Positions 1 through 64,000 of a stretch of 64,000 nt of DNA are shown in pieces. Position 1 is the first letter of the stretch, and every line of letters begins with the position of its first letter. The translations under genes were made by a program, and so were the position numbers. The notes under the pieces are model-generated. The model saw only the letters and a list, made by a program, of their open reading frames with translations, did not search any database and was not told the DNA's origin. This stretch comes from a virus. The stretch lies in the IMG/VR virus record IMGVR_UViG_3300037805_000894; one strand, given 5' to 3'.

Positions 1-88
1 AATATCCATATAATCGACGACGTTATTGCGATAGACAACGCTACCACTAGCGAAGTCTGTGTATCTAAAAGTTTCAGCTAGTTCTTTG

Positions 89-658
89 CTATTCATTTTC
101 TTTGTATTCGGCTATGCGCATCTCGTGTTGAGATTGTAGCAGAAGTAAAGGTACATTTTTGATAGATTTTTTATAACCATACCAAATCTGTCTCTTTTTA
201 TTTTCATACTTTGCTTTTTTAATTTTCTTTAAAGCATCCCATTCTAAACGAATCACTCTCAAGAAAGTGATTTCCTGCTTGACTTCTTTGTCCGTCCAAG
301 TCTTAGTTATTTTAGCGGCTGGTCCATTTCTAGAAGAAAAAGCAGCTATGGCTTTATCTAAGCCAGTAATATCTAGATCATTAGCCCACGTAACGCTAGT
401 TACTGCATGTTCGCTAGAGCCTATTGCTGTATATTTAGATGCATTGCTACAGAACTTAACTATAGATGGCACTAATAAACCTTGTAGTTTATCTTGTATT
501 AATATCTCTGTAAAAAAGTTAAGTGAATCTAGTACAATCTCAACTCCATATTGTTTTTGTAGTCTTCTAACTATCCCATATAGATTTACGTCTTTTTCAA
601 TAGCATTACATTCAATTGCAAGTTCTATGAACTTTTTTACGTCATCCGTATCTATCAT
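89..658 (-). CDS. hypothetical protein, coupled to the helicase
   Basis: 189-aa ORF whose start overlaps the helicase stop; no recognisable motif. Confidence 0.6.
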   Translation of the reverse strand: MIDTDDVKKFIELAIECNAIEKDVNLYGIVRRLQKQYGVEIVLDSLNFFTEILIQDKLQGLLVPSIVKFCSNASKYTAIGSSEHAVTSVTWANDLDITGLDKAIAAFSSRNGPAAKITKTWTDKEVKQEITFLRVIRLEWDALKKIKKAKYENKKRQIWYGYKKSIKNVPLLLLQSQHEMRIAEYKENE

Positions 659-2328
659 TTTTGTTTAGCTTCAAACAAGGAGTTAATTAAGTGCGCTGCC
701 TTACCTTTACTATCTATTGCTACAGAGGGTGGTTTGCCCGTTAGTCTTTTAATTAAGTCTAATTGTTTCTTAGTAGCAGGCGCGCGTTTCCATGGGGCAG
801 ACCTTAAGTAGAGTTTAGTTTTATCATAATCAGCGATAATTTTATCGCCTCTTTTAAAACACTCCACTGGGTCTCCTGTATAAGGTTTATTCCATGGCTT
901 TCTAGGTTCTTTCCTCCATAACTCCCAAGAACCCATTGCATTAACTCTAATAGCTATTTTGCCTATACCAGCGGATTGAATTTGATACGAACCATCTGCT
1001 AATTTAGACCAGCTTAATTTTGTTTTCGAGGATATAAATGAATCTATTCCTTGTTCATATATCTTCACCAAAACCTCCAGAATATCCATCCCTTGAAGCT
1101 TAGCGATAATATCATTAGCATCTATTGCATTAACTGCGCGGGCTATATCATCTGGCGGAGCATAAGGATATTCTTCTTCGATCACCTCCTTAACAGCTTT
1201 CCATTCACCATATGTACATTGGCTCATAGGGACATTAAGCACCCTATCCATGTGTACAGGAGGGTTTTTAGTTCTATCATATAGATCTAATAGAAGCATG
1301 TGGTCTTTTCCTTCTGCTAAACGCATACCTCTTCCTAGCATCTGCGTATAAAGAACAGGGGAACGTGTTGGACGCGCTATAATAATTACTTCTGTATCAG
1401 GTGCATCGAAACCTTCCGTTAAGACAGCGCAATTAGTGATTACTCTAAGATGGCCCTTCTTAAACCTCTTAATAATATCCCTGCGTTCCTTCTTTGGGGT
1501 TGCTCCGGTTACAACTGCGGAAATGATTCCTGCATTATTAAATTCGTCGTTTAGGCTTATAGCATGTGCTACATCCACACAGAAAGCGACTGCTTTCTTG
1601 CCCTCCGCTAGATGCATATAGGTATTAACGATCAATTGATTTCTTTCTGGTGTATTAACCGCCGCCGCTAGCTGTTTAACTGCATAATCACCAGCATGTG
1701 TTCTTACTTGGCTTAAATCAGTCTGTGTATGTATATGATGCGACTTAACATCTACCAACCAGCCTTCTAGAATCATATCACCTAATTTTTTCATGTAGGT
1801 AATATCGTCAAAAATATCAGTCAGATTAGCATTATCCCCTCTAAAAGGCGTAGCTGTTATACCTATATGAGTATTGGTTGTATCGGTCTGTCCTATTAGA
1901 TTAAAAAACTTATATATATTTCTATATGAATTAGCCGTTGCGTGGTGAGCTTCATCTGTAATTAATAGAATATTTTCAGGGTTATCTCCAAAAAGTTTTC
2001 TTAATCGTAAGTGATTCTTTTTACCTAGAGTAGGTACAGAACCTACTACTATGTGATCTTCTAACGTACCCTTACTCTCTCCTATCTCTTTACCTATACT
2101 AAGTTTAGGAAAAACTTTTTTAAATGTTTCAGCCGCTTGATCAAGTAATTCTTCTCTGTGCGCTAAGAATAAAACACGGCGTGGTTTAAGGAACTTAGGT
2201 AAATGACTAGCTACTACAGTTTTACCAGCTCCTGTTGGGAGGACGCATAGTTGCTTATTCATGCCCAATTCAAGGGCATCTACGACTGCTTTAATACAGT
2301 CTCCTTGGTATTTTCTTAAACGAAACAC
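655..2328 (-). CDS. superfamily 2 DEAD/DEAH-box helicase (ResIII/Irc3-like)
   Basis: Motifs LPTGAGKT (I), LAHREELLDQA (Ia), DEAHH (II), TATP (III), LTEGFDAP (V), QMLGRGMR (VI). Probable start is GTG at 2328 overlapping the upstream TAG; the ORF track starts at 2361. Confidence 0.92.
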   Translation of the reverse strand: MFRLRKYQGDCIKAVVDALELGMNKQLCVLPTGAGKTVVASHLPKFLKPRRVLFLAHREELLDQAAETFKKVFPKLSIGKEIGESKGTLEDHIVVGSVPTLGKKNHLRLRKLFGDNPENILLITDEAHHATANSYRNIYKFFNLIGQTDTTNTHIGITATPFRGDNANLTDIFDDITYMKKLGDMILEGWLVDVKSHHIHTQTDLSQVRTHAGDYAVKQLAAAVNTPERNQLIVNTYMHLAEGKKAVAFCVDVAHAISLNDEFNNAGIISAVVTGATPKKERRDIIKRFKKGHLRVITNCAVLTEGFDAPDTEVIIIARPTRSPVLYTQMLGRGMRLAEGKDHMLLLDLYDRTKNPPVHMDRVLNVPMSQCTYGEWKAVKEVIEEEYPYAPPDDIARAVNAIDANDIIAKLQGMDILEVLVKIYEQGIDSFISSKTKLSWSKLADGSYQIQSAGIGKIAIRVNAMGSWELWRKEPRKPWNKPYTGDPVECFKRGDKIIADYDKTKLYLRSAPWKRAPATKKQLDLIKRLTGKPPSVAIDSKGKAAHLINSLFEAKQK

Positions 2329-3512
2329 TAGTGTTTTTCCATAATGAGTAAATCCATACACTCATTAGCAAAGCGTCCCTTTTCTGTAGGACGATGTGCT
2401 GTTGTTGGAAAAGTCACATGTAAACGGCTAACTAGTTCGAACCGATTAAATTTTTCTGACATAAGAGTGAAGGTAAGGTCTTCGCTAGGTATGTCAACGA
2501 AGCCAGGTTGCCTTAATAGTATAGCAAACTTTCCCCCATTCTTCAAAGACATAAAAGCATTCCTAGCAACGAGTTCCATCGATTCCATGAACTCCTCAAG
2601 ATCTTGTTTACTTATGTCGTAATTATCTTCATTATCTGAATCCTCCCACTTGCCATTGCCCCACATAAAGCGGGGTACATCTGCAAAAACAAGGTCAGCC
2701 TTCTCCTCTAGTACTTTAGTGACCTGCCATGGCGCTAAACTATTTGCCGTGAAATATCTTTCACCGTGCCGCTGCGCCACTGCATCTACATGGTGAATAT
2801 CCCATGCATAATATTCTCTACCCATATAATGAGCGACATCTGCTTCAGTGCCGCCCCCTACAAAAGGAAATAAGCAGAGGTCTCCAACTTCCGTATAGTG
2901 GTGAAGGATGTTATAGACAATTTGACCAGGAATGCGACCAGGATATATCATACCGAATTTAGCTTCTGGTATACGTGCGCTCCATAAGTTTGTGCGGAAG
3001 ATAGGATCTAACTCTTCTTCGCCTGAAAGTACTCTAATTTCTCTACGAACTTGACTACCTGTTAACGCTTTTTTGATAGCTTTTTTAAGTAAGGTCGCTT
3101 TTTCCTCATTAGAGATCTTAGTAGATTCTGTAATAATACCAGCTACAGATGGAGGTAGTTCTAATAATAAAACTTTATCTTCATCGCCCATGATTTCTTT
3201 TGTGTGTTTAAACCAAATATGGGCATTCTTGATAGACGCAGGGCTTTTACGCGCTTTGAGCGCAAGATCCTTGTACGTCTGGTGCATAGAGTTCAGCCCC
3301 ATTTCTTTTTGTCTTCTCCATTGACCTGGCCCAGACACACCGAAACGGTTAAGTATCACAAAAGCTTTCTCGCATGTATCGTGGATCACCTTCATAACTC
3401 CCCAAGCTGCGAAATTAAGCTGTGCTTCACCAGCAACGAGCGCCTTGGCCCCTTCGTCTAGTATGTTATTGTAACGATCGTTTATCGTAATTATTTCTGG
3501 TTTGTTATTCAT
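2328..3512 (-). CDS. amino-DNA methyltransferase-like protein with helical N-terminal domain and degenerate catalytic motif
   Basis: YPGRIPGQIV..ILHHYT..GD..LFPFVGGGT (SAM-binding motif I); ADLVFADVPRF where DPPY is expected; LKNGGKFAILL. Confidence 0.7.
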   Translation of the reverse strand: MNNKPEIITINDRYNNILDEGAKALVAGEAQLNFAAWGVMKVIHDTCEKAFVILNRFGVSGPGQWRRQKEMGLNSMHQTYKDLALKARKSPASIKNAHIWFKHTKEIMGDEDKVLLLELPPSVAGIITESTKISNEEKATLLKKAIKKALTGSQVRREIRVLSGEEELDPIFRTNLWSARIPEAKFGMIYPGRIPGQIVYNILHHYTEVGDLCLFPFVGGGTEADVAHYMGREYYAWDIHHVDAVAQRHGERYFTANSLAPWQVTKVLEEKADLVFADVPRFMWGNGKWEDSDNEDNYDISKQDLEEFMESMELVARNAFMSLKNGGKFAILLRQPGFVDIPSEDLTFTLMSEKFNRFELVSRLHVTFPTTAHRPTEKGRFANECMDLLIMEKH

Positions 3513-3565
3513 GGGTACTGTTTTAGCTTAATTAAGTCAAATTAAAAAAGAAACCTTTTTTCTTC

Positions 3566-3593
3566 TAGACATGACAGGAAAGGAGTTTACAAT
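3566..3593 (+). promoter_or_regulatory. sigma70-like promoter for nrdJ
   Basis: TAGACA-N16-TACAAT upstream of 3660. Confidence 0.45.
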
Positions 3594-3659
3594 AATCAAC
3601 CACATTTGTGGTGAAAAAAAGCGTAAAAACTTACAAAACAACAGAGAAATCACATTAAA

Positions 3660-5564
3660 ATGGCGTTTGAATTACAAGAAGGGTCTTTAGGACATACAAT
3701 CTTTATGGATAAATATGCATATCCAGGAGAAACAAGCTGGAGAGAATGCGCTAAGCGAGTAGCTCGCACGGCAGCCGATCCAGAGTTCCCAGAAGATAGG
3801 GAAAAAATACAGCAAAAATTCTACGAAACTATAAACGCAGGTGACTTTTGTCCTGGAGGTAGGATTCTTTTTGGATCGGGACGTAGTAACCAGAATTTAC
3901 TAAACTGTTACGTACTCGATCCAGAAGACTCGGTGGAGAGTATAGGTAAAACAGTTTCAGACATGTATAAGATATCCTGTGGAGGAGGTGGCATAGGCTT
4001 CAACTTCTCTAAGATTCGCCCTAAAGGGGATGATATCCAGAACATACGTAACTCTGCTCCTGGCTCTATTTCAGTAATGCGCATGATTAATGAGATAGGT
4101 AACCATGTTAGAGCTGGAAAGAATAGACGTACGGCCTTAATGTCTATTCTTAATGTACACCACCCAGATTTCTTGGAGTTTTTGCATGTTAAGCTCGACC
4201 GTGATGAACTGAATAATTTTAATATCTCAGTAGGTATCACCAATCGATTTATTGAAGCCGTTGAAAAAGATGAGGAATGGTATTTTACTTTTGGTGGTAG
4301 GCAGAATAAGTATTTTATGTATGAAATTCAGCGCCAGTCGGAGGGAGGTAACGATACCATAGAAATCGTTGCTAAGAACGAAGAAGACGCAATTGGAAGA
4401 GCCAGCACTCACCACCTTAAGCATTTTGGAGATACCTTTGAAGGCGTAACAAAAAAAGAGATAATGGCTAGAGAACTTTGGCAGCGTATCGTGGATAACG
4501 CTGTTGAATCCGGGGAGCCCGGGATCTTTAATATTGATTTCGCCAATGAGTACACTAATGTTTCTTATTTTGAGTACATGCCTTCCACTAACCCATGTGG
4601 GGAGGAAGTTCTGCCTGCTTACGGAAACTGCTGTCTCGGTCACGTTAACTTAGCTAATATGGTAATGGAAGATGGAAAAGTAGATTGGGGGCGCTTAAAA
4701 CGCACCATTAAAGTAGGTGTACGTTTTCTAGATAATGTACTCACGGCGAATCACTTCCCTATTCCAGAGTGTAGCGAAGCTGGAAGCAGGTCGCGCAGAA
4801 TAGGTTTAGGTGTTACAGGATTACATTACTTCTTAATTAAAACCGGTTATAAATATGGCTCAGAAGAATGTCTAGAAGAAGTAGCTAGGTTATTTGATAC
4901 GATTAGAAATGAAGCCTATAAAGCCTCGATGCGCCTTGCGAAAGAGCGAGGCAGTTTTCCAGAATACGAATGGACAAAATTAAAAAATGAAAAGTTTTTC
5001 AAGACACTTCCTTCCCATATACGTTCAGACATTAAAAAGAATGGGCTACGCAATGCTGTCCTTCTTACTGTTGCACCTACTGGTACAATAAGTATGGTGC
5101 TCGGCGTTTCAACAGGTTTAGAGCCTATCTTTGCTCCTGTTTACAAAAGACGGTGGCGTACAGGAAGCGAGAATGTTTGGAATGAGACAATTGTGCTCGA
5201 TCCTTTATTCGATGATCTATTAAGTAAGAATAAGTCCGTAGAGCATATCGTAGGCGCTTATGATGTATCCCCAGAAGAGCATATTAAAATGCAAGCTACT
5301 GTGCAGAAATATATTGACTCTGCTGTATCTAAAACGTGTAACTTACCCGCTGATTTTACTCCAGATACTCTTTATAACGAGTTATTAACTTTTGCTTCTG
5401 ACATTAAAGGTTTTACCTTCTATAAAGCAGGCTCAAGGGGCAATGAACCCCTGGAAGCCTTGAGTTTAAAAGATATCAATTTAGACAAGTTAAGGAAGGA
5501 CGGTAAAATAGAAGCGCAGGTTGAATTTGTGGACTCCTGCAAAAATGGAATATGTGAATTATAG
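3660..5564 (+). CDS. nrdJ: class II (adenosylcobalamin-dependent) ribonucleotide reductase
   Basis: PGGRIL, NCYV, GGGIG, TNPCGE, RRIGLGVTG, VAPTGTIS, C-terminal CKNGICEL; no ATP cone and no adjacent nrdB. Confidence 0.92.
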   Translation: MAFELQEGSLGHTIFMDKYAYPGETSWRECAKRVARTAADPEFPEDREKIQQKFYETINAGDFCPGGRILFGSGRSNQNLLNCYVLDPEDSVESIGKTVSDMYKISCGGGGIGFNFSKIRPKGDDIQNIRNSAPGSISVMRMINEIGNHVRAGKNRRTALMSILNVHHPDFLEFLHVKLDRDELNNFNISVGITNRFIEAVEKDEEWYFTFGGRQNKYFMYEIQRQSEGGNDTIEIVAKNEEDAIGRASTHHLKHFGDTFEGVTKKEIMARELWQRIVDNAVESGEPGIFNIDFANEYTNVSYFEYMPSTNPCGEEVLPAYGNCCLGHVNLANMVMEDGKVDWGRLKRTIKVGVRFLDNVLTANHFPIPECSEAGSRSRRIGLGVTGLHYFLIKTGYKYGSEECLEEVARLFDTIRNEAYKASMRLAKERGSFPEYEWTKLKNEKFFKTLPSHIRSDIKKNGLRNAVLLTVAPTGTISMVLGVSTGLEPIFAPVYKRRWRTGSENVWNETIVLDPLFDDLLSKNKSVEHIVGAYDVSPEEHIKMQATVQKYIDSAVSKTCNLPADFTPDTLYNELLTFASDIKGFTFYKAGSRGNEPLEALSLKDINLDKLRKDGKIEAQVEFVDSCKNGICEL

Positions 5565-5583
5565 TCATGTATGTTTTGGGTTT

Positions 5584-5617
5584 AGAGGGATTAAGTTATC
5601 TTAATCCCTCTTTTTTA
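5584..5617 (+). terminator. intrinsic terminator after nrdJ
   Basis: AGAGGGATTAAG-TTAT-CTTAATCCCTCT followed by a T-run. Confidence 0.85.
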
Positions 5618-5646
5618 TTGCTTTTACGTTTATCTTTCTGTATACT
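5618..5646 (+). promoter_or_regulatory. sigma70-like promoter for a probably leaderless tail-operon mRNA
   Basis: TTGCTT-N17-TATACT; ATG 5653 lies 6 nt after the -10 box with no SD. Confidence 0.6.
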
Positions 5647-5652
5647 TACGTC

Positions 5653-6108
5653 ATGGCCGCTATCCCAGGAATTAATTCAAACCCCACTGAGCCTCAGCAG
5701 GTACAGGAAGAAGATACTACAATGAACATCTCACATCTCCTTATAAAAGGTTATGTGGAAGATGTAATAAAAGAAGCACGCTTTGAAGTTAAGTTTAGAT
5801 CACTCACTACGGAAGAAGTGCAGAAAGTAGATACACTTGTTGTAGCTATGAATGGTACAGAAGATCATAGAGCAGCTAGGAATGCTCGTTATTTAAAATA
5901 TCTTGCTATAAGTGTACAGTATGTTTTTATTAAAGAAGGCGCTGATAAAACGACCCAATGGGATTTTTCAGAGTTAGATTCGGCAGGGAAAGAAGAAGCT
6001 TTAAAAAGAACAAGTACTTTTATTTTCAATAAGTTATTTGCTCTTTATATACAGTTCGAAGATAAAGTAGGTTTGTTAATCAAAGAAACAGACCCAAAAA
6101 ACTCCTAA
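5653..6108 (+). CDS. tail assembly chaperone (gpG-like)
   Basis: 151 aa, upstream of the tape-measure-like gene, ending in a slippery sequence. Confidence 0.7.
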   Translation: MAAIPGINSNPTEPQQVQEEDTTMNISHLLIKGYVEDVIKEARFEVKFRSLTTEEVQKVDTLVVAMNGTEDHRAARNARYLKYLAISVQYVFIKEGADKTTQWDFSELDSAGKEEALKRTSTFIFNKLFALYIQFEDKVGLLIKETDPKNS

Positions 6109-6461
6109 AGGTTCCTCGACTATATGCCAGAGGGGCCTTAAAATTAAAAGGCATCGATACTAAATTTGGATCACTAGAAGAATCTTTTCTTTTAAATATA
6201 TATAATTTAGAACGCGAAGCAAAGCTTTATGAGCTTATGCTTTTGGCTTTATCCGCATTAGGGGCCGATGCGAAGAAGATAAAAGATCTTTTAGATGAAT
6301 ACATTCAAGTTCTTTACCCAGAACAGGATACAGCGCAGTCTTCATTTGTCGAGCGGGCCCATAATAGACTAGATAAGCATATTGGAAAACCTTTTATTGT
6401 AGATGAAACATCTAAAGGTAATTACTCAATGAGGACTGATTTTGAAGCTGAAAAAGAATGA
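5653..6461 (+). CDS. frameshifted tail assembly chaperone (gpGT-like, about 269 aa)
   Basis: The -1 frame is open from 6066 to 6461 and contains the 6237..6461 ORF. Confidence 0.8.
6093..6139 (+). promoter_or_regulatory. programmed -1 ribosomal frameshift signal
   Basis: Overlapping heptamers C CCA AAA and A AAA AAC (6093-6102), then stem AAGGTTCCTC(6108-6117)/GAGGGGCCTT(6130-6139). Confidence 0.85.
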
Positions 6462-6489
6462 TTGCAAAAAACATGTATAATCATATATA

Positions 6490-8829
6490 GTGGCTATAGA
6501 AGATACTCTCCGTCTAAAGGTAGAACTAGATCAATCAAATCTAGGCTCTGAGTTAGCGAGTATTCGAAGCAATGTAGCCACAGCGATAACGCCATCGGCA
6601 GGTTCATCTCAAGAAGATCCGGGCGGACACCCAACTAATAAAGATAGCCTTTTCTGGGGGTTAGGTATAGCCGCTAAGCAGCTAGCAGGCGACGTGCAAG
6701 GGGCTGTTGCCTATACAGGCGGAATGGTCACCGACTCATTACGCACTGGCGCGCAGCTAACACAAGCGATAGGCTCTTCCATGGGCCCTATGCCAGAAGA
6801 TGGTGCATGGGGGAACATAAAGAGACAAGCAGGGCGCTTGTTCGGCGCGAATTATGCAAGTGGCTCTATGTCTGCGCAGCAAATAGAGTCACAGGATAAT
6901 GCTTATTTTGGGCGTTTATTTTCTGGCGGCTCAGGAAAAATGTTCGCTGCTGATACAGCCAAAGGAGTATTGGATGTCTTACCATGGCTAGGGACAGGTT
7001 TTAATCCGATTGGCTGGGCCATGGCGTCTGGGATTAACAAAGCGACAGATGCTCTAATAGGTCCAGGGCTTGATAGGTTAACGCATATTACACAATTACA
7101 GAAAATGGGTTATTCTGCGCATGAAGCTGAAGGAGCAATGGAGGGAGGTTTTTGGGCTGGTATAGGACAGGGATTAAATAAAAATCTTAATCCTTTTCAC
7201 GATAAAAAGACGTATCTAGCCGAGGCATGGTCAGAAGGTATTAATGTAAACGGAGAAAACTATACTGGAATACGCGCAGCCGCTGCTTTGCTGGATCAAG
7301 ATCAATTAGATAAATCAGTAGCCGCTTTACAAGGAGGTATGCTTGCTATGAATGAGCTGATGACCAGAACGGGTATGGGTATGGGTTCTGCTAGTCAGCT
7401 TGTTAATTCTTTTGCTCCAACTGGTGCCTTTAATGATAGTGCGCAACTAACAGCGCTCCAAGCTATGTCTGCTCTTGGCGGGAAAACTTTCGATGGTCGA
7501 AATACAAAACACGCTAATGCTTGGATGGGCTCAATTGTACAAGCAGCTCAAGAAGGCTTCCAAACTTATGGAGCAAACTTCTCTTCCCAAAGGGCTTTTA
7601 ATACGGCACAAATAGCCTCTTCAACCTCTGCGCTCACTATGGGGTCTTTAGCGGGCGCATATAATGCAGACATGGCAGTAGCTAATTTTAATCAAACTTT
7701 TGGTGGAATGGATCGCTCCGGAGAAGGTTCCTATGCTATGGACAGGGCTGCTCTAGCTAACGTAGTAGGCGCAGGCTCAGCCTTAAGTCAATCTGAGGCC
7801 TTAACTAGAGGAGGCAAGAGAGATTGGATAGCTTTTGAATATGAAAGAAATAAACTAGCGAGTGATCCGGTAGAAGCAGCAATGGCACTTTTGAATACAC
7901 CAGAATTTGCAAGTAAATCTGTGGAAGAGTTAGCTTTTGATTTAGGAGTAAATACAGATGCTGGACGAGCTGCTGTAAGACAAGCTAAAAATATACATCA
8001 TAATAGAAAAGCAGCAGAGAGTGGAGGTCTATTCACTAGAGAAATAGATCTAAGAAGTGAGCTTAAGGCACAAAACCTGTATGATGCGAACGAAGAATAT
8101 ACAGATTGGGGTGAATTTATATTAACAGCAGGATGGGGCGGGCGTCATATTAGGAGCTCGGCAAAACCTTGGGAATTACATGATGGAACAAAAGTAAGCG
8201 ATGCGGTTATAGGACCCACTCAACAACGCTTAAGGGCGGCGCTGAGCGGCAGAGAGGGTTATAAAGATGCCGACAATAACTATGTATCTACTGACAGAGG
8301 CTGGTTTGATCGCTTAGGTGATAATGATTATACCTTTGGGCAATATAATGAAGCTATAGGCGACGCCTATGAGAAAGGTAATATATTTAGGGCGATTAAT
8401 CTTACATCTCAAGCAATCCTTGACCCTTTCGTTGATCTCTTTACACGAGATTCTCTAGCAGAGAATCTAGCAGACGGAGATCTAAAGGCTCCTATTTTAC
8501 AAAAGCTAATCACCCAGTTTGATTATGATATAACAAAGCTAAGCGAAAAGGAGCTTATACAGATGTCAGGAAACATAGGGAAGCATATATCGAGTGGAAG
8601 GGGCGGAGAAGACCAGGAAAAAGCCCTTAAAGCCCTCGCAGAACTAATCAACGATTTTACTGCTCAATCAGGAATAAGCTCAGAAGCTAAAACTAAAATA
8701 GCAACAAATTTTAACATTGGTGGAGCTGCAAGTGACAAATACGCCTCCTTAATGTCAACTATAGGCGATGCTGCTAATGAAATGGCGCGGCTATATAGAG
8801 AGGACGAACTAGCAGGAAATGTACAATAA
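6490..8829 (+). CDS. tape-measure-like protein
   Basis: 779 aa, Ala/Gly/Met-rich, directly after the frameshifted chaperone pair. Confidence 0.65.
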   Translation: MAIEDTLRLKVELDQSNLGSELASIRSNVATAITPSAGSSQEDPGGHPTNKDSLFWGLGIAAKQLAGDVQGAVAYTGGMVTDSLRTGAQLTQAIGSSMGPMPEDGAWGNIKRQAGRLFGANYASGSMSAQQIESQDNAYFGRLFSGGSGKMFAADTAKGVLDVLPWLGTGFNPIGWAMASGINKATDALIGPGLDRLTHITQLQKMGYSAHEAEGAMEGGFWAGIGQGLNKNLNPFHDKKTYLAEAWSEGINVNGENYTGIRAAAALLDQDQLDKSVAALQGGMLAMNELMTRTGMGMGSASQLVNSFAPTGAFNDSAQLTALQAMSALGGKTFDGRNTKHANAWMGSIVQAAQEGFQTYGANFSSQRAFNTAQIASSTSALTMGSLAGAYNADMAVANFNQTFGGMDRSGEGSYAMDRAALANVVGAGSALSQSEALTRGGKRDWIAFEYERNKLASDPVEAAMALLNTPEFASKSVEELAFDLGVNTDAGRAAVRQAKNIHHNRKAAESGGLFTREIDLRSELKAQNLYDANEEYTDWGEFILTAGWGGRHIRSSAKPWELHDGTKVSDAVIGPTQQRLRAALSGREGYKDADNNYVSTDRGWFDRLGDNDYTFGQYNEAIGDAYEKGNIFRAINLTSQAILDPFVDLFTRDSLAENLADGDLKAPILQKLITQFDYDITKLSEKELIQMSGNIGKHISSGRGGEDQEKALKALAELINDFTAQSGISSEAKTKIATNFNIGGAASDKYASLMSTIGDAANEMARLYREDELAGNVQ

Positions 8830-9260
8830 TGGCTTTAGAACATAATTTAATTTATTTTTCAACACGCGCAAAGGCAGCACAAGAAGTCTCTGCTATTGAA
8901 ACCGAAAAGAAAACAGTTGCTTTCCCGATTGCAACGGTGGCAAATATTATAACTATTAGACAGAAGGCAGATAAAATGGGTTTATCCCTTCCTGTCTTGC
9001 TAAGACGGATGCATGATCCAGATGATATCCATAACGTTGTTGATGCTAATAAACATGCTTTTCTAACTGAAAAAGCTAATACAAATAAACTACTCGATTC
9101 TATCAAGCAGATTAAGGCAGAAAGCGCTGAGAGAGGCGGAAAAGCTCCTTTGATCGCTACTGATTACTATACTATTATATATGCTAGTTATATAAAACAC
9201 CTGAATGAGTTAGAGACATTACGTTTAGCTCAAATCAAAGGAGTAAAACCAAATGAGTAA
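8829..9260 (+). CDS. hypothetical tail-region protein
   Basis: TAATG overlap with the previous gene. Confidence 0.6.
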   Translation: MALEHNLIYFSTRAKAAQEVSAIETEKKTVAFPIATVANIITIRQKADKMGLSLPVLLRRMHDPDDIHNVVDANKHAFLTEKANTNKLLDSIKQIKAESAERGGKAPLIATDYYTIIYASYIKHLNELETLRLAQIKGVKPNE

Positions 9261-10035
9261 TGAAAACTCTAATTTTTATGACGATGTTTACGCTAAAAGA
9301 GTAGTCACTCCTTTAGACGAGCAATCAGATAAAGGCTCTGCTGGTTTAGTCTCATCCAAGGCAGGTCAAAGAAGACGAGATAAAAATGAGCATAAATCGC
9401 TTTTCGCAGACTTCATGCCTTCTATAGCTGTTTATAATATGAAAGGAGGTACCACTAAACCAGGTTTAGTTTTCTCTACTCATCGTATTACTTTTACGCA
9501 GATACAAGAAAGCGTAGCAGAAACTACCCAAATAATGAAAACATTTTCCCCAAAAACAGGTGGAGAAGATGTGCATGTTAATTTTTTTGGAGAACAGCCC
9601 CGCGTATATCAATTTTCTGGGAATTTATTCCACTTAAAGACAACCAAAACTGATTTAGCCACAGATAATTCAAGTGGGGTTACCCCTGACCTCACATCAG
9701 ACGCTAATTGGTTTGATAATTTTAAATACGCTTATGAGAATCTATTAAAAGGAAGCAAGTGTGCTGAGTATGGGTTACAGGTAAGACTCAACTATGACTG
9801 GAGATGGGCGCAGGGTTACTTATTAAACTTCTCGTCTACATTAGCTACATTAGGTTCTGTTCCTTTTACTCTATCAATGTTAGTCAAGAAATCGGGCTTA
9901 TATCATAAAGCAGACTCTTTAACAGCAAAACCTATTGTTGATTCTGCTACAAGAGCGCTAGGGAACGAGGCCCTTAATGAGGGAGCTTTTATGACTACTC
10001 CAGATCAGAAGGTTAGATTTCTTTTTGAGGCATGA
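9253..10035 (+). CDS. putative tail tube initiator / baseplate organiser
   Basis: Position between tape measure and hub; beta-rich pattern (NFFGEQPRVYQFSGNL, GYLLNFSS, PFTLSMLV). Confidence 0.45.
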   Translation: MSNENSNFYDDVYAKRVVTPLDEQSDKGSAGLVSSKAGQRRRDKNEHKSLFADFMPSIAVYNMKGGTTKPGLVFSTHRITFTQIQESVAETTQIMKTFSPKTGGEDVHVNFFGEQPRVYQFSGNLFHLKTTKTDLATDNSSGVTPDLTSDANWFDNFKYAYENLLKGSKCAEYGLQVRLNYDWRWAQGYLLNFSSTLATLGSVPFTLSMLVKKSGLYHKADSLTAKPIVDSATRALGNEALNEGAFMTTPDQKVRFLFEA

Positions 10036-12185
10036 AAACACGCAAACTTATCTTTAAGGTGTATATAGAAGGCAAAGAAATTGCTTTCATAGGAGGGAAT
10101 ATGTCAGCACAAGCGGGGGCTCTATCTGCAGCTTCAGTGATAATACCTTTTTCAAGATATGCTACTCAATTGCGCCCAAGAACTATTGTTACTATAACCT
10201 ATGGATACGCAGACGATAAAGACCTTAATAATCAAATAAGAGAATATGTTTTATTTGATGGCGAAATGGTCTCTATGCGTATTGGAGGAAACTCTTCAAG
10301 TAAAACTTGTACTTTAATGTTATCGTCACCTTTATCAGCTTTGAAGCGCTATAGAAAATATGTACAAACAAATAAAAGCGCTCCGATTACCTCTGCAGCG
10401 CAGCTACACTTGGCTCCCGATAATCGAGGAGAAAAACATATAGCCATCTATAGCGTGAAAGCTGCTGAGGTACCTGGCGCTGATTCTCAAAGTAAACGCC
10501 TTCTCGAGGTAATAGGAGGCGACAAACCTTTCCCTGCCTGCTTACACGATGAAATCGCTGAAGGGATTAGAGCTAATAATATAAATAATACACCTACTAC
10601 GGTACAGGTGCATGAACAATTATATGGTTATTTAGATTCTTTTGCTATTATCGATATGCTCGACAGAGACCAAGAATGGGCAGATTTCAGGAAAAGTACT
10701 AATTTCACTACCTTTATTCAGAAGCTCGCTTTTGGCGGAGATGGAACTAGTTCGGCTGATTATTATACTTTTATGGTTTCATTGTATAACAATTTTAATT
10801 TCAACTTGACTGATATAGGAGTACCGCACTTAAGAACAATCGAAGAAACTTCGATGGAAAATTCAGTTCGTTACACCTTAGCGCCTTCTTCCGCGTTCCT
10901 CTCCCCTCCTGCTTGTAATATCCTATTGCCGGATGCTATATTAGACTCTAATATATCTATAAACTATGAACATGAGATAACACGTGCTTCTTTGGTAGCC
11001 CCTAGTGTACACACTAAAGGAGATACGGCCTATTCTGCTTACTTATATCCTGCTCCAGATTCTCTTTTCAATGAATTTGATACCGAAAAAGCTCTAGAGT
11101 TTACAGTAGATTCAACCCAATTAGATAAAGCATATGGTAATAATGAGTGGTTTTTAACTCCAAAAGGTTTTTATCAGGTGCTGCCTCCCTTCTATAGTAT
11201 GCTAGCGACGGATGCATCTTTCGATAAAACAAGGACATACATTTCAAAGTATGCTAATTTATTTTATTTGAATAGAAAGTATCAAGAGCATAGATGTACA
11301 GTATCCACTGTATTTAACCCTTCAGTGGTACCTGGGTTTACTATGGCGGTATTGGATCAAGACCAACCTTATTTTGCTTATGTGGCCTCTGTTTCACATA
11401 GTTTTTCTCCCTCTTCAGCCTCAACTTCTATACAAGGCACACACGCTTTAACACCTCTAGATTATCTTAACCCTGACTTAAGAAGTGCAAACGGTGTTGA
11501 GAAACAGATAAGCCAAAGAGAAATAGGTAAGCAGTATTTATCGCAAGGGTTCGGTCCATCTTTCTTTGACTTCTGCTTCAGCCAAACTATACTTAGCCAG
11601 ACTGCTCAAGAAAAGGGAGATAAAGATTTATCTATCGAACTCCCCTCTCTGATTGATTCTTTGTTAAAAGAACTGGGAGCTGAGAATAGGTTAGAGGAAA
11701 AAATTATATTAGAGAAAAATAAACCAGATATACTTAAAAGATTAAAAGAAGCTTCCGGTGAGAAGACGAACCCAAAAACATCGAAGATAGACGAAGGTAT
11801 TGACAGGTTAACTGGTTTAGAGATCATAATGAAACGAGTGCGAGAGGCAGGCTTATCCCAAGATGCCTTAGTGGAATATTTACGATTAAATGGAGGCAGA
11901 AAGCCTGTATTGGCCGCCAAGAAAAGGGATAATGTAGCTTGGAAAGGCGATAAACATGCTTATACTAGAAGAGGTTATTGGTTTGATGTAACTAGTTCAA
12001 ACCCTGCTTTTGCTTCGCTTTTTATACGGAGAAAAGTTGCAGAAAAATTAGCCGAGGATATTAATAATAGAGGAACTGCTCCTTATCTATCCAAAAGAGT
12101 AAATATTGAAAATTCTTTAGTTTCTTTGGTCTCGGAAGAAATAACACCAAAAACACTAAGTGAAGAGCAAGGTTTAGATAGATGA
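10032..12185 (+). CDS. putative baseplate hub protein
   Basis: KVYIEGKEI, VLFDGEMV, FNPSVVPG, YVASVSHSF pattern and operon position. Confidence 0.5.
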   Translation: MKTRKLIFKVYIEGKEIAFIGGNMSAQAGALSAASVIIPFSRYATQLRPRTIVTITYGYADDKDLNNQIREYVLFDGEMVSMRIGGNSSSKTCTLMLSSPLSALKRYRKYVQTNKSAPITSAAQLHLAPDNRGEKHIAIYSVKAAEVPGADSQSKRLLEVIGGDKPFPACLHDEIAEGIRANNINNTPTTVQVHEQLYGYLDSFAIIDMLDRDQEWADFRKSTNFTTFIQKLAFGGDGTSSADYYTFMVSLYNNFNFNLTDIGVPHLRTIEETSMENSVRYTLAPSSAFLSPPACNILLPDAILDSNISINYEHEITRASLVAPSVHTKGDTAYSAYLYPAPDSLFNEFDTEKALEFTVDSTQLDKAYGNNEWFLTPKGFYQVLPPFYSMLATDASFDKTRTYISKYANLFYLNRKYQEHRCTVSTVFNPSVVPGFTMAVLDQDQPYFAYVASVSHSFSPSSASTSIQGTHALTPLDYLNPDLRSANGVEKQISQREIGKQYLSQGFGPSFFDFCFSQTILSQTAQEKGDKDLSIELPSLIDSLLKELGAENRLEEKIILEKNKPDILKRLKEASGEKTNPKTSKIDEGIDRLTGLEIIMKRVREAGLSQDALVEYLRLNGGRKPVLAAKKRDNVAWKGDKHAYTRRGYWFDVTSSNPAFASLFIRRKVAEKLAEDINNRGTAPYLSKRVNIENSLVSLVSEEITPKTLSEEQGLDR

Positions 12186-12892
12186 CAACAGATATAGAAC
12201 TAATTTCACGCTTTAAAGAACAAGGCGATATTCAAGCAAGAAATGAGCTTGTTAAGAGGTATATGCCTATGATCAAATCACAGATTAATTTAAGATTTGG
12301 CTCTGGTACTATTATCCCGAAAACAGCTATAGAAAGCGAAGGCATAGCTCAAGTTATAAAAGCTATCGATAATTACAACCCTATGGCAGGAGCCGCCTTT
12401 AGCACCCACTTATTTAACTATTTGCGTAAGATGAGTCGTTACGTAAATACATATGGACATACTATCAGACAGAGTGAAGAGGTTTTTGGGCTGGTTAGTA
12501 AATTTAAAGAAGCGCAGAGTAAGCTTAGGAATAAGTTAAACAGAGAGCCGAGCATACCAGAAATGTCAGCTGAGTTAAAAATGTCAGAGCACCAAGTAAA
12601 CAGAATTCTACCTCAAATAAAAGATGTGCAGATAGACATGGGTTTTGATGCTGGCAAACATACCTCCACATTAATAGAAGACTATGTAGACTATACACGT
12701 ACATTTGATATGACACCAAAAGAGATCATTGTGTTTGATGGTTCGACTGGCTTCAAGGGAGCGCAAAAAAAGAAAGCTGGGGAATTAGCTAAAGAATTAA
12801 ATGTATCTCCTGCTCAAATAAGTCATATAAAAAATAAAATAGGGGATAAGCTTTCAAGTGCTTTCGCCGTTGGAGAGATAGCGAGAGACTAG
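12182..12892 (+). CDS. RNA polymerase sigma factor, sigma70 family group 3 (FliA/WhiG/SigB-like)
   Basis: GDIQARNELVKRY, AIDNYNP..GAAFSTH (region 2), LNREPSIPEMSAEL (region 3), ELAKELNVSPAQISHI (region 4 HTH). Confidence 0.85.
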   Translation: MTTDIELISRFKEQGDIQARNELVKRYMPMIKSQINLRFGSGTIIPKTAIESEGIAQVIKAIDNYNPMAGAAFSTHLFNYLRKMSRYVNTYGHTIRQSEEVFGLVSKFKEAQSKLRNKLNREPSIPEMSAELKMSEHQVNRILPQIKDVQIDMGFDAGKHTSTLIEDYVDYTRTFDMTPKEIIVFDGSTGFKGAQKKKAGELAKELNVSPAQISHIKNKIGDKLSSAFAVGEIARD

Positions 12893-12893
12893 T

Positions 12894-14708
12894 ATGGCGG
12901 CAGACCCTTTCTCGGTAGTCTATGATGAGCAAATCCGCAAAATGCGGGAAGCGCAGGCAAAGCAGGCTAAAATAGAATCTAAAAATATGTCTTTTTTAGC
13001 TAGTCAGACAAAGGAAATTGCTACATGGGGTGTAAGCCCAGACAACCCTTTAAATATCATACGCGCGACTGCTGCAGGGTTAATGAGTACTCTAAACTCT
13101 TTTTTACTTCCTCTGGGCTCAGGCGCCTTTAATGCTATAAAGACTCCTTTTGAAACTGTAGAAGCCTTAGGTAACGGGTTACAAGATTTCCTTGGAGCGC
13201 TATTGGCTCTCGACCAGATGGTAATGTATCAAATACAGCGTGTACAGAACTATAGAATGACTGCCACATTAGGTGCTATTAGATCTGCCTGCCGCGAGAT
13301 AGAGAACATCAACAACACCGTAGATGATATTTCTGCAGCGTTTGGAGGAGGTTTTAATTTAGATTCCTTGATAGATGATTGGGAGTGGCGCTTCGAAGAA
13401 GCTTACAGCATTATTGACGATGCTTTCAATGAAGATAAGGGTACAGTACATGATTCATGGGAGAACGTTGTCCCACTTTTAGAAGAGATAACGCAAGGTT
13501 CTTACAGAGGAGATAATATTGTGGCTGATTTCAGAAAGTTAGCCAACGCAGTAAACGCCTCTAAGAAAAAAACCAATGAAATGGAAAAGCTCTGGGCTAG
13601 CTTAGATAAAAATATAGAAGACAGCTTAAAGTTGTTAGCTAATATAAAAGAAGGCGCAAAGTTAAATCGAATGCTTCTACGCGCCTTAGCTAAAGCTAAG
13701 CAGAACTTAGGCGAAAGTAATGACATGCTAGGGTATTTAAAGAGTGGATGTCGCTACGACCCAAATAAAGTTTTTACTGGACTTACTAAAATATTAGGAC
13801 ATGCTGATTCATCTTTAATAGCGCTATTAAAATCACGCATTAATGATTTTAATATTGATCCAGATAATATAGATATCAGCTCTCCTTGTGTCCTTGTAGC
13901 TTACGATGCCTATTTAGATGATTTAAACTTGCTAAAAAGAAACATGTCTAATAATGCTGCCAGCGTCTCTAAGCAGAAAGTATATATTAATGCGCTTATT
14001 TCGTATGCAGTAACCGGTGACACTAAAACAAAAGAAAGTATGGATGCAGCAAAAGCAGCTACTCAAGGAAGTAAGTCGTCATGTGATTCTTTTTATGATG
14101 ACGCGTCAAGTGTTTTTGATGGTTGGAATGAGATTACGTCTGACATAGGAGAAGGAGCTTTAGGGGTGCTTGGTAACATTTCTGATATAGGAGGCTCAGT
14201 AGACGCGGCTTTAGATCTTATATTAGGCGCACAAGCTTTCGTGCTAGATACATTTGAAGATTTCTTAGCTGCTACTCCAGTAGGTAGAATGTATATGATA
14301 ATCATGCGTTGTTTAGGGGTATCACCAGAATTATTAGGAACAGGCCCATCTACTGGCTTTGACTCCGACATAGAGAATAATGTCTTGGATGGTTTAAGTA
14401 ATATGACCGCTGCCTTAGAAGGCACAGCGGCGTCCATAGCTGAAACAATGAATAGCGTATTTAGCTGGTTAAGCCAGATTGATACAGAGATAGCTGAATT
14501 TATAGCAGCCCTAATAGGCTTACTACGTTTTTGTGAAGGACATAGCTCTTTTTCGGATATAGGGGATTATGGCGGAGATTTCTCTTCGGATGCCTCTACG
14601 TCATTAAACTCAGATATGTACAATTCAATTATAGGACCAAATGATGACGGTTATTCTGCTTCCTTAGAAGACACCAAAGATGAGCACGGGGGGTGCTGCT
14701 TACGATGA
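12894..14708 (+). CDS. hypothetical helical protein in the baseplate operon
   Basis: 604-aa acidic, helical ORF, tightly packed with its neighbours. Confidence 0.6.
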   Translation: MAADPFSVVYDEQIRKMREAQAKQAKIESKNMSFLASQTKEIATWGVSPDNPLNIIRATAAGLMSTLNSFLLPLGSGAFNAIKTPFETVEALGNGLQDFLGALLALDQMVMYQIQRVQNYRMTATLGAIRSACREIENINNTVDDISAAFGGGFNLDSLIDDWEWRFEEAYSIIDDAFNEDKGTVHDSWENVVPLLEEITQGSYRGDNIVADFRKLANAVNASKKKTNEMEKLWASLDKNIEDSLKLLANIKEGAKLNRMLLRALAKAKQNLGESNDMLGYLKSGCRYDPNKVFTGLTKILGHADSSLIALLKSRINDFNIDPDNIDISSPCVLVAYDAYLDDLNLLKRNMSNNAASVSKQKVYINALISYAVTGDTKTKESMDAAKAATQGSKSSCDSFYDDASSVFDGWNEITSDIGEGALGVLGNISDIGGSVDAALDLILGAQAFVLDTFEDFLAATPVGRMYMIIMRCLGVSPELLGTGPSTGFDSDIENNVLDGLSNMTAALEGTAASIAETMNSVFSWLSQIDTEIAEFIAALIGLLRFCEGHSSFSDIGDYGGDFSSDASTSLNSDMYNSIIGPNDDGYSASLEDTKDEHGGCCLR

Positions 14709-15139
14709 GTATAGATGTAAAAATTTTCGATTTAGAACAATTCGGTGAAGATATTAAATATAGATTTAAACTATCTTCTGGTACGGGTTTAGTTACAGGT
14801 ATAGATAGATTAGCGCAGCAAGTGGCTAAAAGTCTTCTTACCACGCCAGGTACAGATAAGAGGTTCCCTTATTGGGGAGGAGGTGCCGATCAAATACCTC
14901 CAATACTCCACGATGGGGAGGAAATACTCTCAGCACACCAAAATAGTATTATGTTCGCTGTTTCCAAAGTCGAAGAAGATATAAAAAATTCCCAAGCCAT
15001 AAACCCTGTTCCCTCCGATGAGGCTCTTCACTCCTTAGAGGTAATGGATGTAGAGCTTACAGATTTGAATAAAGTGACGCTTTTTCTTAGAATAGTAACA
15101 ATCGATAAAGTATCGACACCTCTTACCTTAAGTATTTAA
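14705..15139 (+). CDS. baseplate wedge / sheath initiator (gp25-like)
   Basis: VTGIDRLAQQVAKSLLTTPGTD..PYWGGG; ATG 14705 overlaps the upstream TGA. Confidence 0.7.
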   Translation: MSIDVKIFDLEQFGEDIKYRFKLSSGTGLVTGIDRLAQQVAKSLLTTPGTDKRFPYWGGGADQIPPILHDGEEILSAHQNSIMFAVSKVEEDIKNSQAINPVPSDEALHSLEVMDVELTDLNKVTLFLRIVTIDKVSTPLTLSI

Positions 15140-15140
15140 A

Positions 15141-15368
15141 ATGCCAAATAACGCTATAAAATTCATAGGCTTCTCAGAAGCCCTTAACGATGCCTCAGAG
15201 CATTTATCAAAGAAATTAGATAAGTCTTTAGACTTTGCAGATAACATGTATATGACCCACGGGCAAGATGCCGTAGATGCTGTGAATGGTTATACTGATA
15301 AAGATGTTGCACGCGAATACGCAACTAATTTTATTATAAATCAGATGGAAGACGAAGACGAAGAGTAG
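15141..15368 (+). CDS. small acidic hypothetical protein
   Basis: 75-aa ORF within the operon. Confidence 0.55.
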   Translation: MPNNAIKFIGFSEALNDASEHLSKKLDKSLDFADNMYMTHGQDAVDAVNGYTDKDVAREYATNFIINQMEDEDEE

Positions 15369-15384
15369 AAATAGGTAAAAACTA

Positions 15385-18162
15385 GTGGCTATTAATTTAT
15401 TAAATATAGAAGACTATATTATACAACGTATAAAGGAGGTAGCTCCGGACGTAAATACTGAGCCAGGCAGCGCTATACGCGATCTCTTGGTTTCTCCCAT
15501 GATTACAATTCTACAGCCTTTAGCTAACGAAGTGCATCGTGTTAAAAAATCACAAAGTCTTTTAAACGCCACTGATTTATCAGATGAAGATATTGATGCT
15601 ATTTTAGCTAATATATTTATTGATAGAAATGTAGGCAGTAAAGCCCGAGGTATAGCTACTATTATTCTGCGGCAGCCTCAACGCGTTTATGTGCCGCAAG
15701 GAACTGTTTTTACAGGTGTGGGCGGGTTAAAGTACTATAGCACACAGTCGGTGGATAAAGGTCCAGCAGCTTTTACTGTTAATTTTGTAACGGGCCGCTA
15801 CGAAGTAGATGTACCTGTAGAAGCTTCTAATGCAGGAAGTGTTTATAATATAAACGCGGGAGAAATTACAGGTGTTGTCCTGAGCGACTCTAATGTACTC
15901 AGCGCTGTCTGTAAAGAAAGTTTTGTTGGTGGAGAAGTGCGGGAAAGTAGTGAAGCTTTGTTAGATAGAGCTAAAAGTAGCTTAGGGTCCAGAGACCTTT
16001 CGACAAAGCGAGGAGCTGTTGACATATTAAAGAGTACTTTTCCTGAGATACTTTCTGTTAATGTTGTAGGTTTCGGAAACGATGAAATGCTGCGCGATAT
16101 AATTTATGCTCCAAGTTTAAGTATAGACGGGATAGCATATCCTGAATCCGAAGGAGTTCATTTAGGCGGAAAGATAGATATTTATAGTACAATAGGCTTA
16201 ACAGAGCACGAAGTTGAAATAGCGAATCTTTCTGATATCTCGACTTTCGGCTTAAACCGCATAGGCTTATATACGGAAGGAGATAATCCAAATATTCTTT
16301 ATGAAGGAAGCTCTAGCGAATGTGGTGTAACAGAAAAACCGTTAATGGAGATAAAGTCCGTTGAAATAGCTCAATCGTCGAAAGATGCTATTCCAGGCTT
16401 AAGCACAGTTTTTTTGCGCGAAGACTTTGATTATACCTTTATTACACCTTCTCCTGGTCTAAATAATAGTATGGAAACCACACGAGAGCTGAGGTTTATT
16501 AGAGGCACAGGTACTATTCATGCTTCTTCAGTTAATAAATTTAGTTTAGATGATCTAGGCGCTATTAGTTTTTCGTTAGACAAAAATGATCAACTCTATG
16601 TTAGAAGCTCCAATAGCTCACAAGCCTTACTAATAATTGGTGTAGATGAGAGTGAAATCGACAGCTTAAAATTATTTAAGCATGATTTTGGGTCTACAGA
16701 CGGAGGTTCGTCTCTCTTTATCACTCCCTCGCAAAAGCTTGTTAGTAGTGATAGCGAAGACCCTAGCAGTCCCTTAATGAGAGGTGTACATGTTATCGCA
16801 GGCGGCAATTATTTACCCAATCTTTTATTAAACTCTACTAAAGGCTTTAGCATTACTGGTTGGTTTAATTTGGCTTCTTTGCCTGCCGTTGGCAGCAAAC
16901 ACACACTCTTTAATACATTTACGGATATAGGTCAAGACCCTTTACTGCCTGACTATAGGGATGTTTTAGATATATACGTAGATTCTGATGGCTATATTAA
17001 TTATAACACCATAAGTAACGGGTATGCGCAAGAGAATAAGACAAAAACACCTATCTTTAAAGATTATGTAGACGCAGATATGTCAGAGGCTAATTGGGTA
17101 TTTATAAGTTTTATTTATGATATAATTCGGGATAAAAAAATAATATATTTTTCTAACATACAGAATACAGATATTTATGAAGTGCCTCTTGATTATGCTA
17201 CTTTTTCATTAGCGCCTATACATAATTCGACAATGGTGGCTTCTATCAGTATAGGTACGGGTTTAAATAGTGAAACAAGCGCAACGACTATTTATAATGG
17301 TTTAATAGATGGGCTTCAGTTCTATGGAACGCCTCTTTCTTTCGTCGAAAATCAAACAATCAAAAAAAATCAAGGCTCTTTAAATACTTATGGTTTAGAG
17401 GATTCTGCTTTATGTAATATTCCAGAAGCGCTCGAGGCTATTTTTGATCAGTATCCAGGTTACGGTTTATTAGGAGGTCAAATTCTAATGCTTACGGGAG
17501 GAGCAGCTGGTAATGTATTTGCTGTCACAGACTGCGTAACCCCCTTTATTAACGATGGAAGGGCGCTTGATATAACAATAACAGGGACAGGCTCTTGCCC
17601 AGTTACAAAAATAAAAGATGATGACAGATATGCCTTTCTTCCGGCTCCGCTTTATATAAATAACCAAAAGCTTACAACTAATTTATTGGGCGATATAGAA
17701 TACGGAAATACCTTAACAACTGAAGGAGAAATTCCTATAGGTGTGGGTGTAAAAATTATTTATGACGCAGCAAAGGACATAAGTGATATACAAGATTTTA
17801 TTAACTTAAATGACACAAGGCCAGCAAATGCTGATATCCTCGCTAAACACACAGCGCCTATTTATGTAAGTGGTAGTATAGATATAGCCACGGATCAACT
17901 TATCTCATCTGAAGAGTTAAAAGAAGAAGTTAATAGATATATATATTCTATAGGCACTGGAGGTGCCTTCTCTATAGTAGCCCTTATTAATCATTTATTC
18001 GAGGCTAATATAAAAGGATTACGCTTGCCTCTTGATGAATTGGTCTTCACCTCAAGAGACATTTATTTTAAGCGTGTAGTTATCGAAGGCATCGAAGATG
18101 AAGTACAGGCGGGTAATTCACAGTACTTTGTCATGGCTGATTTAGTTATCAACGTTCTATAG
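15385..18162 (+). CDS. baseplate J-like wedge protein with inserted LamG-like domain
   Basis: PGSAIRDLL, R..GSKARG, VPQGTVF, VEASNAGSVYNINAGEI, GGEVRES; internal FSITGWFN...WVFISF...IDGLQFY. Confidence 0.8.
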   Translation: MAINLLNIEDYIIQRIKEVAPDVNTEPGSAIRDLLVSPMITILQPLANEVHRVKKSQSLLNATDLSDEDIDAILANIFIDRNVGSKARGIATIILRQPQRVYVPQGTVFTGVGGLKYYSTQSVDKGPAAFTVNFVTGRYEVDVPVEASNAGSVYNINAGEITGVVLSDSNVLSAVCKESFVGGEVRESSEALLDRAKSSLGSRDLSTKRGAVDILKSTFPEILSVNVVGFGNDEMLRDIIYAPSLSIDGIAYPESEGVHLGGKIDIYSTIGLTEHEVEIANLSDISTFGLNRIGLYTEGDNPNILYEGSSSECGVTEKPLMEIKSVEIAQSSKDAIPGLSTVFLREDFDYTFITPSPGLNNSMETTRELRFIRGTGTIHASSVNKFSLDDLGAISFSLDKNDQLYVRSSNSSQALLIIGVDESEIDSLKLFKHDFGSTDGGSSLFITPSQKLVSSDSEDPSSPLMRGVHVIAGGNYLPNLLLNSTKGFSITGWFNLASLPAVGSKHTLFNTFTDIGQDPLLPDYRDVLDIYVDSDGYINYNTISNGYAQENKTKTPIFKDYVDADMSEANWVFISFIYDIIRDKKIIYFSNIQNTDIYEVPLDYATFSLAPIHNSTMVASISIGTGLNSETSATTIYNGLIDGLQFYGTPLSFVENQTIKKNQGSLNTYGLEDSALCNIPEALEAIFDQYPGYGLLGGQILMLTGGAAGNVFAVTDCVTPFINDGRALDITITGTGSCPVTKIKDDDRYAFLPAPLYINNQKLTTNLLGDIEYGNTLTTEGEIPIGVGVKIIYDAAKDISDIQDFINLNDTRPANADILAKHTAPIYVSGSIDIATDQLISSEELKEEVNRYIYSIGTGGAFSIVALINHLFEANIKGLRLPLDELVFTSRDIYFKRVVIEGIEDEVQAGNSQYFVMADLVINVL

Positions 18163-19186
18163 TTGTTATAGGTAAAAAGTAAGAAGCTGCGAGTAATCTT
18201 ACCATCTCGTTTTTGCTCGTACTGGCTATTCTTTTGAACTGGTTTTGCGTAAGCTTGCTCCTTTTAAATTTACTGTAAGCTTTAACTGACTTTCTAGTTA
18301 GCCTTATAGCCCCTCCTTGCTGAAAAGCCTCACATAAACATTTAAGATCCATCAGCTCAAAATGCTCCCCACAAGCGCGTAGTGCTATTTTATTATTAAT
18401 AAAGTCAATAATGGACACTCTTTTGTCTCTACTGATAAAAGGTATTATTTGAGGGTAGAGTAAAGCAGCTACTACCGTTGGACCTACAATCTGCATATAC
18501 CACGCGAACTTCTGAGGCGCTGTTACATAAACATAAGGCCCGAAGCAGTTTACAGCAAGCTGTTCATTTTCAGTATGGAAAGGCACCAAAATATTAGACA
18601 GTATATTTATAAAGTAAGTGTGCGATCTATAAACCTGCCTTGTATACTCATCAGGGCGCTCCTTATAATAAACTGTTTCTTTAAGCACTTTAGATTGTAT
18701 ACATTTTGTCGGTTCTTCTAGAGGAGTGTAAGTAAATATATCAGGAGTATTCATGTTGCAAACAGCTATAGAGCCTAAACGAGCTCTATGTTTCAGAAAA
18801 CGCACGCATAGTTTCACATGTTCTATATATTGTGTTGGTACTTCATCATAGTCAATCTTAGACAGCACACTTTCGATAGATGTCACTGCTACGCTTAAAC
18901 TATTAAAAGGGTTAGCTGTTCCCTTGCAGGTATCTAATAGAGTAATATAGTCTTCCAAAGACACAGCGGGAGAACCGCCTACGCCTATCGTAATTTCTTC
19001 AAGCGTCGTAGCTCGTAGAACTAAAGCGTTAGTTATTCTTATACACTTCTGCGCCTTTGGTATTAAAGATGCAAGGGTTTTTAAAGAGTCATCGAAAAGC
19101 TGTTGATTATCTGTACGCAATAAAAAGTTTATATCTTTATTAATGTTCCACCGATACAGATTCTTCTTTTTAGTTACTGTTTCCAT
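18149..19186 (-). CDS. hypothetical protein, opposite strand to the structural genes
   Basis: 345-aa ORF; CATAAT box 5 nt before ATG. Confidence 0.65.
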   Translation of the reverse strand: METVTKKKNLYRWNINKDINFLLRTDNQQLFDDSLKTLASLIPKAQKCIRITNALVLRATTLEEITIGVGGSPAVSLEDYITLLDTCKGTANPFNSLSVAVTSIESVLSKIDYDEVPTQYIEHVKLCVRFLKHRARLGSIAVCNMNTPDIFTYTPLEEPTKCIQSKVLKETVYYKERPDEYTRQVYRSHTYFINILSNILVPFHTENEQLAVNCFGPYVYVTAPQKFAWYMQIVGPTVVAALLYPQIIPFISRDKRVSIIDFINNKIALRACGEHFELMDLKCLCEAFQQGGAIRLTRKSVKAYSKFKRSKLTQNQFKRIASTSKNEMVRLLAASYFLPITTIER

Positions 19187-19242
19187 ATGATATTATGCCA
19201 TGACTTTCTAAGTATTTATGTAATTGCTATAATAAATGTAGA

Positions 19243-22200
19243 ATGGCTAATTCTGAACTTACAACGACCTTTTTGCCTCCGCTAGTTGAGCACGCAGAGC
19301 GCCTATATTATGGCATTGATGGAGAGAAATATAACTTTAACGGCATAGAAGATACAGAGACTTTTGATGAGTATTTAGAAAAATATATACGTCCTTATGC
19401 TGAACATCTAGCATGGGTAGATGGTGTGACGTCCGTTCGCCTACCTATGTCATGGAATGTGTGGGAGTATGATTACACCGAAGGGAACGCCATTGACGGC
19501 GTAACCGTCAATGAAGACAGGCTATATAGAAAAAGATTGGCGGAAATTCTCAGAATCTTAGCCGAAACTAACTTAAAAGTAGTACCTGTTCTGTGGTCCG
19601 GGCATACTAATTTATCAGGTTATTTTTATCCATTAAGCATATTATCTAAGTGCGAATTTGAAGGTATTAGATACGAAGCCGCAGTAGATAGAGAGCTGTT
19701 TGAATGGACAAATGGTTTAGATGTAATAGTAACGGATAGAGATTTTGATAGCCTCTCTTATACATATTGGACAGGTTCTGCCATTACAATCTCAAGTGAT
19801 ACACAAACACACTGGGGTCAAAATAACCCAAGCACAAATAATGTTGCTGTTATAGATAATACAGATGCTACATATGATTATATTGCAGGGGAAGCACCTT
19901 TTATATCTCCTTTATTTTTGAATTCTCTTAAATTACCTTCAGAAGTACCGGCACAATTTTTATTTAACGTACGTGCAGACCAAGACACAGAGCTTGAATG
20001 TATTATTTCGACTATAGGCGAATCTGGATTAAGTTATTACTGGACAGGAAAATATTGGAGCCTTGAAGATGATGGCATTATCCCTTCTGTTTTAATTGCA
20101 GTTAATACCTCTATGAGACAGCAGAGGGGTGTATGGTTTGAAACATCTGGAGATTCACTTACTGGCAACTATACTTTAAAGATAAAGCCAGCAGATGAAA
20201 ATCGTAAGATTGCTTTTAATAAAATAGGTTTATATTTATGTGGGAGTGAGCCAGACATACGTAATTATTTCTGTCCTAGAAATACTAGTGAAGATGATTA
20301 CGCTTTGCCTATTGACATGATCAAGAGCTCTAATGGGTATAGGGGTCAGTTAACAATCAATGAAGAAATCGTTCCCCCTTTTGAATCCTATAGAAATGCA
20401 GTTACCTTACCCAATCCAGGTTCTTATCGTATTAATAATTACGAAGCCTTTTTCTCATCTACCTATGAAGATGTAGCGATAACAGGATTAAATAATTTGG
20501 ATATAAATGGGGCTTCTTATTATATAACTGATATTTTAGAAACCCTAGGGAATGCTATAACAGAGCATAACTTGACTGTAGAAGCTATTGATATATTTGA
20601 ATATCCTTTTGCTATAAACAGGCCGCTATTTTCAGATAGAGAATCTGCCTGTCTAATTAATTTCATACAAAAAACAGCAGATGAGGTAAAAAATCATGCG
20701 TCTTATGTAGGAACACCTTTAATGCTTTCTGGCAAATCACCAGAAGTTTTTAGTGGACGGTTTTGTCAAGTAAAAGATAATGGTCCTACATTAAAACCTT
20801 TCACATGGCTAAAACATAGAAAACATCCTGTAACGCATGCCAGTCAGTATGGAATGGATACTGGTAGTGGTTTAGCAGAATATAACGTATTTTATCCTGA
20901 TAGTAATGAGTCTTCTCCTCTTGTCACTGATTTTGAATTAGGGGATTACCAATCTATCAATTTTAAAAGTTTAGAAAACAGTAATACAGCGTACAATTTA
21001 AAATTTTGGGATGTACCCGATAAAGAAGTTATATCGGTCGCAAGCCCGTCTGGCATTCCGTACGAAACCCAGCATCATCTAAAGCATAATTGGGAAGAAG
21101 GTTTATTAGATGACATTAGTGCTATAGGATTGTATTGTGGTTATGATTCTTCATATAATGTAAGCGAACTGCCTTATCCTATTTCAGCTCTTTCAAGCAT
21201 AGGCTATGCAAACAAATGGACTAATACACCTACCATTATTTCTGCTTTAGAAGTAGGTTGCATAGAAAAAGAGGATTACTTCGCTAGGGACGTATGGTTC
21301 TTTAGAGAGCATTGGAATGCCTACTATACAAATGAAGGAAGTACAGCTACAGAAGGTTTTTACGTAAATCCTGTTTCTTCTTTTACAAACCAAGAATACA
21401 TTCCTATACATATAGGTGATCCTCTTAAAAAAGGCTATATAATATATGATACTAATAGAAAACTTTTTGCGTATAATACCGAAAAAATCGATGATGTCTT
21501 GATAGAGAAGAGTTATGAATACCTAAATTTTATAGAATATAATCTAGTGGCCGGAGGAGCTCGTGTATACCCCTCTCATATCTCATTGCCTTTACAATTC
21601 GAAGCTAACAAAACATTTATTTTTGGAGGCATCCCTTTAGATACGACTGCTTTTGATAATGACCCTTCTACAAGTTTAGTAAAACGCTCTATTGCAAATA
21701 TACAAGGCAATACTCTTGATTTAGTGTGGTCGCCCAAGGATGTAAAAACAAACGCTGAGTACGCTATTGATAATACAGATACAGTAATAACAGTATTTAG
21801 TTTCGACGCCGTTGAGGGTTCTTTAGGTTTACTGACAAAAGATTCTTCCTTTGAAGTAACGTTGAAAGAGGGAGAGATAAGAATACTAAAAAGAGAAAGC
21901 AAGGAAGCTTTACAACAACGTGTTGAAGGAGATTGGGATCACATGTGGGCTATGCTTCCAGATTTTTGGACAACGCACTTTGAAGACTTGCCAGCTATTT
22001 CAGAGATGTGGGGAGGCTTAGCGGATGTTGCTTCAAATATGCTATCTAACCTATATCAATATGATTTAGCAAAAAGTATCCAGTTGGCTCCGCCAGAGAT
22101 CATCGCAAGTAATGAGACTCTTCCAATTACAGATGCCTCTTATCTATCTACCTCATCTTATGATTTCTTTAATGGCGTAGACACTTCGGCTCAATTTATG

Positions 22201-25200
22201 ATAGCAGATTCTGTAAAGTCTATCCCTTTATTGCAGAAAAAGGTAAACGAAGAGGGCGATATATTTAAAGAGAACGAAGACTATGAAATAAAAGATGGTA
22301 AGTTATACTTTAAAGATAATGTTATCTCTACGTCTAGCACATCAGTTCTATTCGCTCCATGGATTTCATATGACGAGTCCATTATCTATCAAAATTTCGG
22401 TGTTTTCTTAGATTTCAAGAAGCCAGAGTCTATGCAGTATAAAGAAGCTGTCATGGCAGGCTTATATGGTCTATGGAATGGACATACCTTAAATGTCTTT
22501 AAGTTAATATGTGATGCTATTGCAGGGTTCCCTTTAATTCCTTACAGAGGACGAGTTAAATTTATTAATAATACTAATACATTATTGTCTTTAATTATAG
22601 AAGATCAATTTGGTAATGAACGTACTATTGAAATACCGGCAGTTTTCGCTCCTTCCACAGAGAGACCTATTATTGTTAGAACAGGTTTAACCTCTCAAGT
22701 TACAGTAACTAACGCTAAAGAATTAATGAATCTAAACTTATTTTCATTAGCACCTGCCTCTAACGCCTTTGACGTTTATGATCGCAAAACAAAACCAGAA
22801 AAGATTGAATCACTAGCCAAGGTTTTAAGGAAACAACGCATAGGTCTTTATAATACTACGATCGGCGAGTTAGATGCTAATAGCATAGATAAAGTAGGTG
22901 AGCTATATGAAAAACTCGGTTGGGGCTCTAGGAATGAAATGTACGATGATCTTTTTCATATTATAGAACAAGTCAGAGGGCAGTATCATCTTTTCCAATT
23001 TCTTATAGCGCAACGACCTATCGAAGAAGCTCTTATAAAAGAGAAAAAACCAGATATGGCTGTTACGTTACATGTGGAGCCTACCTTTGATCACAATATG
23101 TATAATTACATGCATTCAGGAAGCGACTGGGTTTTAAAAGAAAGACAAGAGAGTGCGCTGCATGTAGCTCCTAATTTAGAGATAACAAAAGAAGGCGCAG
23201 AAAGAAATAAATTCAATCCTAATGAAGCACGTACACAAGGACAGACATATAAGAAAATTAATACAGATGAGCTGATAGAAGACAAGGATACAGTCTATGC
23301 ATCTTTAGGTGGAAAAGGTTTAGAAGATGGTTCTAAATCTGGGTGGACTTTAGGTTTTGATAGGATTAAGGCAGCGGCTGGGCGAGTTTTTAAATTCTTC
23401 CCCTCTTTTAATAAAGCGTCACAAGATATACACGCTTCTGGCTGGGGGAATTTCATATATGATATACCTGAACAACGGAACATAGGTATTGAGCCTATGA
23501 CAACGTGGGAATCAGATCGATCAGGGCTTAGTCTTTTTAATCATTATGGTACCTCTGGAAATGGAGAATGGTACGCCTCTTTACATAGAAAAACCTCCGA
23601 TTTTATCACTGGGTTTGAGCAACACTTTGAGTACCCACAAAAAGATGACGATGTAATGCCTCTCCAAATACGAACAAAATTAGGCAGTGATGCAGAAGGA
23701 ACCACGGTCTCTATATCAGAGGGGCTAACAGTTTTAACACGTGTGCGACCTAGACACAAAGGTATTCTTTTTGAATTATCAGGTGAAATAGGGTATGAAA
23801 CTGAGCCGACCATTTATACAGGCGCTTGCTGTATACCGATAGGAGGTGCCGTCTGCGCTCCTTGTAGTCCTCCCATAGGCGGAGACCATATTGGAATCAC
23901 TGGGTGCGACGAAAATGGTTATACCTGTGTAGACACTCCTCCCTTCATATACTTCAACGGACCTAAAAATTGGTGTGCAGCTCAAAACGGCTCCTTTTTA
24001 GGGAACGGAAGCATTGCAGCTAATAATACATCATGTGACGTTACAACGGCAAAATGTTGTGGGGATGATAGAGTTAACTTTAATCATTCTGGCAAACATT
24101 GTAATCAACCCTATGGCCATTGCTCCGATCCACATCCTTGTAATGAGTGGTACCAGGAGTATTGTGAGTGCAGGACAGGCGTTTTCATTGCTAACGAAGA
24201 TTGTTTCCCTGCGCATAACTGTGTTAGTCCTGTAGCTCCAGGTCCTTGCTGTGGCGAGGTAGAAGAAGAAGAAGAAGAACAGCCGCCTAAGGTAGGCAAT
24301 ACGCCAGATCATATAAACGAAGGGGGCGGTGTGGACGCAAACGAAACAATAAGTGTCTACTGGACAGATGAGCAAGGTACTGAAATAAGTAGTGGAGCTT
24401 TTACGGTAGGAAAAACCTATACGCTTGCCATACAATATGAGTTAATCGATGAAGGTGTTGCCCTTCCCGAGCAAGGTATTTCAGGCTTTATCGCCCTAGA
24501 CAGCCTGTTTAATCTAAACCTCCCTGATACGGAGGCGGGTCAACCGGGTGTCTCTTTTACATTTAATAACGTGGGAGATCTTTCAGCTACTCCTTTAACT
24601 TTTACCCCACAAACAGGTCTATCGTCTTACGTGAACACAATTACTCTAGTTGATAGTGATGGCGTCAAGATAAATTCGGAGGTGCTTACATATAATGAAA
24701 TCCCCATTAATTTGAATATAACATTAAATTCAGCTGATATCACACCTTCAGTAGATAACATCTCCCTGGGTTCTTTAATTGAAGGGGGTGATATTGAGAG
24801 TACTGTTTTCACTGTTGATAACACAGGGACGGCTCAAGGATCTTTTACAATAGATGATAGCGCCTTAAGTGCTTTTACTCTAGTAGCTTATGGGGGAGAA
24901 ACAACCTTGGATGAGTCAGGTGGATTGAATTCCTCGGCTACCTACACGATAGAATTTGATCCTTTCACTAAAGAAGGTCCTTATTCTGAAGTATTAACTA
25001 TAAATGCTGAAGGAGACACCCCTGTGTCTCATATATATTTATCCGCTAATGTCTCTGCATCCAATTATGTACTTATTATCAATGGAGGGAATGATTTAAT
25101 TGTAGATGTAGAAGAGAATACGACAACGGATTTCCCTTTTAATATACAAAACTCAAATACTTCGGATGGCGTTGTTTCTTTTACTTTTGATATAAGAAAC

Positions 25201-28200
25201 TTCGAGAACCCTTTTGGGCACTATGGCGAATCAGAACTAATGCTTTATCAAGGCGCGACGCCTTGGGATCATACAGTGTCCCAGGCTTTAGCAATAGGTG
25301 AGACACTATCTCTAACTCTAAAAGCAGTCTTTGGGGAAATCACAGCTAATAGTACTTTTAGCTTGCGCTTAGCCGCCACAACCACAAATGGAGACTTAGG
25401 AGATCTAGGCACGCAGCTTATTCAAACAAGTGTACAAGATATTACACCTCAACTAAGTCTTAGAACAAATTCCAGTGCATATTATGCAGATTTAAACGAG
25501 ACTAGAGAAATATGGGAATCATTCGAGATTACAAACGAAGGTTTATTTGACGCTACGGTTACTTTAGAAGCTGAACCTCCTGGCAGGCCTGCATGGGCAG
25601 CAGATTGGCATGATGTTAATCAGGTTATATTAACAGATACTTATACATTGCTTCCGGGGGAAACTATCTACTGTGTAGGTAAATTTACACCTGCAGATGA
25701 CCCCAATCTATCTACTATTGGAGATCAGCAAATCTACAATGTCTCTATTCTCTCTGATACAAATCTAGCTGATTTTACTGTAGCATGGGGCGGAGAAGTT
25801 ACAACTGATCCTAGAGCTATACTTAATATAAGTCCTTCAGCGATAGACAGATATACCTTTATAGGTTTAGGGAATGAATATTTTAGGCAAAACATAGTAG
25901 GCGATAACACATTTAGCTACGCTACTGATGATATAACATTTGATAATGATAGTATAGGTGACGCGGGCAACATAGATGTGTATGGTGATATATCAATTGT
26001 AGATACACAAAACGAATTAACATTAAATGGTAGTGCTGCTATATCTTTAGCAGATGAAAATATATCTGATACACGTACATTTACTTTTGTGCCTATTAAC
26101 AATTACAGCGTGGATACCTTACCCACTAGCTTGTTTGAGATAATAAATGTAGGAACAGGCCACCTAACAGCCGATGGTCCTTTTATATCCCCGGACAACG
26201 TACCTTTTTTAATTAATCCTGTTTGGGGTCCGGTATTAAGTATCCACAGTCCGGATTTAAATACTTTCACTGTTGCGGAAACTGATCCTCCTACAAAGAG
26301 CGCAGCTCATAAAAAAGATACAGCAAAACGTGTTATTCAGGATACATTTAATCTAGGCACTATTGCCTCTAATGCAGGTACTGTTGATAAAACGTTTTCT
26401 ATTATAAATACAGGCGGAGGGGCTTTGTCGGGTACTGTTACCCTGGATAGTAGCGCACAAAACCTTACAATTCTTAGTGGAGGGGCTTTTACTGACTTAG
26501 AAAACGGCGCTTCTGCGCATGACGTAACAATTCGATTGACTGTTCCAGCAGAAAATACGACTCTGCTGGAGGGGGTTAATATTACCTGCACTACGGGAGA
26601 AGAGGGTTATAAGCGAGGTGTTGTTACCATACAAGCTACTATTGAGCCCTTGGTCGAGAGTCTTATTTGGGAGAAGTACCCTTCTTTTGGAGGTACTAGA
26701 GAGGAACCTGAGTCAGTTATCACTACCACTAATACATTAAGAAACATAGGCAATGTAGATATTGCATATAACATAACAATAGGCCAAAATAGCCTAGATT
26801 TTGGTGTAGCTGCTTCTTCCCCCATTTCAGGTACGCTAATACCTGACGCCACACAAGTTATAGACTTTGAAGGGCTCGCCCCCGCCAATGACACAGAAGC
26901 TTCGGTGAACTATACGGCAGAGGTAGATCATGGCTTTAACGCTGAGGGTAAACATATTACTACTTTCACTACCCTTGTCAAGCCAGCTGGTTATTCTTTT
27001 ACTATAACTAACGTACCTTCAATAGGGAACGCAGGGGCGGCTAGATTAGGCTATACTTTTCCAAATATACAGACAGGAACCTTAATCAATACAGGACAAA
27101 AAACCATATGGGCACACTTAGACTCATATGACCCTGAATCTCACAATGTAGCTGTCTCACCTTCGGCGGCTGATTACCTACCAAATGGGCATGTAGAAGT
27201 GGTAGTTGGGGCTTCTCTTGTATTTACGACTGATTATATCCCTAAACATATACCTATTGGTGACGCACGAAGCCGTGTTCATGCGTCTTTATACACTCAA
27301 GATAATAGTAACTTACTAAATTCCGCACAGCACACATATGTAGCAGGGGGGCGTATTATTACAGATTTCCCTAAGCTAGTTTTAAAGAACGAAGGCTCTT
27401 ACTATGCGGAAAACACACCAGACCCTGATGCCTTTAATATTTTTAATGTAGAGCCTGGTTGGACGTATAGCCAAGATCCTATAGACCCTAATTATAGAAT
27501 TATTCTATTAAAAAATAATCCCATAGAATGGGCTATAGCAAACACTATCAAGTTTACAGCAATAGATATACATAATAACGTAAATAATGAGGCTGTTTGG
27601 TTTTTATCCAGTACTGAGATATCAGACACTTATTACACTAAAACAGCTTTACATACTGAACCATGGTACAGCGGAGAGCCTAGTTATGACTTACCTGTAT
27701 CTTATTCAATGATAAGGCCAAAGATAGATGCTACAGCTACTGGTATCCAGTGGTTTTATCTAGAAGACACCAATGCTGCTTTACTTAATACGGATTTAAG
27801 GCATATTAATTTTCATAGGCCCGGTATTTATAGACTGCGCACCGGCAACAATACGGGTCCGGGGGATATGGCAAAAGAAGCTTTCCGCTTACATGATATT
27901 TTTGATGCACTGGTCCATAATTTTGATATAAATAATCCTTCGACTCATCTACACCATTACACTGGTACAGTGGTTATTAAAAGACGCGAGATTGGGGGTC
28001 CTTCCGAATACCGCATTACAGGGCGCTTAGTAGATGCAGCTGGCACGGTTAAAGACCCTGTATGTGATGGCGGAACATATTATATACCGATTAAAATGAA
28101 AAATACTGGGGCAGCTTACCCACTAAGAATAGTAGACAATAGATATAATGTAGAAGTATATGGAAGCACTGCTGCTACTTCATTCTATCCCTGCATTATT

Positions 28201-28650
28201 ACAGAACTGCCTAATACACCCACCGAGAGGTTTACTGTTACAGCTATAAACACTGCTACGCCGATAGCTGTAGACGGTACATATATAGTTCCTGCAGGTA
28301 CTAGTTTAGATATGGTTATGGAGATAACCGCACCATTAAATGATGCCACAAACTTTAGACAGGGTTGGTATCCAACAGTTATTATTTTCTCAAACGAGGC
28401 CGACCCTGTAACTATAGATCTTTATTTTCACAATGAGCCCGCTGCACCAGAGCCACCTGCATGGGCACAAGACGGCGACGATAACTACTGCAATTGCTGT
28501 ATAGGTAAGGGGACTCCTTATGTATACTGTGACGATACCATCACCGAGGCGGATTGCTATGCTGTAGGAGGATCTCCTTATTCTTTCGAATGTGAAGCAA
28601 ACGGATCTATGGGGTCACTGCCCTACGAAGAAGAGGAGGGGTACAAATAA
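19243..28650 (+). CDS. giant virion protein (GH5-like barrel, wedge-like region, Cys-rich GACC motifs, Ig-like choice-of-anchor-D/ASH-type repeats)
   Basis: 3135 aa; VRLPMSW, KVVPVLW; WAMLPDFW..SEMWGG; TGACC; repeated F(T/S)(V/I)xNxG motifs. Confidence 0.7.
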   Translation: MANSELTTTFLPPLVEHAERLYYGIDGEKYNFNGIEDTETFDEYLEKYIRPYAEHLAWVDGVTSVRLPMSWNVWEYDYTEGNAIDGVTVNEDRLYRKRLAEILRILAETNLKVVPVLWSGHTNLSGYFYPLSILSKCEFEGIRYEAAVDRELFEWTNGLDVIVTDRDFDSLSYTYWTGSAITISSDTQTHWGQNNPSTNNVAVIDNTDATYDYIAGEAPFISPLFLNSLKLPSEVPAQFLFNVRADQDTELECIISTIGESGLSYYWTGKYWSLEDDGIIPSVLIAVNTSMRQQRGVWFETSGDSLTGNYTLKIKPADENRKIAFNKIGLYLCGSEPDIRNYFCPRNTSEDDYALPIDMIKSSNGYRGQLTINEEIVPPFESYRNAVTLPNPGSYRINNYEAFFSSTYEDVAITGLNNLDINGASYYITDILETLGNAITEHNLTVEAIDIFEYPFAINRPLFSDRESACLINFIQKTADEVKNHASYVGTPLMLSGKSPEVFSGRFCQVKDNGPTLKPFTWLKHRKHPVTHASQYGMDTGSGLAEYNVFYPDSNESSPLVTDFELGDYQSINFKSLENSNTAYNLKFWDVPDKEVISVASPSGIPYETQHHLKHNWEEGLLDDISAIGLYCGYDSSYNVSELPYPISALSSIGYANKWTNTPTIISALEVGCIEKEDYFARDVWFFREHWNAYYTNEGSTATEGFYVNPVSSFTNQEYIPIHIGDPLKKGYIIYDTNRKLFAYNTEKIDDVLIEKSYEYLNFIEYNLVAGGARVYPSHISLPLQFEANKTFIFGGIPLDTTAFDNDPSTSLVKRSIANIQGNTLDLVWSPKDVKTNAEYAIDNTDTVITVFSFDAVEGSLGLLTKDSSFEVTLKEGEIRILKRESKEALQQRVEGDWDHMWAMLPDFWTTHFEDLPAISEMWGGLADVASNMLSNLYQYDLAKSIQLAPPEIIASNETLPITDASYLSTSSYDFFNGVDTSAQFMIADSVKSIPLLQKKVNEEGDIFKENEDYEIKDGKLYFKDNVISTSSTSVLFAPWISYDESIIYQNFGVFLDFKKPESMQYKEAVMAGLYGLWNGHTLNVFKLICDAIAGFPLIPYRGRVKFINNTNTLLSLIIEDQFGNERTIEIPAVFAPSTERPIIVRTGLTSQVTVTNAKELMNLNLFSLAPASNAFDVYDRKTKPEKIESLAKVLRKQRIGLYNTTIGELDANSIDKVGELYEKLGWGSRNEMYDDLFHIIEQVRGQYHLFQFLIAQRPIEEALIKEKKPDMAVTLHVEPTFDHNMYNYMHSGSDWVLKERQESALHVAPNLEITKEGAERNKFNPNEARTQGQTYKKINTDELIEDKDTVYASLGGKGLEDGSKSGWTLGFDRIKAAAGRVFKFFPSFNKASQDIHASGWGNFIYDIPEQRNIGIEPMTTWESDRSGLSLFNHYGTSGNGEWYASLHRKTSDFITGFEQHFEYPQKDDDVMPLQIRTKLGSDAEGTTVSISEGLTVLTRVRPRHKGILFELSGEIGYETEPTIYTGACCIPIGGAVCAPCSPPIGGDHIGITGCDENGYTCVDTPPFIYFNGPKNWCAAQNGSFLGNGSIAANNTSCDVTTAKCCGDDRVNFNHSGKHCNQPYGHCSDPHPCNEWYQEYCECRTGVFIANEDCFPAHNCVSPVAPGPCCGEVEEEEEEQPPKVGNTPDHINEGGGVDANETISVYWTDEQGTEISSGAFTVGKTYTLAIQYELIDEGVALPEQGISGFIALDSLFNLNLPDTEAGQPGVSFTFNNVGDLSATPLTFTPQTGLSSYVNTITLVDSDGVKINSEVLTYNEIPINLNITLNSADITPSVDNISLGSLIEGGDIESTVFTVDNTGTAQGSFTIDDSALSAFTLVAYGGETTLDESGGLNSSATYTIEFDPFTKEGPYSEVLTINAEGDTPVSHIYLSANVSASNYVLIINGGNDLIVDVEENTTTDFPFNIQNSNTSDGVVSFTFDIRNFENPFGHYGESELMLYQGATPWDHTVSQALAIGETLSLTLKAVFGEITANSTFSLRLAATTTNGDLGDLGTQLIQTSVQDITPQLSLRTNSSAYYADLNETREIWESFEITNEGLFDATVTLEAEPPGRPAWAADWHDVNQVILTDTYTLLPGETIYCVGKFTPADDPNLSTIGDQQIYNVSILSDTNLADFTVAWGGEVTTDPRAILNISPSAIDRYTFIGLGNEYFRQNIVGDNTFSYATDDITFDNDSIGDAGNIDVYGDISIVDTQNELTLNGSAAISLADENISDTRTFTFVPINNYSVDTLPTSLFEIINVGTGHLTADGPFISPDNVPFLINPVWGPVLSIHSPDLNTFTVAETDPPTKSAAHKKDTAKRVIQDTFNLGTIASNAGTVDKTFSIINTGGGALSGTVTLDSSAQNLTILSGGAFTDLENGASAHDVTIRLTVPAENTTLLEGVNITCTTGEEGYKRGVVTIQATIEPLVESLIWEKYPSFGGTREEPESVITTTNTLRNIGNVDIAYNITIGQNSLDFGVAASSPISGTLIPDATQVIDFEGLAPANDTEASVNYTAEVDHGFNAEGKHITTFTTLVKPAGYSFTITNVPSIGNAGAARLGYTFPNIQTGTLINTGQKTIWAHLDSYDPESHNVAVSPSAADYLPNGHVEVVVGASLVFTTDYIPKHIPIGDARSRVHASLYTQDNSNLLNSAQHTYVAGGRIITDFPKLVLKNEGSYYAENTPDPDAFNIFNVEPGWTYSQDPIDPNYRIILLKNNPIEWAIANTIKFTAIDIHNNVNNEAVWFLSSTEISDTYYTKTALHTEPWYSGEPSYDLPVSYSMIRPKIDATATGIQWFYLEDTNAALLNTDLRHINFHRPGIYRLRTGNNTGPGDMAKEAFRLHDIFDALVHNFDINNPSTHLHHYTGTVVIKRREIGGPSEYRITGRLVDAAGTVKDPVCDGGTYYIPIKMKNTGAAYPLRIVDNRYNVEVYGSTAATSFYPCIITELPNTPTERFTVTAINTATPIAVDGTYIVPAGTSLDMVMEITAPLNDATNFRQGWYPTVIIFSNEADPVTIDLYFHNEPAAPEPPAWAQDGDDNYCNCCIGKGTPYVYCDDTITEADCYAVGGSPYSFECEANGSMGSLPYEEEEGYK

Positions 28651-28659
28651 CCCGCATCC

Positions 28660-28857
28660 TTATTTAATATCTTCGTAAGCTTTCAATGCTACGATCTCAG
28701 TGCCGTTATCTCTAACACGGTCTTCGAGTATTTGTAGCGTCACGCGTTGGTTTTCGACCTGAGATGCAATTTTTTCAAGCCGTTTATTCATTACTAGTAG
28801 CTCTGAATCAAACTTGCGTGTGGGGTTAAATAAGTTTTTTATTTTTTCTAGTATCAT
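28660..28857 (-). CDS. small coiled-coil hypothetical protein
   Basis: 65-aa ORF. Confidence 0.5.
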   Translation of the reverse strand: MILEKIKNLFNPTRKFDSELLVMNKRLEKIASQVENQRVTLQILEDRVRDNGTEIVALKAYEDIK

Positions 28858-28863
28858 TTTTAC

Positions 28864-28885
28864 AAAAAGGGGGAGTTCAACCCCC
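28864..28885 (-). terminator. intrinsic terminator after the lysozyme gene
   Basis: Minus strand GGGGG-TTGAACT-CCCCC-TTTTT. Confidence 0.65.
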
Positions 28886-28895
28886 AGGTGAAGAC

Positions 28896-29405
28896 TCAGT
28901 ATAACTGAGCCTTCACCTTCTTCCAGTACTTTTTAGTACTGGTTTTCAACGGCCCCCTTGGGCCGCCATTGTGCGTCCGGGCGATTGTCGCCCAATCACC
29001 CTCCTCCCAGGCCTGGGGACAGTATCGCCCCATGTACGCGGAGATTATCTTCTCCGCATACATCTTGTCCCGGCAGTCTTGGTAGACTCCCGAGCCAACT
29101 TTGGCCACCGCATCTTGCCAATAAGCAAGATGGATCTGGTAAGGTCCTATGGCCTTACCGTCATCCCCATCGGGGGGTGTTAGCGATCCACTCGCCTCCA
29201 CCTCCCATAAGGCCTCCAAGAAGGCCTCATGTGTTACCTGTGTCACCTGTGGTGCCTGGGTGGGCCACGCCACCTGTGTTGCCTGTGTTGGCCCCACTAG
29301 CATGGACACAAGAAAACCTGTGGCTATGCCCAGTGCGTATAAGATGAGGCCAAACCTCAGCTTCTGCCGCTTCAGTGAGCGGAATTTTGGGAAGAATACT
29401 TCCAT
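28896..29405 (-). CDS. invertebrate-type (destabilase-like) lysozyme with N-terminal membrane anchor
   Basis: ALWEVEASG, GKAIGPYQIHLAYWQDA, YMGRY, IARTHNGGPRG, YWKKVK; SD AAGGAGG. Confidence 0.8.
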   Translation of the reverse strand: MEVFFPKFRSLKRQKLRFGLILYALGIATGFLVSMLVGPTQATQVAWPTQAPQVTQVTHEAFLEALWEVEASGSLTPPDGDDGKAIGPYQIHLAYWQDAVAKVGSGVYQDCRDKMYAEKIISAYMGRYCPQAWEEGDWATIARTHNGGPRGPLKTSTKKYWKKVKAQLY

Positions 29406-29455
29406 TTTTTACCTCCTTGGTAAACGTTTACACCAGCGAATTGCTGGATATTTAT

Positions 29456-29484
29456 TTATACCAAAAAAAGAGATCTAAATTTAG
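29456..29484 (-). promoter_or_regulatory. repeated phage promoter, copy 1
   Basis: CTAAA-N17-GGTATAA. Confidence 0.75.
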
Positions 29485-29513
29485 CAAAAAAGCCGAGTCC
29501 AATTAAGGACCCA

Positions 29514-29578
29514 ATTTATAAAAGTAAAAAGATTAATATATTTATAAAAGTAAAAAGATTAATATATTTATAAAAGTA
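29514..29578. repeat. 26-bp tandem repeat, 2.5 copies
   Basis: Unit ATTTATAAAAGTAAAAAGATTAATAT. Confidence 0.9.
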
Positions 29579-29596
29579 GTTTCTTGTTTTAGTCAT
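29516..29596 (-). CDS. 26-aa hydrophobic mini-protein MTKTRNYFYKYINLFTFINILIFLLL
   Basis: SD AAGGAG and TAATG coupling to the upstream mini-gene. Confidence 0.45.
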   Translation of the reverse strand: MTKTRNYFYKYINLFTFINILIFLLL

Positions 29597-29739
29597 TATT
29601 TCTCCTTAGATGACTTTTTAGGGAATAAAAGAAGTTGTTGACCTTCTTTCTTTTTAGTTTTTGATATATCCTCGTTTAACATCTTTGGTAAATACTTTTC
29701 GATAAGAGCACTGATATGTTGGGGGGCGGACTCTTTCAT
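29596..29739 (-). CDS. 47-aa mini-protein with a QLLLF clamp-binding-like motif
   Basis: SD AAAGGAG; MKESAPQHISALIEKYLPKMLNEDISKTKKKEGQQLLLFPKKSSKEK; has its own promoter copy. Confidence 0.65.
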   Translation of the reverse strand: MKESAPQHISALIEKYLPKMLNEDISKTKKKEGQQLLLFPKKSSKEK

Positions 29740-29785
29740 GTTAACTCCTTTGTTAAATGTACGTAAACATTTTGCTTACATTCTT

Positions 29786-29813
29786 TTATGCCTAGTAAAG
29801 CTGTCTTTTTTAG
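29786..29813 (-). promoter_or_regulatory. repeated phage promoter, copy 2
   Basis: CTAAA-N16-GGCATAA. Confidence 0.75.
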
Positions 29814-29814
29814 C

Positions 29815-29973
29815 AAAAAGAAATTTCAATATAATGTGTGTAATTTATCAAAGCGATCAACTTTGTTAAAAGGTTACCTATTTAACTAGGAAGGAGAATA
29901 CCTTAAATTAACAGCCATTACCTTACCAAACTAGTATTTGTAAGTTAATGAAATTTCTACTCATTTCTGAGTA
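29815..29973 (-). ncRNA. putative structured ncRNA A
   Basis: Promoter upstream, 5' hairpin, nested stems closed by AGAAATTTCA/TGAAATTTCT, then a U-run; no credible ORF or SD. Confidence 0.6.
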
Positions 29974-29978
29974 TTAAT

Positions 29979-30006
29979 TTATACCTAGTAAAACTGTATT
30001 TTTTAG
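29979..30006 (-). promoter_or_regulatory. repeated phage promoter, copy 3
   Basis: CTAAA-N16-GGTATAA. Confidence 0.75.
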
Positions 30007-30054
30007 CAAAAAAGAGAGGCCACATAAAATGCAATCTCTCTCAAGGAGCCTCTG

Positions 30055-30417
30055 TTAACGCTTGATGTTAACTACCCCACCTACCTTTGCAAAGGTGTTA
30101 ATAAGCTGTATTTCCAGCTTAGTGCGCTTGCGGCGTTTATACCTTTTATTGGCAGGAATAGGTGGGTTCACCAGCCCTACCGCTTCCGCCATCTTGATAG
30201 ACGTAATGGGAATAGTGTTCCCCTCTGATAAGAGGGTGGCTTCTGTATGAAGCTCCGCATCGGCTAACAAACTCAGCAGCTCCCTGCCTTCAGCAGCCTC
30301 GGCAAGGGTCACCTCGAAGGTACCCTTCTTTAAAGCTTGGTGAATAGCTGTGTAGTGGGAACTACACAACCCTCGTGTCTTGGCTGCTTTACTGCAGCCC
30401 TTAAATTTACATTTCAT
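30055..30417 (-). CDS. hypothetical protein with N-terminal C-x4-C...C-x2-H zinc-binding motif
   Basis: MKCKFKGCSKAAKTRGLCSSHY; basic C-terminus; SD AGGAG. Confidence 0.7.
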   Translation of the reverse strand: MKCKFKGCSKAAKTRGLCSSHYTAIHQALKKGTFEVTLAEAAEGRELLSLLADAELHTEATLLSEGNTIPITSIKMAEAVGLVNPPIPANKRYKRRKRTKLEIQLINTFAKVGGVVNIKR

Positions 30418-30467
30418 GTTGTGTCTCCTAAAAGGAAAAGTATCAGACAGAAGAGCCTGATACTATT

Positions 30468-30495
30468 TTATACCTAGTATATGTATTTTTTTTAA
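30468..30495 (-). promoter_or_regulatory. repeated phage promoter, copy 4
   Basis: TTAAA-N16-GGTATAA. Confidence 0.7.
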
Positions 30496-32321
30496 TGCGT
30501 ATCTGCCCAATTACTGCCTACCTTATACTCACCTGTCATAGGGCAATCTAAGCCTAATATATCAGTAGTATCTTCTATGCATTTCACAGCTATACGTCCT
30601 ACCTCATCGGCAAGATCTTCCCTAGCTTGTATCTGTACTTCATCATGTATATGCCCTACTTGTTGTACCTCTTTAGGTGTCCAGCCTCGTTTGGTGAATT
30701 CGGCGTCCATTAAAACAGTAGCTTGTTTCATGATTACCGCACCAGCTGATTGAAGTAATACATTAAGCGCAGCATGCATAGCTCTAATAGGCAAAGGCCT
30801 ACCATCTAAGCCACGGATATATCCACGACGATTAACAGTAATTTCCACTTCTTTCATAAGCTTCTTTAAGCCTGGTAAAGTTTCAAAGAATTTCTTTTTA
30901 ATCTTTTTACCATCAACAGCAGTACCTCCCATAATACTACCGATCTTGGCGTCACCTGCGCCATAATTAAGAGCATAGATAAAAGTCTTAGCTTGGTCTC
31001 TAGTGTCAAGACCAGCTGCTTTTTGATTAGCTGTATGAATGTCTCCACCCAATACCTCTTTTACATAAGTACCTTGATCCCATTTATACGTATAATGAGC
31101 TAAGCACCTTAACTCCAAGCCAGAGGCATCACAACCTATTAATTTATAACCCTCAGGCACAACAAAGAGCGATCTGCACTCTTTACCATATGGAGCACGT
31201 ATAGCAGGCACTTGACCCATGTTTGGATTTGAATGGCTACATCTTCCAGTAACTGTACCGTTGTGATTAATACGGCCATAAATACGCCCATCTTTTACAG
31301 ACTTAAGCCATGCTTTTGCGCCATCAGCTAACTGCCCTAAACGTTTAGTAATCATTAGGTATTCTCTGAATAAAGCTACTTCAGGATAATCTAAGTCTTT
31401 AAGAGTCTCCTCATCAATCTTAGGCTTACCTGTTGCTGTTTTTTCAGTAGGCTTCCAATTGTATTTCGCCATTAAAACAGCGGCTACTTGATCTCGGCTA
31501 CCTGGATTAAAAGGTGCTGTCTTGGCTTTAAAAGGACCTGGTTTTAAACTACCTCTAATGCTCTTAGGAGCAGAGCCTTTGTTAGTATATCTAGTATCGA
31601 AGAAGCCTTGATCGTCTAACCAATATTCGGGCGTTTTAAGATAAGTTACTATAGGAGGAAAGCTCTCCTCCAAGTTATATTGAATATCCTTTTTCTTTCG
31701 CAATAAAACTTGATGTAGTTCTTGGGCTGCCTCCCAATCGAAATGCCACCCATGGGCCATTTGTTTTTCCAAGACCCTAAAAAAGGCATGCTCTAACTGA
31801 CAAGCTTGTTCCGGTATATCCCTTAGGTGTTCCCAAAGCTTTAGATTAACTATCGTATCCTGTACGCAATACAAACCCATTTCTTCTGAGTAATTAGTCC
31901 AATCACTATTTTTACCAAAGTCACCTTTAGCCTCATCTAAACGATGGCCCCATGCTTCTAAACCGTGTCGTCCCCATAACTTAGAAGGAATACGCCTTTC
32001 CTCTTCGTCCTCATTAAATACATCACTATGCTCTACACGAGCCATAATCAAAGTATCTCTCACAAGACCCTTAGGCCTCCACTCAGGATAAATCTTTTGA
32101 ATAGCTGGTATATCAAAATTAATAATATTATGTCCTACTATAGTATGAGCATTAGCTACGATATCTAAACCTTCTTCGATTCTATCAGGACCGAAGAGCT
32201 CAGATTCGCCATTTTCTAATACCACAGCAATACAATGTACCTTAGTCATTGAGGGTATGAGTCCATCGCTTTCAATATCGAAAACAAGGGTTTTATCTTT
32301 TACATTTTCAAGCGTAATCAT
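30492..32321 (-). CDS. polA: family A DNA polymerase, T7 gp5-like, with 3'-5' exonuclease
   Basis: FDIESDG, GHNIINFD, YCVQD (Exo I-III); DASGLELR, RDQAKTFIYALNYG, HDEVQ (A-C). Likely start is ATG 32321, 6 nt after TATAAT. Confidence 0.95.
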   Translation of the reverse strand: MITLENVKDKTLVFDIESDGLIPSMTKVHCIAVVLENGESELFGPDRIEEGLDIVANAHTIVGHNIINFDIPAIQKIYPEWRPKGLVRDTLIMARVEHSDVFNEDEEERRIPSKLWGRHGLEAWGHRLDEAKGDFGKNSDWTNYSEEMGLYCVQDTIVNLKLWEHLRDIPEQACQLEHAFFRVLEKQMAHGWHFDWEAAQELHQVLLRKKKDIQYNLEESFPPIVTYLKTPEYWLDDQGFFDTRYTNKGSAPKSIRGSLKPGPFKAKTAPFNPGSRDQVAAVLMAKYNWKPTEKTATGKPKIDEETLKDLDYPEVALFREYLMITKRLGQLADGAKAWLKSVKDGRIYGRINHNGTVTGRCSHSNPNMGQVPAIRAPYGKECRSLFVVPEGYKLIGCDASGLELRCLAHYTYKWDQGTYVKEVLGGDIHTANQKAAGLDTRDQAKTFIYALNYGAGDAKIGSIMGGTAVDGKKIKKKFFETLPGLKKLMKEVEITVNRRGYIRGLDGRPLPIRAMHAALNVLLQSAGAVIMKQATVLMDAEFTKRGWTPKEVQQVGHIHDEVQIQAREDLADEVGRIAVKCIEDTTDILGLDCPMTGEYKVGSNWADTH

Positions 32322-32384
32322 TAAAGTATTATACCCACTTAAAGGCAAAAAAATAGAGAGAAGTATTAACCTCTCCCTAGTGAA

Positions 32385-32960
32385 CTAAGCTTCTGCTAGT
32401 TCTTTATCACGTTTAAAATCCTTCTGCAGTTTAAACTCTTTGTATACATCAGGGTCTATAAGTAACCGTCTTCTATTAAAGTATGTCTTAACGGCTTGAT
32501 CGCGGCACTCGCAATATGAGCCGTAGGAAATACCTAGCTCATCCATCAGCCTCTGCATTTCATCATCGTCTAACTCCTCGAAAGCTCCTCGCATTAGCTG
32601 CTTATAAGCGAAGTTAGGATGCATGTTTATTATATTCGCTAATACATTTAAAGCTTCTGTATCGTTTGTCATGAAATTTAAAACCGTCATCATTACTAGC
32701 CCTTCGGCCTCGAAATCTGATTTAATTAAATAGTAGATGTTCTCGCCACCTACTGTTCTATTTTTTTCGCATTTATCAAGTAAATGATTAACGCGTTTTG
32801 TTAATTGTGCTGTTTGCATTTTATTAAAAGAAAAGGGTAAAAGAGCCAGAGGTTTTAAGTCCCTCTGGCAAGACTCTTGATTTTTTTTACTAAAGGAGGT
32901 AAAGTAGGAGAGAGAATCTCCCTCAATTTTAATGAAAAAGCTATCAAGATCTTTCATCAT
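32385..32960 (-). CDS. hypothetical protein
   Basis: 191-aa ORF. Confidence 0.6.
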   Translation of the reverse strand: MMKDLDSFFIKIEGDSLSYFTSFSKKNQESCQRDLKPLALLPFSFNKMQTAQLTKRVNHLLDKCEKNRTVGGENIYYLIKSDFEAEGLVMMTVLNFMTNDTEALNVLANIINMHPNFAYKQLMRGAFEELDDDEMQRLMDELGISYGSYCECRDQAVKTYFNRRRLLIDPDVYKEFKLQKDFKRDKELAEA

Positions 32961-32989
32961 TAAAATAAAAACTACTTTGAGGCGAGGGG

Positions 32990-33136
32990 AAAAAGATTAG
33001 TAGTATGTCCAACAATGCTGAGTACAGCATTAGATTATCAAACGCTATTCATAGGCATTATGTTTAATCTTGTCAGGAATATTAAGCATTGCTGACGTAA
33101 CCACTAATCTTTACAGGCATGTTGCTTGTGCAACCT
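32990..33136 (-). ncRNA. putative structured ncRNA B (four-way junction)
   Basis: Promoter upstream, 5' hairpin, three internal hairpins closed by a 13-bp stem, then a U-run; G-U pairs work only on the minus strand. Confidence 0.65.
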
Positions 33137-33183
33137 TTATCTGATACTTATTTATACCTATAAAAGTACCTATTTTTTAGTGC
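33137..33183. repeat. 47-bp exact direct repeat, copy 1 (contains promoter copy 5)
   Basis: TTATCTGATACTTATTTATACCTATAAAAGTACCTATTTTTTAGTGC, identical to 34027-34073. Confidence 0.95.
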
Positions 33184-33253
33184 ACCTATCTCTTACACTT
33201 ATATAAAGAGCAGCAGCTAATGCTGCTGGTATGCAGATGAGAAAGAAAGGCAT
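33170..33253 (-). CDS. 27-aa hydrophobic mini-protein MPFFLICIPAALAAALYISVRDRCTKK
   Basis: TAATG coupling to 33253..33474. Confidence 0.4.
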   Translation of the reverse strand: MPFFLICIPAALAAALYISVRDRCTKK

Positions 33254-33474
33254 TATTTGCCCGGGCAGTAAATAACGTAACCCATCCCTAGTTGATCAGA
33301 CTCGTAAGGCACTGGGCTGGCGAAATCCGCCACATTTTCTACCTGAATGGCGGGACATTCTTCTCCCATCATACCTCTACCCGAGTAATGGAATACATCG
33401 TATCCCGCACTCATAGCGGCTATAATAAATTTATGTTGCGGGGAAGACAACGTATCTAAACGAACTTCTGTCAT
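33253..33474 (-). CDS. small phage hypothetical protein
   Basis: YSGRGMMGEECPAI..DQLGMGYVIY; SD AGGAG. Confidence 0.75.
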   Translation of the reverse strand: MTEVRLDTLSSPQHKFIIAAMSAGYDVFHYSGRGMMGEECPAIQVENVADFASPVPYESDQLGMGYVIYCPGK

Positions 33475-33479
33475 TTGAT

Positions 33480-33735
33480 TACTCCTATTTAAGGTTAAAG
33501 AAAAAAACAGGCAGATGAATCATCCTGTTTCGTTGGGGTTAGTTATCTTACCCACCTGACCCAACTATCTCCTTGCAGGAGTAGTTTTATTTAGCTTCCC
33601 CCCATAGGGATCTAAATTTACCTTTTACCTTCATCCAGTAATATACATACTTACATATGTTACATATGCACGGTTTCACCTCCTTTCGGAACGCTCTGAG
33701 CTTAAGATCTGTTTATACTCGCTCAGACGAGTTAT
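33480..33735 (-). promoter_or_regulatory. structured 5' leader or ncRNA C with SD-led minigene and anti-SD
   Basis: GGTATAA box at 33741-33747; about six hairpins; AAAGGAGGTGA-N4-GTG CAT ATG TAA. Confidence 0.55.
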
Positions 33736-33768
33736 CTTTTTTATACCTCTAGAGGTATTTAAAAAAAT

Positions 33769-33802
33769 AGAAGCCCAACATATAATGTTGGGCTTCTTTT
33801 TC
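33769..33802. terminator. bidirectional-type intrinsic terminator
   Basis: AGAAGCCCAACAT-ATA-ATGTTGGGCTTCT flanked by A and T runs. Confidence 0.85.
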
Positions 33803-33985
33803 TTAGGCCTTTGAAGGCACACTCTTGATCTTTTTCTCACACCACTTAACCAGACGGCACGTCCCGTTGACGAGGCCCAAGTATGTGAGCACGGTGATGG
33901 CAACGTAGCCACCGAGTTTCGCAGACTCCTTAATTGAATCCACACGACGAAGAGTAGTAGCAGTAGTAGTAGCAGTAGTATCCAT
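33803..33985 (-). CDS. 60-aa membrane mini-protein
   Basis: SD AAGGAGGT; hydrophobic GGYVAITVLTYLGLV; promoter upstream and terminator downstream. Confidence 0.75.
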   Translation of the reverse strand: MDTTATTTATTLRRVDSIKESAKLGGYVAITVLTYLGLVNGTCRLVKWCEKKIKSVPSKA

Positions 33986-34026
33986 TTTTTGTACCTCCTT
34001 ATAAGTACAAGTGTTGTCAGATGAAA

Positions 34027-34073
34027 TTATCTGATACTTATTTATACCTATAAAAGTACCTATTTTTTAGTGC
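34027..34073. repeat. 47-bp exact direct repeat, copy 2 (contains promoter copy 6)
   Basis: Identical to 33137-33183, 890 bp apart. Confidence 0.95.
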
Positions 34074-34132
34074 TAAACTGATAGAATGTGTCTATTTTAT
34101 TTGTAGCACAAAAAGACATATAATTACTTTTA

Positions 34133-37100
34133 ATGGCTATTCCCAATAAGGCAAAGAAAGGTATCTTTCGAGACACACCTCCTCTAGTTTGGTCCCCAGC
34201 ATTCGGGGGTTTCAAAAATGATACAATTAATATAAGATTAGTATCTAGAAAATTAGCGTTAAATCCTAATGAGATACAGGGAGGTATATATGAAACAGCT
34301 GTAAAGAGTGCTACTATTACTTTAGATGAAACTGTTAACCCCCTTATATCCAATAAACCTTACAAGAAAAGATCTAAGCAAAAAATGCTCAAGGTAGGAG
34401 ATAGTCTTGGCGTAGTAGAGTTTGATAATCTGGTAGAAGTGAACCAAGGACATAAGAAGAAAGATTACACATTTGATGTGTCTAAAGTATTCCATATTAA
34501 GTTAAAGGAAAAGCTATCTACACTAATATTTTTAAAGCACGCAGAACTCGCCGGCGAAACAATTACCCTTCCAGTTATACTAACATTTACTTATCGGGAT
34601 AAAGGAATAGAAATTTTAAAAGGTGCTATCAACATTAAGATCGAGCAGGCTACGACGCAAAGAGGTAAGAATTTTCTTTATGGCGGTATTAGGGAAGCTA
34701 CTACATTAGGTGTTATGGGGTACACAGGCGTGCAGGACAAGACTTTACCCTTAGTAAATATTGAAAACAAGTTGCTGGATACGTATTCATATAGTCCTTT
34801 AGCGTTTTCTCCTTCTTCCACGAATGCGGCTTCATTAAGCTTATATGGTAAAGCATTAGCTCTTCGTAAGTATGATATAGAGCGTAAAGTAAAGCAAACG
34901 ATATCAATACCAGCATACAATATAAAGTTTGGCTCCACTAAAGAAGGCTTATATAAGGTGTCCTACAACAAGGTATCTAAGGTATCTATTACCTTCAATA
35001 AGGGGATCACCTCTATACCTTTATATGGTGCTTTACGTGTTACTGATTTAATGCAAGACTCTACTGGGAATAGCTTTAGGTTAAAAGCTAAGAATATAGC
35101 AAACATAACTAATCCGCAAATAGTAGCATACGCATTCAAGGGTAAAGGGGATGTTTCTAGCATCTTTGATAGCAATATAGCCACGAGCACTATACCGTAT
35201 GAGCAAGTTAGTACTGATGAGCGTATTTATAAGTTCAAGTATACTACCGAATTTAATTCGTTTATTAGCTCATTTCGTGGTTCTGGTTCGCTATATATAG
35301 GCTTTAGCGGAACAGACTTCAAAACAGGTGAATATATTTATTACGCTTCGCCTGATATGTATCTCGAAGTTAATAAAACCTCTAACATACTAAACGTAAG
35401 CGCTTTAGATACACGCTCATTCTTTGAAGATATCACATTAAAAGGCTCAAACTTTTTAGATAACAAGTTACCTAAGTTTGATCAGATTAGAACTGACCTT
35501 ATGTATGTAACGGCTAAAGGCGCTTTAGAGTCTAATGCATATCAAACAGAGATTTTAAACACAGATGATATACATATTATAAATTCAAGCAGGCTCACCT
35601 TTAATCTTGAACCGTCTCAGTTACTTTCCTCTTTTATTAAATCAGGAAAGCGTGTAGCTTTAAGGGTTTCGCTCTTAAAAAATGGACAGTTTCTTGAAAA
35701 TTCAGACGCATTTATAGCTATAGAAGAACCAGCAATCCAACGTAATGTTTTGGCTGGTGCCACAGTCAGAAACGGGTTATTGCAAAAAGAAGGTATCACT
35801 ACGCTTTCCTTTAATTCAGTTAGTAAGGCCTCTCAGGATGGTTCGGTTAGTATTTTACTCTTTAAGCCTGGCACAATACCAAACAACCCCTTAGCTTTAC
35901 CAGTACAAGGTAAATCTTCTTTTACATCTAATAACATAGTTGGTTATATAGATTTAATCAACAGTTCACTAAGAAGCCAAAAGGGTTTATTTCATATAGA
36001 TGGGACAGTTAAACTAACGGGAGACACTGCAGGGCTAGAAACAGTAGATGTTTTATTCTTACATAACACTACGCCTAACGTTGATTTCAAAGGTACATAC
36101 AAGCAATACGTAATAGCTAAGAATCTTAAGCTATCCACTAGCAATACAACGCCTATACAGCCAGTTAGTAGAAACTCTTTGTTCCAATGGACAAAAGGTA
36201 AAAGGGCAGACTTTACCTGTACCACAGATTTCAGTGATGGTGGTCACGCAGCTAACCCTTCTTTTGTGTATACAGCAACAGGGGAGCTAATTGGAGAAGC
36301 TTTCCCTGATGACAACCTAAAGGATATTGAAAGAAATGTACAAGAGTGGCGCTTAGTAGATGAACAACACATTAAAGATTACAAGCAAAGATGGCATGGT
36401 GTAGCTGATGTAGTTATTGAAACGCCTTATCCGATTACACAAGAATATACGACCCAATCAGTAATGATAGGTAGAGAACCTCAAATTATAGGCTTAACGC
36501 CATATGGTGATCGTTATATGGAGATAAATGGTACTGGCTTTTCTTCTGAGAATAAAACACATACACAAGCTGGTTTAGAGAAATGGGAATCATGTGTAAA
36601 TGGTGTCTCCTTTTACAATAAAGTTTCAAAAGATTTGGTTGGCCACGTACCATATACTGATGAGGTCCTCCGTTCAAGTAATGGACATGAGCGATTCCAT
36701 ATAGACGTTGCAGGTATTTATGATTCAAGCTCACCTCAAGACTTATATGCTGTCGTATCTACAGATTACGGCTGTGATTGGGAGACTCTTTCTCTTCATA
36801 CTGCTTCGATTATTCTTAGCACTACTATCAGTGCTACGAAGAGTGTATCGGGACAGATGATAAGTAAAGGTGATACGATAAGTATTGATATCGAAGGCGA
36901 TATTCATACCACACAGTCTTTAACACCTATTACAGTTCTACAAGGAGCCAATACTACAACCATCACAGATAACTCTAAAGTGTATTTAAGATATTCTGAT
37001 GGCGATTACACTACTGCATCTACATTTAATCAACGCGTATATTGTTTAATGCATTCCTTAACTGGGATGTCTGCTGGGTCGCTTACTGTTTCTTTTGACT

Positions 37101-40100
37101 CTTTTTCGACAGAGCTCGCTTATACATATACAGGCTTAACAGAGCTAAATACAGCTGATCCGAGCATCTTAGCAATACACCCAGGAACAGCACAACCAAC
37201 ATCTGACGGTTGGTTTACTAGCACAGGTTTAGTTAAAAATACAACCAACACAGAAGCAGATGATATCGTTTACAATGGCATAGACTTTACTTTTGCGAAT
37301 GCAGTAGCTACACACCGTACGGATTTGTTTGATTCAAAAGGGGCTTTAGTATACATAGCTGATGGATATGATTCGATCGCTGATGCGTTTAATACAGCAA
37401 GCGCGTACACACATACCTCCTCATCTAAAGGGGGAGTTGCGCATATTAATTGCCATAACCTCCTTCATACTTCTTCTTTCACATATTACTATGCAATAGA
37501 TCAAGCTTCTCTTTCTATATCAGACGAGATAGTAGGTACCGAATTTGAGCCTATTGGTTCATATGGAATGACTCAATGGGGCTTAGGCCCAGAAGAGTCC
37601 ATTGATGCAGGCTTTGCTGTCCCAGGCGTGTCTAATGTGCCTTGGGGTTTGTTTAGTAATGATTATGTGAGAGGTCAGAATGCTATAACTAAAACCAATC
37701 TCATTGGTAAGCCTAAGGTAAGCATAAGAGCTATAAAAAACAATGTTAGTTTTACGAGAATCGATTCTCCTATATCTACTATCATTAGGGGACCTGTAGG
37801 CTCTGTTAGAGATGTAATTGAAGGTAATGAGATAAATGCTTCTTTTGACAGCACATCTAATATTATATCGCCAGATAACGCTGTAGAGACAGTCATGCCT
37901 CTGGTGTTCAATCATAACCCTGGTACAACTCCTACTCACTTTGGCGTAACTACAGTAGGTAATGGCTTACAAGCTAAGGTTGCTTATATAGATAGTTTAA
38001 CCTTATTTTCTAAGGAAGATTCAGCGCTTCCCCAGCAAAATAAGCATGCTAACCAATTTCACGTACAAGTAACTTCTGCTGCTCCTGGTGGAAAAGGTTT
38101 CTCTGCTTTAACGGAGGGTTTATATCAAAAGAGTATATATACAGATAAAACTATAAGCACAGATAGTGCGCGCTGGGGAGATACCTTTAATCACGACTAT
38201 CTTTATAAAGGCTGGCTGTACACATCCTCTGATAGCACTGAGGTCTCTAATGAGTTAGTTGCTGAGTTAACGCAACAACCAGATGGCGCAAATGATAAAC
38301 TCTTTAATGTCTGTGATAGGGCTGCTTTTAGCTTTAATATAACAAGCTACCGTACATTAAAAGAAGGTGAAATCTACTTATTAGAGACACAGAATACTTT
38401 ACGCTCGGAAGCTATCCCTGTCACGATCCCTTACGGCGTTCAGAAAGGTAATAGCACGCTAGATGACTCATTTATTAACGGAAACCTATGGGGTTCAAAA
38501 GAAAGCATTCCTGGTGGATATGTTATAGGACTCAATGCGGTTAAATTTATACAAAAAAATACTATAGAGGCTGTTACAGAAGCGGGCGATATCTTGAAGC
38601 CTAATGTTCATGGCAAGATTAAGCTTAAGAAAAATATAAAACATAAGATACCGCTTACTCTAAAATACAAGCCAGCCTTTACGAATGAAAGTGGCTTTGC
38701 GGAGATAGGTTATATTTATAAGCAAGATAATAAACGCTTGTTGTACAAAAACCCTCATAATTATTATATAACTAGAACAGGTAAAAAACCTGAAATTCGT
38801 TTTGCATCTAGTATGCATTTGAAATCAAAAGTTATAAGTGAGGACAAGCAGAATATCTTAAGAGGCTTGCCGGTAGCCACTTCCAATATTAAAGAAGTAT
38901 GGATATTCGATCCAAAGAAAGGCACTACTGCTTTAATATTAGATTATCAACTCCACGGTGGTTTTATATCCTTCTCTATTGATAGATTAAAAACTGCAGG
39001 TTTTGTAGAAGAAGATAAAGTGTGTGTAGGTGTATTAGATGATAGGCAATACGTTTTTGTCTCTCCTGAGCTGTATAGTCTTGACATAGGCAGCACATCA
39101 CTTTCAGTTAATTACATTTCTGACTTAAACAAAACTTTAGATATAACGTCAGCTAAGCCTGTTATATCTTTACGCCTAACCAAAGAAAGGAAAAATATAG
39201 TAAAGGCAGCTTTAGCCGTGCCTTATGCTATAAAAAGCGCTTTCTTCCCCGATACCATAGTTATCGTTCCTTTTTCTTTTAGCGTTTCTACCGAGAAGCA
39301 TAATGGCCTGGATTATATTGCTTTGCATGTACAGTTAGAAAAACACATCAAAAAAATATTACCTAATAAGAAACAAGTAGGTTTAATATTCACAAAGAAT
39401 ACGGGTGGACATGGTTTTACCAATGCTGGTATTACCATACAAAATAGAAAAACTTCTGTCTCGGAAAAGAGTTTCGGCAAAGAAGATTCAATAACAGAGC
39501 TATTACCTGCGCCCAAACTAGCACCTTCTGTTAAACACTATACTGATGGGGTTACACAGGAACAATGGGCTAATCCAAGAACTGTCAACCATGAGACTAT
39601 TTACTGGTCAAAGCAATTAGAATTTGCTAAGTATTATGATCAGGATACAGAGAAGATGTCGCATATTTTCTCTGAGCAATCAAGTCATTATTTAGGTAGA
39701 CGCATAAGTGGCAAGTATTTCTTGGCTCACCCAGATCTTTTCAATAAGTTCAACGAAGACAACAATCAAACTGCCTTTGACTCATACTTTAGTTTTTACG
39801 GTAATGTATATTTAGATGAAGGTAGTGGAGCTGTTCTGTCTACTACATCCGATATAAGTACGTTAGAGCAAAACCAGCTCTTTAGGACCGAAAATGATTC
39901 TTTTGTTAGATACCTAAAAAGTCAAACTGCACTTACTGGCTTATATGATAATACGGAATGGCAAGAGGCTCACCTACGTCTTAGCTCATTCAGTCCCCTA
40001 GACTTACCAGATACAACCTATGCTTACTTCACAGTTGAGCGTATGGATTATATGTATCCAGGCTTAGAAAGTAGTGATAGTATCGCAGCTTCTGAGCTAG

Positions 40101-43100
40101 AAACACTTAACTTACAAATAATTAATTTAGATGCACAAAATTATACTGGCTCTGATGCACCCACTCCTTCAGTGGATACGCTTTATCAGTACGAATATTT
40201 AGAAGATACTACTGCTACAACTTATTGGGATATACAACCAAAACAATTAAACTCTACGAAAGATCATGTTATACGCATTTCTGGCAAAAACTTACTGGGT
40301 AATCTTAATAGAGCTACAGCCGATATTATCCCCCTGGGTTATGAGGAACCTACTATTCGTTTATACAGTACCGATTCAAGCTCTTACATCACAGCTTCTT
40401 TCAATAAAGGCTTTGGAACTGATTTAACATACTTGGCAGCATCTAGTGATGCGCGTCTATATGCTACATTCAAAATAGAGGATAATGATTGGGCGTTCGA
40501 TGGCTGGGGTGATCTATACATAGAAACCAAATGGAGTATCAATGGCGAAACGCACACATATTCTACTTTAGTAGAGAGCGCTTTGTACGTAACATCTTCG
40601 CCGCAAGTTGAGCTTATAGATGAGCGTATTCAAACGTGTGTACATGATAGCACTACGTTTAGCTATAATACATTTAACTTTGGAACTATAGCACATACGG
40701 AAGCTGTAGCACCAAGTGGGACAGATACTACATTGTTACCAGGTGTAACTTTAAAGATAGCTGAAACAAGCATGAGCTTTACAGAGTCTATTTCGGCTTA
40801 TGTATATCGCATAGACAACTCTGAGATATACTCAGATAAGCTTTTTGTAGATCCTATTCTTGCAGAAGAGAAAGAATTCTCTGGGGTTATGTTCTCGAAA
40901 GACTTAACAAGCGCTACTCCGCTCATAGACTGGGCTGCTTTTGAGCTTCCTGATTTAAGCGGTACTTCATTAACTATCACCTCTAGCTTAAATTTACCTG
41001 AGTACACGCAATATGCTAAGAAGTTATCTGAAAAACGTTTTGATTATGGGCTAGAGTCTTCCATCACTACAAGTTATACAGTTAACGATTTAACCTCTAC
41101 ACTCTCAACGGAAAGAGGCTTGGCTTCATATAGAACACGGGCTCTTTCTTTTGCCCACTATGATATGCCACGGATTATCAGTGTACTAGGTACAGACAAA
41201 AATAATATTGTTAATCTAGATCAAGGTATCCTATCTGGAGAGGCTTTCTTAGCTATCATGTGTGAGTATAATAATAACTCAGTGAGTAAGCTAGGGGATA
41301 TACAAGGTATCAACCTTAGCTTTGGCACAGAGGGTGTGAGCTCTATAAATATCGGTTTTGGTGAAGGTACTTATGGAACACTTACTGTATTAAACGATGG
41401 TATGTATAAAACCATTAAATTCTATCCTAATAATGATTTCAGTTCTTTATTGAATGGGTTTAGAACAGGTGGCTGGATGGATATATCTTTGATAGTGGGG
41501 CACGTATATAACAATGCTCGAGTAACCACCACTGATTATAGAGCCTTGCGTATTGCTTGGACACCATGGGATATAGAAGGCACTTCTGGCACCTCTATCA
41601 ATGCAGCTCCCTCAACTGACGCTGTTATGTATCGTATGCGTATTATGGAGGATTATAATACTAATGAATTACGTATCGGATGGTCTGGGCACTTTGGTAC
41701 ACAAACATACGAGGTATCTCATCAAGAAGCTCTATGTGATGTAGGCTTAGAAGACTCAGCCGCTGATTGGTGGGTTTTTGCTGCTACTGTAGGCTATAGT
41801 CAAGAAGGATATACTGGTAATGGTATGATTAAGCTTTATGGTGCTAGAGAAAAAGACTTAGTGGCTAATTTAGACAACGCTAGAGATCCAGCTGCTTTAG
41901 TCGATAACTCTACCATAGTAAGAGAGACCTTTAGGGGCATGCAGCTCTTGGGAGAGTATGATGTAGGTCCTCAAAATCATATGGGTTTTATTTCTAACGA
42001 AGAGTACAACATACCTGATCCTGAGAATTCCGAGGAGATATTAGAAGCAACAGTAAGTAATTTTAGGTTTCAGGTTGGACGATCTCCTCACCCTAATCAT
42101 TCACGCGATATGATGGGTAATTACTCAGCAACAGCAATGGAGCTTTTGACAGCTTCCTATGTAGATGCCGATATTTCTGATTTAGTTATTTTACCAAAAA
42201 CATATTCTTCACATGAAGATGTAACTAATTTTGCTTTCACACCTAAGCGGCGCTCATGGGAGACATATGGAAATGCTGGGATAACTATGCCCAATTTGAT
42301 ACAAGACGCTTCTTTTGAATGGCTCCGCTTGTCTACAGGTGTGACACACCCCTTTGATGGTGGTTGGTATACAAGTGATACGGAAGCTACTGTCTCAAAC
42401 TCGATAGCTTTTGCTGATAATAAGGCTAGATTGATTCTTCCACCAGAAGCTGGTGCAGGCACATCCGTGAGTCAAGATTTCATCTTGAAGAAGTCCTCCA
42501 CCTACAAGCTTTCTTTTGATCATATATCTTTCAACACTGCAGATACAAATAAAACTGCTGTGTATATTTCACCTTATATGACCATAGAAGGGCGGATAGC
42601 TAGTGATTCTATAAATGTAGATGCAGGCGATGCGCCTATTTACTACAACTTCAATACGTATCGCTGGGATACGGTTGTAAGTAATGCCACAGTATATTAT
42701 GGACCAATACATAAGTGGTGGTTCAATAACGAAGCACTTTTATTCAACGCATTAGATGCTGATATTAGAGCAAGTATTACTATAGGTATGATTCAATCTC
42801 AAGGGGGATATACTGGAAATGGGGTATTAGCCATCGACAATGTTTCTGTCACACCTATGTATGGGCAGCGTCGTGCTATACAAAACAGTAACTTGACAGC
42901 CTTTACTAACGATCCCTCCATTGAAGTGTGGCGGTGGTCTTTAGGGGATGGAGCCTCCGTAGGCTTTATTCCTACTACAGCTGGCTCCAATACAACAATG
43001 GAAAGGCCTATGTCTGGTTATGCCGTATGCACGCTCCCTGAGGCGCTTGCGGCGGACCCGAACGTAGATAAACCTTTTATTGCGCAAGATTTAGAGGCCT

Positions 43101-46100
43101 ACACATTAGAACCTGGATGTGATTATGCGCTTAGTTTTAAAGCGTGGAGTTCGTCTAGCGATGGTTTTGTTACATTTACATTAGAGAATAATAGAACTAA
43201 TGAGTACTTGCAAGCAGACGGCTCATGGGGTATTGCATGGGATGCTATTGAGAAAGACTTAAACCCAAATACTTACACTACGGTCAGCGACGTGGTTGGG
43301 GCTGTAATACGCAGCCAAGTTAACTATACGTACGAGCATATTTTTAATACTAGAGATAGCAAGGTATCAGATAGTTATACACTAACGATAGGCAATAGAG
43401 CTAAAGATAGTGATGTAGATCGCCCAGCTGTTTTATTAGATGATATTCAGCTATATAGGTATAACCAACCTCAAAATTCTTTTGAGAGTGCTGGTTTAGG
43501 TGATAACATTATAATATCAGGTGAAGGAGGCTTAGCACTCCCTCATGATAGCTCGTGGCAATTTAACAAAAAATACTCTGCTGAAACTATTTTTTGTATT
43601 AAGAATACTTTTAGAGACGACTCATTAATAGGCACAATAGCAACAAATGCAAACGCTGATATAGCAGCTACAGTATTGGATTCACGCCTACAAGGGGATA
43701 GTGAACCCTATGTAGAGCTCCTTAATATTGGACATGGCAATAGCTCTAAAGGCATTAGTATATGGGTAGAAGGTGTTGAGGCGGATGGCCTTTTCTCTAA
43801 TAAGTTGTTTGCTTCTATACCAAGAGGCGCAAATAAAATCCAATTTTCTTTCGATGCAGCATTAGATACAGATGGGTGGTATTGGGTTGGCTTATCTAAG
43901 GATTCAGATATCCTAGCTTCTTGCTCTCTTTACAGATGGAATGGATCTAAAGATATACAAGCTTGGGAAGAACTTGAAGTACAGGTTGTTGGTATAGGGG
44001 ATAGCAACTATAGTGCAACGGGAGAGAACTTGCTGAGGAATCCTAATTTTGATGCCAACCAACCCGATGAACACGAAGCATTCCATTGGGTTTTTGGACC
44101 CACCCTTGGCGGGGAAGGGAGGGGGCACGTTATTCTTAATACTACTACACTTATCAGTACAGCACACTTACCTGTTCATGGTGATCTACCTTTAATGCAT
44201 CAAGTGCTTGTTAATCCTACGACACTTACTGCTACTAATGCGCTAACCGCAGAGATTACTTTTAGCGTAGATTCCTCTACTATAGTGGACGGAGAAACCT
44301 GTTTTATATTAGCTATTCAAGGTAATGAAGGAATTACAGGTTTTCATGAAGTTAAATATGACGCCGCTACTATGGCTTATCCCCAAGAGTGTGTATATAA
44401 CGCACCTATTTTTCATACTGGAAGTTTAAATCTTAACAAAGAATATAATGCCACTGTTTTCGCAGTCTTATTAAAAGTAGACCATATAGACACCGGAGAC
44501 CAGATAAAGGATTATAATAGCGCTTTAGTAGATGGCGATGAAGTAACTGTTACGAGTGTTTCCTTGGCTGCGCAGGAAAAAACAATGCCATTTCTTGTGG
44601 CTACTAAAAAAGAGAATGTAAACCACGCTTTAGCAAATGGATCAAGATTTTCCTTTATGATTGAATCTGTAGGAAATGGTATGACCACTCCTACAGCGCC
44701 TTATTCAAATTATTTCACTATATTAGAAGAACCTGGTGAAGCCCCTGAAACTTTTAACTTTGATATTACTTATAACTCGTCTGGTCACTTTTTTGACTTT
44801 GAACTTAAAAATGCATCTGCTACAGACTACGGTAGAACTTTTACAATCCGTACAGAAATAGTGGACACTAATCCCTCTTACAGATTAATGGACGTTAATG
44901 GAAATAAGCTAGAGAAATACGAATATAAGATACGCATAGCTAATGCTGCCCCTGCGGTAGCTTCGGTAATACATACAAGGCCTGTCAACAATGCTGTTGA
45001 TGTAAATCCTGCTGAGGAGTTGATGATCTATGTGGATCACCTGCTAAACGTAAAAGATGTAAACTTGACTACAGTATATATTGAAGATGCCGCCTCGGTT
45101 AAAGTCGATGCTGTAGTTACTTATTATGCCTCCATCGATGCTATAGGCATTACCCCTACAGCGCCTTTAGTTGACAACACTGCTTATACGCTGGTTATGG
45201 ATAGTGTGTGGGACTTTTCAGGAGCAAAGCTACCTACACAAAATTGGGATTTTACAACCGGTACTTACGCAGCGCCTTTTCAGTCCCTCCTGCAGAACGG
45301 GGCTTTTGAGCTTCCCGTAGCTGCTCCTTGGTCTATTACTAACCAGGGTACTGTAATGTTTGATGCGGCAAAACAAAGCAATATAGCGGTCTGTCCTATA
45401 GATACTCAATATGACACTGTAATAGCTTACGCGGCTGGCTCTCATCCAAGGCATACGCTAACAAAAGGACGCTTATATATGGTTAATTTTGACTTAAAAG
45501 TTACCACAAGTATGGCGGAGGGGGATATCTTATTCTTTATAGAATATGGAACAGAGTTTTATCCATACACTGTTACATATAAAAATGCTTATAGTACTTG
45601 GACCAACGTTTCCTTCCCTTTGCCGAGTTATGCAACAGACGGGGAGAGTAAGCTTGTAATTCGTCAGAGAGTTAAAGATTCCGTACCTCCTTACAATACA
45701 GTAAGAGAGTCAGACCTTGTAACTGGGGATGAAATTAGATTAGACAATATACGTATAGATTTTGGTGCTAGCACTCAAGGGCCTCCTGTTATCATGGAAA
45801 GAACAGCTACGATAGACGCACCTATTGCTGATCCTTGCTTTATTGAGTTAAATGAATCTATTATCCAAGCAAGTGAGTATGTACTCACTAAGGATTTTGA
45901 CATGGTTGTACAAGACGGAGGAAGCGTAGTAACTGGAGCCCTTAGTTATGATGATACTACTAAAAGATTAGCATTCACACCTGATCAACTCTTTTCTTAC
46001 GGAACTACGTATAATATAAGGCTAAATTACGTTTCTGGGTCTATTATGAATAAGTTCTTCGTCCCTTTAGAGCCTCAAATCCTTTACTTCAATACGGAAC

Positions 46101-49100
46101 AGAGCCAAGGTGATACTACAGCTCCTACGGTTGAAAGCACCTACCCATCTGATGGCGCTACATTTGTTTATATAAACTCCATAGTTTATTGCGAATTTGA
46201 CGAGGCAATGGATACAGGACTTCTAGACGGAACAACGTTTACTCTAACAAATACAACAACGGGTTTTCCAGTCCCTGCTTCCTTCAGCTGGAATGCCGCG
46301 CAGAACAGAGCAACGCTTACCCCTTCTAGCGATCTGACTCTAGACCATGACTATATAGCCACTTTAGATGCGAGCATAACTGATCTAGCTGGTAATCTTT
46401 TAGACGGTGGTGAGTATACTTGGACGTTTGATACATTAGCAAGTAATGTAGCGCCTTATATTACATCAGTTACTCCGCCTGACGGTTCTCGTGACGTAGC
46501 TCTAGACACTGATGTAATAGTTGTGTTTAGTGAGCATGTAAATGGCGTGGATACCAACTCTCTAGATGTACGTGAACCAGGTGGCACCAAACCAGCACAA
46601 GTCCTAGTTTATGACTCTAATACATTTACAGCTACAATAACTTTTAATGCGGACCTAGACGAAGATTATTTATACTATGTAGAGGCGACAGCTGCTTTAA
46701 TTACAGATAATGAGGGAGCTCCTCTTGTCGGGCAACTTCAAACTTTTTTCGTAACAGAAAAAATAAATACACCTCCAGTACTTGATAGCACCTGGCCTAC
46801 TGACGGTGCGACAGATATTGCTGAAACAGTAACGATCAGAGGTACTTTTAATGAGGCTATAGACCCAGCTAGTGCTACTACCAATAATTTCTTACTAGAG
46901 GATAGTAGTGGAACGCCTATAACAGGTTCTGTAGGTATTTATGCTCAGAATAACGCTCTCGTATATTTCGTACCTGATGTTGCTTTGACAAATGATGAAG
47001 AATATACAGCAACGCTGACTACAGGTATTACAGACTTAGAGGGAGCTCCGCTTGCTAACGCTGAGGTATGGTCTTTTACAATAACCAGTAATAGTCCAGA
47101 TACTACACCGCCTACAGTTGATTCAACCTCTCCTCTTTCAGGAGACATAGATATAGCTAGACGCGATACTCTTGTTGAAGTTACCTTTAGCGAGCCTATT
47201 GATAGAAACACTATAGACCAATATAGCTTCGAAATACTAGATTCTGCTCTTACACCACTTGGGGGAGCTTACTCTTTTACAACTAATGATACAGTAGTTG
47301 TGTTTACTCCTGCGTCTTATAGCCTAGATCCTCTAGAAACCTTTACGGTTACTTTATCTACGGACATAGCAGATATAGCGGGAAACACGCTTGCAGCTCC
47401 TTATAGCTGGTCATTCACAACAGCTGATGTTTCGCCCCCTACGGTAGTTAGTACTAACCCGGCAGATACAGATATTGATATACCTATAGGGACAAGTATT
47501 ACAGCGATCTTTGATGAAGACTTAGATGCCGCTACCGTAACTGGGACAAGTTTTACTTTAGAGACGGGAGGTAATCCAGTAGCCGGGTCGGTTGTGTTTA
47601 ATCATAATACGCTTGAAGCTAGATTTATTCCAGAAAGCTATTTGTCTAATTCAACTCTGTATACAGCAACATTGACAACTGCAATAACAAACTTAGATGG
47701 AGATAATTTAGGCGCAGACGAAGTATGGACCTTTACGACTGTAGCAGCCGGTGGGGGAGACGTTACGCCTCCTGAAGTAACAGGCACTTTCCCCTTTAAT
47801 ACTGCAGTAAACGTAGAACGTACTATAGCAATTACTGCCACTTTTGACGAAGACCTAAGTGCTGCCTCGGTGGATGACGATTCTTTCCTTGTGGAAGTTA
47901 ATGGCACTCCTGTAACAGGTGTTATTGTCTATGATCCTATTACATATACAGCTACATTTACACCAAAGAGTTTATTAAGCGCCTCTTCGATTTATGTTGT
48001 TACATTAACTACAAATATAACTGATGTGGCAGGAAACTCGTTAGTTGAGTATACCTGGGTTTTTACTACGAATAGTACATCTATAGGCCTTCCTAGTCCA
48101 ATACCAGCACAACCTATATCTATAGGAAGTAAAAATAAGACCTTCTTTAAATTTGATGGTATGTATACCACGAGCTCTGAGGGAGGATATATGCCTAATG
48201 AATCAGGTAAATTCATATGGCGATTTGATAACCCAAATTATTGTAATAATACGGGACAGGGAAAAGCAAAAAATACAGTAATAGAGGGGAGTGGTGATTT
48301 AACACTACCAACCGCGTTCTTCGATGAGGATTCTTTATGGGGCAAGTATAGTTTGCGAATACCACGAGAATATATGGATGGCACACCTGCCGCCTATATA
48401 GAGGGAGGACAGGAGATAGCGGAAGTTGACTGGACTAATCTAACGACGCTTGACCTAGCTTCTTCTTTTGTGTGCTTAGACGGAAGTGAGTCTACCCACA
48501 GACATACAAAATTCACTGTAGCGGCGTGGACTAAACTTGATCAGTATAAGAGCTCACCTTATGGTGATTCTAATACTATAATAGCATGTTCGCATTATAA
48601 ATTTCCTACTAGCGCTGCTGAAAGCGCTGCTGCTTATTATGACGATTGGCATTCTTATGATTATGCTGGTGATTGGGGATCTAAGAAATACTTCGGTTTT
48701 AAGAAAGGAGATACAGCTGATCAAGAGGATGCTGGCATAACTGGCTTCGCTTTTTATAATAACCACTATAGTGATGGAAGTGATGAGTCATATTTACCTG
48801 AATTAAAAGTGAATATTTGGGCTCCTAACAGTACACTAGAAAACACAGCTGAAACAGTAATGGGAGTACCTGTTGGTATAAAGCAAGGAGCTACGTTAAG
48901 ATTAATCAGTCAAGGGGTATCTAATGAGCAACATATTACTCATAGCGCTAACGAGTGGTGGCTAACTTTAAATTCTTTCAACATCGAAGGTGGTAAAATA
49001 GAGAATTACACTCTACGTATACCAGAATCCGCAGTAAGAGAGGCGCTTGATAATAACGACGCGACAATATTTGATCTAGAGCATGGTACGGCAGGAAAGC

Positions 49101-49579
49101 AATATGGTGCGTATGGCCGCTACTCTTCCTTTAATCCGCAAAACATGGCAACCAGGTTAGGAGGCACATGGATAGGCTCATTTGATATTTCAGGGGCCTA
49201 CATAGACGCTACCTATACGGAAATCAATACTGAAGTACATAGTGCACCTCTAGCTGTTGGCTCAGAGGTAACTGGCGATAATTATTTTAAAGGGTGTATA
49301 GACGAGGTAGCTTATATGCCTGATGTTTTCTTAGATCACACAACAGTAGGTGACTGGCTACGACAAAGTGGTTTGGGGGGTTTAGAAACTAAACGTCCCC
49401 ATGGGTCACATTATGTAACTGAGATTGGGGCTACTAGGGTTAATGGGTTTGCGTTAAGAAACGAGGAAGGCGCACTTATAGAAGGGCTAGCAAGTGAAGA
49501 ATCTCAAACTAATATAAATTTCCGCTTTGACCAGGAAGGTAATATGGGGACAGATGACGCTAGGAGAATGGGTAGATGA
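34133..49579 (+). CDS. giant adhesin/tail-fibre-like protein (CBM-like, about 8 Big_5 Ig repeats, LamG domains)
   Basis: 5148 aa; NL(I/L)xNxxF(D/E) modules; PTVxSTxPxDGA...F(D/S)E...FTP...L...Y...ITDxxGN...WxFTT repeats at about 44950-48070; FTVAAWTK...FKGCIDEV. Confidence 0.8.
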   Translation: MAIPNKAKKGIFRDTPPLVWSPAFGGFKNDTINIRLVSRKLALNPNEIQGGIYETAVKSATITLDETVNPLISNKPYKKRSKQKMLKVGDSLGVVEFDNLVEVNQGHKKKDYTFDVSKVFHIKLKEKLSTLIFLKHAELAGETITLPVILTFTYRDKGIEILKGAINIKIEQATTQRGKNFLYGGIREATTLGVMGYTGVQDKTLPLVNIENKLLDTYSYSPLAFSPSSTNAASLSLYGKALALRKYDIERKVKQTISIPAYNIKFGSTKEGLYKVSYNKVSKVSITFNKGITSIPLYGALRVTDLMQDSTGNSFRLKAKNIANITNPQIVAYAFKGKGDVSSIFDSNIATSTIPYEQVSTDERIYKFKYTTEFNSFISSFRGSGSLYIGFSGTDFKTGEYIYYASPDMYLEVNKTSNILNVSALDTRSFFEDITLKGSNFLDNKLPKFDQIRTDLMYVTAKGALESNAYQTEILNTDDIHIINSSRLTFNLEPSQLLSSFIKSGKRVALRVSLLKNGQFLENSDAFIAIEEPAIQRNVLAGATVRNGLLQKEGITTLSFNSVSKASQDGSVSILLFKPGTIPNNPLALPVQGKSSFTSNNIVGYIDLINSSLRSQKGLFHIDGTVKLTGDTAGLETVDVLFLHNTTPNVDFKGTYKQYVIAKNLKLSTSNTTPIQPVSRNSLFQWTKGKRADFTCTTDFSDGGHAANPSFVYTATGELIGEAFPDDNLKDIERNVQEWRLVDEQHIKDYKQRWHGVADVVIETPYPITQEYTTQSVMIGREPQIIGLTPYGDRYMEINGTGFSSENKTHTQAGLEKWESCVNGVSFYNKVSKDLVGHVPYTDEVLRSSNGHERFHIDVAGIYDSSSPQDLYAVVSTDYGCDWETLSLHTASIILSTTISATKSVSGQMISKGDTISIDIEGDIHTTQSLTPITVLQGANTTTITDNSKVYLRYSDGDYTTASTFNQRVYCLMHSLTGMSAGSLTVSFDSFSTELAYTYTGLTELNTADPSILAIHPGTAQPTSDGWFTSTGLVKNTTNTEADDIVYNGIDFTFANAVATHRTDLFDSKGALVYIADGYDSIADAFNTASAYTHTSSSKGGVAHINCHNLLHTSSFTYYYAIDQASLSISDEIVGTEFEPIGSYGMTQWGLGPEESIDAGFAVPGVSNVPWGLFSNDYVRGQNAITKTNLIGKPKVSIRAIKNNVSFTRIDSPISTIIRGPVGSVRDVIEGNEINASFDSTSNIISPDNAVETVMPLVFNHNPGTTPTHFGVTTVGNGLQAKVAYIDSLTLFSKEDSALPQQNKHANQFHVQVTSAAPGGKGFSALTEGLYQKSIYTDKTISTDSARWGDTFNHDYLYKGWLYTSSDSTEVSNELVAELTQQPDGANDKLFNVCDRAAFSFNITSYRTLKEGEIYLLETQNTLRSEAIPVTIPYGVQKGNSTLDDSFINGNLWGSKESIPGGYVIGLNAVKFIQKNTIEAVTEAGDILKPNVHGKIKLKKNIKHKIPLTLKYKPAFTNESGFAEIGYIYKQDNKRLLYKNPHNYYITRTGKKPEIRFASSMHLKSKVISEDKQNILRGLPVATSNIKEVWIFDPKKGTTALILDYQLHGGFISFSIDRLKTAGFVEEDKVCVGVLDDRQYVFVSPELYSLDIGSTSLSVNYISDLNKTLDITSAKPVISLRLTKERKNIVKAALAVPYAIKSAFFPDTIVIVPFSFSVSTEKHNGLDYIALHVQLEKHIKKILPNKKQVGLIFTKNTGGHGFTNAGITIQNRKTSVSEKSFGKEDSITELLPAPKLAPSVKHYTDGVTQEQWANPRTVNHETIYWSKQLEFAKYYDQDTEKMSHIFSEQSSHYLGRRISGKYFLAHPDLFNKFNEDNNQTAFDSYFSFYGNVYLDEGSGAVLSTTSDISTLEQNQLFRTENDSFVRYLKSQTALTGLYDNTEWQEAHLRLSSFSPLDLPDTTYAYFTVERMDYMYPGLESSDSIAASELETLNLQIINLDAQNYTGSDAPTPSVDTLYQYEYLEDTTATTYWDIQPKQLNSTKDHVIRISGKNLLGNLNRATADIIPLGYEEPTIRLYSTDSSSYITASFNKGFGTDLTYLAASSDARLYATFKIEDNDWAFDGWGDLYIETKWSINGETHTYSTLVESALYVTSSPQVELIDERIQTCVHDSTTFSYNTFNFGTIAHTEAVAPSGTDTTLLPGVTLKIAETSMSFTESISAYVYRIDNSEIYSDKLFVDPILAEEKEFSGVMFSKDLTSATPLIDWAAFELPDLSGTSLTITSSLNLPEYTQYAKKLSEKRFDYGLESSITTSYTVNDLTSTLSTERGLASYRTRALSFAHYDMPRIISVLGTDKNNIVNLDQGILSGEAFLAIMCEYNNNSVSKLGDIQGINLSFGTEGVSSINIGFGEGTYGTLTVLNDGMYKTIKFYPNNDFSSLLNGFRTGGWMDISLIVGHVYNNARVTTTDYRALRIAWTPWDIEGTSGTSINAAPSTDAVMYRMRIMEDYNTNELRIGWSGHFGTQTYEVSHQEALCDVGLEDSAADWWVFAATVGYSQEGYTGNGMIKLYGAREKDLVANLDNARDPAALVDNSTIVRETFRGMQLLGEYDVGPQNHMGFISNEEYNIPDPENSEEILEATVSNFRFQVGRSPHPNHSRDMMGNYSATAMELLTASYVDADISDLVILPKTYSSHEDVTNFAFTPKRRSWETYGNAGITMPNLIQDASFEWLRLSTGVTHPFDGGWYTSDTEATVSNSIAFADNKARLILPPEAGAGTSVSQDFILKKSSTYKLSFDHISFNTADTNKTAVYISPYMTIEGRIASDSINVDAGDAPIYYNFNTYRWDTVVSNATVYYGPIHKWWFNNEALLFNALDADIRASITIGMIQSQGGYTGNGVLAIDNVSVTPMYGQRRAIQNSNLTAFTNDPSIEVWRWSLGDGASVGFIPTTAGSNTTMERPMSGYAVCTLPEALAADPNVDKPFIAQDLEAYTLEPGCDYALSFKAWSSSSDGFVTFTLENNRTNEYLQADGSWGIAWDAIEKDLNPNTYTTVSDVVGAVIRSQVNYTYEHIFNTRDSKVSDSYTLTIGNRAKDSDVDRPAVLLDDIQLYRYNQPQNSFESAGLGDNIIISGEGGLALPHDSSWQFNKKYSAETIFCIKNTFRDDSLIGTIATNANADIAATVLDSRLQGDSEPYVELLNIGHGNSSKGISIWVEGVEADGLFSNKLFASIPRGANKIQFSFDAALDTDGWYWVGLSKDSDILASCSLYRWNGSKDIQAWEELEVQVVGIGDSNYSATGENLLRNPNFDANQPDEHEAFHWVFGPTLGGEGRGHVILNTTTLISTAHLPVHGDLPLMHQVLVNPTTLTATNALTAEITFSVDSSTIVDGETCFILAIQGNEGITGFHEVKYDAATMAYPQECVYNAPIFHTGSLNLNKEYNATVFAVLLKVDHIDTGDQIKDYNSALVDGDEVTVTSVSLAAQEKTMPFLVATKKENVNHALANGSRFSFMIESVGNGMTTPTAPYSNYFTILEEPGEAPETFNFDITYNSSGHFFDFELKNASATDYGRTFTIRTEIVDTNPSYRLMDVNGNKLEKYEYKIRIANAAPAVASVIHTRPVNNAVDVNPAEELMIYVDHLLNVKDVNLTTVYIEDAASVKVDAVVTYYASIDAIGITPTAPLVDNTAYTLVMDSVWDFSGAKLPTQNWDFTTGTYAAPFQSLLQNGAFELPVAAPWSITNQGTVMFDAAKQSNIAVCPIDTQYDTVIAYAAGSHPRHTLTKGRLYMVNFDLKVTTSMAEGDILFFIEYGTEFYPYTVTYKNAYSTWTNVSFPLPSYATDGESKLVIRQRVKDSVPPYNTVRESDLVTGDEIRLDNIRIDFGASTQGPPVIMERTATIDAPIADPCFIELNESIIQASEYVLTKDFDMVVQDGGSVVTGALSYDDTTKRLAFTPDQLFSYGTTYNIRLNYVSGSIMNKFFVPLEPQILYFNTEQSQGDTTAPTVESTYPSDGATFVYINSIVYCEFDEAMDTGLLDGTTFTLTNTTTGFPVPASFSWNAAQNRATLTPSSDLTLDHDYIATLDASITDLAGNLLDGGEYTWTFDTLASNVAPYITSVTPPDGSRDVALDTDVIVVFSEHVNGVDTNSLDVREPGGTKPAQVLVYDSNTFTATITFNADLDEDYLYYVEATAALITDNEGAPLVGQLQTFFVTEKINTPPVLDSTWPTDGATDIAETVTIRGTFNEAIDPASATTNNFLLEDSSGTPITGSVGIYAQNNALVYFVPDVALTNDEEYTATLTTGITDLEGAPLANAEVWSFTITSNSPDTTPPTVDSTSPLSGDIDIARRDTLVEVTFSEPIDRNTIDQYSFEILDSALTPLGGAYSFTTNDTVVVFTPASYSLDPLETFTVTLSTDIADIAGNTLAAPYSWSFTTADVSPPTVVSTNPADTDIDIPIGTSITAIFDEDLDAATVTGTSFTLETGGNPVAGSVVFNHNTLEARFIPESYLSNSTLYTATLTTAITNLDGDNLGADEVWTFTTVAAGGGDVTPPEVTGTFPFNTAVNVERTIAITATFDEDLSAASVDDDSFLVEVNGTPVTGVIVYDPITYTATFTPKSLLSASSIYVVTLTTNITDVAGNSLVEYTWVFTTNSTSIGLPSPIPAQPISIGSKNKTFFKFDGMYTTSSEGGYMPNESGKFIWRFDNPNYCNNTGQGKAKNTVIEGSGDLTLPTAFFDEDSLWGKYSLRIPREYMDGTPAAYIEGGQEIAEVDWTNLTTLDLASSFVCLDGSESTHRHTKFTVAAWTKLDQYKSSPYGDSNTIIACSHYKFPTSAAESAAAYYDDWHSYDYAGDWGSKKYFGFKKGDTADQEDAGITGFAFYNNHYSDGSDESYLPELKVNIWAPNSTLENTAETVMGVPVGIKQGATLRLISQGVSNEQHITHSANEWWLTLNSFNIEGGKIENYTLRIPESAVREALDNNDATIFDLEHGTAGKQYGAYGRYSSFNPQNMATRLGGTWIGSFDISGAYIDATYTEINTEVHSAPLAVGSEVTGDNYFKGCIDEVAYMPDVFLDHTTVGDWLRQSGLGGLETKRPHGSHYVTEIGATRVNGFALRNEEGALIEGLASEESQTNINFRFDQEGNMGTDDARRMGR

Positions 49580-49677
49580 GTTTGCATCTTTATATAGAGA
49601 AATATGCAAGTATCACTTACAAAAAACATCAACAACGTGTTGCTGATAAGTCGGCGGGAAAGGGAAGCCCCAAGTAA
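49576..49677 (+). CDS. 33-aa basic mini-protein MSLHLYIEKYASITYKKHQQRVADKSAGKGSPK
   Basis: ATGA overlap with the giant gene's stop. Confidence 0.35.
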   Translation: MSLHLYIEKYASITYKKHQQRVADKSAGKGSPK

Positions 49678-49756
49678 GTATTGATCAGTATCTATACCAG
49701 ATGAGCTCAATAAAGAAAAGCTTAAATGAGCAATTCTTAGATGTGCCTAAAAAGAA

Positions 49757-50041
49757 CTAAGACCTACCTTCACCTTCGTAGTCCTCTCCCCAGAAAGGAT
49801 TACTCTTAACTTTCTCTTTCTTAGCTTTACACATTTTCTCATTGAAAGATCTTAAATAGTTTACCCAAAGCTCAGGCTCCCTCTCTGATTTATTTAACTG
49901 GTACTCTAGGAAGGCAGGCTGCATTTCTAATATATGCTCTTCGGCTAGTGATAAGCGGAGCTTAAGTATTTTAATCTCTTCTTCTAGCTGTTTTTTTGAT
50001 TTAGACATTTGTTCTCCTTTTTCATGCTTCATTCTCCGCAT
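49757..50041 (-). CDS. hypothetical protein
   Basis: ORF; SD AAGGAG precedes the internal MSKSKK start. Confidence 0.6.
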   Translation of the reverse strand: MRRMKHEKGEQMSKSKKQLEEEIKILKLRLSLAEEHILEMQPAFLEYQLNKSEREPELWVNYLRSFNEKMCKAKKEKVKSNPFWGEDYEGEGRS

Positions 50042-50226
50042 CCCGCACCTGTTCGGAGCTCATCAGTCTGATAGACTTTTGAGGTATCGCAGTTCCACAC
50101 GGAGATTATGGTTAAGACAAAGGTGATAGAGAAGGCTATGGCTGTGATAGCCGCAAGGCGTAGCCCTCCTACGCATTCTCTGTGATATTCGTATTCTTCT
50201 TTGTTCATTTTTAGGTATCTCCCCAA
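50029..50226 (-). CDS. small membrane protein
   Basis: One hydrophobic helix. Confidence 0.5.
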   Translation of the reverse strand: MGRYLKMNKEEYEYHRECVGGLRLAAITAIAFSITFVLTIISVWNCDTSKVYQTDELRTGAGCGE

Positions 50227-50260
50227 GAATACCTTAAAGGATCATTAGGGAGATTGAATC

Positions 50261-50839
50261 TTAGTAGGTGTAGTCTCCTGCTTCCCATCTACCAAAACCG
50301 AAAGGGTAGGTGGTAGCAAACGCTTCTTCTTGTAAACTAGGAAGGAAACATTGGAAGTGAAAAAAAGAATCATATCCTTTCTCAGCGTAAACATTTGTGT
50401 AGTGGGATAGCCCTTGATGGTAAGTTGTATTAACATCTACGGATACTGCGAACAGTAAGCCCAGATGGTCTTCAGGTGCTATCCATACCAGATTTACATA
50501 GTTATGAGCGACGTTGTTTGGAGACCACTCATCATCATACTCGTATACTACTTGCCATCGTCCCGCAGGGACATTACGCTTTAGTGTTTTTACAACATCC
50601 TCGGAGATATCTGCAACAAAGAAAGGGTCTTCTTGGTCAAGTGGGTAGGAGTATGAAAGACGAAAGTCCGTCCCATAAATGTAAACATCCCCTCTGTAAT
50701 TGTAGTCTTCATTATGTACCGAGCCTTTCAGTACTCCATCTTTGTTCGAATCGGTGAAAACTACATAGTGTTGAAACTGTCCATAGTCGGTATCTACCCC
50801 TGTAAACAGGGCTAGTAAAAGTGTAATTAGTTTAATCAT
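50261..50839 (-). CDS. hypothetical protein with signal peptide
   Basis: MIKLITLLLALFTG N-terminus. Confidence 0.65.
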   Translation of the reverse strand: MIKLITLLLALFTGVDTDYGQFQHYVVFTDSNKDGVLKGSVHNEDYNYRGDVYIYGTDFRLSYSYPLDQEDPFFVADISEDVVKTLKRNVPAGRWQVVYEYDDEWSPNNVAHNYVNLVWIAPEDHLGLLFAVSVDVNTTYHQGLSHYTNVYAEKGYDSFFHFQCFLPSLQEEAFATTYPFGFGRWEAGDYTY

Positions 50840-50841
50840 GA

Positions 50842-51159
50842 TTAGTATCGGAAGACCTTATCTTCCCAAGGTGTTGTTGTTGTTGAATGACCTAAGAGAA
50901 AGTTGATTTCCCCTTGGCAGAACATGCAGTCCTTATAGAAGTTTCCTCCGAGGACATGGTTGTTATGGACTAGTTTTTGGTTGTCTAAACTCACGGGAGC
51001 GGAACAACTAAATATAGCAAATAAGAATATAACCCCTACTATCATAACTAAGGTAGGAATGGTTATATCGATAGCTCGTCTCCAAGCCATCCTCCTAGTA
51101 TGCTCTTTACGAGCTTTTTCTTGTCTTACACGGTATGCATTTTGAAATAATCGAGTCAT
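50842..51159 (-). CDS. membrane or lipoprotein-like hypothetical protein
   Basis: TM helix ending FSCSA; CxxC later in the sequence. Confidence 0.6.
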   Translation of the reverse strand: MTRLFQNAYRVRQEKARKEHTRRMAWRRAIDITIPTLVMIVGVIFLFAIFSCSAPVSLDNQKLVHNNHVLGGNFYKDCMFCQGEINFLLGHSTTTTPWEDKVFRY

Positions 51160-51166
51160 GCTTAAC

Positions 51167-51218
51167 AGTATATACTTTTTAAGTGCATATTGGAAGAAAA
51201 ATAAAAGAAAGGTATAAT
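51167..51218. promoter_or_regulatory. divergent sigma70-like promoters sharing one -35 hexamer
   Basis: Plus strand TTGGAA-N17-TATAAT; minus strand TTCCAA-N17-TATACT; both use 51190-51195. Confidence 0.55.
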
Positions 51219-51226
51219 TTAAAGCT

Positions 51227-51811
51227 ATGACTTATACAAAAAGGTTAAAAGGTCTCTCTAAAAAGAGGATAACTAAAGATACCCAAGGTGTTGAAAAAGC
51301 AGGTTCCATGCATTCCTTATATTTGAGCGGTTTAGCTTCTCAAAAAGAGGCTCTTAAGGAGGCAGCTATACAGCTTACTATAGATAAGCTAGAAGACTTA
51401 AAGCTCGATCATGATTTTACGGGCTCTATGCCGGGCCGTTTTTCGACGCACCTTAACGATGAAGAAGAAGAAGTGGCGAGAGAGTTGTTTGGCAAAGCTA
51501 TTAAAGACTCTTTTGTTCTAAGACATCCTTGGTTAACAGGTATTCCTACGCTCGGAATCGCTCCGATGCGGGCAAGCGCTAATGCTTATAGCGATGCAGT
51601 TAAAGTATTACGTAAAAAATTCCCCAAATTAAGAGATAGAGACGACGCTAATAAGAGCGCGGCTCATGAATATGGTGTCAAGCTTTTTGCAGCACAAGCC
51701 GTTGAGCGTAGAGCGCGGGAAGACGCAGCTTTTAAAATGGAAGCTTTGCAGCAAGCTAGCTCTTTGGGACACAGGGCCGTAGATAGCTATAACCGGAAAA
51801 AGCGTGGCTAG
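51227..51811 (+). CDS. hypothetical Lys/Ala-rich protein, putatively virion-internal
   Basis: 194 aa; LRHPWLTGIPTLG. Confidence 0.65.
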   Translation: MTYTKRLKGLSKKRITKDTQGVEKAGSMHSLYLSGLASQKEALKEAAIQLTIDKLEDLKLDHDFTGSMPGRFSTHLNDEEEEVARELFGKAIKDSFVLRHPWLTGIPTLGIAPMRASANAYSDAVKVLRKKFPKLRDRDDANKSAAHEYGVKLFAAQAVERRAREDAAFKMEALQQASSLGHRAVDSYNRKKRG

Positions 51812-53069
51812 AGGCCTATTAAAAGATTTCGCAGCTGGTTTTGATCCTAGTGGCGTTAAAACAATTGCCTACGGACAGCAAGATGCTATTAAAGGTAAAA
51901 AGAAGTCATCAGCTGGGATAGCCGCTGCTGCTGGTGGCACTCTGGGAGGCTTAACTATTGTACCAGCTCTTGTAGGGGGGCTAACTCAGCTAAAGAGAGG
52001 CGGCCTAGTAAGAAGCTTCGTGCAGGGCATGAAACAACCTTTTAAGTTACTCTATCATGGCAACAGCGCTTCTAAAGGACTTAAAAAGAGTTTAAAAAGT
52101 TCCTATCTATCCAAAAAAACGGCGAAGTCTTTAAGAATATTAGGAAAAGAAAAAACAGCAAATCGCAAGGTACGCAAAGCGCTTACCGATATACGACATG
52201 GCAAAATAAACCTAAAGAATAAAGGGAACCGTGGGGCACTTAAAGCTGTACAAAAGCAAATAGAAAATGAAACTAGTCAAACCACAAAAGCCTTTTTAGT
52301 AAGCGGAGCACTTGCTGGTACATCAGCTGGGATGCAATATGATAAAGGCTACAATCTCGAGAAAGCGCATTTAACCAAAAAAGCCGAAGATGAAACGTCA
52401 AAGAGGTTGAAAAGCTTAGCCGTTGATTCCCTTGTTGGGTTTGGTCTTATAAAGGCACCAGAAGCGGCAGGCTCATTTCTTGCCCATCCTCAATTTAACC
52501 GGCCACATGGTGTTGAGCAACGAGCTGGAAAGGCTCAGTATAACAAATTAAAGAAAATAATGAAATATACTGGCACGAGAATTCAGGATAGCGGGCTAGG
52601 TGCTCACTATAGGACTGATACGCATGCAGTTTTTGCGCCGAAGAAAGGACCTGTTGAAGTACTGGCACACGAGATAGGACACGGTTCTGGTTTAAGAAAC
52701 AGCGCAAAATATCGAAAAGTTCACGAAGCTTTACGAGCCGCCAACCACATCTCAGTAGCTGGTCTGGTACCAGGAGCACTCGCCTGGGCCACTGACGATC
52801 CCTTATTGCAAAACACCGCTTTAGGAGCTTCTATGGTTCCAGCTCTCGGAACAATTAGCGAAGAAGTCCGCGCATCTGTGAGAGGATATAAGGCGTTAAA
52901 AAAGTTAAATATAGGTAAGGCAGGTTTAAAAAGGGCTCGAAAGCATTTAGCACTAGCTGGTGGTACTTACGCTGCCTATTTGTCTCCTCACCTTTTAAAT
53001 ACCTATCTCATAAAGAAATATAAGAAGAAAAAACCTCTTACAAAAAAAGAGCCTAAGGTTAACCCCTAG
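51804..53069 (+). CDS. basic Gly/Ala/Lys-rich protein with zincin metallopeptidase domain
   Basis: LAHEIGHG plus downstream EEVRAS; glycine-zipper-like hydrophobic segments. Confidence 0.7.
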   Translation: MARGLLKDFAAGFDPSGVKTIAYGQQDAIKGKKKSSAGIAAAAGGTLGGLTIVPALVGGLTQLKRGGLVRSFVQGMKQPFKLLYHGNSASKGLKKSLKSSYLSKKTAKSLRILGKEKTANRKVRKALTDIRHGKINLKNKGNRGALKAVQKQIENETSQTTKAFLVSGALAGTSAGMQYDKGYNLEKAHLTKKAEDETSKRLKSLAVDSLVGFGLIKAPEAAGSFLAHPQFNRPHGVEQRAGKAQYNKLKKIMKYTGTRIQDSGLGAHYRTDTHAVFAPKKGPVEVLAHEIGHGSGLRNSAKYRKVHEALRAANHISVAGLVPGALAWATDDPLLQNTALGASMVPALGTISEEVRASVRGYKALKKLNIGKAGLKRARKHLALAGGTYAAYLSPHLLNTYLIKKYKKKKPLTKKEPKVNP

Positions 53070-53080
53070 GCTCTTTTTTA
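53042..53080. terminator. bidirectional terminator between convergent genes
   Basis: AAAAAAAGAGCCTA-loop-TAGGCTCTTTTTT. Confidence 0.85.
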
Positions 53081-53635
53081 TACGTTCAAAGTTTGCGTGT
53101 AGTGTTGAAGGGCTTGCTCAATGTGCTCCCAAAGCCAACCCGAGAATGCTTCACAATCGATATCACAATCATCCCAGTAATCTCCTTCCTCCCATCGTGC
53201 TTCTGAGATATTCTCACCTTTATCGTTTATTATGAATTCAGGGCAATTGAATTCCTTCCCTTGCTCGTAACGTATAACACCACCCTGGTAAGCGGTTACT
53301 CCTAAGTAATCATTCTCTATCGAATCTTCTTGTAAGATGAAAAAGATCTTAGGGTAGGCAGTGGAGACATCTATCAGCCAGCAGTGCGGAGCGCTCCAAG
53401 CGCATTCACAGCTGACTGAGAAAGAGGTTTTTTCTGTGTCTTTACGCAGTTCTTGAAAGGTAGGTGGAGACGGATCCCATAGCCTAGCTATACCCCCTCT
53501 AAATTTACTATATAAGCCGCCTAAGCAGATTACGTCATATGTTCCATCTGCTTTTGACACAGACTTCTCTATAAAGGCGGAAATTTCCTCTGGTGGTCCA
53601 TGAACGTGTATCGTTGCTGAAACGTAATTAGCCAT
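53078..53635 (-). CDS. YubB/DUF1281-like ferredoxin-fold protein
   Basis: MANYVSATIHVHG, CAWSAP..W...S..YP. Confidence 0.55.
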   Translation of the reverse strand: MANYVSATIHVHGPPEEISAFIEKSVSKADGTYDVICLGGLYSKFRGGIARLWDPSPPTFQELRKDTEKTSFSVSCECAWSAPHCWLIDVSTAYPKIFFILQEDSIENDYLGVTAYQGGVIRYEQGKEFNCPEFIINDKGENISEARWEEGDYWDDCDIDCEAFSGWLWEHIEQALQHYTQTLNV

Positions 53636-54071
53636 TTTTGCACTCCTTTATGAACCCTTCGAAAACCTCTTCAAAGTCTTCCTCGCAATCATCATGGTCT
53701 ATCTCGTACTGTGTAATTGCGGTTTCTTTGCCATGGTATACCTCAATTTCAGTGAACCCTTCATCATAATCTCCAGATAATATTATATATACATTAGGAT
53801 ACTTTTTTGCCACTTTACCCGCCCATTCTGTAGGAGGCCCATTTTGACATGTCAAACCAAGTTCAAGGATTCCTTCCTTTATAAGATAAGGCAGCTCTTC
53901 ACTGTCTGCTGTCATAACTTCGGGTATTGAACCATCTTTAATATCCTCCCATATACCCCCTAATGTAAGAGGGTTAATATCAGATCCGTCTGGTTCGTGT
54001 GTAGAGATAATATCTGTAAGAGTTTTTGTATCAGCTACAATACAAAGCCTTGAAGTGACTATGTTCGCCAT
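53628..54071 (-). CDS. paralog of 53078..53635
   Basis: MANIV, LGG, PPTEW..VAKKYP similarity. Confidence 0.55.
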   Translation of the reverse strand: MANIVTSRLCIVADTKTLTDIISTHEPDGSDINPLTLGGIWEDIKDGSIPEVMTADSEELPYLIKEGILELGLTCQNGPPTEWAGKVAKKYPNVYIILSGDYDEGFTEIEVYHGKETAITQYEIDHDDCEEDFEEVFEGFIKECKNG

Positions 54072-54271
54072 GATGTATTTATGTAATTAGCGGTTTCGAA
54101 GTGCTTTAAAGCGGCTTCACGGGAATCAAAAGTTTGCTGAGGCGTATCAACTCTTGAAGTATCAAAGAAGGTAAAATACTTACCAGCACCTAAATGAACT
54201 AAGTCACCTAGATATATATTATTTCTATATACAAAATCTTTGTTATCGTCTAATTTGTGTAGTGTAAGCAT
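54059..54271 (-). CDS. hypothetical protein
   Basis: 70-aa ORF. Confidence 0.5.
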   Translation of the reverse strand: MLTLHKLDDNKDFVYRNNIYLGDLVHLGAGKYFTFFDTSRVDTPQQTFDSREAALKHFETANYINTSWRT

Positions 54272-54274
54272 AAG

Positions 54275-54302
54275 TAAAAAGGGGGTATACGTTTATACCC
54301 CC
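54275..54302 (-). terminator. intrinsic terminator after the GHKL-nuclease gene
   Basis: GGGGGTATA-loop-TATACCCCC with a minus-strand T-run. Confidence 0.85.
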
Positions 54303-54311
54303 TAGGTAGTC

Positions 54312-55805
54312 TTAATCAAGAAGCTCTATGCCTTCGTCTTCCCATGTTTTAAGTACGAAGTTATAGTTATTACCATTAGCGTCCAAGCGACTGTTGTAAT
54401 TGCCTAGAATTAAAGAAAGACCTTTTACATGTTGCGGTGCTAGCAAGACACCTTCATTAGGTTTAATCCCATCAGATACCAGACCATCCCAATACATAAT
54501 AAGCTGATAAAAATCCTGCACTGAAGCAGAGTATTTCTTAGCTTCATATATTATTACCTCTGCACCATCGTACACATAAAGATCTGCTAATGGGTTAGAG
54601 AGTATCTCTGAAAATACACTAAATTCTGTCTCGACATGTTTGTCGGCAGCGCGTAGATGTGTTTCTTTCAATGTAGCCAGTTCTTTCACTAATTGTTTCT
54701 CGCTTAGATTACCTACAGTATTCTTAGGTATCTTTGGAAAAGTTGTACGTATCCAATTAAAGAGGCGTTTTAATTTAAGATCGCCTGTTCTAAAGCCATT
54801 CTTAGATGTTCTTGTTTTAGGTAATGCTTTTTTATCTTTGGTGATCAAATTAATCACACCTAAGAAAGAGTTTTGATTAGGATGAGTTGTTAGCTCCCAT
54901 ATCTTAGCTATTAAGCCTTTTTCTATAATACGTCCATTAATCCTAATCTCTATACCAGCATCTCGCATATTTGTCCCATAGTGGCGCTTGTATTCAGCAG
55001 GGCGCATTTTACCGAAAGCATACTCGATATTTATTTTGCCATCACCTAGGTCATAAGGGATTACGTTTTGCCCAGGATTGTACATATCTGCCCACTTGGG
55101 CTTAACGGCAGGTACGCTAACGAAGCCAAACTCATTATCTAAATTATTAACAAGGATAGAGCATTGTCCTTTATCTAGGACGCCTGCATAGATATATCCT
55201 AAATCCTCGATCAGAAGCTTTACGGTTGCATCAAGGTTGTTGTCTTTTCTAGCTTTTAACGAATCGAACAAGTAACGCGTGCATGTAAAAGAAACAGCTG
55301 TTCCACTCGCAGGGAGAACAAGATTATCTATCAAGTGATGCTCTACGCTCATAGTAAAATCAAAAGGAGCTGATATCATTCTATGAAACGTATCCTCACC
55401 TACTAAACGTGTTTTCACGCTCCATGAATCATTAGCAGGGTTAGCTGTAGCTAAGGCATGTTTTAGACCAAAGCCATGCTCATTTAGCAGGGAAGCCTTC
55501 TCGTCTTTTTTGCCTATAGTAAAAGCGGATTCTAAATCTACTATACCTGGTCCGTTATCTACTATCTCTACATGCACACTAGTCTGAAGCTCTGGCTTTA
55601 AAGTAATGTAAATATTTCTATTCCTCCAGCCAGGGGGGAAACTAGCAATACTATTATCAATAAATTCACATAGTATTTGGGAGAAGTCATCGAAGTGCCC
55701 CCCTAAACCTTTCCATAAAGAAGAGGCTTCTGGAGTAATATTAATAATCGACTCTTTAGGCTTAGTGGTGGTTTGTTTATCTATCTGTTGTCCAGTACTT
55801 GACAT
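54312..55805 (-). CDS. MORC-like GHKL ATPase fused to a C-terminal PD-(D/E)XK nuclease
   Basis: EFIDNS, DNGPGI, HGFGLKHA, GTAV; C-terminal VETE...ADLY...IYEAKK...QLIMY. Confidence 0.8.
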   Translation of the reverse strand: MSSTGQQIDKQTTTKPKESIINITPEASSLWKGLGGHFDDFSQILCEFIDNSIASFPPGWRNRNIYITLKPELQTSVHVEIVDNGPGIVDLESAFTIGKKDEKASLLNEHGFGLKHALATANPANDSWSVKTRLVGEDTFHRMISAPFDFTMSVEHHLIDNLVLPASGTAVSFTCTRYLFDSLKARKDNNLDATVKLLIEDLGYIYAGVLDKGQCSILVNNLDNEFGFVSVPAVKPKWADMYNPGQNVIPYDLGDGKINIEYAFGKMRPAEYKRHYGTNMRDAGIEIRINGRIIEKGLIAKIWELTTHPNQNSFLGVINLITKDKKALPKTRTSKNGFRTGDLKLKRLFNWIRTTFPKIPKNTVGNLSEKQLVKELATLKETHLRAADKHVETEFSVFSEILSNPLADLYVYDGAEVIIYEAKKYSASVQDFYQLIMYWDGLVSDGIKPNEGVLLAPQHVKGLSLILGNYNSRLDANGNNYNFVLKTWEDEGIELLD

Positions 55806-56106
55806 CTATTATTCTTGGTTGAGCTTGTTTAAAAGTTTCCTCAGCATGCGTGAGGAACTCCTTTGATTTGTCTACTGCCCAAGATATGTGACGGAAAGAT
55901 TCTTCTGAATCCCCCCATCGATCTTTGTTATTAAGACAGAAGGTTATTAGTTCTTGGATAGCCTCGCACTGCGTGCAAGAGCTGGGTACATGTATTTTTA
56001 TTGTATCGTTCATATTATATTCTGTGACAGGGAAGGAAACTCGTTTAAGTTCCTCTTCCCTATCTTGTCTTTTATACAGTTCGTCTCTAGTATCGAAATC
56101 AGTCAC
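55777..56106 (-). CDS. hypothetical protein
   Basis: 109 aa; CxxC. Confidence 0.55.
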   Translation of the reverse strand: MTDFDTRDELYKRQDREEELKRVSFPVTEYNMNDTIKIHVPSSCTQCEAIQELITFCLNNKDRWGDSEESFRHISWAVDKSKEFLTHAEETFKQAQPRIIDVKYWTTDR

Positions 56107-56458
56107 TTTCTGCTAAAGCAAGCGTTAGTTGCTTAGCAAGCATCTTAGCATCACGGCGCGATAATTCCAGTATTTTTGTTGTTTTACTCGTATCCTCTAT
56201 CTGTACATGCCAGGTATATCCATCAAAGGATTGGATATGCCCTGTGTCCCCTATATCGTACATCTTCTCGCCTGCCGGTGTCTGTATAATTTCATCTGCA
56301 GAGATATCACATATTGGGCAGGGGATAGTTTCTGTTTCATGTACTGCGTCTTTTAGCTCGTCTTGAATGCTATCAAGCTCATCCCGAACAGTGCTAATAG
56401 CATCAGCAACTTCTGTTAGAATTTTATCGAGGAGTAGGTTATTATTTACGTTTGTCAT
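56099..56458 (-). CDS. hypothetical protein
   Basis: 119 aa; coiled coil followed by CPIC. Confidence 0.6.
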   Translation of the reverse strand: MTNVNNNLLLDKILTEVADAISTVRDELDSIQDELKDAVHETETIPCPICDISADEIIQTPAGEKMYDIGDTGHIQSFDGYTWHVQIEDTSKTTKILELSRRDAKMLAKQLTLALAESD

Positions 56459-56609
56459 TTTTGAACATCATTGTAATGTCTGCGGTGAAGAAAAGCGCCC
56501 ACAGAATGAGCGCTAGGAACCATGTAAGGTATCCTAAGTAAGGTGCTATGAAGTAACCCCAAAAAAGAAGGGTAGGGCAAAGCACATAAAGAAAGAATGC
56601 TGGCTTCAT
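56442..56609 (-). CDS. 55-aa two-helix membrane protein (not in the ORF track)
   Basis: MKPAFFLYVLCPTLLFWGYFIAPYLGYLTWFLALILWALFFTADITMMFKNDKRK; promoter GTTAA-N16-GGCATAA at 56616-56643. Confidence 0.6.
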   Translation of the reverse strand: MKPAFFLYVLCPTLLFWGYFIAPYLGYLTWFLALILWALFFTADITMMFKNDKRK

Positions 56610-56663
56610 AAGTCTTTATGCCCGTTAATAAAAAAAGATTAACAAAAAAGAAACCCTCACTAT

Positions 56664-57038
56664 TTAAAATAGTGAGAGTATGTATTTACGATCTCTGAGC
56701 CTGAACCGCCTATGGTTATAGACATATTCAGCCACGCTATCGCATAATTCCTCTTCCTCTTCGAGGGCGAGGTCGAGGTCGCTTTCGGCGATGCTTGCAT
56801 GAGTTACCTCATGCAAGCATGTGAGTACTGTATCGTACTCACTCAAGCCGCTATTGACCCAGACTGGGCGCCCTTTTAAGGTGGTGTAGCAAAGGCCATA
56901 TAGGCCTTCGCCTACGACCTTATGCAGTGCATCATACACAGCAGAGACTGCTCCAAGGAAGCCCCCAACTACGAGGACATTTTCACCTCGTACTCTCTCT
57001 AGGACTGTCCTTCTTAACTTTCTTAGGTTTTTTGTCAT
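56664..57038 (-). CDS. small HExxH metallopeptidase-like protein
   Basis: LYGLC, CLHEVTHA, EEELCD; promoter TTAAA-N17-GGTATAA at 57045-57073. Confidence 0.6.
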   Translation of the reverse strand: MTKNLRKLRRTVLERVRGENVLVVGGFLGAVSAVYDALHKVVGEGLYGLCYTTLKGRPVWVNSGLSEYDTVLTCLHEVTHASIAESDLDLALEEEEELCDSVAEYVYNHRRFRLRDRKYILSLF

Positions 57039-57074
57039 ATTAGTTTATACCAAAAAAAGGTGTTATAATTTAAC

Positions 57075-58250
57075 ATGGTTGATTTTAAAGACACAGGAGC
57101 ATTTGCGGCTGGAGCAGCGTTACCCGGAGCCTCGCTGGTGCAATATATCCGAGATGCAGGCAAAGTAGAAAAAGCGGTAAAAGCCGCGCCAAGGATAAAG
57201 CATAAGAAACTGCTAAAGACCTCTAAAGTAGGAGATATATTTTTACAAGGCAGACCAGCCAATGAACGTAACTATCTAAAAGAAATAATAGGTAAAAAAG
57301 GAGGCTTTAAGCCACGCGTATCAGCTCTTAAAGATTTAATGAAAGACGGACCTAGAATAATGGGGGAAGGGGCTGCCACGGCAAGCGGTTTAGGTCTACG
57401 CCACGCTGAGGTGCGGGTTAAAGGAGGTATGCTAGGAGGTGGACAGTCTCCGTATAGCGAAACATCTAAGCATTTATTAAGCGATAGAATTAGGCCTGAC
57501 CATATAGCTTCTAAGTCTAAACTAAGGAAAGGAATACATATAGAAACAAATAAATATCGAGAAGAGCTTGCAAAAGTATATAAGGTAGACCCCTCGCGTG
57601 TAAAGGCCATTAAATCCTATACAAGAGGTGGCAAAGAAACCTTATCGGGAGTAGAGAAAACCTTAGCTAAGGATTATAAAGAAATCTTCAAAGCTGATTA
57701 CAAGCAAAAATCGTATGAACATTTTAAAAACCTAGAGGAGCGTTTTAAGAAGCGGCCTACTCGCTTTAGTAAAGGAGCAATATCGCCTTTAAAGCTATCA
57801 CAGGCAACACCTTTCATAGCATTAACACCAAAAAAAGCTTTGACTAAAGCTGAACAAGAAGCAGTTTCAAGGACTGGAAAAAGGCTTGCTGGATCAGTAT
57901 ACGATACACGAAAAGCTGTTATGGACGGTGTAAAAAATGTACTACTGCCTACATTCAGAAGAAAAGCTAAAAAAGTATCTGTATGTGATGCATCAGGACA
58001 GCACTGTGGGACCTTGCCAGCCGCTATTACTAAGGCTACTGGTAGAGGGGTAAAGACTACCAATGCATTACCAACGCAAGCTTTATTTAATTCCAATTAT
58101 AAGATAAAAGGCGTTAGCAATAAAAAAGCTGTTTTAGATCAACTTAGAAAAGCTAAACGCTCTAACCTCTTTCTTCGTGGAGGGGCAGTCGCCGGGCTAG
58201 GCTTGGGGGCGCTAGCTCTGAAGAGAGGTTTATCTAAAAAGAAAAAATAA
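57075..58250 (+). CDS. very basic protein with permuted papain-like (NlpC/P60 YiiX-type) motifs
   Basis: KVGDIFL ... RHAEV ... GSVYD ... HCGTLP order; Gly/Ala hydrophobic termini. Confidence 0.55.
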   Translation: MVDFKDTGAFAAGAALPGASLVQYIRDAGKVEKAVKAAPRIKHKKLLKTSKVGDIFLQGRPANERNYLKEIIGKKGGFKPRVSALKDLMKDGPRIMGEGAATASGLGLRHAEVRVKGGMLGGGQSPYSETSKHLLSDRIRPDHIASKSKLRKGIHIETNKYREELAKVYKVDPSRVKAIKSYTRGGKETLSGVEKTLAKDYKEIFKADYKQKSYEHFKNLEERFKKRPTRFSKGAISPLKLSQATPFIALTPKKALTKAEQEAVSRTGKRLAGSVYDTRKAVMDGVKNVLLPTFRRKAKKVSVCDASGQHCGTLPAAITKATGRGVKTTNALPTQALFNSNYKIKGVSNKKAVLDQLRKAKRSNLFLRGGAVAGLGLGALALKRGLSKKKK

Positions 58251-58308
58251 ACGCCCTAGATAAAATCTAAGGCGCTCATTTTATGAACAATAAACTCGTC
58301 TATGTTAC

Positions 58309-58572
58309 TTACCAACAAGAATCATAGAGATCTTTAACCATACGAAGTCTTTCTTCATCAACAGGGCGATAGCCATTATCTATCTCTTTAAAATGCTTAC
58401 GCCAGCGCAAACGGTACCTTGCGTCGGTACTCGTATCTACATATTGAAAACAATTACAGCATGTTAAATATTTATTTGCGCATATTAGCGCTTCCATCAT
58501 ATCGCATAGATTTACATCTTCTATAGGGTCACATTCTTGCCCACATACAATACAAGTCATCTCTTCTGTCAT
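58309..58572 (-). CDS. Cys-rich hypothetical protein
   Basis: CxxC pairs. Confidence 0.55.
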   Translation of the reverse strand: MTEEMTCIVCGQECDPIEDVNLCDMMEALICANKYLTCCNCFQYVDTSTDARYRLRWRKHFKEIDNGYRPVDEERLRMVKDLYDSCW

Positions 58573-58838
58573 TATTCTTCCTCTGGGATATAACCAAATG
58601 TTACTTCGTATTTACGGCACTTACGGCAGTAGGCCTCTAGAAAGTCATCAAATGAGTACGAGTCATCGCACTCACCATCTAATCCACCTAACTCTGCTTT
58701 AAGATATGCCATGGATTTCTCATCACAGCGTAGAGAGTCTTTAAACTCTTTTATAGACTGGAAGAACGCAATGTTCCATCCAGTCTTATAGTAGCGCCTA
58801 ATGCTAAGCGTTAAGTCTTTATCTTCTATGTTCATCAA
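58572..58838 (-). CDS. hypothetical protein
   Basis: Coupled ORF. Confidence 0.55.
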   Translation of the reverse strand: MMNIEDKDLTLSIRRYYKTGWNIAFFQSIKEFKDSLRCDEKSMAYLKAELGGLDGECDDSYSFDDFLEAYCRKCRKYEVTFGYIPEEE

Positions 58839-59281
58839 TCTGTTTCTTTGTAAGGGTCTGTTTCTTTGTAAGGATCTGTTTCTTTATAAGGATCGTTCTC
58901 TATACTTTCATCATTAAAGTTTTCTATTTCTTCATAAAGCTCATCAAAAGCTTCATCGGCATCATTCTCTGAACAGAGATAGGCTATCTTTAATAGGTAA
59001 TCTTTAAGAATCTGCGCTACTTCTGTCATGTTAGGAATAGCTTCTGTGGTGCCGGCGTTCTCCATAAGGAAGCCTCTCGTGCGCTTTAAAAGGCGTATCT
59101 CCTTTGGCTCTAACATATGTAGCGCTTTGTCTTCTTTAAGAACTTTTGTAATCATTATAGCGACAACATCGTCTAGTTCAGCTGCGTTCTTGTTAGAAAT
59201 TTCTCCTGTAAGGCCTATTTCTAGTTCTGCTTTAAGCCCAGCTTTTGCTATTCTTTCGTTGTATTTGTCATCTTCGAACAT
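58835..59281 (-). CDS. acidic hypothetical protein ending in DPYKET x3
   Basis: 148 aa; 18-bp tandem repeat at about 58838-58895. Confidence 0.6.
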   Translation of the reverse strand: MFEDDKYNERIAKAGLKAELEIGLTGEISNKNAAELDDVVAIMITKVLKEDKALHMLEPKEIRLLKRTRGFLMENAGTTEAIPNMTEVAQILKDYLLKIAYLCSENDADEAFDELYEEIENFNDESIENDPYKETDPYKETDPYKETD

Positions 59282-59526
59282 TGTAAATCCTTTAAGGTTT
59301 CAATGGATCGAGTTAATCCATTATCTGGAGTATACGACTTTCTTGCGAGGTATTCAAGATGTTCGATGACAAAATTTAACTTATCTTCTTGTGTCTCAGC
59401 TATAGGGAGACCGGCGGCCAGCCAGCGATTTCGAGCTAAGTCCTTATATACATAGGCTTTATCTGTCTTTGTAATGCCTGTAAAAATATGCCAAGCCTTT
59501 TCAAAAGTTATATTAGACATCGGCAA
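59248..59526 (-). CDS. hypothetical protein
   Basis: Overlapping ORF chain. Confidence 0.5.
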   Translation of the reverse strand: MPMSNITFEKAWHIFTGITKTDKAYVYKDLARNRWLAAGLPIAETQEDKLNFVIEHLEYLARKSYTPDNGLTRSIETLKDLQCSKMTNTTKE

Positions 59527-59737
59527 ACATCCGCATTACTTTTTTTTCGATGCACTCAATAGTAGCTAGATTCATAGAATCATCGCCTTCTTTCCCAGCA
59601 AGATATCCTTCCATCCAACATTCTATTAAGTATTCCTTAAGGGTTTTGTCGGACGGAGGAGCGATCTTCTCATTCAGCTTACGCTGGGCTGTTTCTTCAG
59701 TCTTCGCAAGCATCTTACCTAGTGCATTATGTTCCAT
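59513..59737 (-). CDS. hypothetical protein
   Basis: 74-aa ORF. Confidence 0.55.
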   Translation of the reverse strand: MEHNALGKMLAKTEETAQRKLNEKIAPPSDKTLKEYLIECWMEGYLAGKEGDDSMNLATIECIEKKVMRMFADV

Positions 59738-59749
59738 GTAGGCATTATA

Positions 59750-60037
59750 TCAAGTATCAACTGGATTCATCAAACCTTTCCAAGCTTTAATTTTCTCCCT
59801 ATTACCCTGACACCCTATAGGAGCATGGTTCTGTAGAAAGTTAACCCAATCAGCCAAGACAGCTAAATTCGTCTTATCCGCCCTCATAAAGACCTCTTTA
59901 AAATCGTTAGCCATCACGGCCATGAGGAAGTGCCCGCCAGGCACACCTTCCTCTATCCATAATTTTACGCCAAGGCGCATATGTTTAGGTAGTTTATCAA
60001 TTGCCTCATCAAAGGCTCGTGGGGGGTATCTATTCAT
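59750..60037 (-). CDS. phage hypothetical protein
   Basis: GVPGGHFLMAVMAND...RAD..N. Confidence 0.65.
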   Translation of the reverse strand: MNRYPPRAFDEAIDKLPKHMRLGVKLWIEEGVPGGHFLMAVMANDFKEVFMRADKTNLAVLADWVNFLQNHAPIGCQGNREKIKAWKGLMNPVDT

Positions 60038-60081
60038 GATCTTTTAACTTGTTTAGTTCTATCGGGTCAATATCGTTCATT

Positions 60082-60438
60082 TTAGTTTCCTCTGTTTTTT
60101 GGGTTTCGGGAACAATCCATTTTATGTCCCATGTCTTTGATGTGGTTCTTGCACTCAATGCACCAACCTGTGTTATCCCCATCTTCCTTTCCAGTCCAAT
60201 GGTCTACCTTTTCCTGTTGGATACCTTGCGATGGGATTGACAATTGAAAAGGAACTTCGATTAATTCAAACCATTCTAGTTCTGGACAATAATTATCCAT
60301 CATCTCCAAGTCTTCGCTAAAGACTTCTAAGGCTTTTAGTGCCTGTTTCTTGTCCTCGTGGACTTCTTGTATCTCTGTAATTATAGGGGAATCTACTTCT
60401 TTTCCCATTAGGGCAATTATGTATGCTGTGTTAGTCAT
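60082..60438 (-). CDS. hypothetical protein with C-terminal CxxC..H..C
   Basis: 118 aa; SD GGAGG. Confidence 0.6.
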   Translation of the reverse strand: MTNTAYIIALMGKEVDSPIITEIQEVHEDKKQALKALEVFSEDLEMMDNYCPELEWFELIEVPFQLSIPSQGIQQEKVDHWTGKEDGDNTGWCIECKNHIKDMGHKMDCSRNPKNRGN

Positions 60439-60439
60439 T

Positions 60440-60691
60440 TTAGTTTACCTCCGTTTCGTTCCATGAATTCTTGCACCTCGAAAGGAAAGTTTCCTCGCTG
60501 ATATCACAAGAGTAGAAAAGGTCAGCATGGTGCACAAGGTCATCCAAGGTCGCAAGCAGTCGCGCTATCCGCACCAGTTCAAACCTTGTTGCGTCTGAAT
60601 AGCCCCTTTCGCTGACCTCAACTTCATCTGTTATCGCTTTACTGACAATGCCGATAGCGTGGTTTTGGTAATCGAATTCGCCGCCGCTCAT
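60440..60691 (-). CDS. phage hypothetical protein
   Basis: MSGGEFDY N-terminus; SD AGGAG. Confidence 0.65.
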   Translation of the reverse strand: MSGGEFDYQNHAIGIVSKAITDEVEVSERGYSDATRFELVRIARLLATLDDLVHHADLFYSCDISEETFLSRCKNSWNETEVN

Positions 60692-61323
60692 TTATCTTTC
60701 TCCTGCCCACAACATGGGCAGATGTTTTTAGTAATATCAATGCCCGAAATCTCTTTGAAGACATTAGCATCAAAGTTTGGAAGTGCTTTGAGCAATTCAA
60801 GGTCATGCTCCCCCCTTTCTGCCCAAGCCGTTGCCCATGCCTCTTGCATGGATATGGTTTTGAGATAACCGCCTGTGGTCTTGTGAGAAGGGGTTCCCTG
60901 CTTTTCGTTGGCTGTCATTTCATTTTCTGCTATCCACCTTGTTGGGGATATGCGGAAAAGGAAATGTGGTTTGTGCGCATCTGCCCACTTTTCAACTGTG
61001 CAGGGCTTATTGAAAGCACCAAAGCCTGCATAATCGATGGTGCTAAAGTGTCCAGTCGAGAAATTGGAAATGCTCCAATGCCCCGTGGAGCGCTCGCCTG
61101 ATGAGTAAATTCCCGTGGAGCGGTCGCCTGATGAGTAAATTCCCGTGGAGCGGTCGCCCGATGAGTGGTCGCCTGATGAGTGGTTTCCCGATGAGTGGTC
61201 GCCTGATGAGTGGTTTCCCGATGAGTAATGCCCCGTGGAGCGGTCGCCTGATGAGTAAAATCCCGTGGAGCGGTCGCCTGATGAGTAGTTGCCCGTTGGG
61301 TCTGTGTTTTCTGTTTTAGTCAT
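60688..61323 (-). CDS. pentapeptide-like (SSG/STG) repeat protein
   Basis: Likely start MTKTENT at 61323 with SD GGGAG; SSGDRSTG repeats; GAFNKP, GGYLKT, LPNFDANVFKEISGID. Confidence 0.75.
   Translation of the reverse strand: MTKTENTDPTGNYSSGDRSTGFYSSGDRSTGHYSSGNHSSGDHSSGNHSSGDHSSGDRSTGIYSSGDRSTGIYSSGERSTGHWSISNFSTGHFSTIDYAGFGAFNKPCTVEKWADAHKPHFLFRISPTRWIAENEMTANEKQGTPSHKTTGGYLKTISMQEAWATAWAERGEHDLELLKALPNFDANVFKEISGIDITKNICPCCGQEKDK
61081..61295. repeat. coding 15/30-bp tandem repeats
   Basis: CCCGTGGAGCGGTCGCCTGATGAGTA units encode the pentapeptide repeats. Confidence 0.9.
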
Positions 61324-61702
61324 TTGTTTTCTCCCAACATTTTTTACAATGGGTTGAGTACCATTTGTTTCCACGAAGTTTAACTTCGTCAGCGTCTTTA
61401 TCCGTCCCACAAATTTCACAAGTGTGGGAACATTGTTCTTCTGCTTTACGGATGATTTCGTCGATTTCATCCGTGTTGTATTTAACATAAATACGGAGAC
61501 CTCCATATTTTTCTTTTACTTGAGTGATATTTGAAGCGCCATACCACTCCTTAAAAGAGATGTCTGATTCTGTATCAAACCAAGCCAGAGTCACGGAAGG
61601 GGGGATCTCTAAGTGTCCTTTATGAATCCGCTCAATCTTTTTTACCGCTTCTGTTGCGATAGGTAGCCACCCATCCCCTATTTCATATGCGAAGTTACTC
61701 AT
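61316..61702 (-). CDS. phage hypothetical protein with zinc ribbon
   Basis: GDGW, QVKEKYGGLRIY, CEICG, HCKKC. Confidence 0.7.
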   Translation of the reverse strand: MSNFAYEIGDGWLPIATEAVKKIERIHKGHLEIPPSVTLAWFDTESDISFKEWYGASNITQVKEKYGGLRIYVKYNTDEIDEIIRKAEEQCSHTCEICGTDKDADEVKLRGNKWYSTHCKKCWEKTND

Positions 61703-61703
61703 T

Positions 61704-62486
61704 TTAGTTTACCTCGATTACGAGTTCTGAGTTGAAGAGGGTTTCCTCGAAAGGATAACCTCGTGGGTTGCAATAAAACTTGCAAGGGTCGTTAGTGAGT
61801 TTACCAATAAAAGGGTCGTGGGTGTGCCCGTAGAACCAGTAATCTACTTGTGCTATTGCTTCTTCCATGTCCTTACAAGAGAAAGCACCATTCAAATCAT
61901 TATTGGAATACTTGCGGGAAGTAAGTCTATCACTTGGCATGTGGTGGGTCATAACAATAATCTTCTTACTTGCATGATATTGCTTTACATATTTTATTGC
62001 GTTAAGGATATATCTGCGCTCGGAACTGTGCCGCTCCATACTCTGTTCTGGAGTGAAGGGAATTTCTTCGCCTTGAAAGATGTCTTTGATGTATCCTCTA
62101 TAATCAGGCATGAATATCTTTGCTTGCCCTATTGCTTTTGGGCATCCGTTGTGAAAATCCGTCCATAAAGGCGCACCAATAAGAACAAAATCATCTTCCG
62201 AAATTTTATCTGAGTAAGGGTTAAGTAGTGTAATGTTAGTCCCCTCTAAAACAGATTCCCAATCATTTTCTACCTCACGCATATTATATTTTGTGGAGTA
62301 GTAATCGTGGTTTCCCATTACAAGGAAAACCTTTTTGTATCTGTGGGCGATGTCCTTCACCTTTCCAAGATACTTCCCACCCCCTAAGTCTCCTGCAATA
62401 CACAAATAGTCTGCGTCAACTTTGTGGAATGTAAAGTCCTTATGTTCCAGATGAAGGTCTGACATTAAGTGTATTTTAGCAGTCAA
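61704..62486 (-). CDS. calcineurin-like metallophosphoesterase
   Basis: SDLHLE, AGDL, GNHDYY, THHMPS, GHTH, NPRGY. Confidence 0.9.
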   Translation of the reverse strand: MTAKIHLMSDLHLEHKDFTFHKVDADYLCIAGDLGGGKYLGKVKDIAHRYKKVFLVMGNHDYYSTKYNMREVENDWESVLEGTNITLLNPYSDKISEDDFVLIGAPLWTDFHNGCPKAIGQAKIFMPDYRGYIKDIFQGEEIPFTPEQSMERHSSERRYILNAIKYVKQYHASKKIIVMTHHMPSDRLTSRKYSNNDLNGAFSCKDMEEAIAQVDYWFYGHTHDPFIGKLTNDPCKFYCNPRGYPFEETLFNSELVIEVN

Positions 62487-62590
62487 TGTTAATGCCTTTC
62501 TGAACGTTAACCCTTAGAAGGGAGGTAGGTAGCCTTTTAAAGATAGATAGCATAACCTATTATAGTCATGCCGACAAAGGAACTAACGAT

Positions 62591-63055
62591 TTAATTACCC
62601 GTTGAGCCAAAACCGCCGTCAGACCTCTCCGTATCCCACATATCGTACTCCTCAGGAGGGATACACACTGGATGTAGTTGATCTACTTTGGAAAGGATGA
62701 GTTGGGCTATCCGCTCCCCTTTGAAAATTGCTACATCCGAATAAGGAAGGACATTTCGAAGAGGAATTTTTATTTCTCCCCTATAATCACTATCAATAGT
62801 TCCAGGAGCGTTAGGCATAATTACGCCTCTATTATACATAGAGGATCGTAAACGTAGTTGTCCTTCATACCCTTTTGGAATAACAACCTTTATCCCAGTA
62901 GGTACCAAAATTGCTTTTTGATGCTGAACCAGTACATCTTCGGAGGAAGCAAGATCAATACCAGCAGATCCTTCCGTTTTGTACTCAAGATTTTGGGTTC
63001 CTGTGTAAAGGAGATTAGGTTGGTTTGTATTGTTTTTCACTTTTCTTTCTTGCAA
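62591..63055 (-). CDS. dut: trimeric dUTPase
   Basis: GSAGIDL, RSS, GTIDSDYRGE, RIAQL, RSDGGFGSTG. Confidence 0.95.
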   Translation of the reverse strand: MQERKVKNNTNQPNLLYTGTQNLEYKTEGSAGIDLASSEDVLVQHQKAILVPTGIKVVIPKGYEGQLRLRSSMYNRGVIMPNAPGTIDSDYRGEIKIPLRNVLPYSDVAIFKGERIAQLILSKVDQLHPVCIPPEEYDMWDTERSDGGFGSTGN

Positions 63056-63485
63056 CTTCGTTTAAGTTTTGGATACCTTTTTCTGTATTTTTAACTTCAG
63101 CATCCGTTTTTCTTCTATAATCTAACCCTGTTTCTTTTAATGCAGGATTTTGTGTTCCTTCCTTTGTTAAATGATCCAAATTAGGAGTCATTGTAGCGTA
63201 AGGACTCATTCTATCAGTTTTTAGATCATTTTGATGTTTTTTAGACACTTCAATTTCTTTCGATATCCAGTTTTCATCTCTCCCTTTATAGTAGGAAGCA
63301 CCCTTACAAAGAGTACCTGTTCCTCCTTTTACAATCCCTTCGGGGCAATCTAAGATACGATCCGATTCGTAATTACAAACAGGACAACCTGATTTCCCAC
63401 CAGGAAAACATTCCCTATAGGTGGAGGGAGTACCTTCTACTTCAAAGTACCCGTGTTCTTCGCAATTAAATGTATAAAAAGCCAT
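63015..63485 (-). CDS. FmdB-like zinc-ribbon protein
   Basis: MAFYTFNCEEHGYFE...CPVC. Confidence 0.6.
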   Translation of the reverse strand: MAFYTFNCEEHGYFEVEGTPSTYRECFPGGKSGCPVCNYESDRILDCPEGIVKGGTGTLCKGASYYKGRDENWISKEIEVSKKHQNDLKTDRMSPYATMTPNLDHLTKEGTQNPALKETGLDYRRKTDAEVKNTEKGIQNLNEVARKKSEKQYKPT

Positions 63486-63496
63486 ATAGGTATATA

Positions 63497-64000
63497 CTAA
63501 AGCTCACAAACGCCAGACTTACAATTAACATCTTGAATATCATCTTCATTAGTAGAAGCTTTCATAATCTTAAGGTGAGCCTCGATAACTTCCTGATTGT
63601 CAGTAGGTATAACCTCTAAAGGTTCGTTCCCCTTTGAACCTGCACGATAAACAGTAAACCCTTTAACATAAGGAGCATACTCTAAAATTACTTCTTTCAA
63701 ATCAGCATACGTATAGTGGGCAGGGACATTACAAGTTTTGCTTAAAGCGGAATCTATAAACTTCTGAATTGTAGCTTGCACTTTAATATGTTCTTCAGGG
63801 TTAACATCATATGCTCCTACAAAATTTGAAATATCTTTTCCTTCTAGATAGTATTTCTCAAAAAGGGGATCCATGATAATTTTTTCTTTTTGAACTCCCC
63901 CTTCCTGGTAACGTCTTTTATACATAGGAGCAAAAATAGGCTCAATACCAGAGGAAACTCCTGCTAACATACTAATAGTACCTGTAGGAGCTACCGTAAG
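63497..64000 (-). CDS. nrdJ: second class II ribonucleotide reductase (C-terminal part; runs off the window)
   Basis: LTVAPTGTISMLAGVSSGIEPIFAP, QKFIDSALSKTCN, KGFTVYRAGS, CKSGVCEL. Confidence 0.9.
   Translation of the reverse strand, partial: LTVAPTGTISMLAGVSSGIEPIFAPMYKRRYQEGGVQKEKIIMDPLFEKYYLEGKDISNFVGAYDVNPEEHIKVQATIQKFIDSALSKTCNVPAHYTYADLKEVILEYAPYVKGFTVYRAGSKGNEPLEVIPTDNQEVIEAHLKIMKASTNEDDIQDVNCKSGVCEL

Follow-up and report, generated by a model that had tools for sequence, protein, structure and literature searches.

Promoter/5′-hairpin cassettes with protein and RNA payloads extend a known design in a marine phage

Introduction

Phage genes may bring, or be given, their own expression signals, as in phage "morons" and in the module with which Bacillus phage SPO1 takes over its host, where small genes are driven by many strong promoters, Shine-Dalgarno (SD) sites and terminators in close succession. 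Signals can also reside at the very start of a transcript: the Escherichia coli ompA leader is a 5′-terminal stem-loop mRNA stabiliser, its hairpin lying a few nucleotides from the transcript 5′ end. The closest known design to the locus described here is that of the promoter-early stem-loop (PeSL) cassettes, in which composite promoter/stem-loop elements surround ORFans of T4-type phages (Arbiol et al. 2010, PMC2839356; Comeau et al. 2014, PMC4122927). Self-cleaving Pistol ribozymes have likewise been found near phage genes (Harris et al. 2015, PMC4604425).

We here analyze a 5.4-kb island of a marine, 155-kb phage, situated in a window of 64,000 nucleotides (the whole stretch of DNA under study) and flanked by two giant plus-strand genes, one on each side. 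Eight single-gene transcription units, following a plan of promoter, 5′-hairpin and terminator, are lined up in a row (Table 1). Taken as a whole, the island is probably a hyperplastic, densely promotered region built from eight promoter/hairpin/payload/terminator units.

Table 1. Parts of the eight units of the island, in minus-strand order
Unit	Feature	Position	Strand	Remarks
A	promoter	34042-34073	−	in 47-bp repeat 34027-34073; predicted start ~34035
A	5′ hairpin	34017-34034	−	6-bp stem
A	payload, 60-aa ORF	33803-33985	−	one hydrophobic segment; strong SD; GC 49%; no family
A	intrinsic terminator	33769-33797	−	13-bp stem and T-run
B	−10 box GGTATAA	33741-33747	−	within 16-bp palindrome; poor −35 match
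B	Pistol self-cleaving ribozyme	33674-33732	−	P1 begins 2-3 nt past predicted start
B	leader past ribozyme	33501-33673	−	ends in terminator-like hairpin and T-run (33501-33530), just before SD
B	73-aa ORF	33253-33474	−	without own promoter; reached only via hairpin 33501-33530; no family
C	promoter	33152-33183	−	second 47-bp repeat copy, 33137-33183; predicted start ~33145
C	structured leader, ~325 nt	32820-33145	−	5′ hairpin 33121-33134
C	payload, 144-aa ORF	32385-32819	−	homolog in L054, 45% identical
D	−10 box GGTATAAT	32328-32335	−	6 nt upstream of polymerase ATG; leaderless
D	payload, DNA polymerase family A	30492-32321	−	PF00476, E = 5.5e-53
E	promoter	30468-30494	−	motif match
E	5′ hairpin	30439-30464	−	9-10 bp, then U-rich tract; sole attenuator-like one
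E	payload, 120-aa protein	30055-30417	−	N-terminal Cys/His zinc-finger-like motif, weak, below cut-off; GC 48%
F	promoter	29979-30005	−	motif match
F	payload, predicted ORF-free small RNA, ~158 nt	29815-29972	−	homologs L053 7647-7806, L091 9434-9625
G	promoter	29786-29812	−	motif match
G	payload, 47-aa ORF	29596-29739	−	SD present; no family
G	26-bp tandem repeat and terminator	29493-29578	−	2.5 copies; "26-aa ORF" within
H	promoter	29456-29483	−	motif match
H	5′ hairpin	29433-29447	−	
H	payload, Destabilase-type (i-type) lysozyme	28896-29405	−	N-terminal hydrophobic segment; GC 55%
H	terminator	28869-28885	−	
	65-aa ORF past unit H terminator	28660-28857	−	without own promoter or SD; no family

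Results

A recurrent promoter motif with sigma-70-family geometry

The six minus-strand GGYATAA copies of the original prediction (units A, C and E to H) were all recovered, and two units absent from it were added, namely the 33741 promoter in front of the Pistol ribozyme and the leaderless DNA polymerase unit at 32329. The concern that the motif might occur at background frequency holds for the GGYATAA core, which is not enriched in the window (25 copies vs 23.7 expected), but not for the composite TAAA-N16/17-GGYATAA, which has seven matches against 0.42 ± 0.73 expected, a number reached in none of 100 shuffles. A weight matrix derived from the six sites gave them 43-52 bits, compared to 13 for the next best site in the window, the high scores being circular because the same sites built the matrix. 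GGYATAA is concentrated in intergenic DNA, which makes up about 4% of the window yet has 10 of the 25 copies (Fisher p = 3e-8). Genes elsewhere in the window, structural ones among them, also have this −10 box in front, for the most part in leaderless units. Units A and C harbor the two identical copies of a 47-bp promoter-leader repeat, 890 bp apart.

Anchoring 23 promoters from five related lineages on GGYATAA yielded the consensus TTAAAA / 17 / TATAAA with GG in front, that is, −35 and −10 hexamers separated by a 17 ± 1 bp spacer. This geometry is ordinary for the sigma-70 family across the five lineages; a generic TTGACA/TATAAT scan did not pick up these sites. Transcription likely starts 6 nt past GGYATAA, because many other genes of this phage have their start codon exactly there: the start-codon A occupies this position in 8 of 14 leaderless units, where leader-bearing units have the conserved A of ATCAG, and the start codons of leaderless genes fall 5-8 nt past the hexamer.

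It is conceivable, though we doubt it, that a sigma factor encoded by the phage, perhaps together with a phage polymerase, recognizes the promoters, which would make the geometry sigma-28-like (TAAA-N15-8-mer) and the island a middle/late regulon rather than a group of early units under host sigma. A sigma-70-family protein is encoded in the window (12182-12892; Sigma70_r3, nearest to SigB/F/G and FliA), and in the relatives L053 and L091 a FliA/WhiG-like sigma gene sits within the island itself; every one of these sigma matches, however, falls far under the family cut-offs. The spacing agrees with TAAA-N15-nGGTATAA and with the sigma-28 (FliA) pattern TAAA-N15-GCCGATAA, but the 8-mer has only ATAA in common with the sigma-28 −10 element, and a housekeeping −35/17/−10 promoter suits the geometry equally well. 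While lysozyme and polymerase would be odd cargo for immediate-early units, the TATAAT-like box is also found upstream of structural genes. A phage sigma factor would alter the reader of the promoters, not the architecture of the cassettes.

Hairpins at predicted RNA 5′ ends and terminators at unit ends

As a class, the hairpins proposed to follow each promoter are genuine. Counted from the predicted start, the first 28 nt have a mean folding energy of −6.6 kcal/mol vs −1.7 in GC-matched windows (p = 7e-6), and adding 11 promoters from relatives lowered the p value to 3e-10. A plain search for stems of at least 5 bp was unselective, since 59% of random windows contain one. Across cassettes and lineages, the 3′ arms follow the changes in the 5′ arms, and a near-identical copy of the unit A hairpin lies behind a promoter in L053 (6699). 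Terminator-like sites are five-fold enriched (25 vs 4.6 ± 2.7 in shuffles), and GC-containing stems followed by T-runs are present at unit ends. The array is modular, as had been proposed, with promoter, 5′ hairpin, payload and terminator.

We think it quite unlikely that the hairpins act mainly as attenuators, or as protein-binding or recombination elements at the DNA level, roles that have been proposed for PeSL stem-loops, instead of stabilising RNA 5′ ends. Transcription termination by PeSL stem-loops was shown (PMC2839356), the unit E hairpin with its U-rich tract scores as terminator-like, and the 33741 box is contained in a 16-bp palindrome. Only one of seven hairpins has a U-tract, however, and each unit is already ended by a separate canonical terminator. 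In addition, the stems differ in sequence while their 3′ arms stay matched, and loop sizes span 4-10 nt, which disfavours a sequence-specific protein site. N4-type hairpin promoters were also considered and rejected, as the hairpins lie downstream of the −10 box and have variable 4-10-nt loops rather than an upstream 3-nt loop.

A Pistol ribozyme at the start of unit B

RNAs occupy cassette positions just as proteins do, as had been suggested, the two cases being the Pistol ribozyme and the predicted small RNA of unit F. With the Rfam covariance model for Pistol (RF02679), the window copy scored 60.2 bits against a gathering score of 34.5, and its counterpart in L053 scored 35.3 bits, likewise above that value. 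P1, the pseudoknot and P3 are compensated between the two; the P1 loop is complementary to the P2-P3 junction over 7 bases in the window and 6 in L053, the pseudoknot sequences differing with compensated pairing. P3 and the GU junction are present, and cleavage is predicted near 33678-33679. P2 consists of two Watson-Crick pairs only, plus A.A and G.A, and cleavage is therefore not assured; a population SNP (33674 A>C) converts the G.A into a G-C pair. The promoter of unit B appears less certain than the six, and because the 33741 box matches poorly at −35, the ribozyme might be reached by read-through.

In the window and in L053 alike, the order is Pistol, leader, terminator-like hairpin and gene. 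The ribozyme of unit B would thus take the place of the hairpin and should cut itself off, leaving a leader with a 5′-hydroxyl end that would run through the terminator-like hairpin into the 73-aa gene.

A candidate small RNA in unit F and a structured leader in unit C

Two ORF-free structured RNAs had been predicted, at 29979 and at 33152. The first stood: unit F appears to encode a new small RNA that is conserved and covarying, has homologs in two relatives, and would form a closed molecule. The RNA has a 5′ hairpin, a 10-bp closing stem that extends into the U-tract and an internal hairpin displaying the conserved loop UACUAGUU; no Rfam family matched. Sequence similarity amounts to z = 3.7 between the window and L053 and z = 5.5 between L053 and L091, and compensatory changes affect 16 of the 31 consensus pairs, a count drawn from few sequences in three to five lineages. 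The closing stem, of 10-11 bp, is found at the same place in each lineage (long-range stem, a modest p = 0.02-0.08 per lineage).

The second is better read otherwise, the ORF-free stretch at 33152 being probably the 325-nt structured leader of the 144-aa gene. This leader features a 13-bp long-range stem (32992-33112; p = 0.003), a C-rich tract and a terminator-like hairpin (32845-32869); with the first 12 nt excluded, its sequence similarity to relatives was not significant (z = 1.3). We prefer the 144-aa reading of the gene, a 191-aa reading from 32960 being less likely.

These data bear on the view that the ORF-free stretches have no function of their own, being either untranslated regions or what is left of decayed genes. 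The unit C stretch, best taken as a leader and lacking significant similarity to relatives, fits this view, as does an unstructured cassette of L053 at 7830 (z = −0.04), and the equivalent stretch in L091 opens with a 9-codon remnant resembling the upstream ATG region of the window. Nonetheless, we judge it unlikely overall: a conserved block persists in the unit F RNA, together with compensated helices, across three lineages with polymerases only ~60% identical, and ahead of the polymerase L053 and L091 have in common an ORF-free RNA of 350-510 nt (z = 8.5; fold z = −3.5).

Payloads turn over between related phages

Comparing cassette contents across related phage contigs, as had been proposed, revealed that the payloads differ. 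Among the synteny relatives L052, L053, L054 and L091, homologs were detected only for the polymerase, the lysozyme, the flanking giant genes and the 144-aa ORF; the leaderless polymerase arrangement recurs in L052, L053 and L091. Payload GC is 46-55% vs 39.5% for the backbone. In contig L043, the same promoter-leader module is fused to a different, 89-aa membrane ORF, a junction that the assembly may have created via the 47-bp repeat.

The lysozyme predicted for unit H was confirmed and is of the Destabilase type. Of the small peptides, the 60-aa and 47-aa ORFs are preceded by SD sites; the 26-aa ORF is doubtful because it lies inside a tandem repeat of 26 bp that is polymorphic in copy number within the population, L047 having one copy fewer. 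The presumed zinc-binding protein does carry a zinc-finger-like motif, its match being weak. Apart from polymerase and lysozyme, the payload proteins had no match in Pfam, PHROGs or PADLOC.

The original prediction had taken the locus for a dedicated host-takeover or anti-defence array, in which RNAs and mini-proteins act on host targets. The ORFan payloads are indeed small, with strong translation signals, foreign-looking composition and turnover between lineages, as is often the case for accessory or counter-defence genes; one payload is a putative conserved RNA that stands alone and exposes a conserved loop, and RNA-based counter-defence by phages is known. This reading is nevertheless improbable and remains unsupported because the payloads show no resemblance to known takeover or defence proteins: none matched a takeover, defence or counter-defence family, two units carry the core polymerase and lysozyme, and the promoter type is in use across the window. 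We give equally little credence to a bolder reading, in which promoter-leader modules shuffle RNA genes and ORFans, the ribozyme deliberately gives one RNA a 5′-hydroxyl end, and this released RNA, the unit F RNA and the RNAs of 350-510 nt ahead of the polymerase in L053 and L091 are trans-acting and aimed at host or defence targets. As a separate observation, the exposed conserved loop of the unit F RNA is palindromic.

Discussion

We propose that six or seven units share one module. Its sigma-70-family promoter (TTAAAA, 17 bp, GG-TATAAA) would be followed by a conserved initial transcribed sequence, starting ~6 nt past GGYATAA, and by a hairpin that would begin 1-3 nt from the RNA 5′ end; next would come, usually, a strong SD site, and then payload and intrinsic terminator. 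The hairpin would shield the transcript from 5′-end-dependent decay, a step based on the established action of 5′ stem-loops against RNase E or RNase J decay. Because the conserved module, of 45-50 bp, would supply homology for recombination, payloads may be swapped between lineages, as with PeSL cassettes. The payloads comprise core genes (polymerase, lysozyme), GC-rich, apparently acquired ORFans, and predicted RNAs.

Compared to the SPO1 takeover module and morons, the island includes a polymerase and a lysozyme. Like the ompA hairpin, those of the island lie a few nucleotides from the predicted transcript 5′ end; unlike it, they recur genome-wide as an element of design that is coupled to a conserved initial transcribed sequence, with a presumed stabilising function. 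The ribozyme has P1, P3, the pseudoknot, the 2-nt GU junction and the conserved nucleotides of the Pistol class (Harris et al. 2015, PMC4604425), along with a candidate P2, and is phage-associated, as is usual for that class. It differs in its unusually weak P2 and in its location at the extreme 5′ end of a promoter-driven unit, the slot that sister units fill with a plain hairpin.

With PeSLs, the island shares a repeated, conserved composite motif that joins an AT-rich upstream part, sigma-70-like −35/−10 elements, a stem-loop and an SD site in intergenic DNA. In both, the motif borders small ORFans in a variable region, here a plastic one between conserved genes, as reflected by synteny and foreign payload GC; terminators insulate the units, and payloads differ between relatives. 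One PeSL subclass also has its stem-loop downstream of the −10 element, whereas in the island the stem-loop is always part of the transcribed leader, at the predicted 5′ end of the RNA, and the island has separate terminators and some RNA payloads. For the recombination and mini-circles known from PeSLs, the island offers the two identical 47-bp copies and one hint, the L043 fusion, possibly an assembly join. Unlike the phages that carry PeSLs, this phage is not T4-like, with a family A polymerase, whose nearest known phage relatives are podovirus-like, and giant genes; the island should therefore be seen as working like PeSLs rather than as a member of them. To call it an undescribed system, as initially suggested, was too strong, given the cassettes known around ORFans (PMC2839356, PMC4122927) and the Pistol ribozymes known near phage genes (PMC4604425). 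In sum, the island is an extension of a known phage design and not a new system, since related phages differ in their cassette contents, among which are a known self-cutting RNA and a predicted new small RNA.

Results

All six copies of the GGYATAA motif named in the original prediction, which had proposed an undescribed, modular host-takeover or anti-defence array, are present, and two further units were found at 33741 and, ahead of the polymerase gene, at 32329. Compared with background frequency, the GGYATAA core occurs at chance level (25 copies vs 23.7 expected), whereas the composite TAAA-N16/17-GGYATAA stands clearly above it, with seven matches vs 0.42 expected and no shuffle attaining seven. 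GGYATAA sites are concentrated in intergenic DNA (p = 3e-8). A weight matrix derived from the six copies scored 43-52 bits on the very sites that built it, a circular measure, and the next best site in the window reached 13. Searched as an exact pattern, the promoter core gave 30 genome matches, equal to the chance expectation, and six viral matches, in unrelated contexts.

The window derives from a marine phage that has not been cultured; its proteins recur on contigs as long as 155-158 kb and are shared by about 24 near-identical contigs from several samples. Its genes encode a helicase, a ribonucleotide reductase, a baseplate wedge protein, a dUTPase, a sigma-70-family protein and a family A DNA polymerase. 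A search of IMG/VR and JGI metagenomes for close relatives returned polymerases of at most 44% identity, with the promoter motif absent. From a large protein collection we recovered four lineages sharing the window's synteny (giant gene, variable small genes, polymerase, lysozyme, giant gene), and the promoter motif is common to all four. Three further lysozyme-bearing contigs, considered as relatives, turned out to be bacterial. A 1.2-kb contig (L040; 1-327, 1089-1227) in which phage segment 33663-32903 is fused to a bacterial-looking SIS-domain gene was set aside as a probable assembly chimera.

Features of the island, a minus-strand run of eight transcription units (A-H), and related lineages
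Feature	Position (window)	Strand	Description
Island	28660-34073	minus	flanked by two giant plus-strand genes, 3135 and 5148 aa
Unit A			60-aa ORF; one hydrophobic segment
Unit B, Pistol ribozyme	33674-33732	minus	60.2 bits vs gathering score 34.5
Unit D			leaderless DNA polymerase
Unit E			120-aa protein; weak zinc-finger match
Unit F			ORF-free RNA, ~158 nt; homologs in L053 and L091
Unit G			47-aa ORF
Unit H	28896-29405		Destabilase-type lysozyme
L052			polymerase 73% identical to window; found via polymerase search
L053			polymerase 60% identical to window; found via polymerase search
L054			polymerase 54% identical to window; found via polymerase search
L091/L092			found via lysozyme search

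Aligning 23 leader-bearing promoters from five lineages, anchored on GGYATAA, yielded the consensus TTAAAA, a 17-bp spacer and GG-TATAAA, followed by a conserved initial transcribed sequence, A..A.TATCA. A second class comprises 14 leaderless units, with the start codon 5-8 nt past the hexamer; in eight of these, the A of the ATG lies exactly 6 nt past GGYATAA, the position held in the leader-bearing class by the conserved A of ATCAG. These sequence patterns support a role of GGYATAA as -10 element and place the predicted start site. Most other window genes, structural ones included, start 5-9 nt past a TATAAT-like box without a Shine-Dalgarno site, which shows the GGYATAA-type box to be the predicted general promoter of the phage. 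The island is set apart by what it adds to this box, namely a leader, a hairpin and a strong Shine-Dalgarno site. Leaderless mRNAs seem to predominate in this phage lineage, which may be a clue to its host. Individual boxes were noted at 19193, 32329, 51211, 56616 and 57045, and also upstream of 5653, 6490, 19243, 34133, 51159 and 57075; the genes concerned, including giant and structural ones, begin 5-9 nt further on and have no Shine-Dalgarno site. The GGTATAA box at 54280-54305 was rejected as a promoter, being embedded in a G/C-clamped palindrome followed by a T-run, that is, a terminator hairpin.

Given their -35/-10 geometry, the promoters were judged to be neither of the N4 hairpin type nor of the kind read by T7-type single-subunit polymerases. 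A sigma-70-family protein is encoded within the structural operon of the window (12182-12892), and a FliA/WhiG-like sigma gene lies inside the island in L053 (991-1569), downstream of Pistol, and in L091 (562-1197); in their spacing, the promoters are also compatible with a sigma-28-like layout. In the Pistol unit, the -10 box is nested in a perfect 16-bp palindrome (33735-33755) that could be an operator, and the L052 promoter at 3622 has a similar near-palindrome.

The first 28 nt from the predicted start fold with a mean of -6.6 kcal/mol, vs -1.7 for GC-matched windows (p = 7e-6; p = 3e-10 with relatives included). In most units the stem opens 1-3 nt from the predicted 5' end, and where the 5' arm differs between cassettes or lineages, the 3' arm changes with it. 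Terminator-like sites, enriched five-fold, close most units, the one in unit E having been identified by eye only. The modular architecture is as originally described, and the proposal that RNAs occupy cassette positions is borne out by the Pistol ribozyme of unit B and the unit F RNA.

In unit B, P1 of Pistol begins 2-3 nt past the predicted start, and the ribozyme is followed by a 170-nt leader, a terminator-like hairpin and a 73-aa ORF. The L053 Pistol (35.3 bits), in which P1, the pseudoknot and P3 are compensated relative to the window, likewise precedes a leader, a terminator and the gene for the FliA-like sigma factor. P2 is weak in the window copy. A single population SNP in the variant contig L041 (33674 A>C, RNA sense) turns the mismatched outer P2 position into a G-C pair, and may be a sequencing error since L041 is a low-coverage contig. 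Downstream of Pistol, the RNAs of the window and L053 were not similar to each other, and neither gave a strong folding signal (z = -1.4 and -1.7). Within the window leader, at 33520-33575, a 14-codon frame opened by a Shine-Dalgarno-like site and a UUG has its stop codon inside the 5' arm of the terminator-like hairpin; this arrangement may couple read-through to translation.

The unit F RNA resembles its L053 homolog with z = 3.7, the L053 and L091 homologs resemble each other with z = 5.5, and 16 of the 31 consensus pairs are compensated. Its closing stem of 10-11 bp runs into a U-tract in each lineage, and an internal hairpin displays a conserved loop. Rfam gave no match, and the core, searched as a pattern in IMG/VR, had more than 116 matches, but in no case did a GGYATAA box accompany the match in a convincing setting. 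Unit C carries a structured leader of ~325 nt with a significant 13-bp long-range stem, followed by a 144-aa ORF, whose L054 homolog has its own ATG right before the conserved block, matching the window ATG at 32819. Homology of this leader to L053 along 315 nt was dropped as the similarity was not significant, nor was sequence similarity to the relatives in general; MAFFT with RNAalifold misaligned the long-range arms and was uninformative. Just before the polymerase, L053 (4211-4560) and L091 (6422-6935) carry an ORF-free RNA of 350-510 nt between promoter and terminator. These RNAs are homologous (z = 8.5), sharing a C-rich tract and a conserved hairpin block, and had no Rfam match.

Among the protein payloads, those of unassigned family found nothing in Pfam, PHROGs, PADLOC and Atlas, and the unit G ORF had no significant match to a 69-aa ORF of L091. 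The lysozyme, of the invertebrate i-type family and with an N-terminal hydrophobic segment, looks horizontally acquired, given that the GC content of its gene (55%, GC3 0.64) exceeds that of the phage (39.5%) and that bacterial genes, some of them annotated as Planctomycetota, are among its relatives. In unit G, a perfect 26-bp tandem repeat of 2.5 copies (29514-29578) lies in the 3' region, with a predicted 26-aa ORF inside; the variant contig L047 has one copy fewer.

Comparing cassette content across related contigs, as the original prediction had suggested, revealed no sharing of small payloads among the lineages. The GC content of four payloads is 46-55% vs 39.5% for the backbone, and the promoter-leader module occurs twice, as identical copies of 47 bp spaced 890 bp apart. 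The variant contig L043 (572-964; vs window 33137-33183, 33978-34073) joins Pistol, the 73-aa gene, the 47-bp promoter repeat and the unit A leader (with a 1-nt deletion) to a different, 89-aa single-pass membrane ORF, reflecting shuffling of cassettes or else a join made at the repeat during assembly. Integron cassettes were rejected, since every unit has a promoter of its own and neither an integrase nor attC-like sites were seen.

Discussion

A host-takeover or anti-defence role finds no support, because the polymerase and the lysozyme are part of the island, none of the payloads has a match to a relevant family and the promoter is used throughout the window. For a 155-kb lineage of uncultured marine phages, our analysis defines a clear promoter grammar, in which most genes appear leaderless and island genes carry a 5' hairpin and Shine-Dalgarno site, and adds one new, well-supported small RNA motif.

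Pistol RNAs were already known near phage genes (PMC4604425, PMC6765202). Here the ribozyme occupies a well-bounded unit of predicted start, P1, leader, terminator-like hairpin and gene, a layout repeated in one relative, and the role of such ribozymes in phages should be testable in a simple construct.

Nothing found requires a new kind of system. The cassette design of the island matches that of the promoter-early stem-loop (PeSL) cassettes published for T4-type phages (PMC2839356, PMC4122927), but the window phage is not T4-like and some of the island payloads are RNAs. Our data place a PeSL-like design, some of whose payloads are RNA genes, in a phage that is not of the T4 type.

Follow-up and report, generated by a model that had tools for sequence, protein, structure and literature searches.

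A probable conserved structured RNA beside the DNA polymerase gene of an uncultured marine large phage

Little is known about the small RNAs of phages, and hardly any have been described from uncultured marine large phages. Among the known phage small noncoding RNAs (ncRNAs) with their own promoter and terminator are the stable small RNAs of T4 and the Pseudomonas phage sRNAs, which were mapped by end-mapping RNA-seq. Here, we asked whether an ORF-free stretch between two putative promoters of an uncultured large marine phage is the gene of such an RNA and, if so, what the RNA might do. The candidate, termed RNA A, is like these phage sRNAs in being a short, ORF-free, separate unit that lies inside a cluster of phage genes, opens with a 5' stem-loop, and closes with a 3' stem followed by a U-run. 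Unlike them, it matches no catalogued family by sequence or model, and its 3' stem is a long-range helix that closes a three-way junction, not a local terminator hairpin.

The locus and its promoter cassettes

The window, by which we mean the whole 64,000-nt stretch of DNA analyzed (IMG/VR record IMGVR_UViG_3300037805_000894), derives from a phage whose lysozyme gene is also found on contigs of up to 158 kb. Among its genes are those for a family A polymerase and for a baseplate J protein (contigs of about 155 kb), and the phage encodes a sigma-factor-like protein. All genes in the neighborhood of RNA A are on the minus strand, as is RNA A itself, and the cluster that runs from the polymerase gene to the lysozyme gene is convergent with a plus-strand ORF of 3135 aa. 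The RNA A region, near the polymerase gene, has a GC content of 27%. The features of the locus and the lineages in which we looked for it are listed in Table 1.

Table 1. Features of the RNA A locus and lineages compared (positions refer to the window unless a contig is named)
Feature	Positions	Strand	Remarks
Family A DNA polymerase gene	30492-32348	minus	first in cluster order
120-aa protein gene	30055-30417	minus	between polymerase gene and RNA A
Putative promoter copy driving RNA A	29978-30009	minus	TTGCTAAAAAA-N-TAGGTATAAA; bipartite TAAA-N15-18-GGYATAA
RNA A unit, ORF-free	~29815-29973	minus	third in cluster, after the 120-aa gene
5' hairpin UACUCA-GAAA-UGAGUA	29958-29973	minus	abuts P1 directly, zero-nt linker
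P1 5' arm GAAAUUUCA	29949-29957	minus	pairs with 29820-29828; possible 10th pair uses 29958
Junction J1/2 UUAA	29945-29948	minus	same in lineage B; GC in lineage C
P2 hairpin CUUAC/GUAAG	29922-29944	minus	13-nt loop AAAUACUAGUUUG at 29927-29939
Palindrome ACUAGU in P2 loop	29930-29935	minus	
P3 domain	29831-29921	minus	longer arm of the three-way junction
P3 base helix GUAAUG/CAUUAU	29916-29921 with 29831-29836	minus	
P3 inner hairpin	about 29865-29886	minus	
P1 3' arm UGAAAUUUC	29820-29828	minus	pairs with 29949-29957
U-run, five U	29815-29819	minus	runs into the upstream part of the next promoter; presumed 3' end
Next putative promoter copy, driving the 47-aa ORF	29785-29816	minus	downstream limit of the RNA A unit
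47-aa ORF	29596-29739	minus	after RNA A; behind promoter copy 29785-29816
Destabilase-type lysozyme gene	28896-29405	minus	last in cluster
RNA B	32990-33136	minus	z -4.08
Lineage A	window		identical unit in L022 and L023
Lineage B	L019:7640-7806		near-identical in L028, L029 and L030; polymerase 60% and lysozyme 41% identical to A
Lineage C	L018, L032-L039		polymerase 73% identical; mostly TARA Oceans and other ENA marine assemblies
Lineage E	L031, 137-kb contig		polymerase 54-55% identical

RNA A sits exactly between two exact matches to a 32-nt pattern, where 0 would be expected by chance. The bipartite motif within this pattern was found 8 times in the window against 0.83 expected (about 10-fold enriched), and all 8 copies are intergenic, on the minus strand, and upstream of minus-strand units. 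From this position and repetition, we infer that the motif is a promoter; it does not have the form of a canonical sigma-70 site. Two of the copies lie outside the island, one at 19193-19218 (minus) upstream of a 345-aa ORF (18149-19186) and one at 57045-57072 (minus) upstream of a 124-aa ORF (56664-57038).

Much of the surrounding design is shared by the whole region. A 5' hairpin follows every promoter copy in the window, including those in front of protein genes. Likewise, a stem with a T-run precedes every next promoter, and the cassettes of the region are generally joined by a stem with a T-run and then GCTAAA. An inverted repeat with a T-run is also found upstream of the promoter of RNA A itself.

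Some 240 nt downstream of RNA A, in the stretch that separates the 47-aa ORF from the lysozyme promoter, there is a perfect 26-nt tandem repeat of 2.5 copies (29514-29578; unit ATTTATAAAAGTAAAAAGATTAATAT, plus strand), which could be iteron-like or a repeat RNA. Several public assemblies (L024, L025, and L027) end 138 nt upstream of the lysozyme start, in or at the edge of this repeat.

The fold of RNA A and its relatives

The closing helix, P1, is the longest perfect long-range helix in the unit. It encloses about 120 nt and is perfect over 10 bp (29819-29828 / 29949-29958), of which 9 bp are unambiguous and contain a single G-C pair; base 29958 is also part of the 5' hairpin. A helix of 10 bp was reached in 18 of 1000 dinucleotide shuffles. 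For the minus strand, the minimum free energy (MFE) was -34.7 kcal/mol (z -2.68), and none of 200 shuffles folded as well, while the plus strand gave a z of -1.56. Taken alone, this single-sequence evidence is modest, i.e., suggestive and not decisive. What decides the case for RNA A is its relatives.

These results bear on an earlier note made from the window sequence alone. Its central proposal, a promoter-flanked, ORF-free, structured RNA that fills the gap between two promoters, was confirmed and can now be assigned to the minus strand. The perfect 10-bp closing stem that it described is indeed complementary, with the ambiguity at one end given above, and the 5' hairpin (TACTCA/TGAGTA) and the U-run are both present. 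Among its nested stems, CUUAC/GUAAG (our P2) and TAATG/CATTA (our P3 base) held, whereas the others are partly alternative pairings that do not all occur in the MFE fold. Shuffle controls, which it had named as a check, favored the fold on the minus strand only. Its caution that AT-rich DNA forms short stems by chance was well placed, as the 10-bp helix in 1.8% of shuffles leaves the single sequence no more than suggestive.

Database searches did not assign RNA A to a known family. With Rfam 15 at gathering thresholds, the only match in the whole window was a Pistol ribozyme at 33674-33732. At 29300-30600, with E values of up to 10, Rfam gave two noise matches, CRISPR-DR7 (19.9 bits), which adjoins the 26-nt tandem repeat, and Flavo-1 (15.2 bits). 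ARAGORN called 0 tRNA or tmRNA genes in the window. The locus had no blastn match among 50,697 phage records, and an exact 36-nt pattern had none in IMG/VR.

Close relatives were sought by protein searches with the polymerase and the lysozyme, and very few were found. Polymerase-based scans of IMG/VR and GTDB yielded relatives that are at most 56% identical, mostly on contigs of about 35-40 kb, without an RNA-like copy of the P2 loop; the few matches to a 10-nt loop pattern in these relatives fall on the opposite strand and inside or close to the polymerase match. Lysozyme-based scans gave one unrelated locus in IMG/VR and, in the metagenome collection, only another copy of lineage B.

At the syntenic site, lineages B and C each have an ORF-free unit built like RNA A. 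The gene order shared by the three lineages is polymerase, an optional single gene, the RNA, optional genes, and lysozyme. In lineage B, the polymerase gene is followed by one gene and then by the ORF-free unit between two promoter copies, with the lysozyme gene further downstream; in lineage C, the RNA unit comes directly after the polymerase gene. The 5' hairpin joins P1 with a zero-nt linker in all three lineages, and the layout of a U-run that passes into the next promoter recurs in B and C. The longest ORFs in the unit are 13 (A), 14 (B), and 3 (C) codons and have no ribosome-binding sites. As no ORF is common to the three versions, we rejected the reading of the unit as a conserved peptide gene.

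P1 is perfect in each lineage, with 9-10 bp in A, 10 bp in B (AGAAGACUUC/GAAGUCUUCU), and 14 bp in C (AAAUAAACUUUUUC/GAAAAAGUUUAUUU), and the three sequences are unrelated. The B and C lengths were reached in 8 and 0 of 1000 shuffles, respectively. The P2 loop, on the other hand, is kept: it reads AAUAACUAGUUCA in lineage B and GAAUACUAGUUCA in lineage C, which gives the consensus RAWWACUAGUUYR in all three lineages with an invariant WWACUAGUUY core. Across about 120 loci (885 kb), this core was found in an RNA-like context in these units only. A third arm follows P2 in both B and C. P3 is much shorter in lineage C, and in lineage B its base helix and inner hairpin are retained with compensatory changes. 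Sense-strand z scores were -2.79 (B) and -4.61 (C), against -2.13 and -1.55 for the antisense strands.

A covariance model built solely from the sequence in the window missed the relatives with default filters and found them with the filters off. Lineage B scored 33.4-40.5 bits (E of 2.6e-5 to 5e-7; 40.5 bits for a variant) and lineage C 16.9 bits, in each case as the top match in the locus. When the 20 base pairs that make up P1, P2, and the P3 base were scored across the three lineages, 96.2% of cells were paired, compared to 43-52% when the 3' partners were slid by 1-3 columns. Both sides had changed in 11 of these 20 pairs, and 0 of 500 shuffles reached these values, in an alignment that was itself fitted to the model. 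For P1 alone, 100% of cells were paired and 7 of 9 pairs had changed on both sides. From an alignment of A and B made independently with MAFFT, RNAalifold returned the same P1, the same P2 with its 13-nt loop, and P3, including the inner P3 hairpin with compensatory changes (GUUAAA/UUUAAC versus GUUAGA/UCUAAC). A MAFFT alignment of all three lineages was left out, as the short lineage C sequence was misaligned. R-scape or another formal covariation test needs far more than the three distinct lineages available.

Across the lineages, the shape with three helices is maintained, P1, P2, and P3 co-vary, and folding is strand-specific. A lack of structural conservation in relatives, which was part of the refuting condition in the earlier note, was not borne out, as the structure is kept in lineages B and C. 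Taken together, we believe that RNA A is probably a real, conserved small structured RNA of a marine large-phage clade, from a family not yet catalogued.

Within lineage C, the RNA is identical across 8 contigs and the genes just downstream vary (an ankyrin protein or others), which implies that the RNA travels with the core genome and not with the cargo. These sequences part about 10 nt past the U-run, inside the upstream part of the next promoter, and the site just downstream of the RNA marks a hot spot for accessory cargo. The genes found there between the RNA and the lysozyme gene (e.g., L032:5075-5750) encode ankyrin-repeat or unrelated 134-151-aa proteins.

Lineage E has no room for RNA A between polymerase and lysozyme and gave no match to the covariance model. 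About 5 kb upstream of its polymerase gene, three tRNA genes were seen (L031:743-1078, plus). Judged by gene tables alone, gaps of fitting size occur in lineage D and in further lineage C contigs (475, 325-346, and 327 nt), and a protein search with the upstream gene of lineage B matched only lineage D.

A second unit without an ORF, about 165 nt long and likewise flanked by two promoter copies, is found in lineage B (L019:7830-8000, plus). It occupies the slot of the 47-aa ORF, and its 3' end is a GC-rich hairpin with a T-run (GGCCC..GGGCTGTAGTTTTT). Also in this lineage, the lysozyme of L028 is called as two pieces of 55 and 100 aa (4791-5303), while the near-identical L019:8046-8558 is one 170-aa gene; the split stems from an assembly error or else from a variant with a frameshift or stop.

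How RNA A might act

Our preferred reading, which we hold with about even confidence, is that RNA A is a separate minus-strand ncRNA gene of about 145-160 nt whose three-way junction acts in trans through the invariant P2 loop. Transcription would start a few bases past the GGTATAAA element at 29978-29985, and the first 16 nt would form a hairpin stacked directly on P1. This hairpin is probably a general 5' stabilizer because a hairpin of this kind opens all transcripts from this promoter type. P1 would pair the 5' and 3' ends of the RNA and, together with the U-run, likely provides the 3' end and its protection; transcription presumably terminates at that U-run. With P1 and P3 as a stable scaffold, P3 being the longer, lineage-variable arm, the short P2 hairpin would display its 13-nt loop as the working part. 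The loop may then recognize a partner by loop-loop (kissing) pairing, and the candidate partners are a second copy of RNA A (a homodimer), an RNA target that carries ACUAGU, or a loop-reading protein.

We favor an action in trans because the ACUAGU core of the loop is self-complementary and includes a YUNR-type CUAG. YUNR-type sequences are typical of the recognition loops of antisense RNAs, and the antisense and kissing-loop RNAs include CopA/CopT, RNA I/RNA II, hok/sok, and the dimerization initiation site of HIV-1. RNA A is like these in having a stable hairpin whose loop contains CUAG in all lineages and self-complementary ACUAGU, a resemblance of sequence only, and the loop is its only invariant part, as expected of a recognition loop. 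Unlike them, its loop has 13 nt versus the classic 6-9 nt, and we identified neither a target in the window nor a complementary partner within the RNA that is consistent across the three lineages. The loop could pair with a conserved YUWAGUUA on the 5' side of the inner P3 hairpin in lineages A and B but not in C, which leaves a conserved intramolecular partner inconsistent across the three lineages. As a kissing contact, a 6-bp AU-rich palindrome would be weak. Matches to the P2 loop elsewhere in the window reach only 7 nt, which is chance level, and Pfam scans of 25 window proteins showed no RNA-binding or processing partner. A resemblance to ACTAGG, which precedes the -10 element of the promoters in the window, was also considered for the loop and was dropped, as it is absent in lineage B.

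Another known RNA that invites comparison is the phi29 pRNA, in which two different, mutually complementary loops build a ring. RNA A belongs to the same size class (about 120-170 nt) and likewise has a 5'/3' end helix and a central three-way junction, and intermolecular contacts through its loop are plausible. Unlike pRNA, it has one palindromic loop and no second complementary loop that is consistent across the three lineages. Its genome differs as well, since phi29 has a protein-primed family B polymerase and about 20 kb, in contrast to the family A polymerase, baseplate J protein, and ~155-kb contigs found here. A pRNA-like reading fails on the second loop and on the genome type.

The main rival to a trans-acting RNA is a role in cis as a leader, attenuator, or insulator, to which we assign a distinctly lower probability. 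Here, either stopping at P1 and the U-run or reading through would tune the downstream genes, or the unit would insulate the polymerase operon from the lysis genes. P1 is AU-rich, closes about 65-120 nt, and was not called by a terminator scan; it is not the compact, G+C-rich hairpin with a 3-8-nt loop of a canonical intrinsic terminator, although a U-run is present. Read-through is thus possible at this weak, non-canonical terminator, and the unit always lies between the replication genes and the lysozyme gene, in a region where a stem with a T-run and GCTAAA is the usual joint between cassettes. Against a cis role, the downstream unit has a promoter of its own right after the U-run in all three lineages. 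The gene behind that promoter is the 47-aa ORF in A, the second ORF-free unit in B, and an ankyrin or other gene in C; because it differs in every lineage, there is no conserved gene for a leader to regulate. A leader dedicated to the downstream gene is also disfavored by lineage C, where the RNA is invariant in eight contigs ahead of differing genes. For plain insulation, moreover, an invariant 13-nt loop and a three-way junction would be superfluous. It is improbable, in our view, that the unit works instead at the DNA level, with ACTAGT and the inverted repeats as an operator, replication origin, or recombination site. ACTAGT is a perfect DNA palindrome, the AT-rich region adjoins the polymerase gene and has the 26-nt tandem repeat nearby, and in lineage C a mosaic boundary lies just past the unit. 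However, the transcribed strand folds clearly better in 3 of 3 lineages, and the G-U pairs in several helices would become A-C mismatches if the opposite strand folded. P1 has changed its sequence wholly and yet keeps its pairing and its position by the promoter-proximal hairpin and the U-run, and ACTAGT is not enriched in the window (13 found versus 21.6 expected).

Two further readings we consider very unlikely, and about equally so. One is a retron-like template RNA (msr-msd-like) used in trans by a reverse transcriptase (RT). The size is similar, and two hairpins, one short and one long, within a closing inverted repeat (P1, 9-14 bp) recall the arrangement of a1/a2, msr, and msd; such terminal repeats are not specific to retrons. 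However, no conserved G stands right after the 5' arm of the closing stem: UUAAC follows P1 in A and B, A has its first G 18 nt further on, and a G is nearby only in C. The neighbors in all lineages are polymerase, small ORFs, and lysozyme, with no RT gene adjacent. At its end, the unit has a U-run that leads into the next promoter, and its conserved part is a loop and not the branch-point region. The other is an undescribed class of self-cleaving ribozyme. Small ribozyme genes tend to cluster, a Pistol ribozyme (60.2 bits) with the same promoter type lies 3.7 kb away and is also present in lineage B, and a three-way junction is a common ribozyme scaffold. But RNA A matched no Rfam ribozyme model at E values of up to 10, and unlike Pistol, hammerhead, twister-sister, and hatchet, it has no conserved core nucleotides in its junction. 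The junction strands vary between A, B, and C (UUAA, UUAA, and GC; none, AU, and AUA; AU, none, and AA), and the sole invariant stretch is a hairpin loop without a consistent pairing partner. The least probable reading of all is that these are chance stems in an AT-rich spacer between duplicated promoters. A single-sequence z of only -2.7 and 10-bp long-range helices in ~2% of shuffles would allow it, but the architecture and the loop recur at the same place, with compensatory changes, in lineages whose flanking proteins are only 41-73% identical.

A bolder form of the trans-acting reading seems to us rather unlikely, a shade below a role in cis. RNA A would found a new phage RNA family in which the palindromic loop drives self-association, or in which the RNA is a decoy or antisense effector against a host function, and it would be one of several structured RNAs, together with RNA B and with Pistol and its downstream RNA, that the clade expresses from a dedicated promoter cassette system, which probably depends on a phage sigma factor. 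If it is true that the loop mediates RNA-RNA assembly or targets a host function, this would be a new functional class of RNA. Otherwise, RNA A is still a well-supported new RNA family. In either case, a single window gives an RNA gene with a putative promoter, a conserved three-way-junction fold, and one invariant loop, which is a handle for experiments.

RNA B and the Pistol ribozyme

The earlier note had further proposed that RNA A and a second unit, RNA B, form a functional class on the strength of their shared design. The design itself is real: RNA B, too, follows a promoter of this type, bears a 5' hairpin, is closed by a long-range stem, and has a 3' tail rich in pyrimidines. It is, however, largely the design of the cassettes, as two of the three features shared by A and B are generic to the expression cassettes of this phage, and the proposed class has only partial support. 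RNA B differs in that it has no ACUAGU loop and in that its own best fold departs from this three-way junction. With the RNA A family model, RNA B (32990-33109, minus) was the best non-self match in the window at 20.5 bits (E of ~0.03), which is near noise, and the alignment to the model disagrees with the minimum-energy fold of RNA B. Given the weak score and the disagreeing fold, common ancestry or function of A and B is not established.

RNA B has a counterpart of its own in lineage B (L019:4200-4375, plus). It has the same 5' start, TATCAG.AA.GAAGGTTGC; a long-range stem of 13 bp (GAGAATCAATAGC / GCTATTGATTCTC) closes it, and its tail is rich in C. RNA B thereby looks like a second conserved RNA of the phage clade. 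The presence of Pistol, RNA B, and RNA A under one promoter type suggests that this clade invests in unusually many ncRNAs.

The Pistol self-cleaving ribozyme (RF02679) is on the minus strand and starts within ~10 nt of the GGTATAAA element. Its copy in lineage B (L019:778-837, plus) is weaker, with 35.3 bits, just over the gathering score. In the window, Pistol is followed by an ORF-free, hairpin-rich RNA of ~170 nt that extends to a terminator-like hairpin and T-run near 33495-33530. This arrangement suggests a ribozyme-processed small RNA that would carry a 5'-OH end.

Follow-up and report, generated by a model that had tools for sequence, protein, structure and literature searches.

T7-like phages place RNase III processing sites in their own mRNAs. 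Substrates of E. coli RNase III typically comprise two helical turns, and internal loops limit the cleavage to one strand, leaving protective hairpins (PMC1540722). The T7 signals R0.3 and R1.1 and the RNase III-sensitive lambda N leader are found at leader or intergenic positions of phage mRNAs, as is the element analyzed here, RNA B, which maps to the minus strand at 32990–33136 of a 64-kb stretch of viral DNA (IMG/VR record IMGVR_UViG_3300037805_000894; the whole stretch of 64,000 nucleotides is called the window below). Like the T7-type signals, RNA B is predicted to contain at least about two turns of double-stranded RNA and an internal loop; it is located between a promoter and the first gene, and its phage has a T7-type polA. 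On the other hand, the T7 sites are simple hairpins of ~60 nt whereas the rod of RNA B bears a multibranched apex of 55 nt, there is no sequence relationship between them, and cleavage of RNA B is predicted by analogy.

Other described elements resemble RNA B in different respects. The retron msr-msd, the YrlA Y RNA and 6S RNA are of similar size and have paired 5′ and 3′ ends, and RNA B has a 13-bp terminal helix around a folded domain of ~100 nt. However, RNA B has no Rfam match, its 4×4 loop is not a 6S-type bubble, and it has no T-loop. A retron was rejected since, despite the 13-bp terminal repeats, there is no Rfam match and no reverse transcriptase among 36 ORFs of the window, which also contain no RNase III or Ro/TROVE gene. 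MITE palindromes (ERIC, Correia-like) share with RNA B, a 121-bp imperfect palindrome with 33-nt arms, the potential to give a transcribed hairpin. RNA B is single-copy; neither the window nor viral contigs nor species genomes yielded a further one, and a MITE was likewise rejected. RNA B is a real and unusual sequence feature, an orphan with a well-supported promoter and a predicted fold, and it is probably an RNA structure that controls the gene ahead of the DNA polymerase.

Genomic context and transcription unit

The window encodes a T7-type family A DNA polymerase (polA, 30492–32348, minus strand; Pfam 5.8e-53), whose best identity to cultured marine podophages is 45%, together with a ribonucleotide reductase, a helicase, a sigma-like protein, a baseplate protein, a dUTPase and two giant ORFs of 3135 and 5148 aa. 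Its sequence is also present in contigs of up to 155–158 kb from many samples. Among ~15 billion proteins, the phage clade was found to comprise just three further lineages: L005 (Tara), L006 (ENA) and L050/L007 (137-kb contig), with polA proteins 73%, 61% and 55% identical to that of the window, respectively. Synteny is kept in L005, whose contig starts with a homologue of the giant gene, and in L050 and L007 a homologue of the 191-aa gene that follows RNA B is found directly upstream of polA. In the window, a minus-strand island of short transcription units, including that of RNA B, extends between the giant gene (start at 34133, plus strand) and polA.

The earlier note had described RNA B as promoter-driven, and the motif counts bear this out. 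The GGYATAAA-type motif GGYATAAAWNANT has six matches in the window against 0.37 expected, all of them on the minus strand within the 29.4–34.1 kb interval; it recurs in the related phages and stands before leaderless genes. CTAAA is found 16–17 nt upstream of five of the six copies, and the sixth (30462) has TTAAA. The RNA B promoter and the first nine transcribed bases belong to an exact 47-bp repeat (33137–33183, identical to 34027–34073). In the leaderless genes (polA of the window, L005, L006, L050) a TATAA(A/T) hexamer precedes the start codon by 6–7 nt, and from this spacing we infer that transcription of RNA B starts near 33145. As for polA itself, GGGTATAAT is followed after 6 nt by an ATG at 32321 (32319–32348, minus strand); the gene is probably leaderless, as in L005 and L006, with a product of 609 aa that matches the calls in other contigs, and the TTG at 32348 given by the ORF finder is probably not its start. 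Upstream of the lysozyme promoter, two exact tandem units of 26 bp (29514–29565) have TAATCTTTTT in common with the 3′ arm of RNA B.

The RNA B unit has terminators on both sides and contains a single ORF (32960–32385). The upstream hairpin has a 7-bp stem with five GC pairs, followed by CTCTTTATAT. Two readings had been put forward, a standalone RNA or a leader of the 32960 gene, and it is the leader that fits better with a terminator-bounded unit in which an ORF comes next. Indeed, the previously reported lack of an ORF or Shine-Dalgarno sequence is true within the element, but a 191-codon ORF is located at 32960, only 31 nt past the stem. The U-run after the stem is present but short: of its five U, three belong to base pairs of the stem, and CCCC comes next. 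The base of the stem next to it is AU-rich and encloses 95 nt, and a scan with a terminator consensus makes no call. The stretch from stem to ORF contains no convincing terminator, the next real one being that at 32354–32379. Since a convincing terminator is missing here and an ORF begins 31 nt beyond the stem, we consider RNA B as a 5′ leader and not as a proven standalone RNA; the untranslated leader would be 185 nt long (Table 1).

The spacer between the stem and the AUG is unstructured and G-poor and carries the CCCCUC motif, and AGGAG is present at the genes neighboring the 191-aa ORF. In the predicted fold of the 346-nt leader region (z = −4.5), CCCCUC pairs with GAGGGA at 32925–32919 and the start codon is enclosed. 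The homology of the 191-aa ORF to its relatives starts at M48 (ATG at 32819–32817), whereas the first 47 codons (32817–32960) are without counterpart in the L050 homologue, and some gene callers use M48 (144 aa). A terminator-like hairpin (32845–32869) lies within these 47 codons, its U-rich tail just ahead of M48, yet their codon score is coding-like. The start codon of this ORF is therefore uncertain. The protein has no Pfam or PHROG match and no relatives in IMG/VR or the JGI metagenome collection; a word-index search recovers only the protein itself, and an exhaustive HMMER search adds one family member, P0122. Its predicted structure (pLDDT 46.5) is unusable, and an Atlas look-up yielded no lead.

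Table 1. Features of the RNA B transcription unit, in order of transcription
Feature	Position	Strand	Basis
Terminator-like hairpin closing the upstream 73-aa gene and insulating the RNA B unit	33211..33228	-	
Phage-type promoter (CTAAA, 33180-33176; GGTATAAA, 33158-33151)	33146..33183	-	motif count and relatives
Inferred transcription start	33145	-	spacing in leaderless genes
5′-proximal hairpin GUUGC-ACAA-GCAAC	33121..33134	-	sequence and fold
Rod, 5′ arm (closing 13 bp, 33100-33112; inner 11 bp, 33085-33095)	33080..33112	-	
Apical region, 55 nt, weak alternative hairpins	33025..33079	-	predicted fold
Rod, 3′ arm (closing stem, 32992-33004; inner helix, 33009-33019)	32992..33024	-	
C-rich motif UCCCCUCGCC, immediately 3′ of the stem	32981..32990	-	pattern scan
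191-aa ORF without Shine-Dalgarno sequence	32385..32960	-	
Terminator ending the unit, just before the leaderless polA promoter	32354..32379	-	

Predicted rod and cloverleaf folds of RNA B

A base-by-base check retrieved all of the helices proposed previously, that is, the 5′ hairpin (GTTGC-TTGT-GCAAC, 33121–33134), the closing stem (32992–33001/33103–33112), which reaches 13 bp with one G-U pair on the minus strand only, and the three arms inside it (33014–33020/33025–33031, 33032–33037/33065–33070, and 33072–33076/33092–33096). The segment 32992–33024/33080–33112 is the longest hairpin-forming inverted repeat of the whole window, its arms giving on the minus strand 24 Watson-Crick pairs, three G-U pairs and five mismatches. 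The preference of G-U pairs for the minus strand exists (three vs. one on the plus strand) but the asymmetry is weak. The minus strand of 32985–33140 (156 nt) folds with a minimum free energy of −42.9 kcal/mol, better than dinucleotide-shuffled sequences (z = −3.91; 1 of 200 shuffles equally good), and the excess is weaker on the plus strand (z = −2.67). In a sliding scan with 130-nt windows the one nearest RNA B has a composition-corrected z of −3.0 and is not among the top 25 of 6,400; RNA B is therefore not the most extreme fold.

The favored predicted fold is a rod, composed of the closing 13 bp, a 4×4 internal loop and an inner helix of 11 bp, with a 55-nt apical cap. It accounts for ~98% of the predicted ensemble with pair probabilities of 0.7–1.0 (closing helix ~1; inner helix 33085–33095/33009–33019, 0.7–0.99). 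The four-way cloverleaf put forward in the earlier note is a minor alternative in this calculation (−34.2 vs. −37.0 kcal/mol for the rod, i.e. 2.8 kcal/mol worse), its arms having probabilities of 0.01–0.15; the middle arm and portions of the two outer ones fall in the apical region of the rod. Rod and cloverleaf are mutually exclusive because the segments 33084–33096, 33025–33031 and 33007–33020 are mutually complementary. The cloverleaf could still occur as a kinetic state, since local hairpins could be the first to form as the RNA is transcribed. Directly after the 5′ hairpin there is also a 12-codon ORF (MPVKISGYVSNA, 33082–33120, minus strand), which covers the 5′ arm of the rod and has no good Shine-Dalgarno sequence; its translation, if any, would open the rod.

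Database searches and counterparts in related phages

Rfam was searched with cmscan over 32700–33800 and nothing overlaps 32990–33136, either at the gathering threshold or at E-values up to 10. The tRNA mimic suggested previously finds no support, as ARAGORN reports no tRNA gene in the window and no model of the Rfam tRNA clan matches at E up to 10. Known self-cleaving ribozymes were rejected on the same ground, the hammerhead, twister, twister-sister, hatchet and HDV models giving no match at E up to 10. The sole Rfam match in this region is the neighboring Pistol ribozyme, and a blastn search of 32300–33800 against a phage database also gave Pistol as the single match. An exact 27-mer of RNA B has no match in viral contigs, the window contains no second copy of the element, including any DGR template, and a consensus of its terminal repeats has no match in 185,579 species genomes. 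Searches of viral, metagenome and genome collections with the promoter and start region or with conserved blocks of the sister RNA described below gave nothing or chance matches, and nhmmer, local alignment and k-mer chaining reveal no homologue of RNA B. Within the lineage of the window, 13 contigs were retrieved, 12 of which reach RNA B (7 of the 12 partially). The element is identical in all 12 of these other contigs; the lineage is clonal, with differences only at positions 33408 and 32766, and these copies consequently carry no covariation signal.

Comparing the four lineages, it is the architecture at this position that recurs and not the sequence. In L005, L006 and L050 an equivalent promoter is followed by a basal rod of at least 24 bp (~25 bp in L006, >20 bp plus an outer helix in L005, and ~29 bp in L050) that is unrelated in sequence to that of the window, a likeness of architecture that was recognized post hoc. 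The fold z-scores of these three elements are −3.3, −5.0, and −2.9. The elements of all four lineages have in common the motif CCCCUC(R)(G)C, located 3′ of the rod. It is found twice in 128 kb of the window, one occurrence being directly after RNA B, and once each in L005, L006 and L050, always within the element. In all three relatives an ORF lacking a Shine-Dalgarno sequence comes after the motif. RNA B was rejected as a homologue of the L006 element, the promoter and AAGGUUGC close to the start being all that the two have in common. In L006, a 34-codon ORF for a hydrophobic peptide, without Shine-Dalgarno sequence, is located 5 nt past the CCCCCCUCAGC motif of the element (L006:4377–4481), a layout that resembles a small membrane peptide after a structured leader.

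The elements of L005 and L050 (L005:3634–3891 and L050:4722–5000) are, on the other hand, clearly homologous to each other and correspond to a promoter-driven RNA of 260–280 nt. Their overall identity is 76%, with 91% in the 3′ half, a higher conservation than that of polA, for which the same two lineages show 55% protein and 62% DNA identity. Of the 45 pairs predicted for this RNA, 8 display compensatory changes; these pairs belong to the rod and the outer helix. The MAFFT register of the rod was unreliable. A possible pseudoknot between CAUUAACA and UGUUAAUG and a hairpin with the loop AUCCCCUC are also seen. This RNA hardly varies among nine contigs of the L005 lineage, and there is no Rfam match. 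This sister RNA resembles RNA B in its promoter type, its location between the giant gene and polA, its long basal rod, the CCCCUC(G)GC motif and the ORF without Shine-Dalgarno sequence that comes next, which in L050 is the homologue of the 191-aa gene of the window. However, none of the blocks invariant between L005 and L050 (among them GAUAGUAGAGUGAAUAACCUA and the 3′ domain that ends in GGGUCGACAAGUUGCUUGGACGGCCCACC) is found in the window. RNA B was also rejected as a copy of this RNA, since an nhmmer --max profile search gave no match in the window below E = 60, and local alignments of the two yield z-scores of 0.2–1.7 against shuffles. The window stands nearer to L005 than L050 does, so that the module has been replaced and has not drifted. 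The L005/L050 RNA looks like an undescribed RNA family; it is a better candidate for a new family than RNA B and more promising for follow-up.

Other units of the island are structured as well. The Pistol ribozyme (33674–33732, minus strand, 60.2 bits) starts ~8 nt past the promoter-like element GGTATAAAA, another copy of the promoter, and would thus be placed at the extreme 5′ end of the transcript of the 73-aa gene. L006 has a further Pistol with a lower score (35.3 bits), upstream of a sigma-like gene (L006:778–837). A 5′ hairpin or a Pistol ribozyme also opens other transcripts of the island, and such 5′ ends fit a general theme of 5′-end processing or protection. ncRNA A (29819–29958, minus strand; z = −2.7) is a second unit without ORF. 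Its closing helix of 9–10 bp leads into a UUUUUGCUAAA junction resembling those at the hairpin terminators of the island, and it has no homologue in the related lineages.

Possible functions of RNA B

Our preferred reading, which we hold tentatively, is that RNA B is a leader element processed by RNase III that sets mRNA stability or translation. A one-gene transcript would extend from ~33145 to the terminator at 32354–32379 with RNA B as its structured 5′ leader, and would display, in this order, the 5′ hairpin, the long imperfect hairpin, the G-poor CCCCUC spacer and the AUG without Shine-Dalgarno sequence. Its working part would be a double-stranded rod exceeding two helical turns, which the RNase III of the host may cut at or near the 4×4 internal loop; how long the downstream message lasts and how well it is translated would depend on this cut. 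The predicted helix has the length (about two helical turns) and the internal loop of an RNase III signal. Moreover, a rod longer than two helical turns, free to change in sequence, recurs across the lineages together with the promoter, the C-rich tail and a gene without Shine-Dalgarno sequence; the double-stranded rod is the most obvious candidate for the working part. On the other hand, the multibranched apical region is in contrast to the simple sites of T7, and the closing helix of ncRNA A comprises only 9–10 bp, so that RNase III cannot account for every structured unit of the island.

Several alternatives have to be weighed against RNase III processing. RNA B could instead be released as a standalone RNA of ~155 nt (~145 nt in the earlier note) if a part or the majority of transcripts terminate at the closing helix and the U5 directly 3′ of it. 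It would then act in trans, as a decoy or sponge or, by way of its C-rich tail, as an anti-Shine-Dalgarno regulator. The like design of ncRNA A, ORF-less and with a closing stem running into a terminator-like junction, speaks for this possibility, but we consider it unlikely in view of the AU-rich stem, the pairing of three of the five U, the 95-nt ‘loop’ and the silent terminator scan; furthermore, the CCCCUC motif would be located beyond the putative 3′ end, a coding-like ORF is immediately next, and the real terminator is only at 32354–32379. The three mutually complementary segments, with two folds 2.8 kcal/mol apart and local hairpins forming first during transcription, are also what would be expected of a cis-regulatory switch between rod and cloverleaf states, and the CCCCUC–GAGGGA pairing that encloses the start codon, next to a G-poor spacer without Shine-Dalgarno sequence, is compatible with such a switch or with a protein-binding operator, whose structured domain would nucleate a protein on the unstructured start region as in the autoregulation of T4 gene 32. 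Either is rather improbable: no riboswitch or leader family of Rfam matches at E up to 10, conserved junction nucleotides are not definable, and the downstream protein is without Pfam or PHROG match. The structure might also be incidental and devoid of RNA function: a MITE-like insertion behind a duplicated promoter, an old and imperfect inverted duplication, or what is left of a cassette recombination event. RNA B has no homologue and all non-coding elements of the island are lineage-specific, the 47-bp exact promoter repeat indicates recent recombination at this place, a 121-bp imperfect palindrome is of MITE size, and the G-U strand asymmetry is weak. We nevertheless find this reading doubtful, because the element is single-copy in the window with terminal repeats absent from the 185,579 species genomes, an analogous rod occupies the equivalent position in three other lineages, and the fold excess is greater on the transcribed strand.

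The same stretch could act at the level of DNA, as a transcription-primed replication origin or as an operator with four AGATTA half-sites. It is a promoter followed by a non-coding stretch directly upstream of the polA module, and AAGATTA/TAGATTA occurs four times in symmetric arrangement (32993, 33031, 33065, and 33105). Yet the heptamer is present in the window at chance frequency (25 vs. 22.8 expected) and its local copies are the stems themselves; in addition, the region is not AT-richer than its surroundings and the GC skew only tracks the direction of transcription, which makes a DNA-level role very unlikely. That RNA B is a self-cleaving ribozyme of a new class, or a catalytic or ligand-binding RNA of some other kind, appears extremely improbable, as no ribozyme model matches at E up to 10 and a single sequence defines no conserved core. 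What speaks for it is the neighborhood, with one Pistol 540 nt away and another in L006: searches next to known ribozymes gave twister-sister, hatchet and pistol as well as non-cleaving structured RNAs (PMC6765202), and the new classes came from just such neighborhoods.

A broader proposal, to which we assign a distinctly low probability, unites RNA B, ncRNA A, the L006 element and the L005/L050 RNA in one undescribed class of phage RNA modules. Such a module would consist of a promoter-proximal domain of ~120–140 nt with a closing helix of 13–29 bp, followed by CCCCUC in RNA B and in the L005, L006 and L050 elements. It would recruit ribosomes to genes without Shine-Dalgarno sequence, or represent a new processing ribozyme beside Pistol, and the modules would be exchanged between phages by recombination at the common promoter. 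If the rod of RNA B is functional, this clade of uncultured marine phages (~137–158 kb, with a T7-type polymerase and giant genes) controls early and replication genes through promoter-proximal RNA structures. The toolkit would include hairpins, the Pistol ribozyme and large closed domains, each seemingly exchangeable at the common promoter. It would then offer a natural system for the shaping of phage mRNA 5′ ends by ribozymes and double-stranded RNA, and a model for the translation of genes without Shine-Dalgarno sequence where the host otherwise uses one.

Among all 130-nt windows of the stability scan, the most over-stable ones are found on the minus strand at 28821–28990 (composition-corrected z down to −7.0), where the lysozyme gene ends and its terminator follows, and at 56701–56910 (down to −5.5); both exceed RNA B.
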